64,000 bases of DNA from the human T2T-CHM13v2.0 reference genome, Homo sapiens: the NCBI RefSeq assembly GCF_009914755.1, contig NC_060930.1; one strand, 5' to 3'. Positions 1 through 64,000 of the stretch are shown here, in pieces. Made by a program: the position numbers and the translations under genes. Numbering within the stretch: the first letter of the stretch is position 1; each line of letters opens with the position of its first letter. The notes under the pieces are model-generated. The model was not told the origin of the DNA. It made no database searches and saw only the letters and a list, made by a program, of their open reading frames with translations.

Positions 1-1038
1 TTGTTTTCGTCAGATTTGTTGAAGATCAGATGGTTGTATATGTGTGGTGTTATTTCTGAGGGCTTTATTCTGTTACATTGGTCTATATATCCGTTTTTGT
101 TTCAATACCATGCTGTTTTGGTTACTGTAGCCTTGTAGTATACTTTGAAGTCAGGTAGTGTGATGCCTCCAGCTTTCTTTTTGCTTAGGATTGTCTTGAC
201 TGTATGGGCTCTTTTCTGGTTCCATATGAAATTTAAAGTAGTTTTTCTAATTCTGTGAAGAAAGTCAATTGTAGCTTGATGGAAATAACATTGAATCTAT
301 AAATTATTTTGGGCAGTATAGCCATGTTCACGATATTGATTCTTCCTATCCATGAGCATGGAATGTTTTTCCATTTGTTTGTGTCCTCTCTTATTTCCTT
401 GAGCAGTGGTTTATAGTTCTCCTTGAAGAGGTACTTCATGTCCCTTGTAAGTTGTATTCCTAGGTATTTTATTCTCTTTGTAGCAATTGTGAATGGGAGT
501 TCACTCATCATTTGGCTGTTTGTCTGTTGTTGGTGTACAGGAATGCTTGTGATTTTTGCACATTGATTTTCATATCCTGAGATGCTGAATTTGCTTATAA
601 TCTTAAGGAGTTTTTGGGCTGAGACAACGGGGTTTTCTAAATATACAATCATGTCATCTGTAAACAGAGACAATTTGACTTCCTCTCTTCCTATTTGAAT
701 ACACTTTATTTCTTTCTCTTGCCTAATTGCCCTTGCCAGAAGTTCCAATACTATGCTGAATAGGAGTGGTGAGAGAGGGCATCCTTGTCATGTGACAGTT
801 TTCAAAGGGAATGCTTCCAGCTTTTGCCCATTCAGTATGATACTGGCTGTGGGTTTGTCATAAATAGCTCTTATTGTTTTGAGACATATTCCATCAATAC
901 CTAGTTTATTGAGTGTTTTTATCATGAAGCGGTGTTAAATTTTATTAAAGGCCTTTTCTGCATCTGTTGAGATAATCATGTGGTTTTTGTCATTGATTCT
1001 GTTTATGTGATGGATTACGTTTATTGATTTGGGTATGT
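1..1038 (-). mobile_element. L1PA (approx. L1PA7-8) ORF2 RT region, non-inverted part of a 5'-inverted L1; 3' end lies left of the window
   Basis: Minus-strand ORF 233-748 is L1 ORF2 RT ([27 protein letters not shown], degenerate YADD motif); frameshifted. Confidence 0.95.
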
Positions 1039-2412
1039 AGAGCTAACTATCCTAAATATATATGCACCCAGTACGGGAGTACCCAGATTCATAAAACAAG
1101 TTCTTAGAGACCTACAAAGAGACTTACGCTCCCACACAATAATACAGTGAGACTTTAACACCCCACTGTCAACATTAGACAGATCAATGAGACAGGAAAT
1201 TAACAGGAATATTCAGGACTTGAACTCTGCTCTGGTCCAAGTGGACCTAATAGACGTCTACAGCACTCTCCACTCCAAGTCAACAGAATGTACATTCTTC
1301 CGAGCACCACATAGCACTTATTCTAAAATCAACCACATAATTGGAAGTAAAACACTCCTCATCAAATGCGAAAAATGGAAATCATAACAGTCTCTCAGAC
1401 CACAGTGCAATCAAGTTAGAACTCAGGATTAAGAAACTCACTCAAAACCACACAACTGCATGGAAACTGAACAACCTGCTCCTGAATGACTACTAGGTAA
1501 ATAATGAAATTAAGTTAGAAATAACGAAGTTTTTTGAAACCAATGAGAACAAAGAGACAATGTACCAGAATCTCCAGGACACAGCTAAAGCAGTGTTAGG
1601 AGGCAAATTTATAGCACTAAAATGCCCATATCAGAAAGCTGGAAACATCTAAAATGGACATCCTAGCATCACAATTAAAAGAACAAGAGAAGTAAGAGCA
1701 AACAAATTTAAAAGCTAGCAGAAGACAAAAAGTAACTAAGATCAGAACTGAAGGAGATAGAGATACCAAAAACCCTTCCAAAAATAAATCATTGAATCCA
1801 GGAGCTGGCTTTTTGGAAAGGTTACCAAAATAGATTGACCACTAGCCAGACTAATAAAGAAGAAAATAGAGAAGAATCAAATAGATACAATAAAAAATGA
1901 TAAAGTGGAGATTACCACTGATCCCACAATAATATAAACTAGCATCAGATAATACTATAAACACCTCTATGCAAATAAACTAGAAAATCTAGAAGAAATG
2001 AATACATTCCTGGACACCTACACCCTCCCAAGACTAAACCAGGAAGAAGTTGAATTCCTGAATAGACCAATAGCAAGGTCTGAAATTGAGGCAGTAATTA
2101 ATAGCCTACCAACCAGAAAAAGCCCAGGACCAGACAAATTCACAGCTGAATTCTACAAAGAAGAGCTGGTACCATTCCTTCTGAAACTATTCCAAACAAT
2201 AGAAAAAGAGCGACTCCTCCCTAAGTCATTTTATGAGGCCAGCATCATCCTGACACCAAAACCTGGCAGAGCCACAACAACAAAAGAAAATTTTAGGCCA
2301 ATATCCCTGATGAACATTGATGTGAAAATCCTCAGTAAAATACTGGCAAACCAAATCCAGCAGCATATCAAAAAGCTTATCCACCATGATCAAGTTGGCT
2401 TCATCCCTGGGA
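1039..2412 (+). mobile_element. Inverted 5' segment of the same L1 (ORF2 endonuclease through [10 protein letters not shown])
   Basis: Plus-strand L1 EN/Z-region (ORFs 1187-1387, 1998-2534). Ends at CCCTGGGA, about 15 nt upstream in L1 coordinates of where the minus segment begins; followed by a T-run and AA (EN-type site). Confidence 0.93.
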
Positions 2413-2439
2413 CCTCCCTTTTTTTTTTTTTTTTTAATA

Positions 2440-2825
2440 ACATTTACTTTAAAATTACAACTGTAAATTCTTCCTCCCTTCCTTTGAGATATAAATATTT
2501 TTCCAGCCTCTTGACATTTTTTACCACCCACTGATGTCTTTCTCAAGGACCTGGAGGCCATCCTTTTGAAATGTAGTAAAGGAAGATAGTGTCACTATTT
2601 TCCAGTCTCTGTGAGTGGTAGGAGCCTAACTTCAATAGGAGACAATTAGCAAACACAGATGACCTAATCACATTGGCAATCATTCTGCTAAGAAGCTAGC
2701 TCACCCCAGTGCTTAAAAGCTCTTCTACCTTTTATTTCAGTAGAAGTCTTCCTCCCCTACTACAGTAGCCTGAATAAACTCATCTTACTATTTTTAACAA
2801 GTGTCCAGTGCATTTTTACTTAGAT
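2440..2825 (+). mobile_element. ERV1 LTR 3' portion, MER34/MER39-like
   Basis: GGAGCCTAACTTC, TTAGCAAACACAGATG.CCTAATCAC, AATAAA near 2773, TTTAACAAGTGTCCAGTG; resembles remembered consensus. Confidence 0.55.
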
Positions 2826-2844
2826 GGGACAAAGCCTAGGCCTT

Positions 2845-2902
2845 GGACTTTACCAAGTCCCCTGGGTGATTCTAATACTGACCCAAGTTTGAGAACCCCT
2901 TT
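2845..2902. mobile_element. MER5-like hAT-Charlie fragment
   Basis: CAAGTCCCCTGGGTGATTCTAAT...AAGTTTGAGAACC matches the MER5 terminus. Confidence 0.55.
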
Positions 2903-3039
2903 AGCTTTTGTAGTATTTTTCAAAACACCACAGTAATAAGTCTTGAAATTTATTTGTGGTTATAAGACAAATTTGTAATGCCGGAGAAATACTCCCTTAC
3001 TTCAATGGCATTTTTTAAAATTAAAAAAAAAAAAAAAAG

Positions 3040-3340
3040 GGCCAGGTGTGCTGCCACCTGTAATCTCAGCACATTGGAAAGCTGAGGTGGGAGGATTGCT
3101 TGAGGACAGGAATTGAAGATCACCCTGGGCAACACAGGGAGACCGCCATCTCTACAAAAAAAAAAAAATTTAGCTGGATGTGGTGATGTGCACTTGTAGT
3201 CCCAGCAACTTGGGAGGCCGAGGTGGGAGGATAGCTTGAGCCCAGGTGTTTGGGGTTACAATAAGCCATAATTGTGCCACTGCATTCCAGCCTGGGAAAT
3301 AGAATAAGACCCTGTCTCTTAAGAAATGATAATAATAACA
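3040..3340 (+). mobile_element. AluJ
   Basis: Dimeric Alu with GGAGGATTGCTTGAG and AGACCCTGTCTC J-type diagnostics; highly diverged. Confidence 0.92.
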
Positions 3341-3940
3341 AATATTAAATAAAATAGTTATTGCTCACTTTGTCTTTTTCTTTACCTCAATCTAGCCATA
3401 ATTCTAAACTTTAACCAATTGGATATTCTTGGTTCCTAAGGAATGTGGCCTAGGTCTCTCAGTGAGAGTGGCTTAGCATGGCACTTACTCTAAGCAGACA
3501 GAGAAATGGGATTCAGTGAAGAGGAGAGGTATGGAGTGTGTTAAAGCCCCTTGGGTGGTTCTGCTTTTCCAATCCACCTCCTCACTGAGAAAACTTGCTT
3601 GTGACATTCTTGGGTTGTCCCTTGGTTTGTCTGGGTAAGTTGCTCAGAAAGGAGATAATGTCCTACTCATTTGTTTTCTCACTTCCTAGCACAGTGCCTG
3701 GCAATAAGTTAAAGCTTAATAAAGTATTCTTTTTTTCTCTAGTCCTTTGTAGGATTTTTCCCAGTGTGTATCCTAAGCCATCTTCTTCTTTTTTTTTTTT
3801 TTTGGCCTGGCATGGTATTAAAATTAATTTAACTTTGCATGTGAAATTTTTCTGTGGGACTAGAACATTCCAGATTAGAATAGGAAGGAAATTAGTAACT
3901 TTGTATTTTATTTCTCTAGCAAAAGAATTACCAATTTTTA

Positions 3941-6067
3941 TGGGTAAAAGCTGGAAGCATTCCTCTTGAACACAAGAACAAGACAAGGGCCCTTTCTCAC
4001 CAGTCCTATTTAACATAGTAGCGGAAATCCTGGCCAGAGCAATCAGTCAAGAGAAAGAAATAAAAAGCATCCAAATAGCAAGAGAGGAAGTCAAACTATC
4101 CCTGTTTGCAGATAGTAAGATTCTACACATAGGAAACCCCATAGTCTCTGCCTAAAATCTCCTTAATCTGTTAAACAACTTCAGCAAAGTTTCAAGATAC
4201 AAAATCAATGTACACACATCAGTAGTATTCCTATATACCAACAACAACCAAGCTGAAAGCCAAATCAAGAATGCAATCCTATTCACAGTAGCCACAAAAA
4301 GAATAAAATACCTAGGAATACAGCTAATGAGGGAGGTCAAAGATCTCTACAGTGAGAATTACAAAACACTGTTGGAAGAAATCAGAGGTGACACAAGCAA
4401 ATGGAAAACATTTCCATGGTCATAGATAGGAAGAATCAATATGGTTAAATTGGCCATACTGCCCAAAGCAATGAGCAGATTCAGTGCTATTCCTATCAAA
4501 CTACCAATGACATTCCTCGCAGAATGATAAAAAACTATTTTTAAATTCATATGGAACAAAAAAAGAGCTCAAATAGCCAAGGCAACTCTCAGCAAAAAGA
4601 ACAAAGCTGGAGGCATCATCTTACCTGACTGCAAACTATAGTACAAGGCTACAGTAACCCAAACAGCATGCTACTGTCACAAAAACAGACACATAGACAA
4701 ATGGAACAGAATAGATAGCCCAGAAATAATGCTGCACACCTACAACCATGTGATCTTTGACAAAGTCAACAAAAACAAGCAATGGGGAAAGGACTCCATA
4801 TTTAATAAATGGTGCTGTGATAACTGGCTCACCATATGCACAAGATTGAAACTGGACCTCTTCCTTATACCATATACAAAAATCAACTCAAGATGGATTA
4901 AAGACTTCAATATAAAACCTCAAACTATAAAAACCCTAGAAGATAACCTAGGAAATCTCATTCTAGAAATAGGACCTGACAAAAGTTTCATGACAGAGTC
5001 ATCAAAAGCAATTGCAACAAAAATGAAGATTCACACATGGGACTTAATTAAACTGAAGAGCTGCTGCACAGCAAAAGAAACTATCAACAGAGTAAACAGA
5101 CAACCATAGAATGGGAGAAAATATTTGCAATCTATGCATCCAACAAAGGTCTAGTATCCAGAATCTATGATGAACATAAACAAATCTACAAGCAGAAAAC
5201 AAACAACCCCATTAAAAAATGGGCAAAAAACATGAACAGATACTTTTCAAAAGAAGATGTATATGTGGCCAACAAACATATGAAAAAATGTTCAACATCA
5301 CTAATCATTAGAGAAATCCAAATGAAAACCACAATGAGTTACCATCTAACATTTCAGAATGGCTATTATTAAAAAGTCAAAAAATAACAGATGCTTATGA
5401 AGTGGAAAAAAGTGGAGATAAGAGAATGCTTATACACTGCTGGTGGGAATGTAAGTTAGTTCAGCCATTGTGGACAGCTATTTAGCTTTCTCAAAGAATT
5501 CCTCAAAGAATTCAAAGCAGAATTACAATTTGACCAAGCAATCCCGTTATTGGGTATATACCTAAAGAAATATAAATTGTTCCACCATAAAGATGCATGC
5601 ACATGTATATTCATCACAGCAGTATTCACAATAGCAAAAACATGGAATTAACCTAAATGCCCATCAACAGTAGACTGGATAAAGAAAATGTGGTACATAT
5701 ACACCAAGGAATACTACATAGTCATAAAAAGCAATGAGATCATATCCTTTGCAGCAACATGGATAGAGCTGGAGGCCATTGTTCTAAGTGAATATGGGAA
5801 CAGAAAACCAAATATTACCTGTTCTGACTTATAAATGGGAGCTAAACATTGAGTACATATGGACACAAAAAAGGTAACAACAGACATCAGGACCTACATA
5901 AGGTTGGAGGGAGGAAAGAGGGTAAGGACTGAAAAACTACCTATTGGGTACTATGTCTGTTACCTGGGTGGCAAAATAATCTGTACACCAAACCCTTTTG
6001 ACACGCAGTTTACCTGCACATGTACTCCTAAACCTAAAAGAAAAGGAAAAAAAAAGTTGGAGACAAA
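3941..6067 (+). mobile_element. 5'-truncated L1 (L1PA13-16/L1PB-type 3' UTR)
   Basis: ORF2 C-terminal half (ORF 4729-5109), 3' UTR GAAAAACTACCTATTGGGTACTATG, A-rich tail; degenerate TSD AAAAGAATTACCAATTTT (3921) / AAAAAATCACCAATTCT (~6067). Confidence 0.93.
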
Positions 6068-6234
6068 AAAAATCACCAATTCTAAATCACTTAATACATT
6101 TAAAAATTAGTCATAAAATCTAAGTACGTATTTCCAGTTGAGGAAACAAAGGCAGAATACCTCAGTTGCTCCAGGTCAGATAGTCAAGTTGTGCTGAGTT
6201 AAGACTCGACCTCTGTCTCATTATTGTCCTAAGT

Positions 6235-6312
6235 TATTCATTCATTAAACAGTTACTGAGAGCCTATTATGTGCCACGTACTATATTAGCTACTGGAGAT
6301 ACAAAAGCAAAT
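6235..6312 (-). mobile_element. L2 3' fragment
   Basis: ATTCATTCATT...GAGAGCCTATTATGTGCCA...GGAGATACA. Confidence 0.6.
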
Positions 6313-6313
6313 A

Positions 6314-6450
6314 TGTTAAATAATCAAAAGGATCATAATCTGATTTAAAGAGAATGTATTCAAGTGCACAGTTTGAGGGTAGCCCTCCTAGAAACACTAA
6401 CTTTAAGGAATGGAGTCAGCCTTCGGAAGTAGAGAAGTTTCATTTATACT
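6314..6450 (-). mobile_element. ERV1-like LTR fragment, family uncertain
   Basis: Starts TGTTAAA; TTTAAAGAGAATGTATTCAAGTGCACAGTTTGAGG resembles an antisense LTR U5/R end. Confidence 0.35.
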
Positions 6451-6451
6451 T

Positions 6452-6627
6452 CCTTGTCATAGGGGGCTGTTTTGCACAATGCAGGATGTTTAGTAGCGTC
6501 CCTGACCAAATGCTAGTAGCACCCACCAGATGCCAGTAGCATTCTCCAATTTTAACAAACAAAAATGTCCCCAGATATGGCCAGATGTCCACTGTGGGGT
6601 AAAATCACCCCAAGTTGAGAACCAATA
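6452..6627 (-). mobile_element. MER20 DNA transposon
   Basis: GCAGGATGTTTAG, CCAGATGCCAGTAGCA, AAAATGTCCCCAGA, CAAGTTGAGAACCA equal the reverse complement of MER20. Confidence 0.85.
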
Positions 6628-7725
6628 TACTAGAAGAAATATGTAGATTTGCCTCACTGAGGTGAAATCATACAGAATCATTATATTTTAGGTTTTATTT
6701 AAATACTCTACATGTTAAGGACTCTAAAATGACCAATAAATAATGAGCTTTGAATACAAGAAAAGAAAGCAAGCATACTAATAATTTTAAAGAGTATTAT
6801 CTGCTTATTGAACAATTCAGAAGGACACATCCATGTTTATTTAGTCACTATGAAATTTATGGATGGATTGTATGACAGCAATACAACCTTTCTTGGCAAA
6901 CTGTCATTATCCTTTCATCTGGGTCTGTATATCACATAGGTGTCAGGCCTATGGAGATTAAGACTTGATTAAAAAGCTCTGTGTGTGTATAAGTACATGA
7001 TACTTACTAACAAATTCTTTTAAAAAATCTTTATAACAAAGTCTATGTTTAAAAATAACAACACAAATCTTTATAAATCATTCAAATAAAGTTGGATGCA
7101 TTTCTAGCTGAACATAACAGAAACATCTTGACACAGCTTCTTTTTCTCTAGAGAAATTCCAGGTATGGAGTTTCCTAGACTGAGTTATGAATCCTGTAAA
7201 GATTGTTACAGCTCTCCAATAACTCATTTTCTGAATTTCCTTCCCCCTTTAGTAGAGGCACTTCTTCCTTTTAGGCATACTTAGGCTTTCTTGTGGCATG
7301 CATTCCCCTACACCCTACCCTAGTAGGGTAGGTAAGTCTCTGATTCCTGTGATAGATGCTATTTGCCTGCTTGACTTTGAATCAGCCTCAGTAAACCAAG
7401 CACGTGCACATTAATTTGAATTATCACAAGAAAGACTCCATACCTCTCTTCCCTACCTTGATTTCATACGTCATCGACCACGTAAGGAGATGGAGGAGGG
7501 AAGGGTAAGGGGTTCACTGCAATTAAGTGTTGATAGTTTCTTTTGAGCACTTTCTTTGGATTTATTGAGGTTGAGCCTGTTAACCCAAACAAGGAAAAAA
7601 AAGTGACTAATTATCTTTAATTTTGGAATTGGATGTAAACTCTACTGTTGAAAAATACATTTAATAACACTTCCTCTTAACCTACGTGAATTTGAAAAGA
7701 AGTTACTTCTTGTGCTCTAGGAACT

Positions 7726-8149
7726 TGCTATGGTTTGGATGTTTGTCTCCCCAGATCTCATGTTGAAACTTGATCCCCAGTGTTGGAGGTGAGACCTAAG
7801 GGGAGGTGCTTGAGTGATTCTTGGGTATAGATCTCTCATGAATGGTTTGGTCCCATCCTCATGGTAATGAGTGAGTTCTTGCACTATTAGCTCCTATGAG
7901 AACTGGTTGTTTAAAAAACCTAGCATCTCCCTGCCCTCCTCCCTTGCTGCTTCTCTCACCATGTGATTTCTGCACATGCCCTTTGTTTCCCACCTTGAGT
8001 GGAAGACACCTAAAGTCCTTACTGGGAGCAGATACTAGTACCATACTTCTTTTACAGCCTGCAGAACCATGAGCCAAATAAACCTCTTTTCTTTATAAGT
8101 TACTCAGCCTCAGGTTATTCCTTTATAGTAACACAAATAGGCTAAGACA
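7726..8149 (+). mobile_element. MSTB-type MaLR solo LTR
   Basis: TGCTATGGTTTGGATG...CTAAGACA ends, AATAAA, exact 5-bp TSD GAACT (7721-7725 / 8150-8154). Confidence 0.92.
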
Positions 8150-9904
8150 GAACTAGAACCTAAACTCTGTTTCCAAAACGTGTGCGCAAGTTTGAATAAA
8201 ATCAAGTAAGTGTTAGAAAAAAATTCTTATTGCGTTTGCATGAATGTGTACACATATGCCTGTGTATATCTACTATCTACACACACATGTATGTCCACTT
8301 ATATGTAGGAAACAGTCAGTATTTTTTGACAAATTTATATTTTAGGCATTTACATGGTGGTGGTTTCTCCACATGCATATATGAATAATTACACTCTAAC
8401 TCACTTCAGTAATTTTATAATTTGCCTCATAGCAAAATATCTCTTTCCATTTTAAAGAAATTACTGTGGCCTTTTAAAAAAGAATATAAGGGAAATAATG
8501 ACTTTTTTTTTTTTGTATTTTATACCCATACCACATCCAAAAGCTTTAGGATTCAAACACAAAGTAGCAAGCATTTACGTAGAAAGCAAATCCAAAGAAA
8601 AGAGGATTTATATGAGACCAACTAACCAAGTAGGGATTGAATTCCAAATTCAGAGAAAAAAAGGTTTATTAAAATATGTCAGCTCATCAATTTCTAGATT
8701 ACGCTTTTGAAATAGCCAGTGGCCCTCTTTCAGGTGATTTCAGATAGCAGTTCATTTTCTTTCAGGTAATAGGATTGAATAAATAGAGAAGGAAGTATTT
8801 CTACCTATTTAATCCCTTGATGCTGGCATATATCAGCCTGCTACATAACTATGCTTCCATTTATAGTTTAAGTATTTTTTTGTTACATTTAGATTATAAG
8901 AATGATTTCAGTCCATGGCCATTTAAAGTGGATCCAAGCTGAGATCACATTGAGAATAAGCCTCTTACTGTTTGCTGAGCTAGTGGTCTGGTGACCTATA
9001 AGAACATCTGTCAGCATACCTTGTTATGAATAAGATATTTTGTTCTAGGTTAAGGCAGAATTTTTCATTGCAGAAGTACCTGGAGGTGGTGTGTGGCAAA
9101 TAACAATGGAGAGAGCAAAATGGCTACAGCCTATTTGGATTTTTGAGCCTCGATAGAATGATGGAGGGGAAAAAGCTGAAGGAGCTGCTTTCATGAGAAA
9201 TGCCATGATGCTTGTGGAATGAGCTGGGCTGCTTCAAGGACAATGACAGAGGACTGCACAGAGTATGTGAGGGGGTCATTTTTTCATCCTCAGATAACAA
9301 TTGGCATAGACTACTATTCCAAGACTGTCTTCTTTGGGAACATGGAGGCGGCACCTTAACATGGGCCCAGGCATTTCATGGAAGTTATGGGAGGGTATGG
9401 CTGTGATTGGCAGTTTTCCTGCAGGAAGGCAACCCTCAGAGGGAGAAGTTGGAAGCAGATAACATAGCAGATTTATTCTTCCCCTGTTGGACACTTCCAG
9501 AAATACCTGGGCAAGGGACCCTTCCAGAGATCGGAGTCCTTCCTCCATGAGCAAAAAGACAGTGAACCACTGAATATTGGATATCTGCTGATGCAGCTTC
9601 CTCTCTTTCCACAGGCTGGTGACATCTAGAGACATCCAAGTTATCTTGAAACTCCATAGATAATGGAGTTTCAAAATTACTGTGATGGTCATTTTTAAAT
9701 GAAGGGTGCATTGAATTACAAACAAATAAAAAATACGAACAACACCTGAGTGATGTTCACAAATACAGTTTTGTTTTCACAGTCTGGACTCATTATACAA
9801 CTTCTGAATTATCTTTGTGCATATAAATGAACTTAATAATTTGATGAGGATGAGGGAGAAAATGTAGTTCAGAAACAATTGGTCAAGATTCTGAGAATAC
9901 AGCC

Positions 9905-10325
9905 TGTATTAGTCTATTCTTGCATTGCTATGAAGAAATACCTGAGACTGGGTTATTTATAAATAAAAGAGGTTTAATTGGCTCATGGTTCTTCTGGCTG
10001 TACAGGAAGCATAATGTTTTCTGCTTCTGGGGAGGCCTCAGAAAGCTTCTAATAGTGGTGGAAGACAAAGGGGGAATGAAGCACTTTACATGGCCAGAGT
10101 AGGATGAAGAGAGAGATGGGGGAGGTGCCACACACTTTTAAATGACCAAATTTCATGAGAACTCACTCATCCACTATCATGAGAGTAGCACCAAGAGGAT
10201 GGTGCTAAACCATTCATGAGAAACTGCCCCCATGATCCAGTCACCTCCTGCCACGCCTCACCTCTAACATTGGGTATTACAATTCAACATGTGGTTTGGT
10301 GGAGATACAGATCCAAACTGTATGA
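9905..10325 (-). mobile_element. MSTA MaLR solo LTR
   Basis: TGTATTAGTC...ATACCTGAGACTGGG...GGTGCTAAACCATTCATGAG...CAGATCCAAAC. Confidence 0.92.
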
Positions 10326-10779
10326 AAATCTGTAAGTTGTATCTGTTTATTCAGAAAGATTATATTCTCAGTTTCAGAATTTAAGAATTACATATTAAAT
10401 TATCAGATAACTTATTTGGTAGAAAAGTTAGGATTACAATTCTATTTTTATTTAACTAGTGCTAGAACACACATTAAAGCACATTTTATTATAGTGTGCT
10501 ATACTGAAAATTGGAGATCTGTTAGCTGGACAATGGACTAATTGTCAATATGCCCTGTACTGTATGACTTTATGAAACTTGGAAAATACTTCAGATTGGG
10601 GAATAGTATGAGGTATACTATGGGAGGTTTTGAGTCACTATTAGTATATTTTAAGTTCGTGCTTTTGTTTTGCAGTGATTTGGGGCTGTGATTGCTCAGA
10701 AACATTTCTACTCTAGCACAAAAACATAGAGCTATTTATTTTATTTGCACTATTTTGCTACCAAAGTAGCAGTGTACTC

Positions 10780-10870
10780 CTCTACTTACTGACCGAAAGA
10801 TACTGAACAAGTTATTTTTTTCAACCACAGTTTTGTCATTTGCAAAGTGGGGATAAAAGAAGCCCTAATA
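10780..10870 (+). mobile_element. MIR fragment
   Basis: Degenerate MIR core (AACAAGTTATTT...CAGTTTTGTCATTTGCAAAGTGGGGATAA). Confidence 0.5.
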
Positions 10871-11159
10871 ATATTGGTGTGTTAAGAAACTGAGATATAG
10901 TCATTCCCAGCATCTGACTGTTGAGCACTCTCCAGCTTTTCCTTTCTGTAATGCAATTCTTGTAAAAAACAAAGTCTTGGATTTAAATTCTGCTCTATGA
11001 TCTTTTTTTCTGCCAAATGTTCCAGGGTTATAATTATATTGTTTTCATATATTAATTCTATACTCAGATGATGGCCTGTCAATGATGTAGACTGAAGTAT
11101 ACTTATCTCTAAATCAGTAAGTCTCCAATTTTGGTATTTTTTGGAAATGTCTTATATTT

Positions 11160-11635
11160 GTCATCTCTCTTTCCTTCCTAACACCGTAATTCTAGTTTGG
11201 GTGCTTATCATCTCATATAGGGATTACTGAGCAACACCTAGCAGGCATCGCTGATACCAGATTTCCCCAGTTCCATTCAATGTGCATTATGTTGCAAAGA
11301 TTATTTTCTGTAAAAGTTGTATCATTCCCCTTATCAACTTCAAGACATTCAGTGGATTGATAAAATTTTAAATTTTATTATGCCCTCCTAATTTCTTTCC
11401 TAGCTTTGATGGCTCTTTATAACAAGAAACATTTTTATCTCCCATTTCTCAATATCCCTCTTCCTATATACTCCAAACTCCAGGCAGGAAGTTTTTTTAG
11501 TGTGTTTGTTTGTTCTGACCTCTGTGCTTTTGAGTGCGCTGTTCCCCTCATCTGGCATGCTTCTCCTTTCCTACTCATCTTTCAGGCATCATCCTGGTTT
11601 TTCTTTGCCCTTGATGCTTCCTACCCAAGTTAGAT
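11160..11635 (+). mobile_element. L2 fragments
   Basis: ATCATCTCA..GGATTACTG and CTTTTGAGTGCGCTGTTCCCCTCATCTGG, typical L2 motifs. Confidence 0.5.
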
Positions 11636-11713
11636 GAAACCTCACCAAATCATTATGTTTAGTACTCCTTTACCATCGATTTTTATACATACAGTAACTA
11701 ATTGATCCTGACC

Positions 11714-12610
11714 TTTTTTTATTGTGGTAAAATATTTATAACATAAAATTTACTATATACCATTTTTGAGTGCACGATTGAGTGACATTGAGTACATTCA
11801 CATTGTTGTGCAACCATGGCTACTCCCCAGCATCTCCAGAACTTTTTAATCATCCCAAATTGAAAGTCTGTACCATTAAACAATTACTCCCCGTTTTCCC
11901 CTCCCCCAAACCCTGGTGGCTACCATTCTATTTCATTTCTCTATAAATTTTACTGTTCTAGGTACCTCATGTAAGTGGAACCATATAATATTTATCCTTT
12001 TGTTTCTAGCATATTTCACTTATCACAATATTCTCAAGGTTTCTCATATCCCATGTTATAGCATGTGATAGGAATTCCATTCCTCTTAAAGGCTAAATAA
12101 CATTCCATTATATGTATAGGCCACTTTTTGTTTATCTGTACATCTGTTGATGAACTTTTGGGTTGTTTCTACTTTTTGGCTATTGTGCATAATGCTTCTA
12201 TGACTGTTGGTATACAAATATCTGTTCAAGCCCCTGCATTCGATTCTTTTGTATACATATGCAGAAGTGGAATTCTGGGTCATATAGTATTTCTATGTTT
12301 AAATTTTTTGAAGAACAGCCATTGTATCTTCACAGTGCCCGCATCATTTAACATTCCCACCAGCAATATACAGAGGTTCCCATTTCTCCATGTCATTGCC
12401 AGTAGTTGTTATTTTCTGCTTTTTGGACAATAGCCATCTTAATGGGTGTGAAGTGGTATCTCATTGCGGTTTCAATTTGCATTTCCTAATGATAGTGATG
12501 TCAAACACCTTTTAAAATGCTTCTTGGCCACTTTTATACCTTCTTTGGAAAAATGTCTATTCAAGTCCCTTGTCAATTTTTTAATTGAGTTGTTTGGTTT
12601 TTTGTTTTTT
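11714..12610 (-). mobile_element. L1MB 3' end
   Basis: T-run, then ATTGTGGTAAAATAT..GTACATTCACATTGTTGTGCAACC; ORF2 C-terminus in ORF 12472-12654. Confidence 0.9.
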
Positions 12611-12833
12611 AAACACACACAGTTTAACAGGTGTTTGAAGACATAAGTCATCACAAGGAATGTGAGTTAATGCACTGTGTGTATAATGCAATGGGAATCA
12701 TTGAGGAGGATAGGGCTTTTCAGTGGTCTCAGATGCATTGCTTCTTGAGTTATTGAGTATTGAGTATTGAGTTATTGGGTATTCTCTTTTTAGGTTTTCT
12801 GCCATTTTTTTTGGTTTGTTTATAGCAGCTCTT

Positions 12834-12862
12834 TTGTTGTTGTTGTTGTTGTTGTTGTTGTT
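12834..12862. repeat. (TTG)n microsatellite
   Basis: About 9 TTG units seen directly. Confidence 0.95.
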
Positions 12863-13364
12863 TTTGGTATGGTGTGCCTGTCTCTAAACTATTTTCTTTC
12901 TCACTTGATGCCTTAATCTAATTTTTTTCTTGAAAACCACATGATCTAATTTGTTAAAGTTACATATAAAGTTAGACTAAATAAGCACTTTTCATGGCCT
13001 TAGAGATTCACCTATGGTAAAAAGTAGAAGCTTTATTGTATGAAGCTCATGATGTCACACATATTGCTTACTTTTGTTTCTCACTGATAGAGCTAAGTGA
13101 GATTTCTTGATGGTCTTGTTCTGGAGAAGTGAGGTTTTGCATTCATTCAAATTCATTCATTAAGGGTAGTAGCCATATTTGGTTGCTTACCTACCTTCTA
13201 TATCTTACTATACTTATCATATTAATATTTAGTGGGTATCTAATGAATATATTAAGCTGCTTCGTGGTAGGTTCATTCAAGTTATATCACAGGGCAGTTT
13301 CTACATCCTCCCATGCCTATTTTAATCATATTTTTTCATTGATAAAATGATTCTAAAATCATAG

Positions 13365-13784
13365 TGATATGGTTTGGATGTTTATCACCTCTAAATCTCA
13401 TGTTGAAATGTGATTTCCAGTTTTGGATATGGGGCTTGGTGGACAGTGATTGGATCAAGAGGGCGGATCCCTTATGAATGGTTTAGCACCATCCTCTTGG
13501 TGATAAGTGAGCTCAGTTAGCTCATGTGAGATCTGATAGTTTAAAAGTCTGGGACTTACTCCCCATCTCTGTCTTGCTCCCTCTCTTACCATGTGAGATG
13601 CCAGCTCCCCATTTGCCTTCTGCTATATTTTTAAGCTCCCTGAGGCCCTTACCAGAAGTGGAGCAGTCGCAGGTTCCATGCTTCCTGTACAGCCTTCAGA
13701 ATCACAAGCTAAGTAAACCTGTTTTCTTTGTAAATTACCCAGTCTCAGGTATTCCTCTATAGCAGTGCAAAACTGACTGACACA
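13365..13784 (+). mobile_element. MSTA/MSTB MaLR solo LTR
   Basis: TGATATGGTTTGG...AATTACCCAGTCTCAGGTATTCC...GACACA; TSD CATAG/GATAG. Confidence 0.9.
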
Positions 13785-13885
13785 GATAGGCATTATATTT
13801 TGCTGGAAGCTCCGTGTAAAACAAAATCATGGTCATTGTAAAGAAGAGGCCTTTAGATTTGTTTTGATTCTTTAAAAATATTGAC

Positions 13886-14343
13886 TGTATTATTAATCTT
13901 TGCTTTGTTACAAATCCCAAAACTTAGTGTTTAAAACAAAGATCATGAGCTCATTTGCATACAACTCTGTGGGTCAGTATTTTTAGGTTAGGCTCATCTG
14001 GGGTATTCTGATAATCTCACTTGTGGCTACAGTCAGCTGGAGGGTGGCTAGGATCTCTGGTTGGTTCCATATGTCCCTTTTTGCAAGTGTGACAGTTGAC
14101 TTGGATGGCCAGGGTGAGTGGGTCACATATCCACCCTCTAGCAGGCTTCTTCACACGGTTCTAAAAGCAACAGGTAAAAGCACACTCCAGTGTGCCAGCT
14201 TTCTTCTTGTCTCTGCTAGGGTCCTTTGGCCAAAGAAGTCACGTGGCTAAGCCCAGATTCAGGAGAAAGTGAAATAGATTTTATCTCTACATGGAAGGAG
14301 CTGCAACCTACTGTGATTAGTTTTTTGTCTTTGATCTACCACA
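13886..14343 (-). mobile_element. Old MLT1 (H/G-like) MaLR LTR
   Basis: CCCAAAACTTAGTG.TTAAAACAA, TTGGCCAAAG.AAGTCAC.TGGC.AAGCCCAGA, ends CTACCACA. Confidence 0.75.
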
Positions 14344-15306
14344 AACATCAATATCAATTCATGGTCTTGATTTTTATTGATGTATTAACATTACCATATG
14401 AAAACAATATTTCAAAAATGTAACACTAACATTCTATATAGATTGAAGCAATAAATACACAATACTGAAATTGCATGAGGCTTGAAAATCTTCTGTTTGA
14501 ATTTATAGTTTAAAATATTTTCCAACAAGTGAAAAAACATCAATTATTTGTCTTTTTATCAGAATTTGCAAGGTGAGAGAATTACTAAAATGCCAAAATC
14601 TCTGTTCATTAATCATACAAGACAACTGAAAGCCATAATTTTTAACATCAAATCGCTCCCCAAAGTAGCTTTGTCCTTTTAAAGGTTAACTTCTGTAAAA
14701 TATCAGAAAAGGGGGAAAAAAAAGGAGTAAAAAAGCAAATGTAGAGTAAAATTGTAGTCATAAATCTATTGAAGTTACCCAAGTTATTTGGAAACTAATT
14801 ACAACTATGTGCAAAGCAAATGAAGTGAGAATTGAATTAATGAATATCAGCTACCTCCCACAAGCTAATGAGGCATGCTTTATACCAATAGTGCCTCAAA
14901 TTGAAAAATTAAACCACTTGATGGGGAGAAAAGGGAGCATCTCATGTACAGAATAGCACACAAAGCCAAAGGACTTACCAAATGAGTTCTCTGGGATTAA
15001 CAGTATTTGCTTATTAGTCTATGATATGGTCTATAGACTGTAGAATCCTTGTGATTCCCCCAACTTTGCTTTTTTTTCTCCGACCCCCTCCAAAACAATT
15101 CATGCACAGTGGTTTGCTTTAGCCCCACAGAGTCAATGTAGGTAAAAGTGCTAGTGTTCAAATTCATTTATATTTCTCAGGTGTTATGCTTAACTTCTGT
15201 GCAATGGTAGCCTTTCTTTTTGCTTTTCTTGGCATGACCATATAAGTGATTTACAGCCAGGTTCTTTTTATATGTTTTCCCCCACTAAACTCATATATAA
15301 TGATAT

Positions 15307-15692
15307 GAGAAATATATATATGAGAAAATATGGAAACAAATATATATATATTTTCTTTTGAAATTTTTTGCTTCCATGTTTTCTCTTATGTTTACCCTTT
15401 TACATTCATAAATCAACATGCCCATCTTACAGTTACTGCACTTAGTATATCTCCCTTTCACTCAAGTTATATTTTTGACTTTTTTAGGAGAAATGTATGT
15501 GAGAAAAATATATACAAAAAAAGAAGCAAAAATTTCTAAAAGTAGTATATATTTTCTTTTGGAATTTTTGCTCCCATGTTTTTTCTCTTGTTCACCTTTT
15601 ACATTCATAAATCAAGATCCTGATGTTATAGTTACTGTACTTAGTATATCTTCTTTTTGCTGTACATCTCAAATTATATATTTTTTTTAGGA
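15307..15692. repeat. Diverged tandem duplication, ~180-200 bp x2
   Basis: Shared blocks TATATTTTCTTTTG.AA, CCTTTTACATTCATAAATCAA and AGTTACTG.ACTTAGTATATCT occur in both halves. Confidence 0.9.
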
Positions 15693-16097
15693 AGCCACTA
15701 TGTTACACAAAATATATTTCTTAATGTTAAAAATACTTTTGTTAAGAATGTGTAAAGACAGACACAATTTTTGAAACTAATTTTAAACTTTTAAAAAATA
15801 TTTAATTAATAAAGGTAACACAAATAGTAACACACACACTCACACGACATGTCTTAAATGTTGATAATTTTGAATTTAGAGACATAAAATAAAGACATTT
15901 GATCAAGTCCTGGAAAATTTTGGAAACTTCAGAAAAAATGTTGTGGCCGAAATGTAAATGTTTTTGTTTGCCTAGGTTTTGCCCTCTGGGTAGCAAGTAA
16001 GATCATCTTATTAAAGACGTAAAACAAAAAGTTATTGTATAGAGTTAATAAGAATAACTTATGTGAAAGGTTAGTTGTTAAACATTTAAAATATTTA

Positions 16098-16392
16098 ATT
16101 TAATTTTATTTTATTTTAAGTTCCAGGATACATGTGCAGGGCATGCAGGTAAACGTGTGCGATGGTGGTTTGCTGAACCTATCAACCCATTACCTAGGTT
16201 TTAAGCTTTGCATGCATTAGCTATTTATCCTGATACTATCCCTCCCCCAACCCCACCCCTGACAGGCCCAAGTACGTGTTGTTCCCCTCCCTATGTCCAT
16301 GTGTTCTCATTGTTCAGCTCCCACTTATAAGTGAGAACATGCAGTGTTTGGTTTTCTGTTCCTGTGTTAGTTTGCTGAGGATAATGGCTTCC
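16098..16392 (-). mobile_element. L1PA7/8-like 3' end (non-inverted part)
   Basis: T-rich tail, GATACATGTGCAG, GGTGGTTTGCTG..CCTATCAACCC. Confidence 0.92.
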
Positions 16393-16407
16393 TTGAAATA
16401 GTAAGAC

Positions 16408-17080
16408 AGAAACTATCATCAGAGTGAACAGACAACCTACACAATGGGAGAAAATTTTTTCAATCTATTCACCTGATAAAGGTCTAATATGCAGAATTTA
16501 CAAGGAACTTAAATAAATTTACAAGAAAAAAAACAACCCCATCAAAAAGTGGGCAAAGGACATGAACAGACACTTCTCAAAAGAAGACATCTATGTGGCC
16601 AAAACACATGAAAAAAAGCTGAACATCACTGATCATTAGAGAAATGCAAACCAAAACCACAATGAGATACTATCTCATGCCAGTCAGAATGGCAATTATT
16701 AAAAAGTCAAGAAAAAACAGATGCTGGCGAGGCTGTGGAGAAATAAGAATGCTTTTACACTGTTGGTGGGAATGTAAATTAGTTCAGTCATTGTGGAAGA
16801 CAGTGTGGCAATTTCTCAAAGATCTAGAACCAGAAATACCATTTGACCCAGCAATCCCATTACTGGGTATATACTCAAAGGAATAGAAATCATCCTATTA
16901 TAAAGATACATGCATGTGTATGTTCACTGCAACACTATTCACAATAGCAAAGGCACAGAATCAACCCAAATGCCCACCAATGATAGAAAGGATAAAGAAA
17001 ATGTGGTACATATACACCATGGAATACCATGCAGCCATAAAAAGGAATGAAATTATGTCCTTTGAAGGGACATGGATGGG
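16408..17080 (+). mobile_element. Inverted segment of the same L1 (ORF2 C-terminal region)
   Basis: ORF 16644-16886 (CWRGCGEI..HCWWEC). Element flanked by TSD CATTTAAAATATTTA (16083) / CATTTAAAAATTTTA (17081). Confidence 0.92.
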
Positions 17081-17681
17081 CATTTAAAAATTTTATCCTT
17101 TTTTTTTAAGGACAAAATTTAAAATTTTGGACATAAATTTTTTAAGGACAGAATTAAAAAATAATGTTTTCTTAACCTTTGGAGGAAAATGTAATCATAT
17201 AGATGTGTTAGTTTTTTTCCATGCATTAAAAATACTAATAATTAAAAAACTTTCTGGTTATAAAGACATTTTAGAAAATTATAAGTAACAAATACACATC
17301 ATTTATAATATTATCACCTAGGATTTATTAATGTTTTGGCATATTTCTTTCTCACCTTTCTTATATGTATGTATACTATTTAAATAAAACTTTATACTCT
17401 ATATAATTTATATTCTTTATATTCTCTGTATATGTAGTTTATATATTCTGACTTTACATTTAATGTTATCATGAGCATTTTTCTATGATATAAAATATAC
17501 ATCAGAGTATGCATTAAATATACCCCCAAACCATCATATTATTGCTTCCTAATATTCCATCCTATGGGTTTACTATTATTTTTTAAAATAATTGTTCTAT
17601 TATCTATATTTCAAATGAGATAATGAAAAGCTACCTATTAAATATACCAGTATTAGAAAATTTTAAGGGCTCTAATATATT

Positions 17682-17770
17682 CTCCTTCTTTCCTTGCCTT
17701 CCTCTCTTCCTCCCTCCTCTTTATCTCTCTCTCACTCTCCCCCCACCCTCTCTTTCTCTGTCTCTCTCCT
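17682..17770. repeat. CT-rich low-complexity tract
   Basis: Polypyrimidine run seen directly. Confidence 0.9.
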
Positions 17771-18929
17771 GTAATAAAAAATTTTAATAGGAATAATCTA
17801 GCCATTTTGTCCACTGATTTTTTTAAGGCTTCTAAGTACCTGCCATCTCTTTTTAATCATTTAAGCCTTTATAGGCTATTCTGTTATTACTCAATAACTA
17901 TGTTTTTATGAGAACTTATGAAATAAAAAATGACATAATTAAAATAAAGGGGCAAGTATAGTGGGTTACAGTTATGAACTAGTTTCAGATTTGCAACAAT
18001 ATATTTCATTAACAAAGGTATAGCTATAATCGTGCAAATACACAACCTAAACGTCACTCAATCAGTATTTATTACGTCCATCCCTTGCTATCATTAACAC
18101 AGGACTTCTTAAACATTCTTACTTTCTCTATCTTGTGTGGTTACGATAAAGCTCGAAGCCACTCAAACAGAGGCTTAAGCTTTCAGTGTTTGGTGCCAGT
18201 TTTGAATCTTGATTACTCATAACAACTGGCAGAATACAAATTGTTTACCCTAAATAATGGATCACCAATGTCTCCATAGGGAGTTATGAAACCTTCTGCT
18301 GGGACTCAGCAGAAATGTGGATGCAGTATTCTTCTCAATTGTTTACATTCTGCTAGTTACTATGGATATAGTTTATCTTCAGGGAATATTGAGACCCTCC
18401 TCTAAAGGCTGAGCTATTCATAATTTTATTAAATATAAATATAGGAAGATGTGAACTGCTTCTGAGGGTAATCTATAGCTATTTCACATATACCACAGTA
18501 CCAGACATGGATAAGTGTGCAATGAGCAATGGATGTATGTAGCATACATAGTTATTGCTTTTTCTTGCTTACCTATAGACAATTGAAGTGGTATTATGAA
18601 TTTATCAAGAACTTTGTATGTACAGAAATGATTCTAAGCAATTTATTTACTATGAGATACATATTCAAATTATCTGTACTTATAGATGAGAAAACTAATG
18701 TACAAATAAGCTAAATTATTAGACCAAGGATGAAGCCATCTCATTTCAGAGCCACATTTTTAACTGCTATGCCATGCTCCACCTCTATATGTAAAATAGT
18801 CTGACTCATTTGGGAGAGATGGATTTAATAATTACATAAGAGAAACATTAATATATTGGACCTAATTCAATCATCGAGATAAAATATTTTCGGGAATAAT
18901 TGAACACTAGTCTTTAAATGAAACAAATA

Positions 18930-19270
18930 CAAGCTTAGATCTTATATCATCCACTTAACAGTTGTGTGAACTTGTTCAAGACACTTCAAATAAACATTTC
19001 AACTAATGCTATGAGAATTGTGTATAGTTAATTGCATGATAATCCATCGAGAAATATTAAGATTTTATTACCATCTGTAAAATAGAGTACTGAACTATAA
19101 ACTTGGAGGCCAAGTCTAATTCTTATTTTGCACTAGTTGGTTGTTTAGATAAATTACATAAAATTCTTTTATTTCCCCACTTATTAGAACAATTTTTAAC
19201 CATATCCTCTACAATTATCACAGGAATGTTAGAAAAATGGGAAAGTAAATGAAAATGCTTTGAAAAAGTA
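18930..19270 (+). mobile_element. MIR fragments
   Basis: CCACTTAACAGTTGTGTGAACTTG and AAAATGCTTTGAAAA motifs. Confidence 0.45.
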
Positions 19271-20675
19271 TTTTATAAATTCAGACTGGTGTCATTGCTA
19301 TAAACAGAACTCAAAAATATTAAGTTCTATGTGATATTTAGGTCCTTTTTAAGGTCTCTCTTATGTCCAAATGGCTGCTTGTGTTGAGAACAGTTGGTGG
19401 TTACTGAAATCAAACAATATCTGTTTGTGGTGGGAAGGTATATGTCCTATAAGTTTCCTTCTGCTATGATTTTATATTAACTTTTCTGAGGCTTCCATAT
19501 ATAAGAAAACTAACCATAATAATGTTTTAAAATATGTCTTATATATAACATATATGTATATATACAAATGTCTATATGACTATATACATACACACCCACA
19601 TAGATATATTTCTCAGCTTTAGAATCACAGTGCTTATTCAAGTTAGAGGCATTTTTGGAAGTTGATCTCATTCAAACCCCACATTTTGTGATCAATAATA
19701 ATGCATCATTGTTGCCACTAACACTATTTCCAAATTAAGAGTAAAATCAGGTTGCCTGCAACAGAATACAGGGCATTTTCCATTTTCTGTGGAAGTGGTT
19801 ACCTCTACCAGTATTCTGACGTGCTATTTTCTTTATTTGATCTTATCCTTTATTTTTCTTTCTTTCCATTTTGTTAATTTCTTTTTCATTTTCAAAATGT
19901 CCTTCTCTTCCACTCTCTTGTAATAAATTCACATCAGAGATTTTTAAAATAGGACCAAAATTGGTTAAGAAAAATGAAATATCTTCCATCTATTCACATT
20001 TTTGGAAAAAAAGATACTTTTAATTTTACCATATTTGGTTAAATATATAGCTGCCACGAAAAGGCCAGTTTAGGCTTTTTTTTATATACAATTTTTATTT
20101 TTAAGTTTTGTGGGTACATAATAGGTGTATATATTATGGGATACTTGAGATATTTTGATACAGGCATACAATGCATAGTAATCACATCAGGGTAAATGGG
20201 GTATTAATCACCACAGCATTTATCCTTTTTATTTGTTAAAAACAATCCAATTCTATTGTTTTAGTTATTTTTAAATGTGCAATAAATTATTGTTGACCGT
20301 CGTCACCCCATTACACTATCAAATACTAGCTCTTGTAGATACTATCTTATTATTTTTCCATACCCATTAACCATCCCCACTTTTCCTCCCACCCAGGAAT
20401 TCCCTTCCCAGTCTCTAGTAACCATCATTTTATTCTCTATCTCCATAAGTACAATTGTTTTAATTTTGTGAGAATGTATGAAGTTTGTCTTTCTGTGCCT
20501 AGCCTATTTAACTTAACTTCCAATTCCATCCATGTTCTTGCCAATGACAGGACCTCATTCTTTTTAAAGTATATGTGTGTCACATTTTGTGTGTATGCGC
20601 CCATTATCCATTTGTCTGCTGATGGATACTTGGGTTGCTTCTTAATCTTGGCTGTTGTGAATAGTGTCACAATAA

Positions 20676-21020
<345 letters not shown>

Positions 21021-23295
21021 CTGTTCTTCGTTGTGCTTGTACCAATTTACATTCCTTCCAACAGTGTACAAGAGATCCCTTTTCTCCACATCTTCACCAG
21101 CATTTCTTATTGTCTGTCTTTTGGATAAAAGCCATTTTAACTAGAGTGAGATGAGATCTCATTGTAATTTTGATTTGCATTTCTCTATTAATCTTTTGTC
21201 AGATGGATAGGTTTGTAAATATTTTTCTCCCATTCTGTGGGTTATTTCTTCACGTTGCTGATTGTTTCCTTTGCTGTGCAGAAAGCTTAAAACTTGATGT
21301 AATTCCATTTGTCCATTTTTGCTTTAATTGCCTGTTCTTGTGGGGGTATTACTCAATAAATCTTTGCCCAGTCCTATGTCCTGGGGAGTTTTCCCAATGT
21401 TTTCTTCTAGTAAACAAGACCTCATAGTTTAAGGTCTTAGATTTAAGTCTTTAATCCATTTTGATTTGATTTTTGTATATGGCAAGAGATAGGGGTCTAG
21501 TTTCATTCTTCTGCATAAGAATATCCAGTCTTCCTGGAACTATTTATTGAAGAAACTGTCCTTTTTCCAGTGTATGTTCTTGGTATCTTTGTCAAAATGG
21601 GATAACTGTACATGTATGAATTTGTTTCTGAGTTCTTTATTCTGTTCCATTGGTCTATGTGTCTGTTTTTATGCCAGTACCATGCTGTTTTTGGTTATTA
21701 TAACTTTGTAGTATAATTTGAAGTCAGGCAATGTGATTGCTCTAATTTTATTGTTTTTGCTCAGGATAACTTTGACTATTCTGGGTGTTTTGTGGTTCCA
21801 TATACATTTTAGGATTGCTTTTTCTATTTATGTGAAGAATGTCATTGGTATTTTGATAGGGATGACATTGAATTATGTAGATTGCTTTGGGTAATATGGA
21901 CATTTTCACAATATTGATTCTTTCAATCCATGAATATGAAATATCTTCTGATTTTATGGTATTATTTTCAATTTCTTTCATCAATGTTTTATTGTTTTCA
22001 CTATAGAGATCTTTCACTTCTTTGGTTAATTCCTAGGTATTTAATTTTATTTGTAGTTATTGTAAATTGGATTACTTGTTAAATTTCTTTTTCAGATTGT
22101 TTGCTATTGGCATATAGAAATGTTACCGCTTTTTGTGTGTTGATTTAGTATCCTGCAACTCTACTGAATTCGTGTATCAGCTGTAATTATTTTTTGGTGG
22201 CATCTTGAGGATTTTCCAAGTATAAGATCATACCATTTGCAAACAAGGATAATTTGACTTCTTTTCCAATTTGTATGCCCTTTATTTCTTTCTCTTGTCT
22301 GATTGCTCTAGCAGGACTTCTAATACTATGTTAAATAACAGTGGTGATAGTGGGCATTTTTGTTGTGTTCTAGATTTTCAAATAAAGTCTTTTCAGTTTT
22401 TCTCCATTAGATATTATACTAGCTGTGGTTCTGTCATATATGGCTCCAATTATGTTCCTTCTTTACCTAGGTTTTTTGGCAGTTTTAATTATGAAGGCAT
22501 GTTGAATTTTATTAAATGCTTTTTTAACATCAATTAAAATGATATTAAAATGATCGTATGGTTTTTGCCCTACATTCTGTTGGTAGGATGTATCACATTG
22601 ATTGATTTGCATATGTTGAACCACCCTTACATCCTTGGGATAAGTTGTACTTGGTCATGATGAATATCTTTTTAATGTGTTGTTGAATTTGCTTTGCTAG
22701 TATTTTATTGAGGATTTTTGCATCAATGTTCATCAGGGATAGTGGCCTGTAGTATTCTCTTTTTGAGGTGTCTTTATCTGGTTTTGGAATCAAGGTAATA
22801 CCGGCCTTGTAGAATAAGTTGGAGGTATTGCCTCCTTCTCTATTTTTCAGAACAGTTTGAGCAGGATTGGTATTTTAATGTTTGATAAAATTCAGCAGTG
22901 AAACCATCGGGTACCAGGCTTTTCTTTGTTGTGAGATTTTTTATTACTGCTTCAATCTTGTTATTTATTATTGGTCTGTTTAGGCTTTGAATTTCTTCAT
23001 GACTCAATATTGATAGTATGTATGTGTCTAGGAATTTATCCATTTTTTTCTGGGTTTTCCAATTGATTGGCATATAGTTGCTCACAGTAGCCACTAATGA
23101 TCCTTTGAATTTCTGCAGTATCAGTTGTAATGTTCCCTTTTACATCTCTGATTTTATTTGCATCTTCTTGCTTTTTTTCTTGATCTGGCTAAATGTTTGT
23201 CAATTTTGTTTATCTTTAAAAAAACAACTTTTTATTTCATTGATCTTTTGTATTATTTTCTTTATTTTAATTTCATTTATTTCTGCTCTGATCTT

Positions 23296-23581
23296 GTGTG
23301 TGTGTGTGAGACAGGGTCTTGCTCTGTCACGCAGGCTGATGTGCAGTGGCACAATCATGGCTCACTGAAGCCTTGAACTCTGGGGCACAAGTGATCCTCT
23401 CACCCCTGCCTTCTCAGTAGCTGATACTACAGATGTGTGCTACCCCACCCAGCTCAATTTTTTTTTCTTTTTTTTTTTTTTAGAGACAGAGTCTCATGTT
23501 GTCCAGGCTGGTCTTGAACTCCTGGCCTCAAGCAGTCCTCCTGCCTTGGCCTCCTAAAGGCTAGGATTACAGATACTTGGT
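23296..23581 (-). mobile_element. AluJ inside L1MA; tail decayed to (TG)n
   Basis: GAGACAGGGTCTTGCTCTG, ATCATGGCTCACTG; TSD CTGCTCTGATCTT / CTGCCCTCATCTT. Confidence 0.9.
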
Positions 23582-24128
23582 CTGCCCTCATCTTTTTTAT
23601 TTCTTTTCTTCTGCTAATTTTGGATTTAATTTTCTCTTGCTTATCTAGTTCTTTAAGATGCATCATTAGGTTGTTTACTTGCAGTTTTTCTACTTTTTAA
23701 CATAGTTGTTTATAGCTATAAACTTCTCTCTTAGTACTGTTTTTACTGTATCCCATAGGTTTTAGTATGTTGTATTTTCCCTATCATTTGTTTTAAAATT
23801 TTTTCAATTTTCTTCTTAATTTCTTCATGGAACCACTGACCATTCAGGAGCATATTCTTTAAATTTCACGTGTGTGTATAGTCTCCAAAATTCCTCTTGT
23901 TATTGATTGCTAGTTTTATTCCATTGGGGTCAGAGAAAATACTTAATATTATTTTTATTTTTTTGAAATTTTAAAGACTTTTTTGGTGGCCTAACATATG
24001 GTCTATCCTTGAGAATGATTCATGTGCTGAGGAGAAGAATGTGTGTTCTGCAGCTGATGGATGAAATGTTCTGTAAATATCAATTAGGTTTGTTTGGTCT
24101 ATAGTACACATTAAGTCTGATGTTTCTT

Positions 24129-25161
24129 TGTTGCAGGAAGTCAGGGGCCCTGAACGGAGGGACCTGCTGAAGCCGTGATAGAAGAACATAAATTGTGAAG
24201 ATTTCATGGACATTTGTTAGTTCTCCAAATTAATACTTTTATAATTTCTTACGCCTGTCTTTACTGCAATCTCTGAATATAAATTGTGAAGATTTCATGG
24301 ACGTTTATCACTTCCCCAATCAATACTCTTATAATTTCCTATGCCTGTCTTTACTTTAATCTCTTAATCCCGTCATCTTTGTAAGCAGAGGATGTATGTC
24401 GCCTCTGGACCCTGATGATTGTGTTAACTGCACAAATTGTTCATAAAGCGTGTGTGTTTGAACAGTATGAAATCTGGGCACCTTAAGAACAGGATCACAG
24501 CGATTTTCAGGGAACAAGGGAGATAATCTTAAAGTCTGGCTGCCTGGGAGCCGGGCGGAACAGAGCCATATTTCTCTTCTTACCAAAAACGGGTAAGAGA
24601 AATATAGCTGAATTCTTTCCCCAGTAAGGAATATGGGGGCCTCTAAAATGGCCGCTCTGGGAGTGTCTGCCTTATGCAGTTGTAGATAAGGGATGAAACA
24701 CGCCCTGGCCTCCTGCAGTGCTCCCAGGCTTGCTAGGATTAGGAAATTCCAGCCTGGCGAATTCTAATCAGACTGGTTCTCTGCTCTTGAACACTGTTAA
24801 GATGTTTATCCATGACATTGCGTGCACAGTGGGACATGGAAGTTCATTAGTGATTCTAGTTTCGCCCTGACCTTGTGATCTTGCCCTGACCTTCTGCCTT
24901 GTGATCCCTTGAAGCATGTGATCTGTGTGACCCACACCCTATTCGTACACTCCCTTCCCTTTGAAAATTGCTAATAAAGACTTGCTGGTTTTATGGATCA
25001 CGGGCATCACGGAACCTGCTGACGTGTGATGTCTCCCCTGGACACCCAGCTTTAAAATTTCTCTCTTTTGTATTCTTTCCCTTTATTTCTTAGACCGGCT
25101 GACACTTAGGGAAAATAGAAAAGAACCTACGTTGAATTATCGGGGGTGGGTTCCACCAATA
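24129..25161 (+). mobile_element. MER11 (HERV-K11/HML-8) solo LTR
   Basis: TGTTGCAGGAAGTCAGGG..GAACGGAGGGACC start, internal ~88-bp tandem unit, AATAAA ~24973, exact 6-bp TSD TTTCTT (24123-24128 / 25162-25167); L1 resumes seamlessly. Confidence 0.93.
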
Positions 25162-27962
25162 TTTCTTTGTTGATTTTCTGTCTGGACAATCTGTCCAAAG
25201 CTAAAAGTGGGGTGTTGAAGTCTCTAGCTGTTATTGTATTGGTGATCTCTCTCAAGCTCTAATATTTACTTTATATATCTAGGTGCTCCAGTGTTGAGTA
25301 CATGTATATTTACAATTGCTATATCCTCTTGCTGAACTGACCCTTATTCTAGGGTAAAAAATTTGTTTTTTAGCTCTTTAAATATGTCATGCCATTGTCT
25401 CCTGGCCTGTAGGGTTTCCACAGAAAAGTCTTCTGCAAAATGTACTGGAGCTTTTTTGTATGTTGTTTCTTTTCTCTTGCTGCTTTTAGTATCTTTTCTT
25501 TATCCTTTGACCTTTGGGAGTTTGATTATTGAATGCCTTGAGGTAGTCTTCTTTGGTTTAAATCTGCTTGGTGTTATGTAACCTTCTTGGAGTTGGATAC
25601 TGATATCTTTCTCTAAGTTTGGGAAGTTCTCTGTTATTATCCCTTTGAATAAACTTTCTACCCCTATCTCTCTCCCTACCTCTTGTTTAAGGCCAGTATC
25701 TCTTAGATTTGCCCTCTTGAGGCTATTTTATAGATATTGTAGATGTTCTTGTTTTTTAAATTCTTTTTTTCTTTTGTCTCCTCTGAGTGTGTATTTTCAA
25801 GTAGCCTATCATCAAGCTTACTAATTCTTTCTTTTGCTTGATCAACTCTGCTGTTAAGAGACCACTGCATTCTTCAATATGTCAGTTTCATTTTTCAACT
25901 CCACGATTTCTGCTTCTAGTTTTTTCAATGTTTTTGTTAAATTTCTCTGATAGAATTCTTAAATCTTTCTTTGTGTTACCTTCAATTCCACTGAGTTTCC
26001 TCAAAAGCTATGGATTATCTGTCTAAAATGGCACACATCTCTGTCTCTCCAGAATTGGTCCCTGGTGCCTTATTTAGTTCATATGGTAAGGTCATGTTTT
26101 CCTGGGTGGTGCTGATGCTTGTGGATATTCGTTGGTGTCTGGATATTGAAGAGTTAGATGTTTATTATAGTCTTTGCAATCCGGGCCTCTTTGTACCTGT
26201 CCTTCTTGGGAATGCTTTCCTAGATATCAAAGGGATCGGGTGTTGTGATACAAGTTTTTGGTCACTGTAGTCACATCTGCATTATGGGGCACCACAAGCC
26301 TACTAAGGCTGTGGCTCTTGCAGACTTGTAGAGGCACTGCTTTGGTGGTCTTGGATAAGATTCAGATACATTCTCTGGATTACCAAACTGAGACTCCTGT
26401 TCTCTTCCCTTACTTTATCACAAACAAATGGAGTATCTCTCTGTGTGCTGAGCTGCTGGAACTGGGGGAAGGGTGACATAATTAACCCTGTGGCCACCAC
26501 CACTGGGACTGTTCTGAGTCAGACCTGAAGCCAGCACAGAACTGGGTCTTGCCCAAGACCTGCAGCAACTACTACCAGGCTATTGCCTGTGTTCTTTCAA
26601 AACCCTAGGGCTCTACCACCAGCAGGTGGCAAAGCCAGCCAGGCTTGTGTCCTTCCTTTCAGGACAACAAGTTCTCTTGGAGCGTTTCCAGCAATACCAT
26701 CCGGGAGCCAGAGTCTGGAGTCAGAAACCTTAGGAATCTCCCTGGTCCTCTATTCTGCTGTTGCTGAGCTGGCACCCAAAGCACAAGACAAAGCTATTCC
26801 CACTCTTTCCTCCCTTTCCCAAAAGCAGAGGAGTCTCTCCCCATGGCCACCACTGCCCCAGGACTACCTGGCTACTGCCAATGTTCACTCAATGCCCAAG
26901 GGCTCTTTAATCAACTTTTGGTGAGTTCTGCCAGGCCTGAGACTCTCCCTTCATGGCAGTGGGCTCCCTTCTGACTCAGGGCATGTCCAGATATGCCATC
27001 CAAGAGTGAAGGCCTCGAGCTGGGGACCCCAAGAGCCTGTTTGGTGTTCTACCCCACTGCGGCCAAGCAAGACAAAGTCTGCTTTACTCTTCCCTCTCAT
27101 TTTCTAAAGCAGGAATTTCTGCCTGTAGCCACCACAGCTGGGAATGTGCTGGGTCACACCTGAAGCCAGCACATCTCAGTCTCACCCAAAGCCCATGGCA
27201 AGTACTAGCTGGCTACCACTGATGATTTTTCAGGGCCCAAGGGATCTTTAGTCCTCAAGTGATAAATGCTGCTAAGACTGGCTCCTTCTCTTCAAGGCAG
27301 TGGGTTCCTTTCTCACCCAGGGTGTGTCTAGAAATGTTATCCAGGAATTAGGGTCTGGAATGGGGGCTTCAGGACTTTGCCTGGTACCCTGTTCTACTGT
27401 GGCTGAGCTGATATTCAACTTGCAAGACAAAGTCCTCATTACCCTATCCTCTCCTTTCCTCAGGCAGAGGAAAGGAGTCTCTCCTGGAGCTGTGAGCTGT
27501 GCTACCTGGGAATGGGTGAGGGGTGGTGCAACCCCAACTCGTTTAGCTACCCCAGCTGGTGTCTTACTAGGTTGCATGTCCCCAGGTCTACTGGCTCTGA
27601 GCCCAACACAGCACTAGCACTTGCTTAGTGGTAGTCGTTAAGGCTTAGACTGCCTTTTGAGTTTATTTAGGACTCCAGAGTACTTTAGCCTTTGGCGGTA
27701 AAGCTTGGTGGAACTCAGGTTCTGACTGCTGGAATGGGCAATTCCTCTCTGGCTAGGGCTGGTCAAAAAGCTCCCTCCATGGGAGCTGGCTGAGTTCTGC
27801 ACAGTGTTGCTTTCTGCTGTGACAGGGCAGCACTGAGTTCCAATGCAGAATCCCATAATCACTGCATTCTGCCTCTCCCAAATGCACAGATTTTGTCTCC
27901 ATGCCATGTGGCCACTGCCAAGGAATAGGGGAGGAGTGGCATTGACAATTCAACACTTTCTT

Positions 27963-28830
27963 GGCTGGGTGCAGTGGCTTATACCTGTAATCCCAGCACT
28001 TTGGGAAGCCAAGGTGGGAGGATCACTTGAGCTCTGGAGTTCAAGACCAGCTTAGGAAACATGATGAAACCCTATCTCTACAAAAATACAAAAATTAGCT
28101 GGGATTGCTTGAGGCTGGGAGTTCAGTGCTGCAGTTGAAGTGGCTATGTTATTTGGGGTATAAACCCGGGGTATGTTATCACGTGCCAGGAAAATTTAGG
28201 GCATGGACACACATGAGGAGTTTAGGAGTGGAGGTTTAATAGGTAGAAGAGAAGAGAAAGAGAAACAGCTTCCTCTATAGAGAAAGCAGTCTCCGAGTGG
28301 AAAAGGACTGGGTGGCAGCAAAGTGTTGAGTTTTATAGTCCAGTTTGAGGAGGCGGTGTCTTCTGATTTACATGGGGATCACAGATTGATTCAATCAGGT
28401 ATGACGTTTCCATAGTGCTCTGGGAAGGCTGATCGCTCCACCCTAATCTTCTTATGCAAATGGGCCTTCCAGTTGATCGGTGCCATCTTGTCTGCTCCTT
28501 ACAGTGCAGGTGGCTGGCAAAGAAGGGATGGTGGAGCCACCATTTTGAAAATGTCTAGTCCTTAGTTCCTGGGGCATTCACCTGTGCAAGCTCCCAGCTT
28601 GCAGGCTGCTGTTTGTTAGAAAATGATTTGGGGCTGCTTTTCATTAAAAAGAAAAGCCTTACCGAGGACTTCCATGCCCTTGCTATCTGCTTAAATAATT
28701 ACTTCTTAACTCCTATATGACAGTGAGCCATAATTGCTCTACTGCACTCCAGGCTGGGCAACAGAGCAAGACCTTGTCTCAAAATAAATAAATGAATAAA
28801 TGAATAGTAAATAAATGAATGACAAAAAAA
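27963..28830 (+). mobile_element. AluJ split by an LTR (27963-28135 and 28721-28830)
   Basis: Left arm, deleted start of right arm, ...GCTGCAGT | LTR | CAGTGAGCC...GTCTCAAAA tail. Confidence 0.9.
28136..28720 (-). mobile_element. ERV1 solo LTR, MER61/LTR9-like
   Basis: 585 bp, exact 4-bp TSD CAGT; minus strand begins ..ATAGGAGTTAAGAAGTAATTATTTAAGCAGATAG..GTCCTCGGTAAGG..AAAGCAGCCCCAAATC. Subfamily from memory. Confidence 0.8.
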
Positions 28831-30929
28831 AAAGATTTTCTACCTTTCTCAGTGCCTCTTTCAATGATATGAAGTAAAAACCAGGTAGTGTGATTGCTCA
28901 CCTGATTTGTGGTTCTTATGAAGGTGCTTTTTTTGTGTGGATGGTTGTTATGTTTAGTGTTCCTGTAGGGAGGAAGATCAATATAAGCTTCTATTTAGCC
29001 ATCATGCTGTGTCTCTCTCTCTGCTTCTCATGTAGTTAGGGACATTCATGACCCTGAGGCAAACAGTGCTCCCCCATGATACATGGTGCAAGTGATCTAG
29101 CTCAGATTTTTATTAAGAAGTTATATAATGTATAGAATCCACATGCCATCTCCCAAGTAGGTGGACTGCTTATGGACATAGATTTCTCAGGAAGTCATGG
29201 TCTTCACAAAGCCTATATACTTCCCCCTTAACCAGGAATGATGAGCCCCTTTTTTGAGGCAAAATACCCAACTGTGAATAGAGAGGTTTCTTTGTTCAGT
29301 AATGTAGCTCCCAACTTTCTTTGAACCCAGTTGGATAACCAAATTTGATATTTTCTAACCTCAGACCACTGTTGGAGACAATGAATCTACTACATTTCTC
29401 TTCTGTTTTAAAGGAAGTTTATATACACAGTATAGGAGGACAGATGACACACTTTATTGGATTATTTTCCTTAAATTCTTTTAAAAATAATTAAGATAGT
29501 GGCCTATTAAACAAGCATTACTTAATGTAATCAATAGCTCATTTCTTATACTTTAAAATAGAACTGTGATGGACAGGGATGGGTAGAAGGGATGATTAAA
29601 GAATTGGGTGGGAAAGTATAGATTCATTTGACAAATAATATGTTAGTACTGCAGTAAGTCCTTGAAACTCTAATAAGAAAAGTGCAGGACCAATAAAAGA
29701 AAATTTAAAAATTTACCCAGTGAGTAGTTTATTGAGCTCATGCCTTTGGGGAGCATTTTTAGGGAAGCCAGGCAACACCTTCCTGAATTACCTACCATTT
29801 GGCTATGTTATCAATGACTAAATATTAAATAGGGTGGGTCAAGGTCCTTACCTAGTGAAGTTATTTTTCTTTTGCACTTAGGTTCATAAGCAGTCCTAGC
29901 TTCCATGATGGACACTGATAGAAAATCTACTTTTAAGACTGCTCAAAAAGAAAGCTTTGCTGGCGGCTTAGGTACACTTTTGAAAGGGACGTGACATCAG
30001 CAGTGCTTATGAGTTTCTTATGAAAATTTAATGGAACTTGTGATATAAAATGAAATACTGGATCAACTTATGACAGGCTGCCTTTAATGACAGTTCAAGA
30101 TACAAATAACTCATTTCAGAGACCATTTACCTAAGGCTTTTAAATTAAATTTTCTAAGTACCTTGCATATTCAACTCTACATTTAAAGCAAACAGAATTC
30201 CACTTTAGGGAACTGAAGCTATTTATGGTCATTAAAAAATAGATTCAGATAGGCCTTTCAATAAAAGGGTCAGTGTATCAAAAATCTGAAGGATATTACT
30301 GTAAATAAAAATCTTTATTAAGAACTAAAGAGTGCAATTGATTTTAAAGGTTGCTATTCTTTCTGGCACATAATAAAATAAAATAATAATGATCAATACT
30401 AAAATGTTCCCTAGAAAGGAGGAGGTCCTGAAGCAATACAGAGCTCTGTGCCATTGATGAGGATTGCCCAGTACATAAAAGTGATGGGTTGGAGGACTGT
30501 GTGAATGAAACCCAGTTACAAAGGCCAAAGGTCAGCAGTTCACCATTAGGTTTATTTGTTTCTTAGTGAGAAGCGTTGCTCTTAACTCCAGCAAAGACTC
30601 TGTTCACAAAAGGTTTTCACCCAAGTCAATTAGTTAATGTTTGTTGCTTAAAAGTGTTTTGGCAATTACAGCTGGCTCTAAGGAAAATAAATTAGTAATA
30701 TTTGAAATTAGTATTCCTCTCTTAACAGTTTTCTGTATCTATTTCCTTGCTTTTGATCTACCTCTCTGCCACACACTTATACACACCTATAATAGAATAG
30801 AAGACTAAAGCAAACTTATGGAATTAGTGACTCAAAGTGGCATCCATTCTTCCTCATCCCTCCCAGGAATACTGGCCTGTTTAAAGAGAGCCCACAATGT
30901 TTTTCTGAAAGAGAGTCAAACAATGACCA

Positions 30930-31080
30930 ATATTATTATACCCATTTGCATATTGGAGAATTGAGATTGAGGGTAGAATAAACTTCTTATTCAAGGTCAC
31001 ATGGTTAGGAAGTTGCAGAACAAGAATTTATACCTAGATCCAGTTAACTCCCAGGTTCTTGAATGCTAAGCTATGTCACC
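30930..31080 (-). mobile_element. MIR
   Basis: ATTATTATACCCATTT...CAAGGTCACATGGTTAGGAAGT. Confidence 0.75.
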
Positions 31081-31536
31081 TTCCAGTCTCTGGCAGATAC
31101 TTTGCAGGAAATCCCTTAGGAAGATGAGGAAGAGTTCCTGCTCTCCCACAAAGCCACATTATATACCAACCTCTCCTCCACTGGTACACAAAAGCAGTCC
31201 ATCTGGCCCAGGCCTCCTTAAGAAGTTGCCTTAGTTGCTAACTCATGGCTATTTATTCTGACTTTTACCTCAACCTTGGCCTCCCTTTAGATTTGCAGCA
31301 AGCCTTCATTTTTGAATTTTAACTCCTTTCACATTCCATGTTTCTTCCTGTCTCCTTAGGTTTTCACTCTCCTAGGATGACCCAGGTATAGAATCTGCCC
31401 CTATGGTTCGGCTCCACCCTCTCACCTGTCTCTTGAGAGCATTGTGAAATTCTGAGACACAGCAAGGACAGAAACAGAGGGCATGGAAGATGCTTTCAGG
31501 TTGGTTTATTCTTACTGATTAAATTAACACTTCATG

Positions 31537-31921
31537 ATTGTCTCAGTCTGCACAGGCTGCCATAACAAAATACCACAAACTGGGTGGCTTAACGAAATTT
31601 TCTTGCAGTTCTGGAGGCTGAAAGTCCAAGATCAGGGTACCAGCAGGGCTGGTTTCTTCTCAGGCCCCTCTCCGTGGCTTACAGATGGCGTCTTCTTGCT
31701 GTGTCCTCATATGGCCTTTCCTCTGTGCATGGAGAGAGATAGATCTCTGGTGTCTTCTCCTGTTCTTAGAAGGATACCAGTCCTATTAGATTAGGGCCTC
31801 ACTTTTACAATCTCATTTAACCATAATCACTTCTTTAAAGGCCTTATCTCCCAATACAGTCACATTGAAGGTTAGGGCTTCAGACTACAAATTTTAGGGG
31901 AACACAATTCAGTCCATAATA
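31537..31921 (-). mobile_element. MLT1A/B MaLR LTR
   Basis: GCTGCCATAACAAAATACCAC..GTTCTGGAGGCTG..AGTCCAAGATCA..ACACAATTCAGTCCATAA. Confidence 0.9.
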
Positions 31922-32699
31922 ATTATCCAAGTAGAAAGCAGGATACATGAGAATGCAGTAACTTGAGAATCTGACTTTGTTTTTCTCTATATCTGTAAGC
32001 TAAGTCCCAGGCCTTTAGTGAAGGTTTCTTCCACTGCAGATAGAAAGAAAAAAAGGCCTTTATAGACATAAAAATGACTTAAGACATTTGCTTCTCTGAT
32101 ACTCACTTCTGAGAAATGCTTCTTCATCTCTGTGCCCAACCATTTTTCATAACTGTATAGAATGAACATTCATCCTGATTGAGTAGAATAATAAATTTAG
32201 TAGCGCTCATTTGTCCTGACTAATTATTAATAGTGTCTTCTTTTTCTTCCAAAGTTTAGATGACACAGATGTCTAACCTATAAAGGAGTTTTTCAAGTTT
32301 AAGCTATTTTTTTACTAACTAGATTTAAGTAATTTTCTTATTTTCCTCTCCACATGAATATACCAATATATCTCTCATAACCCTTGAAGTTTGTCTCTAC
32401 TTTTCTGAGTTTTGTGCTCCTGCCCCCTCTTCTGTTTGCATCTGTGGGCTTTCTTTCCTTTTACTGTCTTGCTCTGCATGTATGTACTCATATAATCAGT
32501 TTCTGTGAACTCTTGTCTGCTGCCAGGGGATTGGTTTCCTCCAGCTTGTTAACAGCAGTTACAATTTCTCACATTCAACCAATGCTAGAAGTTTGAGAAG
32601 TTAAGATTAGCAGCCACATGAGTTTTAACCAGATTTTAAAATGTGTGATGCTAATTTTATAGCTTTACTTACTACAGAAAAACATCCACACATCTCCTG

Positions 32700-33050
32700 T
32701 GGTAGCAGCTAAGCTGATTAGTGCATGGAGCTAATGAAACCCACAGCTTTGTCTCCCTTCCTAAGGCTGTCCATTGTTGTGTCTTATCTCTAGAGGAGGC
32801 CTGCTTCTATGGTCCTCCCTCTCGTCAGCCAATGATGTTGCTTATTGTTGGTCACTGGGGGCTTGGTAATAGAGAGGATCGGCTTCCTTCCTGCTACTAA
32901 AAAAACAACTTATGGCACTCACTGGGGAAGCAGAGTGCTCAGCAGGACAATCTTCTTATGTTAAGGTCAGCACGTTATTAAATATTCTCCATTAGGAGGT
33001 GATTGGATTAAATAATTAGTGAATGTAAAGTGCTTTAAACTGCTAATTAT
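32700..33050 (+). mobile_element. MamSINE1-like ancient tRNA-derived SINE
   Basis: tRNA-like head CAGCTAAGCTGATTAGTGCATGGAGCTAATGA; body TTGGTCAC.GGGGG, CTACT.AAAAAACAACT, AAGGTCAGCAC; from remembered consensus. Confidence 0.55.
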
Positions 33051-33640
33051 TATGCTTTGTGGGCCTACTTTGCAGATGATCCATAGTCAGTGAATCTATT
33101 ACAAGGCATGAGGAGCAGGATGATGTTCTCTCTCACTTATCTCCATTCCCCATGAGTGTTTACAATTATATCATGGATGAGTTTTGGCATTTTACAGCAT
33201 TCGCAAACGTAATCTACCATGTGACTTCTCAAACTTTGGTACCCAAGAAAAACAGGGCGAGATAGCTAAGGAAACCTTTTTAGGAGAAAAGGAAGATTAG
33301 ATACACTAGATTAGCAAACAGCTCACACTATTAATTATGTATCACCATACCAACATAAGTACTGTAAGTTTGTGTTGTGTAGGGAAAAAAAGAAGCCTAG
33401 AAATAAAGCTCAACTACTGATAGTCTCTTATGGGCTGCTTGCTCTAAAAGTTCAATTTAATCTCCTGTTGCAGCATGGAGATTTGAGAGGTAGAGAAGTA
33501 ATTACTCCTGTCCCTGGAAGATCAGGCTCTTGTCCATTAAGGAATTTAAGCCAGTTTTAGAGATGATTTAAAAAGCTATTTTGACATATACAGTACATAA
33601 ATTTGAATAACCGTATCAGCATGGTTTCCAATAGGTTTTA

Positions 33641-33951
33641 TGTTTGTTTTTGATTTTTTGAGACAGGATCTTGTTCTGTCTCCCAGGCTGAAGTGAAGTG
33701 GTGCAATCATGGCTCACTGCAGCCTTGACTTTCTGGATTTAAGCTCTCCTCTTGCCTGTTCACTCAGCCTCCTGAGTAGCTAGGATCACGGGTGCACACT
33801 GCCACACCCAGCTAATTTTTTTTCTTTTTTTTGTAGAGAGGAGGTTTCTCTATGTTTCCCAGGCTGGTCTTGAACTCCTGGGCTTAAGTAATCCTCCCAC
33901 CTCGGCCTCCCAAAGTGCTGAGATTACAGGTGAGAGCCACTGCATCTGGCC
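33641..33951 (-). mobile_element. AluJ
   Basis: J diagnostics; TSD TCCAATAG(G/A)TTTTA (33627 / 33952). Confidence 0.93.
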
Positions 33952-34704
33952 TCCAATAGATTTTAAATAATATTTCTTTGTTTACAAAATTATTTTGTTT
34001 AGTAGTGACACTTTTCCTTTGCAAACCACAAGAGAACATAACAAAATTTAAATATAAAGCACTCACTCCAAAGTTGGGCTGGAATTGAATGCAGTTGACA
34101 CCATTACTTTTAAGTTATTTTGGAATAGTGTTAGGAGAGGGGAGTATTAAATTAGGAGACAGTGTGTTGTTGAGCATGTAAACCCCAAATGCTATCACTG
34201 CCTTACATATATGGGGGTAGAGTTAAGTGAATCCATGGAAATAGAATATGTCAAGATAAAAGCAAACTAAATATTTAAAAACATTTGCTTATGGTAGATA
34301 ACTAATTATTAAAGGGAAAAGGATTTCTGGAGACAACTGTCACATTCTCTTAGCCCCTTATTACCCCACCCATTTTCCATGTTTGATTTGAAAAGGAATA
34401 AAACAAATGGATAAGCCAGTGATGGGAATCCAGTGAGAAATGACTTTGTATGTCTGTGCTGGCCCCAAGCCTGAGGAAAGCTCTGATTCTGTGTGCAGCA
34501 TTTGAAAATGTTAACTCTCTGAAGGCTTCCTGGAAAGAGGGGGATTGGAGAGAAGAATAAGGAGGGAAGGAGTGAGAAAAACATAATTAACTTCCTGCAT
34601 CTTAGCTAGAGGCAGAGAGCAGCACCACAACCATCTCAGGCCATTAGAGAAGGCAGGCGGGCTGGAATAGAGCGTGAGTAGCATCTCAGGGTGGCTCTGA
34701 GAGG

Positions 34705-35570
34705 CAGCATATACAATGGCTTGAGAGCATGGAGTCTGAATTCAGGCTGCCTCTGGTCATGAATCCAGCTCTCTCTCAGGGGTTAGCTGTTTGTCCTTAG
34801 GCAGATTATTTAATTTTCCTGGGCCTCAGTTTATTTGTCTGTAAAACTGGAATAATAATAGATTGCTATGAAAATTAAAGTGATGGTTTCCAGCTTCATC
34901 CATGTCCCTACAAAGGACATGAACTCATCATTTTTTATGGCTGCATAGTAGTCCATGGTGTATATGTGCCACATTTTCTTAATCCAGTCTATCATTGTTG
35001 GACATTTGGGTTGGTTCCAAGTCTTTGCTATTGTGAATAGTGCCGCGATAAACATACGTGTGCATGTGTCTTTATAGCAGCATGATTTATAATCCTTTGG
35101 GTATATACCCAGTAATGAGATGGCTGGGTCAAATGGTATTTCTAGTTCTAGATCCCTGAGGAATTGCCACACTGTCTTCCACAATGGTTGAACTAGTTTA
35201 CAGTCCCACCAATCATTCTCAGCAAACTATCGCAAGGACAAAAAACCAAACACCACATGTTCTCACTCATAGGTGGGAATTGAACAATGAGAACACTTGG
35301 ACACAGGAAGGGGAACATCACACACCAGGGCCTGTTGTGGGGTGGGGGAAGCGGGGAGGGATAGCATTAGGAGATATACCTAATGTAAATGACGAGTTAA
35401 TGGGCGCAGCACACCAACATGGCACATGTATACATATGTAACAAACCTGTACGTTGTGCACATGTACCCTAGAACGTAAAGTATAATACAAAAAAATATA
35501 TATATATATATAAATTAAAGTGCTTAGAACGATACCTGGGACACTGTAAATGCTATATAAATGCTACTAT
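34705..35570 (+). mobile_element. MIR interrupted by an L1PA
   Basis: GAATCCAGCTC..CCTCAGTTTATTTGTCTGTAAAA before the L1; AAAGTGCTTAGAAC..CCTGG after it. Confidence 0.8.
34883..35511 (+). mobile_element. Young L1PA (approx. PA3-5) 3' end with 5' inversion (34883-35211 inverted; 35212-35511 sense)
   Basis: Minus ORF 34831-35184 is the ORF2 C-terminus; sense part is the 3' UTR; exact TSD AAATTAAAGTG (34872-34882 / 35512-35522). Confidence 0.95.
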
Positions 35571-35879
35571 ACAAAGCAATATTAAAATTGCTGTTGTTAT
35601 CTAAGATAACTTTTGGAAGATAAATTATTGTTCATAAAATAAAATTACTGTTATAATAAAAATATAAAAATTATTATTATTAAAAACTATAAAATATATG
35701 CAAGATGTGCATTTCTAATCCACAACTGAGAATAAATTAATTGTGGTTAACTATTAGTCAATTAACTATTTCCTAATTAACTTGTAGGAAAGACAGTGTG
35801 ATATAAGGGAAAGAGAACTTGACTTTAGAGACCAAATACCTGAATTGAAATTAGGACTCTGCAGCCAGTATATTCCAGA

Positions 35880-36975
<1,096 letters not shown>

Positions 36976-37451
36976 CTATTAATTAACTATATGACCCAGG
37001 AAATCTCACTTTTAGCTCAAATTTTCTTATTTATAAAATAATAAGGTTGAAGGAGAATCTTGATATCTGTGTTTCCCTCCAACTTACAAAGGTTACAATT
37101 CTAAATCATCCCATATCTTCACATAAAGAGATACTACAGTATATTTTGAAAAAGTATAAAAAACAATATATTTGAAATAGGTATAAAAAACTCTTTGAAT
37201 ATAATTACTGCTTTTTTCCCCAGCTTTACACTTCTATTACTTTTAACTCTCTACTAATGTTAGCATATTAAGCACAAATACCATTATTGTTCACAAATTA
37301 ATATAAAAAAAGCCTTTTTATCAAATAAAGGAATGCATAATGGGCTTTTCAGTGAGTAATAAACTAACAGAATCTGTTTATGCCAAGGTGTTCATGATCT
37401 GACAGATTTTCCCAAAATTTAGGGTTGTTGCTATTTAGTAAGAAGTAGGGA

Positions 37452-37488
37452 GCTTACATCTTTCTGTTTATTTTAATTTTAGGTAAGT
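37452..37488 (+). promoter_or_regulatory. Candidate recursive splice site (3'ss immediately followed by 5'ss)
   Basis: CTTAC branch-point motif, AG-free U-rich tract, TTTTAG|GTAAGT. Confidence 0.35.
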
Positions 37489-39674
37489 TGATTAGTGCTA
37501 ATGGTTTCTTTTCTTTTTTATACATTTTTTATTTCATCTTGTCAATGCTTTCTTATCAGTTACATCCAGTCTCCTGTAGAGATGCACTATTTCACCATTG
37601 CTGTCATGGTCTAGGACTAATGAGACATCTGACAGTTTTTCATGTTTGTGATATGTGTTCTGTATCCTTAGTTCACAGGGGATGTGCCCAGATTTGGAGA
37701 GTAACTGAACCTGTGGAATAGCAAGACACTTTCTAATGGCATTTGACTGTATTTTCAAAAACCGTTATGACAAGGGATGTTACTTTGAGTCATCATTCAG
37801 TTAAACAAATAGATGCATGCATTGGGATTCTTGACTTAGTGTGAAAGTTATATTTCACTTGGCATTTGACTGAATATTTGAATTTAAAAGTTTTATTACA
37901 TAATATACAAGCAAAATAATCCCAGTGCTTATTTTGCTTACTACTTGAGAGAGGCAATAAGAATGAATTTCTGTAATGTGTTTGTAGCAAGACAGGTGTT
38001 TTGAAGTTATTTCATCGCATTATTTGATTTGTACACATCTGTGAGTTTCCAGGTATAGAAAGATTTTATTGACAATTTCAGTTCCTTTGGAGGTTGAAAT
38101 ATTTCAACATGCAGCTTATAATTGCTTCTTTACATTGTAAGAATGATCCTCTTTAGTTATAATTGTATGCTTTGTTCCCATTCTTACAATTTTGGAACAC
38201 TCTTATGCATCAATATATTTTAATATATATATAGGGGAGAGAATAAATTATTAACCAACTGCTTAAGCTTTAGCTCTAAGAACTTTATGTTTATCCTATA
38301 TGAATTATTTTCAAAATTATTACATAGTTAAGATCATTTCAACTGCAAAACTCATTGACCCCCATCTAGTATACTGGATAACATGAGGAAGTTTGACTTT
38401 GCTAATACTTGTCATTTTTCTAAATAGGCAAATTATCCTACCTGGTGTGTTGAAGGGACTCTACTCAATAGTTTGCATTTGGGAAATAACTTTAAGAAGT
38501 CCTGTCTAATCCAAATAAAATGCATTCTACATGCAGTTTAAAGATTCTCTTCTGTTCATCTTGGTATTCCCCGGTCTTGGCTTAGGCATAACCCAGGTTC
38601 TACAACCGGCAGCATTGAGGAATGGGCCAAAACATGGCCTATTTCTTCACTGGTTTTGTTCTATTTCTTCTACCACTTGTTAGCTGTTGCGTCTGGCTCC
38701 TTTAAGATCAGGCAAAGAAGAGGAACTAGAAGAAAAGCGCAAGGTTTAACTTGATCATTGCCATTGGAATCTGGCATTGAGGCCATCAGTTTGGCAGATG
38801 TGCAAATAAATGCTGGTTCTTTCTCTCAAAGAATGCTTTGTTGGACTCTATAGAATCCTTCCTACTGCCCTCCCCCTACCTACTCAGGGACCTCCAGCCC
38901 TATACCTTTCTCTGAGGTGGATGACATATTCTCTGGCTGGCCTGAATGGACATTGTCCCCTCAGTTACTGCTTCTAAGAGCATACCTTGCACATACTTGC
39001 TATAGAAGGCAGTTTTCCTGATCTGTGTACTTTACAGATGTCTCAAATCCAGAGACCTTATTCTAGCCAAAAACAAAACTCAGCACGTTTGTTTTTGTGT
39101 CTGAAACTTGGACATGCAACAGGTGCCATTGCAGCTTTTCCTTGGATATTTGCCATCCTGTGCCTTTTTCAGATGACAGTCCAAATTCTAGGCAATGCAG
39201 TTGAAGGTTCCAGGAGAATTCTTTTCTATATCCAGGTTCAGTAGTAACATTAAAGTAACCTATGAGTTTCTATAGCTGAATAAGCATGGGATCTGCGGGC
39301 AGAGGGGTTAAAAAGAGAGGCGTTAAGATGTTATTCTTTCCTTTGCAACCCATAGTTGTTCAGGCACAGTTACTCTAGAATATAAAGCAGTGTGTTTAGA
39401 TACTTGAACCATTTTTAAATTAATGATTAATTTGTATTTAAGGGAAGAAAAATGATCTGTTTATGTATACACATACACATAGAATCATCATGAATAGCAT
39501 AATGGTAAATGCATGATGTAAATATCTTGAATTCATGACTCAGGGACCAGTACTGTCATGGGTAATATGATTTTCTAACATTTTAATAAGTTTCTGAACA
39601 AAACAAATGGTAATGATTCTCAACTTACACAATAGTTGTATTCCAAGGAAATTCTTTGCATTTTTAAACCATGC

Positions 39675-40355
39675 TAGACTTTTACTTCCAGGTATGAGTG
39701 ACTAAATTGTGGTCGTTGAAACCCCCTTCCAAAAGCCAAAGGGTAGGGGAAACTATTCAAAAACATCTTGGAGTCACCAAGGCAGCCAGAACTGAAGCAG
39801 CCATGATCCTGGAGAGAAGGAAACACACTATCATCTTCCCCTCAAAACACTGGCAAAGTCATAAGCAGTGAACAGTGAGAGGCTGGAAAGATGAGCAGAA
39901 ACTGGTTGCCAACAGGGTAAAAAACTCAGCAGAAATTTTGGAAGTCTCATAGTGCTAGAGGGATAGAGCTAGAGGTTAGGTTTTGCCAAGGAGGGAGGGA
40001 CTCAGGCTCTCCTTTGGGACCCTGAAGGCCTGTTGTCTAGAAATAACAGAAATAGACCAGATCGTAAACACTGAGCCTTGAATTAACTCAATATCCAATT
40101 TAAATCCTAGCCAAATTCTAAAACAAATCCCCTTTGGAGAAAAATAACAACGTTGAGAGTCTCTACAGATTTTTATACCTAATGTTCAGCATTAGCTACA
40201 AAATTATTAGGTATACTGAAAAATGATAGCAAGAAAAAACAGACAATGGACGAAGGCCCCCAAGTGATATAAATATTAGACACAGATAATATAGTAAAAT
40301 AAAATCATTTTATCAAGAAAATAGAAGAAAAGATGTAGACTTTTATCAGAGAACT
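39675..40355 (+). mobile_element. Old L1M (MC/ME-type) 5' UTR/ORF1-start fragment
   Basis: GACTTTTACTTCCAGG start; AAAATTATTAGGTATA..AAAAAACAGACAAT..AGAAAAGATG motifs. Confidence 0.5.
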
Positions 40356-40361
40356 ATGCCC

Positions 40362-40406
40362 AACACACACACACAGACATAAACACACACACACTCTCTC
40401 TCTCTC
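40362..40406. repeat. Compound (CA)n(CT)n microsatellite
   Basis: Seen directly. Confidence 0.9.
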
Positions 40407-40768
40407 TGCTCTGGTGTGAATGTTTGTATACCCCTACAAATTAATCTGTTGAAATCTAACCCCCAAGGTGGTAGTATTAAGAGATTGGGGCTTTCACAGG
40501 TCATTGTCATGAGGGCTGTGTCCTCATGAATGGCGTTAGTGGCCTTTAATAAAAAAAAGTTTGAGAGAGACTCTTTGCTCCTTTCACCATGTGAGAACAC
40601 AGCTGGAAGGTGTCATCTATGAGGAACAGGCTCTCACCAAACACCAGATCTGCAGGCATGTTGATTTTGGACTTCCCAGCCTGTAGAACTGTAGGAAGAA
40701 ATTTCTGTTGTTTGTAAATTACCCAGTCTAAGGTAGTTTGTTGGAGCAGTCAGAACAGACGAAGATGT
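40407..40768 (+). mobile_element. MLT1A-type MaLR LTR
   Basis: TGCTCTGG.GTGAATGTTTG..GTTGAAATCTAACCCCCAAG..GGACTTCCCAGCC..AAATTTCTGTTGTTT. Confidence 0.88.
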
Positions 40769-40874
40769 ACACATATCTATGTATATGTTATTAGTATTAT
40801 AGTATTATATAAAACAGAGTTAGGTTCTAGGCTCAGATGAACATAAATATAACGTTAACATGAAGAAACAGAAA

Positions 40875-41100
40875 CAGGTTTTGAACCTATATGAGAATGT
40901 TTGTTGGGACATTTGAAAAGCTGTGGGATTTGAAAAGATTCTTCATGGTATAGAGCTGTCAGGAGCATTGAAGGGTATCTAGTCTCCCTGCTTGGCCAAA
41001 TGCCCATAGCACCTTAAAATCATCATGAAAACTGAAAACACTTCCACAAGATTTCCAGATACCGTGTAGGGACAGTAATGCCCCTGTTGAACACTACTGC
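40875..41100 (-). mobile_element. MER20B-like DNA transposon
   Basis: CCAAATGCCCATAGCACC, GCCCCTGTTGAACACTACTG terminus. Confidence 0.5.
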
Positions 41101-41109
41101 TCAGTTGCT

Positions 41110-41270
41110 CAATCTAACACATTTTTATGGGTAGTGGTGAAGCCAAAGAGTTGTGATAGTTACACAAATCTTCATAGATCATACAGCTGGTTATCTACAG
41201 AGATGATGTTTGAACCTCCACCGCCTAACTTTTAATACTAACTTCTACCAACCCTCTATTCCACTGAACT
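41110..41270 (-). mobile_element. MIR fragment
   Basis: GATCATACAGCTGGTTA..TTTGAACC. Confidence 0.5.
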
Positions 41271-42184
41271 TTAAAAATTCTTGAGAAATCTGATTTTGAT
41301 TTCTAGGTTAATCAGAAATTTGAGGATTTTTGTGTATATGCCCACATAAATGAATGACACAAGATACATGAAAACTATTAATAACTGAAAACCAATAGTT
41401 AATTTTTAAACTCCCTTTAATATAGTAATGCAAATTCCTTTCCAAAATTCTAAAGTAGGTTCAGACTTTTGCTGAGAGTTTAAAGGTCTGAAAACATCTC
41501 ACCCTGCTTCAGCTTAGGGGAATCAAAGGAATACTTCAAAGACCTCAAGTTTGAAAAATATCAGAAAGTCCTACTTATAGTACAGTTCAAAGCAATCATA
41601 GGTGAATCATGAGGGATTTCTATGGAAACTTAGTATCCAAATATATTTTTCCTTTGAAATTCACACAGGCTTCTAAATTCAGTTATATTATCATTTTTAT
41701 AAATTCTTTCACAACTCCACTATTCTTCAGCATCACCTGAAAGCATACCCTCTACTTCAGCTTTAATGTTGAGATATCTGGCGTCTCACAGCCTTCTGAG
41801 ATATGTTTTCCATGCATTTGCCCTCTGCTTCTCTTACATGTGGAAAATAGAGCTTGCATGAAAGATTTGATCTTTCTCTGTAACTTCACATTTGCATTTC
41901 TATTACTCCTGTCTCAAAAATGTTGGTATTACTGTTTAGTATTAATGGTTCTTTATTGATAATACTCAAAATTAGTGAATCATTTATTGGTCTGGGTAGG
42001 TTTGTATGCAAGCTATACTCTGTTTCTTATTTTTTTCCTCTGACCTAGTAGATTCCTAATATCTGCTAGTGATCTATATAGTATTATACATATATACACA
42101 CATACATACATATATACATGCTAATAATATATATTAGTACTATATACATATATACTAGTAATATGTATATACTGTTGATATATC

Positions 42185-44590
42185 CAGGCATACCTTGGAG
42201 ATAATGCAGATTTTGTTCCAGACCACTGCAATAAAATGAGTCACCTAAATTTTTGGTTTCTCAATGGATATAAAAGTTATGTTTCCACTCTACTGTAGTA
42301 TATTAAGTATGCAATATGATTATGTCTAAAATTAAAATGTACATACCTTAACTGAAAAGACTTTATTGCAAAAAAGGCTGATAATCATCTGAACCTTCAG
42401 TGAATTGTAATCTTTTTGCTGGTGGAGAGTCTTCCCTCAATGTTGATGGCTGCTGGTTGATCAAGGTGGTGGTTGTGAAAAGTTGAAGTGGCTGTGGCAA
42501 TTTCTGAAATAAGACAATGAAGTTTCCTGCATTGATTGACTTTTCCTTTCATGAAAAGTTTCGCTGTTGCATGAGATGTTTGATACCTTATGTAGAACTT
42601 CTTTCAAAGTGGAGTCAATCCTCTCAGACCTTGTCACTACTTATAAACTAAGTTTATGTGCCATTCTAAATGCTTTGTTGTCATTTTGGCAGTGTTCATA
42701 GCATCTTTACAGCAGTAGTTTTAATTTTAAGGTTCTCCTTTTTTTTTTGCTTACCCATAAGAAGCAACTTGCTCATCCCTTCAAACTCTATCATGAGATT
42801 ATAGCAATTCAGTAACCTCTTCAGACTCCACTTTTAATTCTAGTTCTCTTGCTATTTCTACCACATTTGCAGTTACTTTCTCCACTGAAGCCTTGGATTC
42901 TTCAAAGTCATCTGTGAAGGTTGGAATCAATTTCTTCCAAACTCTTTAATGTTGATATTTTGACCTTCTTCAATGAATCACAAATGTTCTTAATGGCATC
43001 TAGACTGGTGAATCCTTTCCAGTGGCTTTCAATTTACTTTGCTGAGATCCATCAGAGGAATCACTATCCATGGCAGCTATAGCCTTACAAAATGTATTTC
43101 TGAAATAATAAGACTTGAAAGTCAAAATTACCCTTTGATCCATGGCTTCAGGGGTATTTTGTTAGCAGGAATGAAAACAACATTAATCTCCCTATACATC
43201 TCCGTCAGAGCTTTTGGGTGACTAGGTGCATTGTCAATAAGCAGAAATATTTTGAAGGAAATCTTTTTTTCTAAGCAGTAGGCCCCAACAGTGGCTTAAA
43301 ATATTTAATTAAATTATTAAATATTTTAATCTGGTTTAACATATTTAATTAAATTATGCTATAAACAGATGTGCTATCATCCAGGCTTTGTTATTTCATT
43401 TACAGAGCGCAGGAAGAGTAGATTTAGCATAATTCTTAAGGGCCCTAGGGTTTTCAGAATGGTAAATGAACATTAACTTCCACTTAAAATCACTAGCTGC
43501 ATTAGCCCCTAAAAAAAAAGGGAATCAGCCTGTTTTTTTGAAGCCAGTCATTGATTTCTCCTCTCTAGCTATGAAAGTACTAGATGGTGTCTTCTTCTAA
43601 TAGAAGGCAGTTCATCTAGATAGCAAATCTGTTGTTTAGTGTGACCACCTTCATCAATCATCTTATCTACATCTTTTGCATAACTGGCTGTAGTTTCTCC
43701 ATCAGCACTTGCTGCTTCACCTTGGACTTTTATGTTATGGAGATGGCTCTTTCTTTAAACCACATGAACCAACCTCTGCTAACTTCAAAGATTTCTTCTG
43801 TAGCTTCCTGACCTCTCTCAGCCTTCATAGAATTAAAGAGAGTTAGGGCCTTGCCCTGGATTAGGTGTTGGCTTAAGGGAATGTTGTGGCTGGTTTGATC
43901 TTCCACGCAGACCACTCAAACTGTTATCATATCTGCAGTAACGCTGTTCACTTTCTTATCATTCGTATGGTCACTGGAGTAGCACGTTTAAGTTCCTTCA
44001 AGAGTTTTTCCTTTGCATTCACAACTTGGCTAGCTATTTAGTGCAAGAGGCCTAGCTTTCAGCCTGTCTTGGCATTTGACATGCCTTCCTTACTAAGCTT
44101 AATTGTTTCTAGCTTTTGATTTAAAGTGAGAGACATGTGTCTCCTCCTTTTGCTTGAAAACTTAGAAGCCATGGTAGTGTTATTAATTGACCTAATTTTA
44201 ATATTGTTGTGTCTCAAAAATATGGAAGCTGAGGAAAGGAAGAGAGATGGGGGATTGCCCAGTCGGTGGAGCAGTCAGGACACACAGCCTTTTTTGATTA
44301 AGTTCGCCATCTTACATTGGTGCAGTTCTTGGTATCCTAAAACAATTGCAAGAGTAATATCAAAGATCCCTGATCACAGATCACCATAACAGATATTAAA
44401 ATGACGAAAAAGTTTGAAATATTGTGAGAATTACCAAAATGTGACACAGACACACAAAGGGAGTGCATGCTGTTGGAAAAGTGGTGCCCATAGACTTGCT
44501 TGATGCAGGATTGTCACCAACCTTTAATTTTAAAAAGACACAGTATCTTCAAAGTGCCATAAAGTAAAATACAAGAAAATGATATCCTCT
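42185..44590 (-). mobile_element. Full-length Tigger1 (pogo/TcMar) with decayed transposase
   Basis: TIR CAGGCATACCT at 42185; ~2.4 kb; ORF 43730-43915 [37 protein letters not shown] is the Tigger1 CENPB-type HTH region. Confidence 0.95.
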
Positions 44591-44779
44591 TTCTCCCTAT
44601 GTATATATCACTAGTGCAAGAGCTTAGTAATGAGCACCCCTACATACCTATAGAAAGTAATTACAAGGCCATTTAATTCATTTTATACATGTACACAAAA
44701 CCAAACAATCTCACATTTGTCACAGCCTCAGTGAATTCCATCTCAATGAGCTTTGCTGAAAGGTACTGTACCCTCCAGA

Positions 44780-44960
44780 GGGGTTGACATTTACTTGCTA
44801 GACCTCTGGGTATGCCAGGGAAGCTTAGGAAATTGTGGATGCCAGTTGTTACCCTTCATTCACTTGCTATTTAGCAATGGCCTTGGTAGTAATATATCTC
44901 TGAGAGTGAGTTTTCTTCATTCCTCCATTCAATAAATATACTTGAATGTATGCTTAAATG
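44780..44960 (+). mobile_element. MIR fragment
   Basis: TTCACTTGCT..GGCCTTGG..TCTCTGAG..AGTTTTCTTCAT. Confidence 0.5.
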
Positions 44961-45759
44961 CAAGGCTCCTCTATTGGTGTATATGTGACCATAGGTTCAT
45001 ATTCAAATATTTCAGTCCTTGACTTTTTACATGCTTTTTGGAAATCTGCAGAAATATTATTTCAGTCCTAATTCTTTGCTTGAGTTCTTTTATGTAGCTG
45101 CGCCATTGAAGTGAACCATGTATAGTTCACAGCAGCTGTGAAGGTAGATTTCAGAGGTATCATGAAGGCCTCTGACTTCCCTATATCCTTACCCTCATTT
45201 TTCCTTTCCTACCAACTAAGAGATGCTTCTCCTACCAGCTCATGGGTGTGACTGTTCTATTTGGAATTGTTTATATGACTCAAGTTTTCAAAGTGGAAAC
45301 TGAAGCCTATTATTTGGTTGCACATTAGTGTGAATTTGCCATTACTTTCAGGAGAGGATGTGTTGATAAGAAGGTGAAGGATTCTGGTTACTTTGAGGAA
45401 GGAAGTGCAACTGTTGAAGGAAGCCAGGAGTACCCAAGCCATCTAGAATAGATTCTGCTGATCACCATATAACTTACTGGTTTAGAGAGCTGTTACTGGA
45501 ATTATGATTCTCCTCTTTTATCTCAGGAAGTGACAAGTATGTCATCTAATTGACTAATTATGTTGATGCTTAGACTTTCAGTGTGTGCTGGTCCAGGCTA
45601 GAGGAATTTACTTAGAATATCAGATTCAACAAGGTTTTTTTCTTTTCATAACCCAGAGTGAGAGTTGAGTACTCTCTCACCCTGTGGAAAAAGAATGGTA
45701 ATACATTTTTTTCTTACTTTACAATAGCCTTATATTTTTATTAATTATATATTTCTCTA

Positions 45760-46160
45760 AAGGTTAGTGTTGAAAGTGTAGATTCTAGAGTCAAGTAGCC
45801 TATTTTCAAATCCTGGCTGTGCTACTTACTAATAGTGTGACCTTGAACAAATTAGCCTCATTGCACTTATGTTGCCTCAAAAATGGGGAAGAAGAATGGG
45901 ATCTAACTCATAGGGCGATTGTGGTGATTAAATAAGAAAATACATAGCTGGGCATGGTGGTGTGCTCCTCTAGTCCCAGCTACCTGGGAGGTTGAGGCAA
46001 GAGGATGGGTTGAGCAGGAGTGTGAGGCTGCAGTGAGCTATGACGACTGACCCATTGCACTTCAGCTTGGATGACAGAGTGAGACCCTGTCTCTTAAAAG
46101 GAAAGGAAAGAAAATATGTAGATATAATTTAGCAGTTTGTGGAATGTTAGCATTAACTAT
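45760..46160 (+). mobile_element. MIR interrupted by a FRAM
   Basis: TTCAAATCCTGGCTGTGCTACTTACTA..GTGTGACCTTGAACAA core. Confidence 0.8.
45947..46107 (+). mobile_element. FRAM/FAM free Alu monomer
   Basis: Single right-arm-like monomer with its own TSD AAGAAAATA(CA/TG)TA (45934 / 46108). Confidence 0.85.
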
Positions 46161-46240
46161 ATTAAAGTTTCATTTAACAGTTCCTTTATGATTTCATACA
46201 GCTTCAAAATATGGTTGATTAGCATCCACTTAGGTGTTAA

Positions 46241-46570
<330 letters not shown>

Positions 46571-47369
46571 CATTTAAATGCTTTTCAATGGCTACTGACT
46601 ATAGTATTTTCTTTATCCTTTTGCAATGCAAGGTATGATAGCTGTTTTCTGAATATATTGGTTCCAGAGAATTACTTGCTCTTTCAGATAGTTTTCCACC
46701 AGTGGCACCTTTATATGACAACATTGTACACACATGTTTGTGTGTCAGCTGTTTGTTATATCAACCTGTTAATCCTACATTCCTTAATTTAAAACAGATG
46801 AAAACTGTGACAAACGCATAAGCTGAGTTTATAATTGCCCAGCAAATTTTCCTTTAAACTTGCAAATATACAGTATCCCAAATATTCCCACTAGTGTAAT
46901 CATCTTTTGTTTTCACCAAAGTAGCTTTACAAAAGACATCTTTCAAACAACTGTTTCATAGACTGAGTTACTACTTTCTTTAAAGTTAATCAACACTTGC
47001 TGTCCTTCCAAATGAAGTCTAAATCTGTTTACTTAGACCTGGTCTCTGAACCCTTATAAGCATGTCTGGTATATATTTCTAAAGTGAAGCTATTATTAAA
47101 AAGCTATTATTAAAAGCGTTTGTAGTAGACATAACTTGGTGTGGTTGCCTTGCTTGCAATAACTTTCCAGGTGGTCATGAATATGCTGTTTGGGTCACTG
47201 ATTTCACTCTTGGCTGCGATTGAACAGGGTAGGCCAATCATAGTGCCTCCTTTCAGCTCACAAATGATTGTATTATTCAAAAGGTGGTGATAACATCCAA
47301 ATCAAACTTGAGAAAAAACTGTTATTTTAATTTTTAATTTTTTCTTATCAATAGCAGTATGATGGTACT

Positions 47370-47561
47370 TCCAGTACCCCAGTGACACCTAGCCTGAGAA
47401 AGAAGCAGAGATAAAGTCTATAGAGGAAGAGAGCATCTGAATGACGTTTGAGTCCCTGGATCCACTGTGTGAAGCCAGAGCCACTCCTGCAAGTGTTTTG
47501 TTTAGGTTTAAATTTGATTGAGATTTTTATTACTTCAAAGTAAAAAATTCTTACTAATGCA
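47370..47561 (+). mobile_element. Old MLT1 (J/K-like) LTR 3' fragment
   Basis: TTTGAGTCCCTGGATCCA..GAAGCCAG; ends TTCTTACTAATGCA. Confidence 0.55.
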
Positions 47562-47610
47562 ATGCCTTCAGCCTTCCACCTCAAAGTCACTGAAAGGATC
47601 TTAATATTTT

Positions 47611-49275
47611 CAATGTATATATTTATAACTTATAATTTAATGTATTTATATTATAAATATAACTTATAATTCAATGTATTTATATTATAAATATAACTTA
47701 TAATTCAATGTATTTATATTATAAATATAACTTATAATTCAATGTATTTATATTATAAATATAACTTATAATTCAATGTATTTATATTATAAATATAACT
47801 TATAATTCAATGTATTTATATTATAAATATAACTTATAATTCAATGTATTTATATTATAAATATAACTTATAATTCAATGTATTTATATTATAAATATAA
47901 CATAATTCAATGTATTTATATTATAAATATAACTTATAATTCAATGTATTTATATTATAAATATAACTTATAATTCAATGTATTTATATTATAAATATAA
48001 CTTATAATTCAATGTATTTATATTATAAATATAGTTTATAATTCAATGTATTTATATTATAAATATAGTTTATAATTCAATGTATTTATATTATAAATAT
48101 AGTTTATAATTCAATGTATTTATATTATAAATATAGTTTATAATTCAATGTATTTATATTATAAATATAGTTTATAATTCAATGTATTTATATTATAAAT
48201 ATAGTTTATAATTCAATGTATTTATATTATAAATATAGTTTATAATTCAATGTATTTATATTATAAATATAGTTTATAATTCAATGTATTTATATTATAA
48301 ATATAGTTTATAATTCAATGTATTTATATTATAAATATAGTTTATAATTCAATGTATTTATATTATAAATATAGTTTATAATTCAATGTATTTATATTAT
48401 AAATATAGTTTATAATTCAATGTATTTATATTATAAATATAGTTTATAATTCAATGTATTTATATTATAAATATAGTTTATAATTCAATGTATTTATATT
48501 ATAAATATAGTTTATAATTCAATGTATTTATATTATAAATATAGTTTATAATTCAATGTATTTATATTATAAATATAGTTTATAATTCAATGTATTTATA
48601 TTATAAATATAGTTTATAATTCAATGTATTTATATTATAAATATAGTTTATAATTCAATGTATTTATATTATAAATATAGTTTATAATTCAATGTATTTA
48701 TATTATAAATATAGTTTACAATTCAATGTATTTATATTATAAATATAGTTTACAATTCAATGTATTTATATTATAAATATAGTTTACAATTCAATGTATT
48801 TATATTATAAATATAGTTTACAATTCAATGTATTTATATTATAAATATAGTTTACAATTCAATGTATTTATATTATAAATATAGTTTACAATTCAATGTA
48901 TTTATATTATAAATATAGTTTATAATTTAATGTATTTATATTATAAATATAGTTTATAATTTAATGTATTTATATTATAAATATAGTTTATAATTTAATG
49001 TATTTATATTATAAATATAGTTTATAATTTAATGTATTTATATTATAAATATAGTTTATAATTTAATGTATTTATATTATAAATATAGTTTATAATTTAA
49101 TGTATTTATATTATAAATATAGTTTATAATTTAATGTATTTATATTATATAGTTTATAATTTAATGTATTTATATTATATAGTTTATAATTTAATGTATT
49201 TATATTATAAATATAGTTTATAATTTAATGTATTTATATTATAAATATAGTTTATAATTTAATATATATAAAACT
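47611..49275. repeat. 34-bp AT-rich minisatellite (VNTR), ~49 copies
   Basis: Unit TGTATTTATATTATAAATATA(AC/GT)TTA(T/C)AATT(C/T)AA; period verified at 47641, 47675, 47709. Confidence 0.99.
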
Positions 49276-49464
49276 TATAAATATATTAATATTTTAAATA
49301 TAACTCTTACTAGCAATTTGAGACTGGGAACACCTATGTCAGAATTTACCTAGTGTAGAACAGATAATTTACAACTTTTGTGAAATCTCTTACCATTACG
49401 TGTGTAAACTACAGCAGTAATGTCGCAAGGAAGGGCGAACTTAAACTCAACATACATCCTTGCT

Positions 49465-49635
49465 GAAGGGTCAAAAGTAGCATAGATCTAGGTTCAGATC
49501 CTGATGACAATGTATTGCCTAGGCGACCTTGGCCTGTCATTTACACTTTTCCTTTGTAAATGAGGATTGTAATGACCTCATAGTCTGGTCACGAGGGGTA
49601 AATGATGGCATAATGAATAAAGGAGAACTTAATAA
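49465..49635 (+). mobile_element. MIR
   Basis: AGGTTCAGATCCTG..GACCTTGG..TTTCCTTTGTAAATGAGG..ACCTCATAG. Confidence 0.65.
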
Positions 49636-52139
49636 GCTTTTTTTCCAGGATAAACATACATCTTTCTGCCCTTTTGTTGGCATTCAAACCTCTGTTCAGA
49701 CTTTCATTCTGCTACAAAATATCTTTGTATGGGCAGAGGGTGGGTTGGATTGCAGCTGATCTTGGCAGCAGATCATAAGAACTTTTATGTACCTGGCCTT
49801 TCAGTTTACTGGGATCTTTTCACTGTTATTCAAGCCCTAAGCATCTGAGCTGAAGTAGTTGTCTGATTGTTCCATTGTCATGTATTCCTTAATACCTACT
49901 TTCCATAGTTCTGTACAGATGCTTTTTATGCAAGTAATCTTTGACATAGAGACAGAACGGCTGAAAATAGATTTTCCCTTAGCTGAAACTTCTCCCAGGC
50001 AATTTAATTCTTTATCATCACTTTAGTGTGTTTTTCTAGTTTTCTTTTGTTATTTGTCCCTAATATTGAGTCTAATGAAGATGCAAGTTTCAGTTTTCCT
50101 TCTCTTTTCCACAGCTAGACCTCCTCAGCCAGTAGGAAGCTCTACCCTTCCTCAGTCTCTGATCATCAGCACCCCAGACACCCATTATTAGCAGATTCTA
50201 GTCAAGGCATGTGCTTCCCTTTGATGCTTTTGATTCACTAGTCCCTGACACATTTTAAACGCTGAATAAATGGTAAATATAATTTTCATCACCATAATTG
50301 TCAGGCATACCATGTTTACAAGTGCTAAGAAACGATAGATGAACTGACATCTCTCACATCCTGGGTCACCAGATTCTATTTTTCTACTAATCTGATTGGT
50401 GGAGTGGGTATCTCTTTCTTTCTTCTCTATACCATGTGTGTCTTATCTGAAACAGTTCACTCAATCAAAAAGGATTACCTTTTTTTTTTTTTTAATAGAA
50501 GAAGACCTTCTTTTCTTTACCACATGGGTATATGAGTTAAGATTTTCTTCTGCTAGAATTTCCAAGAAGATTTAGCAGATCCACAGCTGTTAGACCTGTA
50601 GCAGTTAAACTTAAAATAATTCCTTATTAAGTCACTAAACCTGAATGTAGACTGTCATGTACAGATACTAGTAATAACCCTGTAAATAAACTCTCATATA
50701 TTTTACATTCTTGATAAGAAAGAATAACAGTCAGTTATGATGTTTCTCCTTGGAAATATTTCTCAAGTTCAAGAATGGTTTTATTATTGCCTTTCTAAAC
50801 AAGTGGAATATTTGGATGAACAGGTAATCAGTAAAATGTCCTTGCCTTAGTGCTAATAAACTTTGAAGAAGAGTTTTCAGCTGCTTTGAAGAATTTTTTT
50901 TTCCCTTCTGATACCTTGTAAGTAATTCAAGTTGTAATTTTCACTGTTGCTATAGCCTGGCTATCACTTTAACGTGAAGGAGCAAAAGATGAAACTTGAT
51001 AGGAGTCATCTATCATAATAACTAGATCCAAGAGTTCAAAGGGGAAGCAGAAGAGACCAAGAAGAAGTGATTTTTTCTGTCAATTATACTGTGTTTTATC
51101 TGAAATGATATGTATTAGGAAGAACTGTGTCAGATGTTGGATTCTCTGCACTCGCAGACACACATCATCCCTACCTTTCCAAGCCTTTTTTTCAACTTCC
51201 TCCTAGTGGTGAAAAGTATGTATAGCACTTGTGAATTACCTTAATAGTCACTGCTTATCTATTGAGTTGAGGCATGTGTTAGCTATCATGCAAATTTAGA
51301 AAATATGATGCATGGTAACTATCACTTTGAGCAGTAGTATGTCAAAGTAAAAATAATGAAGAGAAGGAGATGTGATGTTGGAGCCAGTCCTGGAGACAAC
51401 TAAAATGCCTCAGGTGGTGAGATATTTTGGCATTACAGATGGGTTTCTGGACCAATTTATCATAATCTTTCTTAGGACATCATTATATTTCAATCAAATC
51501 GAGCAACTTTATGTCAGGCAATTTAAAGAAGACATCCCTATTTGTCTTGTGTAATAAAATCAGCAAATAAAGAGGTGATACCAATTTGTTGATTCCCCTT
51601 TGTTCAACAGTAGGCCCGGGGAAAATGCCTTTCAGTGCAGGTTTTATTTCCACTGATGGGTCCACCTTTCAGTGAATGTGATGCTCAAGACTCTCTGGAT
51701 CATTTTTCCTGTCCTGAGGACAGGGATAGGGTTGAATCTGAAGTCATCATAGGTACATGATGGATATAATGCAGCACCAGCAGCATCAGTCTGTGAAGAG
51801 GGCTAGGCCTTTCATTATGCCTATCTTCAGCTGCCGTTTTTCTCAGTAAGCTGGTGCCTCACAGGACCATCCCTCTCAATTCTGCTACTTTGAAGTGAAG
51901 TCAGGAGACTTATCTTTAATTAGTTTATTTAATCCTAATGTTGGTTCATGAAATGTTTGTGGAAAGACTTAAAATCAGTTTATAGTATTGGCAGTTGTGG
52001 CTTTTAGTGCTCTGATGAGCATGTTGTGTTACAACGAACTATTAGACAATTTGAAGAATAGTTTGCTTCAAATTAGAGTGTATCAATACTTTCTTAAGGG
52101 GTTGCACCTGTAGTTTTAGCCATCAAATAATTATGATTA

Positions 52140-52812
52140 CAGTAGCCCCCTCTTATGCATGGTTTTTCTTTCTGCTGTTTCAGTCACCCACAGTAAGCTG
52201 CATTCTGAAAATATTAAATGGAAAATTCTAGAAATTCAGAAATTTTGAATTATGCATTATTCTGAGTGTGTGACTAAATCTTGTGCTGTATCAGTCCTTC
52301 CTACCTGAGACATGAATTATTCTTTTTTCCAGTGTATCCATGCCATATATGCTCCTGGTCCCTTAGACACTTACCAGCTGCTTTGGTTATCAGATTGACT
52401 GTCATTGTATCACAGTGCCTGTGGTGACTTGACCCTTGTTTTATTTATTGTGGCTATTTATTGTGGTAACCCGTATTTTACTGAATAATGGTACCAACAC
52501 ACAAGAGTAGTGATGCTGGCAATTCAGCTATGGCAAAGAGAAGCCGTAAAGAGCTTTCTTTAAGTGAAAAGGTGGAAGTTTTGAGTTAATAAGGAGAAAG
52601 AATATATGCTGAAATCACTAAGATCTATGGCAAAAGTAAATCTTTCATCCACGAAATTGTGGAAAATGGAAAAGAAATTCGTGCTAGTTTTGCTGCTGCA
52701 CCTCAAACTATAAAAGTGCATGCTACCGTGTGTGTATAGAAAAAACACAGTATGTATATTGAGTTCAGTACTATCAGCAGTTTTAGGCATTCACTGGGGG
52801 TCTTAGGACTGT
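52140..52812 (+). mobile_element. MER44 (Tigger7 deletion derivative)
   Basis: TA|CAGTAGCCCCCTCTTAT terminus; transposase N-terminus (ATG...AAGAGTAGTGATGCTGGCAATTC, KSSDAGNS); CACTGGGGGTCTT end. Confidence 0.88.
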
Positions 52813-53010
52813 CATTGTCTAATTATATTTATTACTAAAATATAAAAAAAAGTACAAAGATTTCTTGAGTATCCTGGCTTCATTTTCTGAGGAAGCTGGC
52901 TCAACTGGCTAAAAGGGATGGCACTTTTCCTTTGTAGTTGACAAAATGGTGGCCTAAGTGCAACTGGGTTGATTCTTACCTTATGAGTAAGAATCACAAT
53001 TTTAACAAGT

Positions 53011-53479
53011 TGTATTAGTTTTCTGTGACTATTAAAACAAACGATCACAGATTTGGGGTAATTTATTCTATCACAGTTCTGGAGGCAAAAGTCAGAAATC
53101 AGAGTCACAAGGCCAAATCAAGGCTGTGCTTCCTCTAGAAGCTTCAGGAGAGTTTATATCTTACCTCTTCCAGCTTCTGGTAGCTACCGGAATTTCTTGT
53201 CTTATGGTCCCATCACTCCAGTATGTGCTTCCATAGTCACATTGCCATCTCCTCTTTTATCTGTTATAAAATCTTCCTCTGCCTCAGTCTTATGAGGATA
53301 CATGTGATTGTATTCAGGGCCCACACTAGATAATCTCAGATTATCTCCTTATCTCAAGATCCTTAACTTGATCACATTGGTAAAGACCTGTTTATTTTTT
53401 GTCATATAAAGTAGTGCTCATAGGTGCTAGGAATTAGAATGCAGATATCTTTTGGGAACCCATTATTCAGCCCACTACA
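53011..53479 (-). mobile_element. MLT1C/D MaLR solo LTR
   Basis: TGTATTAGTTT...ATTCAGCCCACTACA; exact TSD CAAGT (53006-53010 / 53480-53484). Confidence 0.92.
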
Positions 53480-55275
53480 CAAGTGTCACCAGGATGTTTA
53501 ATGGATAAATAACATGATCAAAATTACTAACAACAGTGCTTTTCAGGAATTAGCAACATTCTTTACTAAGAACATAGAAAATCTAAGGTGGCAAATTTGG
53601 GGGCAGTTTGGCATATGAACTAGAATGTTAAAAAATACAATTAAAAATGAAACTTGCAGACTTTGTATAGATTTGAGGTTGTCTGGAATCGTATATTTAA
53701 ATTTTTATAAATTTTAGATAAGGCATTTGTTGTCTGTCCACAACTTTGAATGTTTTCCAAAATCTAGAGCTTGTCTGCTAGGTCACTATATTCTGTTCTG
53801 AGGATATTATTTGAGATGAGAAGGTTAAAATGGATATTTTTTCCTCATCAATACATAGATTAAATATATATTGGCATGTTCTGGAAGCTATAAAAAACAC
53901 TGCACCAAAATTGTGAGTTTTTTCTCACATTAAGGAACTTATATCTTTCATCATTATAAAAGATTTTGTTTTGACCTAGAATTGATCCTTCAGTTTGTAT
54001 ATTGATCCCAGGATCCCTTTGTCAGATAATCTGACCCAGAATCTGATATAGAGAGGCAATTACTGAGTTCCCATGTAAAACTACAGCTCTCTTCCTGATT
54101 CTACCTGTTCTGTATCACATCTCTTCTCCATTACATATTATCCAGTTCTGAGGCCTTATGATTTGGTTCTTATAGTCATGGATTGCTCTCCTACAAACTA
54201 GTGGCTCGCTTCTTTATTGTCTGTCTGCAGATATTCTTGGGCAGTGACTGCTTCCCACCCTTTAACTTACCTGCCTCTCCAAGGTGTCTTGAAATATTAT
54301 GTTTCTTTCTTAATTTTAATCCTCAATTATGGCAAAGTAAAAAATAATAATGTGAAGAAACTCAAACACAATGGTCAATAGCTTGAAAAGTCTTATTTCT
54401 CCTTAGTTGAATGATGAAAATGAATTGTTGAGGCTATAGTGTTCTAGTTATTGGCTTGTTAAATGTTGAATACAAGAAACAGTGATTTTACTAGCCTGTG
54501 GTTTAGAAAAGACTAATCCACAGACATTTATTAATTCATTCAACAAACAAGAGTATTTCATTTTCCAGGACATTTGCTAGGTGATGGGGGAAAATTACAA
54601 ACAAAAACAGACTTGCTTTGTGCCCTCTTGGAGCTTACATGCTAGTATGGAGGGTCAGATATTAAGTAGTCACAAAACATTACACATTACAATTTTGAGT
54701 GATAAAAGACCTATTCCAGAAAACGTTAGTGCTTGTAATTGGTTACTCAGCCTAGTTGAAGAGAAGCATTCAGGGAGAGTTTCCCTGAAGAGGCAATATC
54801 TGTATGGGAATTTGAGACATGAATGGAAATTAGCAAAATGGAGCGAGTGGAGAGCATTCCATACCACGGGCATATGCGCAAACATCCTGTGGTGAGAGAG
54901 GGCATGGCATATCAAAGGAACTGTGAGATTGGAATAATTAGAAGTAGCACAGTAAGATTGGAAGGGTAGGTAAGAATCAGATTATATTAGAGTTTATATG
55001 CCTTTTAAAAATTTAGTCTTGCCAGAGAGTCATAGGAAACTATTGAATACTTTCAGCAGAAGTATCATGTGATCAGATTTGTTTTATTTTGATTAATCAT
55101 TTGATTAATTGGATTGTTCATTATTTTACTCTAAAGTAAAGTAAAATACTCTGCAATGAAGTGTTTGAATACACAGGTAGCTCCAGTTACAATGTTTGCG
55201 CCTCATGCTGGTACGCAGTATGCCCACAGCCATAAACCTGTTTTCATTGTTACTGTTATTTTCTAATTTCTCAGA

Positions 55276-55473
55276 GTTTTATTTATTTTTAAATGTATTT
55301 TTATTTTATTTTATTGTGGTAATAACACTTAATATCAGATCTACCCTCTTAACAAACTTTTAAGTGTATAAGACGTTGTTGACTATTGGTATGGTGTTGT
55401 ACAGCAGATTTCTCTAGAGCTTATTCAGCTTACTTAACTGAAACTTTTTGCCCATTGATTAGTATCTTCCCAT
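55276..55473 (-). mobile_element. L1MA (MA8/9-like) 3' end
   Basis: T-rich tail, ATTGTGGTAA.AACACTTAA..AGATCTACCCTCTTAACAAA..TTGTACAGCAGAT..GAAACTTT. Confidence 0.85.
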
Positions 55474-55474
55474 G

Positions 55475-55501
55475 TACCTGACGGGGGAGACACCATGATC
55501 A
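55475..55501 (+). pseudogene. U1 snRNA 5' fragment (nt 6-32), 3'-truncated retrocopy
   Basis: TACCTGACGGGGGAGACACCATGATCA vs U1 TACCTGGCAGGGGAGATACCATGATCA: 24/27 identical, ungapped. Confidence 0.8.
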
Positions 55502-56871
55502 GATTTATGTTTTAAAAAGGCCACTCTTCTGTGTAGAGACGAGTTTGTAGGAAAGCAAGAATGGCTGTAGGACACCTAGTTAGGAGACTACTGCAAAAAT
55601 AAATATTAAAAAAAATTCACTCTACTCTTCTATATTCTTTGATTTCATGTTTTTCTGGTTTTCTGCATTGTGCCTGGATGAATATGTATTTGTTTAAAGA
55701 ACAACAAGAGATTCATGAATGAATAATTTCAGCTATGGCTTGGTGCAGGAGACTCAGACCAGCTATCCTCTGTGTTTTCAGTGTCTCTGATGTTTGTCAT
55801 TGATACCCATATTATATATCGAGAAACTCAAAAGTTCTATAGCATCATAAAAATACAGAGACATAAATGTTCTAAATACAACAAATCATTCATTGGTGTA
55901 ATAAGGAAAGAAATTACAAAAGTTATAGGAATATAGGGCAGACATCCCATATCTCAAATCCTTGTGGACCAGTAAGTGATTAAGCAAAATTAAAGGTCTG
56001 ATTAAGATGGCAAAGGGTATAGAGATTCCTGAGGTTCTTGGTAATTATGCAATAGAAATTTAATCCAAACTGTCAGGAAATTAGTCTTTGAAGGATAAGA
56101 AGATGATAACTAGGTCAGTTGACAATATGGTATGAATATTTTGTCTGAGCTTAAGAAGAGGTCATTCTAACTGCTTCATTAAGACTCAAATATTTTATTA
56201 AAATAGAGATATTCTAAGAATGTCAAGCTTTAGGAAAAAATCTAGGAATTACAAAAATATATTTTAAGTTGAAAGTGCTTGTTGCCCATCCAGGAACTGA
56301 ATTGATAGCCACAAATATATACAGTTACTATTTCTGCTGAAAATTATCTTAAATTTACCACAAAATATATAACATATTGCAAGCTAAAACAGAAGCTTTG
56401 AAGTTTTTCTATGTTTGCTGTTTGAGTTGGATTCCATGGCATGTGGGTGTCTCAGTCAGAAGTATTGTTAGTGCGTCCTCCTGCTTAATGAAGGGGAGAG
56501 TGGAGGCAGCAAAGATTTGCCTTGATTGGCTTCTATCAGAACTAATTTTTTCCTATTTTTTAATTTTCAGAGATCAGATCCAGAGCCTGACAAGTTTATT
56601 TACTTGGAGAAGCAGATTCTAGGTTCTAGAAAAGAAGGCTGAAAATACAACTTTAAGGGAAAGGATAATCTGATGACTAATTCTCATTTATCAAAAAGCC
56701 ACTTTGCCTTAGATCTATCTGTATAAACTCCATGCTTCACAGTAAAATCCTTCTAACTTTATTGAAAAAAGGGGGCCACCTAGCAAATAACACCAAGAGT
56801 ATTATTTCTGGGGTTCAGTTAACCCAAAGACAATTATTTATCTTACTAAAATCCATTTCTAGGTCTATAAA

Positions 56872-57120
56872 CCTATTGTGTAGTACATAAATACATAGGC
56901 TTTAGTCCTAGATAGTTGGAGCAGATCCTGGCTATACCAATTGTTAGCCATAAGCCACGATCAATGTACTTAACTTCTCCAAGTTTCTCATCTTTAGAAT
57001 GGGGATAATAGTGCTATTTACTTTATATAATTATTGGGAGGAGGAAATGGCTTCATAAATATAAAGAACTTAGCATAGTGAATGCCACATAATAAACCCT
57101 AAATAATTGTAGCAACTGCT
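56872..57120 (+). mobile_element. MIR, near full length
   Basis: GATCCTGGCT..ACTTAACTTCTC..AGTTTCTCATCTT.AGAATGGGGATAATAG..ACTTAGCATAGTG. Confidence 0.8.
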
Positions 57121-57283
57121 TTTATTAGGAAGTCTTCCAGATCTTTGTAATCTTTGTCCAGTTGTCATCACAGGCAGAAATAAAAGAATAAAAAATTTCC
57201 ACTGAGAATTACGCTAATTATATAAACATAATGCATATTCTATGAAACTAACATTCTCAGAGGTAATTATACAATTTTAGGAG

Positions 57284-57388
57284 AAAACATTATTTTAAAA
57301 TTTACCAGTAAAGCACTATTATAAATATCAATAAAAAACATTATTTTAAAATTTACCAGTAAAACATTGTTATAAATATCAATAAAAT
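57284..57388. repeat. 51-bp tandem duplication
   Basis: AAAACATTATTTTAAAATTTACCAGTAAA...ATAAATATCAATAA twice, 3 mismatches. Confidence 0.95.
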
Positions 57389-58055
57389 ATTGTCCAACCT
57401 ACTGAAACATTTAGAACGTTCTCTTCACTTTTCATAGCCATGGACTATGAAAGTGTTATGGCATATTATATGTTTTTTGTTATATTCAAAAATAGTTTAT
57501 CCTTGGGAAAATACTAACTGTGGAAGGAAATTCTACAAAGTTAGTGACTGGAGGGAATAAACCTAATGCATATGTTGAATATCCTAGTGTTTTCTCAATT
57601 TGTTTAAATGGGATAAATCATGTGATATTTTTTGAAAAATGCAATTTATATGAAAATGTAATTTCTAGACATTCAGCAGCCCATTCACATGGTAAAAACT
57701 TGTCATAAATCCCCCAAAAGTACAATCTTACATTCTCATGACTATTTATCAAAAATGGAATATTTTTCTGTAGGCATGATAGACAATGTATTATTATACA
57801 TTTGGGGTTTTTAAAGATGCATATTTTGTTTCAGAAACAGGCTATTATTTCTGATTGACTGCTTTGAGTTTTAAAACCAATATTGTCATTAGCAAAAAAG
57901 TATACCAAGTTATGTAAGCATAAACAAAACCAGGCTATATTTGAACAGCACCTCAAAGGAAGTTTCTCAAGAAGTGATTTAGGTAATTTAGAAAATATTT
58001 TTTTGTCTCTGATGTTTTAATATGTTACATATAGATGCAAGAATTTAATTGCCTT

Positions 58056-58414
58056 TGTGTTTAGTCTGTTCTGGCTGCTATAATAGAATACCATAAACTA
58101 GGTGGCTTATAAACAACAGAAATTTATTTCTCACAGTTTTGAAGCCTGGGAAGTACAAGATCAAGGTGCAGATTCAGCGTGTTGAGAGGGCCCACTTTTT
58201 TGTTCATGGATGATACCTTCATTCTGTGTTGTCACATGGTGAAGAGGCAAGGCAGCTCTCTGGGGCCTCTTGTTATGGCACTAATCCCATTCATGAGGGC
58301 TCTAGCCTTATGATCTAATCACTTTCTATAAGCCCCACCTCCTAATACTATCACATTAGTGATTATGTTTTGACATATAATTTTTATGGGGACTCAGACA
58401 TTTAGGCTATAGCA
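58056..58414 (-). mobile_element. MLT1A-type MaLR LTR
   Basis: TTAGTCTGTT.TGGCTGCTATAA..GGCACTAATCCCATTCATGAGGGC..CTATAGCA. Confidence 0.9.
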
Positions 58415-58604
58415 CCTTGGATGATCATTTAGAAATCACAAAACTAAAATCCTAATCCCTTTATTTCTACAATGCCTTACAATGTTTCTCTTGAGATCAT
58501 CTGCTTTACCTCTTCTTAGGTAATTAATCCCAGAGAAGGTCTTCCAGGTATTCCTACCTACTCCATATGAAAGTATCTGCTGTTAACTATATTTTAAAGG
58601 AACC

Positions 58605-59095
58605 ATATTATAGATATTTGGCAGTGTCTGCCTCACCTACCATCCTTTTCTGTATCACATGGTCCCCACCCTTTAAACCCTGACCATTGTTGCTTGGGCC
58701 AGAGCTAGACTGAGATTCATTCAGTAAGACCCTTTTCTCTATTACTTAGAAACTGAGTTTTTGAGCCAGTAATCTGTTGCAATTTCAATGGCTGACTTTT
58801 CATTTTTGGGTAACCCTCTTCCAAAATCTTAGAAAGAGGGATACCTAATTTTCAAAGAGAGAAGGACTAGACAGATTACACAAAAAAAGCAAGCATGAAT
58901 TTCATGAGTCCCCAAAAAGAAAAGAGAGTAATTTTGTTTCCTGACACTTTGCAGCTGCTGATTCCAGTCCCTCAGGAGACCCAAGTATTCATGAGTTCTA
59001 TGAGCTTTTCTTGTATGCTTATAACAAATTTATTTGTAGCTTAAGCTATCTTGTGTGAGTTTCTGCTATTTGCAACCAAAGTGCCTCTATTAAGA
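58605..59095 (+). mobile_element. Old ERVL/MaLR LTR (MLT1K/L-like)
   Basis: 3' end GCTTAAGCTA..TGAGTTTCTG.TATTTGCAACCAAAG. Confidence 0.5.
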
Positions 59096-59374
59096 AAGAA
59101 ATTCAAGTCTATGGCCTTATATGGGGGGAAAAAAGTGGTAAGGGTGACAGGATTTTTCCGTATGAAATTGTGCAAGTTGGAATTTATATATCCCTCAAAA
59201 GCATCTGAAACAGGGCATTTTGGTGAAAGGCACAAAAAACAAGTGTGAATAATAATTTTAGGAATTGCCGACCACTGACAAAATGTGAAATGATATTTTA
59301 TATACCAGGAATGTTTTGTCAATCTTTGAGGAGGAATATAAAGAAATAATTTATGAAGCATGAAAGAGAAAATT

Positions 59375-60800
59375 TCCCTCTCCCTCTCCCTCTCCTCCTT
59401 CTCCACGCGGTCTCCCTCTAATGCCGAGCCAAGGCTGGACTGTACTGCCACCATCTCAACTCACTGCAACCTCCCTACCTGATTCTCCTGCCTCAGCCTG
59501 CCGAGTGTCTGGGATTGCAGGCGCGCGCCGCCACGCCTGACTGGTTTTCATATTTTTTGGTGGAGATGGGGTTTCGCCAGTGTTGGCCGGCCTGGTCTCC
59601 AGCTCCTGACCGCGAGTAATCTTCCAGCCTAGGCCTCCCGAGGTGCCGGGATTGCAGACGGAGTCTTGCTCACTCAGTGCTCAATGTTGCCTAGGCTGGA
59701 GTGCAGTCGTGTGACCTCGGCTCGCTACAACCTCCACCTCCCAGCCGCCTGCCTTGGCCTCCCAAAGTGCCGAGATTGCAGCCTCTGCCCGGCCGCCACC
59801 CCGTCTAGGAAGTGAGGAGCGTCTCTGCCTGGCCACCCATTGTCTGGGATGTGGGGAGCACCTCTGCCCCGCCGCCCCGTCTGAGATGTGAAGAGCGCCT
59901 CTGCGCGGCCGCAACCCCGTCTGGGAACTGAGGAGTGTCTCTGCCTGGCCACCCATCGTCTGGGATGTGGGGAGCACCTCTTTCCTGCCGCCCCGTCTGA
60001 GATGTGAAGAGCGCCTTTGCACGGCCGCGACCCCGTCTGGGAACTGAGGAGTGTCTCTGCCCCACCACCACCCCGTCTGGGAGGTGAGGAGCGTCTCTGC
60101 CCGGCCGCCCTGTCTGAGAAGTGAGGATCCCCTCCACCGGCCAGCCACTCCATCTGGGAAGTGAGGAGCCCCTCTGCCCAGCAGCCGCCCCGTCTGGGAA
60201 GTGAGGAGAGTCTCCGCCCGGCAGCCGCCCCGTCCAGGAGGTGGGGGGCAGCCCCCGCCCGGCCAGCCGCCCCATCCAGGGGTTGTACCCAACAGCTCAT
60301 TGAGAACGGGCCATGATGATGATGGCGGTTTTGTCGAATAGAAAAGGGGGAAATGTGGGGAAAAGAGAGAGATCACATTGTTACTGTGTCTGTGTAGAAA
60401 GTACATAGGAGACTCCATTTTGTTCTGTACTAAGAAAAATTCTTCTGCCTTGGGATGCTGTTAATCTATAACCTTACCCCCAACCCCGTGCTCTCTGAAA
60501 CATGTGCTGTGTCCACTAAGGGTTAAATAGATTAAGGGCAGTGCAAGATGTGCTTCGTTAAACAGATGCTTGAAGGCAGCATACTGGTTAAGAGTCATCA
60601 CCACTCCCTAATCGCAAGTTCCCAGGGACACAAACATTGCGGAAGGTGGCAGGGCCTTCTGCCTAGGAAAACCAGAGACCTTTGTTCACATGTTTATCTG
60701 CTGACCTTCCCTCCACTGTTGTCCTATGACCCTGCCAAATCCCCCTCTCCGAGAAACACCCAAGAATGATCAATAACTACTAAAAAAATTAAAAAAAAAA
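59375..60800 (+). mobile_element. Full-length SVA (older subfamily, SVA_B/C-like)
   Basis: (CCCTCT)n head, antisense Alu-like region, GC-rich VNTR ~59780-60280, SINE-R, A-tail; exact TSD AAAGAGAAAATT (59363-59374 / 60801-60812). Confidence 0.97.
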
Positions 60801-61518
60801 AAAAGAGAAAATTGCGTGGGGATTTCTTAGGGTAATTTTTACAATTAGGAATTTTTACCTCTGATTTTAGAATCTAACCCCTTTGTGTAAGGCATGACTC
60901 CACTGCACAGTCTCAGAGAGAATTTAAGTAATGTCCCTAAAGTCACAGCAGGTGTTTGCTAGAACTGAGATCAATTCCAAGACACATTTCGTCGGCTACT
61001 TTTTTATTCTGCCTCCTCTGGTGATCCTAAACCTTGGAGTGTTTTCAGGCTTGACTCTTATAGGAAGTACATTTTTCAATTAGTGATCTGTTCAAAGAAA
61101 GGATATAAATAAAGGAAGCTCTGACATTCCTTATCTACATTCCTTGCTCCTTTTAGGTATTCATCTTCTACCCATCTCTGCTCTTTCCCAGGCCCACGGC
61201 TACTACAGAGGAAAACACTTGGGCATTACCATTATTTAGTAGCATGTAACTTCCCACCACCCATCTTTACTGCCCCTTCCTCTACTTTTCTTGTGGTTCT
61301 GCCAGACTAGAAGTCATATTTGAGATATTATAAAGTAGGATGGTGGCATTGAGAACCTTCAAAAAAATAGAGGCTTGTGGTATAATTCTTCTTTGTATAC
61401 TGTGTAAGCTAACAGCTATAAGTATTGTTATGAGTAAATGACCACCTTTGTCAGCTATCACAATTCAAAATTGAGGCCTAGAGACTGAATATTTCTTGTT
61501 ATTTTAAATATAGCTGAT

Positions 61519-61555
61519 AGCATTAGGAGATTCCAGCATTAGGAGATTCCAGCAT
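61519..61555. repeat. 16-bp tandem duplication
   Basis: AGCATTAGGAGATTCC x2 followed by AGCAT. Confidence 0.95.
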
Positions 61556-62629
61556 AATGTTTTAAAGTGTGTTTAGGTGGTTATCTATAGTTGATGATGA
61601 CAAATGAGCACAGCTTACGGCTCTATTCATATCAATTGATCCATGCTAAAAATACCAGTATAGCTCCTATTGCAATATGTTGTGAGCATAAGAACAATGA
61701 CAAATTTAGGATGATTCAGTTACCTGAGCTGTAGCAAGAAAAAAATTAGCCTGTTTTTGAAGAATATAAGAATAAACACCATAGCTATTGTAATGACTAA
61801 AATATCTCTGACAGAATTACTATAATTTTCTTCTCTAAGAGAAATTCCCTACCGTATGATTTGGGGGTCATACTTGTAGTGCCAGAGATCAGTTTAGGTG
61901 GAGAGATAGCAAGCAAGTTTCATAAGTTATTATTACTTCCAAAGTCTAGCAGGAAAAAGGAACAACATCAGAAATAATTGATAGGGAAGGGATGAGAGAG
62001 ATAAAAAGAGATGGACTGGGAAGAATTTAATGACTCTTTGTGGCTTTACATCTGTCACAGTTTTTGTGCTACATTAAAGTTTCATTATTTTCACATTTTG
62101 TGCTTTCATATTTTTTCATCTCCTTCTTTCTGCTAAATTTACCAAGTAATGCAATGTAGATAATGGAGAGCTATTTCTGCAAATGTCATTGAATCTGTTA
62201 CTGGAAATGAATAAAGTGTTTCACTGATGCATTTCCTTCAAAATACATTTTCAATTAGCAGGAGATGATTTGTGTACAAAATATACTCTATAAAATTAGA
62301 TAAAAATACTTTAGTATGAAAAAAATGAAAACCTAAAGTCATGAATATGTGTATCTTTGTCTCTGTTTAATTTCATTGGATCAAATGATTGTGTCAACCT
62401 GCATTTACAAACTTTATTTTCTTGTAATATTTGGAATTTACCTAGAAATACACTCTACCTCAGCTCATTGACCTTTCACTTGACATGGCATGCATTTTAA
62501 TTATGATTTCTATTAATTTCACCAACAGATTAAAGATATGTTTTGTATGAATATTTGAGGGCATTTGTTGAATGATTTTCATAACCATGTATTTGCATAA
62601 TTATCTTGGAGTAAATCTTCATTCTGAGT

Positions 62630-62815
62630 TAAGAAAGAACAATGATTCTGTTCTGTTTCCATGACTGAATCATCATGTGACCTCTTGCAAGAACTTGCAT
62701 TTTTGGTGCCTTAGTTGACTCAAGTAGAAGTGAATGGGTTTTAATAGCTTGCCTTAGGCATGTTTGTCTCATAAATGTGTGGAGGCACGCTGTAACTTAA
62801 GATGCTGTTACTTCA
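62630..62815 (+). mobile_element. MIR fragment
   Basis: CATGTGACCTC..GCAAG..TGCCTTAGTT. Confidence 0.45.
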
Positions 62816-62917
62816 AACAAGCACTGAGCTTCTAGATTACTGTTGCAGGAAAAGCAGGAAGGAAGGGATCCACATCTTCATTCACCATTTCTTTCTTTTT
62901 ATGTTTTTATTTTTGTC

Positions 62918-64000
62918 TCATTTTTAAAAATTTTGAGCTCAGGGGTACAAGTGCAGGTTTGTTACATAGATAAACTTGTGTCGTGGGGGTTTGTTGTACA
63001 GATTATCGTCCAGATATTAAGCCTCGTACCCATTAATTATTTTTTCTGTCCTCTCTGTCCTCTCACCCTCCACCCTCCAAAAGGTCCCAGTGTTTGTTGT
63101 TCCCTTCTGTGTGTCCATGTGTTCTCATCATTTAGCTTTCACTTACAAGTAAGAACATGTGGCATTTGGTTTTCTGTTTCTGTGTTAGTTTGCTAAGGAT
63201 AATGACCTCCAGCTCCATCCATGTCCCTGCAAAAGGACATGATCTCATCTTTTTTTTTTTTTTTTTTGAGACGGAGTTTCACTTTTGTTGCCCAGGCTAG
63301 AGTGCAGTGGAGTGATCTCAGCTCACAGAACCGCCCCCTCCTGGGTTCAAGTGATTCTCCTGCCTCACCCTCCTGAGTAGCTGGGATTGCAGGCATGCAC
63401 CACCATGTCCAGCTAATTTTGTATTTTTAGTAGAGATGGGGCTTCTTCATGTTGGCCAGGCTGGTCTCGAACTCCCAACCTCAGGTGATCCCCCCTGCCT
63501 CAGCCTCCCAAAGTGCTGGGATTATAGGCATGAGCCACCACACCTGGCTGATCTCATTCTTTTTTATGGCTGTATAATATTCCATGGTATATATGCACTA
63601 CATTTTCTTTACCTAGTCTATCACTGATGGGCATTTAGGTTGATTCCATGTCTTTGCTATTGTGAACAGTGCTGCAATGAACATATGCATGCATGTGTCG
63701 TTTTGGTAGAATGATAATTGATATTCCTGTGGGTATATGCTCAGTAATGGTATTGCTAGGTTGAATGGTAGTTCTGTTTTTAGTTCTTTGGGTAATCACC
63801 ACACTACTTTTCAGTATGGTTGAACTAATTTACACTCCCACCAACAGTGTATAAGCATTCCGTTTTCTCCACAACCTCATCAGCATCTGTTATTTTTTGA
63901 CTTTTTAATAATAGTCATTCTGACTGGTGTGAGATGGTATCTCATTGTGGCTTTGATTTGCGTTTCTCTAATGATCAGTGATGTTCAGTTTTTTTCATAT
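62918..64000 (-). mobile_element. L1PA (approx. PA11-14) 3' end, continues beyond the window
   Basis: CAGGGGTACAAGTGCAGGTTTGTTACATAG..GGGGGTTTGTTGTACAGATTAT; ORF2 C-terminus in antisense. Confidence 0.92.
63251..63549 (-). mobile_element. AluSp/Sq inside the L1
   Basis: GAGTTTCACTTTTGTTGCCC diagnostic; TSD GATCTCAT(T)CTTTTTT (63241 / 63550). Confidence 0.93.

What the first reader, a model, noticed from the sequence alone, without database searches (positions are those of the whole stretch)
55070..55513. One TSD-bounded insertion joins an L1 3' end to an inverted U1 snRNA 5' fragment: twin priming across two different RNAs?
Seen: an L2 is split by a ~410-bp insert flanked by TGATCAGATTT--GTTTT (55070-55085) and TGATCAGATTTATGTTTT|AA (55496-55513; TTTT/AA is the L1 endonuclease site). 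Inside lie unique DNA, a minus-strand L1MA 3' end with tail, and at the L1's 5' junction U1 nt 6-32 on the opposite strand (24/27 identity). The U1 copy ends exactly at TGATCA, which is also the first 6 nt of the TSD. Established: classical snRNA/L1 chimeras (U6/L1) are co-oriented, and twin priming makes inverted 5' segments when the second-strand 3' overhang anneals internally to RNA. Inference: the first nick primed on the L1-derived poly(A) RNA, while the second-strand end (…TCTGATCA-3') annealed to U1 UGAUCA and copied U1 toward its 5' end. The two cDNAs then joined, possibly via the shared AT at 55472-55473. Read on the minus strand, the U1 piece forms a donor-like CAG|GTACAT.
Basis: partly seen in the sequence, partly recalled or inferred. 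Interest (0 to 1): 0.8.

Follow-up and report, generated by a model that had tools for sequence, protein, structure and literature searches.

The report
Inverted U1 piece on L1 insertion
An old L1 insertion carries a 21-27 base piece of U1 snRNA in the opposite orientation at its 5' end; this is a real example of "twin priming" on two RNAs, but that class of insertion was already described in 2015.

Summary
Window 55475-55501 (+) matches U1 nt 6-32 at 24/27 without gaps. It abuts the 5' end of a minus-strand L1 3' fragment. One duplication (55070-55085 / 55496-55513) ending at TTTT/AA encloses the whole insert, which sits in an old dispersed repeat.

I tested three ordinary explanations for the U1-like bases: a longer duplication of the host repeat, continuation of the L1, and chance. 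All three failed. The geometry fits second-strand priming on U1:
- the endonuclease site is right only in the L1 orientation;
- the U1 copy starts at a 6-nt TGATCA shared with the duplication;
- five of those six bases lie in the loop of U1 stem-loop I.

The mechanism is not new. Doucet et al. 2015 described inverted, 3'-truncated U1/L1, U2/L1, U5/L1 and U6/L1 chimeras and proposed this same twin-priming model. A 2026 catalogue repeats it. This locus is absent from that catalogue's U1 list, and it would have failed Doucet's identity filter. It is therefore a new member of a known kind.

- The "unique DNA" has a chr10 relative and ends at a poly(A)-site-like AGTAAA. It is probably a 3' transduction.
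- A 98%-identical copy of the locus lies at C6:62.1 Mb.

I also found an uncatalogued sister case on C13 with the same U1 nt-32 boundary.

The parts
54957..55069 (.).
   Evidence: Profile of 25 genomic copies hits 54957-55081, profile positions 4-133, 26.9 bits, E 2e-9
55070..55085 (.). Left copy of the target-site duplication (TGATCAGATTT--GTTTT; lacks AT relative to the right copy and to the repeat family)
   Evidence: Direct repeat D1. Family copies carry this string once and with the AT. The paralog has the same 2-base gap
55086..55109 (-). Decayed A-rich tail of the inserted RNA (reads A-rich on the minus strand; contains a 2x TTTGATTAAT repeat)
   Evidence: Lies between the duplication and the start of chr10 homology at 55110 (D3, 10). 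Calling it a poly(A) remnant is inference
55110..55288 (-). AGTAAA (minus strand, 55130-55125) lies 15 nt before its end at 55110. Probable 3' transduction
   Evidence: Related only to C10:116.72 Mb apart from self and paralog (78% over 113 nt; 145/198 = 73% with gaps). The chr10 copy keeps AGTAAA and diverges exactly at the segment's end. No L1 lies beside it on chr10
55289..55299 (-). Short A-rich linker between the L1 3' end and the low-copy segment (borders approximate)
   Evidence: Alignment to the L1 family consensus decays here, and the alignment to chr10 is low-complexity here
55300..55474 (-). 5'-truncated L1 3' end (3' UTR end with AATAAA-type terminus)
   Evidence: 38 related L1 copies in the genome. 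143/159 identical (10.1% diverged) to the consensus of 28 of them. None of the 38 aligns beyond query 32 (window 55482); 18 stop at query 41 (window 55473)
55475..55501 (+). U1 snRNA nt 6-32, inverted relative to the L1. Bases 55475-55495 (nt 6-26) are unique to the insert; 55496-55501 (TGATCA, nt 27-32) are shared with the duplication
   Evidence: 24/27 ungapped. 18/21 outside the duplication, against a mean of 6.8 and a maximum of 13 in 25 host-repeat copies. 0/100 window shuffles. Paralog differences imply 25/27 in the common ancestor
55496..55513 (.). Right copy of the target-site duplication (TGATCAGATTTATGTTTT), followed by AA: the TTTT/AA L1 endonuclease site on the + strand
   Evidence: The 25-mer spanning it has 110 genomic matches against 0 for the control, so it is one continuous piece of the host repeat
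55514..55595 (.). Right part of the host repeat
   Evidence: Profile hit to 55595 (profile position 222), 50.2 bits, E 1.5e-16. With random filler in place of the U1 piece the hit starts at profile 116-120 = window 55492-55496

Best explanation
I read this as one L1-mediated insertion into an old repeat, about as old as its L1 family (roughly 10% divergence).

Proposed sequence of events:
1. L1 endonuclease nicked the + strand at TTTT/AA.
2. The T-rich end primed reverse transcription on a polyadenylated L1 read-through RNA, made of the L1 3' end plus about 180-200 nt of downstream sequence ending at an AGTAAA poly(A) site.
3. The second strand was cut 18 nt away. Its 3' end (...TCTGATCA-3') paired with UGAUCA (nt 27-32) of a U1 snRNA, mostly in the loop of stem-loop I.
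4. That end was extended toward the U1 5' end, to about nt 6.
5. The two cDNAs were joined at 55472-55475.

The product reads, on the + strand: duplication, tail, transduced segment, inverted L1 3' end, U1 nt 6-32 whose last six bases are the start of the second duplication copy. A later segmental duplication copied the whole locus to C6:62.1 Mb.

Shown here: the parts, their orientations, the duplication, the endonuclease site, the U1 identity and the microhomology. Inferred: the order of events, RNA (not DNA) as the U1 template, and the 3'-transduction origin of the low-copy segment.
For: U1 identity:
- 24/27 ungapped; 105 genomic matches at <=3 mismatches against 0 for the reversed control.
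- All 60 other matches examined are genuine U1 copies, and none is a host-repeat look-alike.
- U1 divergence (3/27, 11%) fits the L1's 10.1%.

Single event:
- The host-repeat profile hits overlap in profile coordinates at the break.
- Family copies carry the duplicated string once.
- The A-rich tail abuts the left duplication copy and TTTT/AA follows the right copy.

Twin-priming geometry:
- U1 is inverted and sits at the L1 5' end.
- The site in the U1 orientation would be ...ATCA/CATG, which is not an endonuclease site.
- The 6-nt TGATCA is shared with the duplication.
- Rfam's consensus structure puts U1 nt 28-37 in the stem-loop I loop.

Precedent:
- Doucet 2015 describes the same class and model, including snRNA/target complementarity and loop truncation.
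- The published chr8 antisense U1/L1PA3 shows the same order in L079.
- A further clean case on C13 has a 14-nt perfect duplication, a T9 tail, an inverted L1 3' end and U1 ending at nt 32.
Against: - No orthologous empty site could be examined, so all-or-none presence of the three parts is not shown. The paralog carries everything.
- The duplication alone is statistically weak, and its two copies differ by a 2-base gap.
- The host-repeat consensus happens to resemble U1 nt 12-32. The repeat profile therefore aligns into the piece from 55481. Only about 7 positions separate U1 from the repeat consensus there.
- The U1 copy stops at nt 6, not nt 1.
- Nothing distinguishes priming on U1 RNA from capture of a U1 cDNA.
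- In the C13 sister case, three extra bases separate U1 nt 32 from the duplication. There the microhomology is absent, which weakens microhomology as the general cause of the nt-32 boundary.
- No source L1 lies next to the chr10 relative.
Confidence: 0.7

Rival explanations
1. Same single insertion, but the U1 piece was not primed on U1 RNA by the second strand. Either the first-strand reverse transcriptase switched onto an antisense U1 template (for example a U1 cDNA), or a U1-derived DNA fragment was captured as filler during end joining of the 5' junction, with TGATCA serving only as joining microhomology.
For: The final sequence is the same as under twin priming, so fit equally well. In the C13 sister case three extra bases lie between U1 nt 32 and the duplication, as in filler-type junctions. 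U1 5' fragments ending in loop I are common retro-copied species (18 of 60), so such cDNAs must have existed.
Against: It needs an extra intermediate (a free U1 cDNA or an antisense U1 transcript). The published reading of this class is twin priming. The copy starts exactly where a target 3' end can pair with an exposed loop.
Confidence: 0.12
2. Two separate events: first a stand-alone 3'-truncated U1 pseudogene, then an L1 insertion beside it that removed U1 nt 1-5.
For: Stand-alone short U1 5' fragments ending at nt 32-41 with their own duplications are common. Of the 18 short fragments among 60 hits, 16 show no L1 beside them in my limited test, and at least 10 of the 18 show flanking repeats by eye. 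Doucet section 8 describes this class.
Against: Only one duplication exists, and it encloses L1 and U1 together. The inserted RNA's tail abuts that duplication's left copy, and TTTT/AA fits the L1 orientation only. A second L1 event would need its own duplication and would have to land exactly between the first duplication copy and U1 nt 6.
Confidence: 0.05
3. The piece is not U1 at all. It is either a longer (about 32-nt) duplication of host-repeat sequence meeting an L1 that runs a few bases further, or continuation of the L1, or random filler. On this view the U1 likeness is coincidence helped by the repeat's own likeness to U1.
For: The repeat profile aligns from 55481. The family consensus shares a 9-mer and the ...CATGATCA with U1. 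By my hand alignment, the ancestral piece differs from the repeat consensus at 2 positions plus 1 gap over 55481-55501, against 2 mismatches to U1. The L1 family consensus also shares short words with inverted U1.
Against: With one scoring scheme, the piece scores 15 against U1. It scores 2 against its own left flank (55% of 2000 shuffles do as well), 0-4 against 25 other repeat copies, at most 5 against 28 L1 copies, and 2 against the L1 consensus. A true U1 put in its place is aligned by the profile just the same (52.1 against 50.2 bits; random filler 44.6-46.6). None of the 60 other genomic U1 27-mer matches examined is a repeat look-alike. TACCTG (55475-55480) is explained by U1 only.
Confidence: 0.05
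4. The inserted RNA came from a source locus where an inverted U1 fragment already lay next to the L1 end. The insert would then be an ordinary 5'-truncated retrocopy that happens to begin in that fragment.
For: The insert is already composite (L1 end plus low-copy segment), so its template was not a plain L1 RNA.
Against: The genome search with the junction found only the locus itself and its paralog covering the U1 part. The other 38 hits are L1 only. The chr10 relative has neither L1 nor U1 beside it.
Confidence: 0.05

Closest known systems
Inverted snRNA/L1 chimeras attributed to twin priming (Doucet et al. 2015, Mol Biol Evol, PMC4476161; their Group IV 'twin': one U1/L1, one U2/L1, four U5 with L1 or SVA, one U6/L1)
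   Same: 3'-truncated snRNA 5' segment, opposite orientation to a 5'-truncated L1, one duplication around both, endonuclease site right only in the L1 orientation, snRNA/target complementarity at the junction, truncation in a single-stranded loop (section 6 read in full).
   Different: The piece here is shorter (21-27 nt) and older (89% identity). It fails their filters of >=90% identity, >25 nt and default BLAST (section 13). The insert also carries a non-L1 3' segment. Their Fig. 1B and Table S1 could not be read (figure not held, supplement is a PDF), so I cannot prove this locus is absent from their list.
Antisense U1:8-49 / L1PA3 chimera at hg38 chr8:69222286-69222710 (Table S2, U1 sheet, 'Comparative genomics reveals LINE-1 recombination with diverse RNAs', Cell Genomics 2026, PMC13174262)
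   Same: Same order, rc(L1) then U1 then flank, seen in my locus L079, which I take to be this entry by chromosome and position.
   Different: That case is young (L1PA3), its U1 is copied from nt 1 and reaches about nt 45-49, and its U1 27-mer is identical to the gene.
Antisense 5S rRNA/L1 and tRNA-half/L1 chimeras (same 2026 paper)
   Same: A short 5' segment of a structured small RNA, ending in a loop, antisense to the L1, ascribed to twin priming (passages; 5S sheet).
   Different: Different RNAs. The authors raise RNase-cut fragments as templates, which is not shown for U1.
Classical U6/L1 chimeras (template switch or RtcB ligation; Buzdin, Garcia-Perez, Moldovan, as cited)
   Same: An snRNA joined to the 5' end of a truncated L1 within one duplication.
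   Different: In those the U6 is full length and co-oriented. Here the snRNA is a fragment and inverted.
[quoted passage not shown]
   Same: The second-strand 3' end primes internally on RNA through short complementarity, giving an inverted 5' segment.
   Different: There both cDNAs copy the same L1 RNA. Here the second template is U1.
Stand-alone 3'-truncated U1 pseudogenes (Doucet section 8; Denison and Weiner classes, as cited there)
   Same: U1 is entered in the stem-loop I loop region. 18 of 60 surveyed hits end at nt 32-45.
   Different: Those start at U1 nt 1, have their own duplication directly around U1 and no L1. Here nt 1-5 are missing and the duplication encloses an L1.
L1 3' transduction
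   Same: L1 3' end, short A-rich linker, non-L1 sequence ending at a poly(A)-signal-like hexamer, second tail, all inside one duplication.
   Different: No source L1 lies next to the only relative of the segment (chr10). A template switch from a polyadenylated transcript onto L1 RNA is not excluded.

Membership tests
Inverted snRNA/L1 twin-priming chimera (Doucet 2015) | snRNA segment is 3'-truncated | tested here: met
   U1 homology ends at nt 32 of 164. The next 20 bases match U1 at 8/20 and continue as host repeat.
Inverted snRNA/L1 twin-priming chimera (Doucet 2015) | snRNA lies at the 5' end of a 5'-truncated L1, in the opposite orientation | tested here: met
   L1 on the minus strand ends at about 55474; U1 on the plus strand starts at 55475.
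Inverted snRNA/L1 twin-priming chimera (Doucet 2015) | One target-site duplication encloses both parts | tested here: met
   Repeat 55070-55085 / 55496-55513. The host-repeat profile hits overlap in profile coordinates at the break. The repeat alone is not significant.
Inverted snRNA/L1 twin-priming chimera (Doucet 2015) | Endonuclease consensus fits the L1 orientation, not the snRNA orientation | tested here: met
   TTTT/AA on the + strand after the right duplication copy. In the U1 orientation the site would be ATCA/CATG (read).
Inverted snRNA/L1 twin-priming chimera (Doucet 2015) | Bases shared by the snRNA and the insertion site at the junction | tested here: met
   TGATCA is both U1 nt 27-32 and the first 6 bases of the duplication.
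Inverted snRNA/L1 twin-priming chimera (Doucet 2015) | Truncation falls in a single-stranded segment of the snRNA | tested here: met
   The Rfam U1 consensus structure puts nt 28-37 in the stem-loop I loop. The thermodynamic fold of U1 alone did not reproduce the canonical structure.
Inverted snRNA/L1 twin-priming chimera (Doucet 2015) | Single event: all-or-none presence at orthologous loci | not testable with these tools
   No other mammalian genome is held. The only paralog (C6:62.1 Mb) carries the whole insert.
Classical co-oriented U6/L1-type template-switch chimera | snRNA in the same orientation as the L1 (and usually full length) | tested here: not met
   U1 on the + strand, L1 on the minus strand; only nt 6-32 present.
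Stand-alone 3'-truncated U1 pseudogene | U1 from nt 1, with its own duplication directly flanking it | tested here: not met
   1 of 5 bases before the piece match U1 nt 1-5, against 5/5 in 13 of the 18 short fragments (4/5 in four, 2/5 in one). The duplication encloses the L1.
L1 3' transduction | L1 3' end followed by non-L1 sequence, a poly(A) signal and a second tail inside the duplication | tested here: met
   AGTAAA lies 15 nt before the end of chr10 homology, followed by a 24-nt A-rich stretch.
L1 3' transduction | A source locus with an L1 immediately upstream of the transduced sequence | tested here: inconclusive
   The only relative (chr10) has no L1 there. It could be an empty allele or a paralog of the source.

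The most novel reading that the evidence does not exclude
Very short (<30 nt) inverted U1 pieces at L1 5' junctions may form a recurrent class that catalogues systematically miss. Two independent events, this one and the one on C13, share the U1 nt-32 boundary. One of them has no target microhomology. This hints that the template was a discrete U1 5' fragment cut in the stem-loop I loop, analogous to the tRNA halves and 5S fragments proposed in 2026, rather than intact U1 entered by chance pairing. If so, L1 5' junctions would record which snRNA fragments were present in germline nuclei.
Probability: 0.25. Interest if true: 0.45.

Novelty: new member of a known kind. Interest (0 to 1): 0.25.

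Why it matters
The locus adds an old, tripartite example (U1 piece, L1 end, transduced segment) to a small published class. That class holds one U1/L1 among seven twin-priming chimeras in Doucet 2015, and one antisense U1 row in the 2026 catalogue.

It also shows that screens relying on RepeatMasker or on >=90% BLAST identity cannot see snRNA pieces of 20-27 nt, so the frequency of twin priming on foreign RNAs is probably underestimated. A quick survey here turned up a second uncatalogued case.

There is a practical caution as well. The host repeat's consensus and the L1 3' UTR both contain short words shared with U1. Profile alignments can therefore mislead at such junctions.

No gene or function is affected as far as the annotation given shows.

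Tried and rejected
1. Rfam scan of 54000-56500 at E<=10 gave no U1 hit. The piece is too short for the covariance model, so this is uninformative.
2. Word-based genome search with either flank found only the locus itself and its paralog. A sensitive local BLAST of the flanks against held DNA gave one useful old copy. The pattern search then supplied enough copies.
3. Long-duplication rival: tested and rejected.
4. L1-continuation rival: tested and rejected.
5. U1 alone against the host-repeat profile gave no hit. This was uninformative, so I did the in-place swap test instead.
6. The thermodynamic fold of U1 did not give the canonical cloverleaf. I used Rfam's consensus structure instead.
7. 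The statistical weight of the direct repeat alone is not significant.
8. The paralog at C6:62.1 Mb cannot serve as an empty site, because it carries the insert.
9. The chr10 locus has no L1 beside the homologous segment, so it is not confirmed as the source of the low-copy segment.
11. Doucet's per-locus table is in a PDF that cannot be read here. Phrase searches in the 2026 supplements failed across cell borders, so I read the U1 sheet directly. The other sheets and files of that paper were not read in full.
Full report
**What is there**

Reading 54600-56000 and aligning 55440-55530 to a U1 gene from the same genome (L004:1501-1664, found with Rfam U1 at 175 bits) gives window 55475-55501 (+) = U1 nt 6-32. 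The match is 24/27, ungapped, and all three differences are transitions. The U1 27-mer at up to 3 mismatches occurs once in the window, and 0 of 100 shuffles gave a match. Genome-wide it has 105 matches against 0 for the reversed control.

Immediately to the left, on the minus strand, lies an L1 3' end. A genome search with the minus strand of 55313-55513 returned the locus, one paralog and 38 other L1 copies at 77-81% identity. None of the 38 aligns beyond query position 32, and 18 start exactly at query 41 (window 55473). Against the majority consensus of 28 of these copies the L1 body is 143/159 identical (10.1% diverged; the other copies range 8.8-17.9%).

The direct repeat 55070-55085 / 55496-55513 is the top repeat in the region. 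It has 11 exact bases, a 2-base gap in the left copy, then GTTTT, and the right copy is followed by AA.

**Is it one insertion into one older repeat?**

Word-based searches with the flanks found only the locus and its paralog. The 25-mer across the right junction has 110 genomic matches at up to 3 mismatches against 0 for the control. It is therefore a conserved, continuous stretch of a dispersed family.

A profile of 25 of these copies (three segmental duplicates dropped from 28) hits the window twice. One hit is 54957-55081 (profile 4-133, E 2e-9) and the other is 55481-55595 (profile 106-222, E 1.5e-16). The family carries the duplicated string once and with the AT, so the left copy lost AT later.

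An 11-base repeat is not rare by itself: 16.7% of 1000 shuffles have one. What counts is that the repeat sits at both edges of the interruption and ends at TTTT/AA on the strand that fits the L1's orientation.

**A rival from my own profile**

The right-hand profile hit begins inside the 'U1' piece, because the family consensus there happens to resemble U1 nt 12-32. A longer duplication of host sequence therefore had to be tested, and I ran three tests.

- Local flank. The 21 bases outside the duplication score 15 against U1. They score 2 against the locus's own left flank, and 55% of 2000 shuffles do as well. They score 0-4 against the same region of 25 other copies.
- Swap control. Putting true U1 nt 6-26 in that place gives the same profile extension (52.1 against 50.2 bits; random filler 44.6-46.6, with the hit then starting at profile 116-120). 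The extension says nothing against U1.
- Family U1-likeness. Ungapped identity to U1 of the 21 bases before the TGATCA-equivalent is 6.8 on average (maximum 13, n=25), against 18 here.

L1 continuation scores at most 5 in 28 copies and 2 against their consensus.

For the genome-wide check I used the 100 listed matches to the U1 27-mer (of 105 in all). Two are this locus and its paralog, and 37 lie in full-length U1 hits. I fetched 60 of the remaining 61. One listed match and five unlisted matches were not examined. None of the 60 continues as host repeat; all are U1 copies.

The paralog (983/1004 identical over 1 kb, and 98.1-98.6% over at least 4 kb) differs from the window at two sites of the 27-mer. 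At each site one of the two copies agrees with U1, so their common ancestor was 25/27.

**The rest of the insert**

The 'unique DNA' has one relative outside the locus and its paralog. That relative is at C10:116.72 Mb (78% over 113 nt; 145/198 with gaps).

Read on the minus strand, homology to chr10 ends at window 55110, 15 nt after an AGTAAA that both loci keep. In the window a 24-nt A-rich stretch follows (55109-55086), then the duplication. That is the look of a polyadenylated RNA end.

At the other side, chr10 homology is solid to about 55288 and fades into A/T-rich sequence. The L1 family consensus, with its AATAAA-type end, runs to about 55300.

The inserted RNA therefore read: L1 3' end, short A-rich linker, about 180-200 nt of non-L1 sequence, tail. 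This is the signature of a 3' transduction. The chr10 locus has no L1 beside the segment, so it may be an empty allele or a paralog of the source. A template switch from a polyadenylated transcript onto L1 RNA is not excluded.

**Mechanism**

In the L1's sense (the minus strand) the order is: duplication ending ...TGATCA, inverted U1 from nt 26 down to nt 6, L1 3' end, transduced segment, tail, duplication.

This is what second-strand priming predicts. After the first nick at TTTT/AA and reverse transcription from the poly(A) end, the second strand is cut 18 nt away. Its 3' end ...TGATCA pairs with UGAUCA of U1 and is extended toward the U1 5' end.

Rfam's consensus structure puts U1 nt 28-37 in the loop of stem-loop I, so five of the six paired bases are exposed. 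ViennaRNA's fold of U1 alone was not canonical and was not used.

The joint with the L1 cDNA lies within 55472-55475. Base 55475 fits both L1 and U1, and base 55474 fits neither. The U1 divergence (11%, or 7% for the inferred ancestor) matches the L1's 10%.

**What is known**

Doucet et al. [quoted passage not shown] These have duplications, endonuclease sites that fit only the L1 orientation, snRNA/target complementarity and loop truncations. The authors propose the twin-priming model for them (7 of 30 snRNA/retrotransposon associations).

Their screen needed at least 90% identity, more than 25 nt and default BLAST. This piece is 88.9% identical and its longest exact run is 10 bases, so it should have been missed. 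Their per-locus table is in a PDF I could not read.

[quoted passage not shown] Its U1 sheet has four rows: three duplicated sense copies at hg38 chr6:32.5 Mb and one antisense copy at chr8:69.22 Mb (U1:8-49 with L1PA3). This locus is not among them. The catalogue relies on RepeatMasker's U1 annotation.

**Survey by-products**

Of the 60 fetched U1 hits, 18 are short 5' fragments whose U1 alignment ends at nt 32-45. At least 10 of the 18 show, by eye, their own flanking direct repeat. These are the known stand-alone 3'-truncated class.

I compared the flanks of the 18 with my 28 L1 loci. These loci cover only about the last 1.5 kb of an older L1, so the count is a lower bound. Two of the 18 abut antisense L1:

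- L079, which I take to be the published chr8 case.
- L129 on C13:105.94 Mb.

Fetching 1.3 kb around L129 shows a 14-nt perfect duplication (TGAGGAAGAATCTT), T9, about 290 nt of antisense young L1 3' end, U1 from about nt 9-13 to nt 32, three extra bases, then the second duplication copy followed by AAAG. This is a second case absent from the U1 sheet, with the same U1 boundary but no microhomology.

**Verdict**

It is a new member of a kind already in print, so interest is modest. The open point is whether nt 32 marks a preferred pairing site or the end of a discrete U1 fragment.

Noticed in passing
window 53279-57261 and C6:62106336-62110319 (L009, L013, L043, L045, L047): At least 4 kb around the finding is duplicated at 98.1-98.6% identity, in the same orientation, about 4.1 Mb away on the same chromosome. 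Given the hub's coordinates this looks pericentromeric. The duplication is younger than the insertion.
   Followed up: partly
L136 (C13:105942200-105943500), reverse strand: A second inverted U1/L1 chimera that is not in the 2026 catalogue's U1 sheet. It has a 14-nt perfect duplication, a T9 tail, about 290 nt of young L1 3' end, U1 from about nt 9-13 to nt 32, and 3 extra bases before the duplication.
   Followed up: partly
L076-L135 (60 loci of 147 nt): 18 of 60 U1 27-mer hits are short 5' fragments ending at U1 nt 32-45, that is, in or just past the stem-loop I loop. Most carry their own flanking repeats that begin with A-rich bases overlapping U1 nt 33-37.
   Followed up: partly
window 55481-55501 against the host-repeat profile, positions 106-126: The old host repeat's consensus resembles U1 nt 12-32 by chance: a shared 9-mer plus ...CATGATCA. 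The L1 3' UTR consensus also shares short words with inverted U1. Both can mislead alignments at such junctions.
   Followed up: yes
L011 1501-1687 (C10:116722549-116722735): This is the only relative of the insert's non-L1 segment. It keeps AGTAAA and diverges from the window exactly 15 nt after it, as at a poly(A) site. What transcript ends there is unknown.
   Followed up: no
window 55088-55109: TTTGATTAAT occurs twice, 12 nt apart, inside the decayed tail. This looks like a small tandem expansion of tail sequence.
   Followed up: no
window about 55375, against L009 about 1790: There is a 3-base difference (ATT) inside the L1 between the window and its paralog. The L1 family consensus carries three bases there, so the window copy probably lost them.
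   Followed up: no
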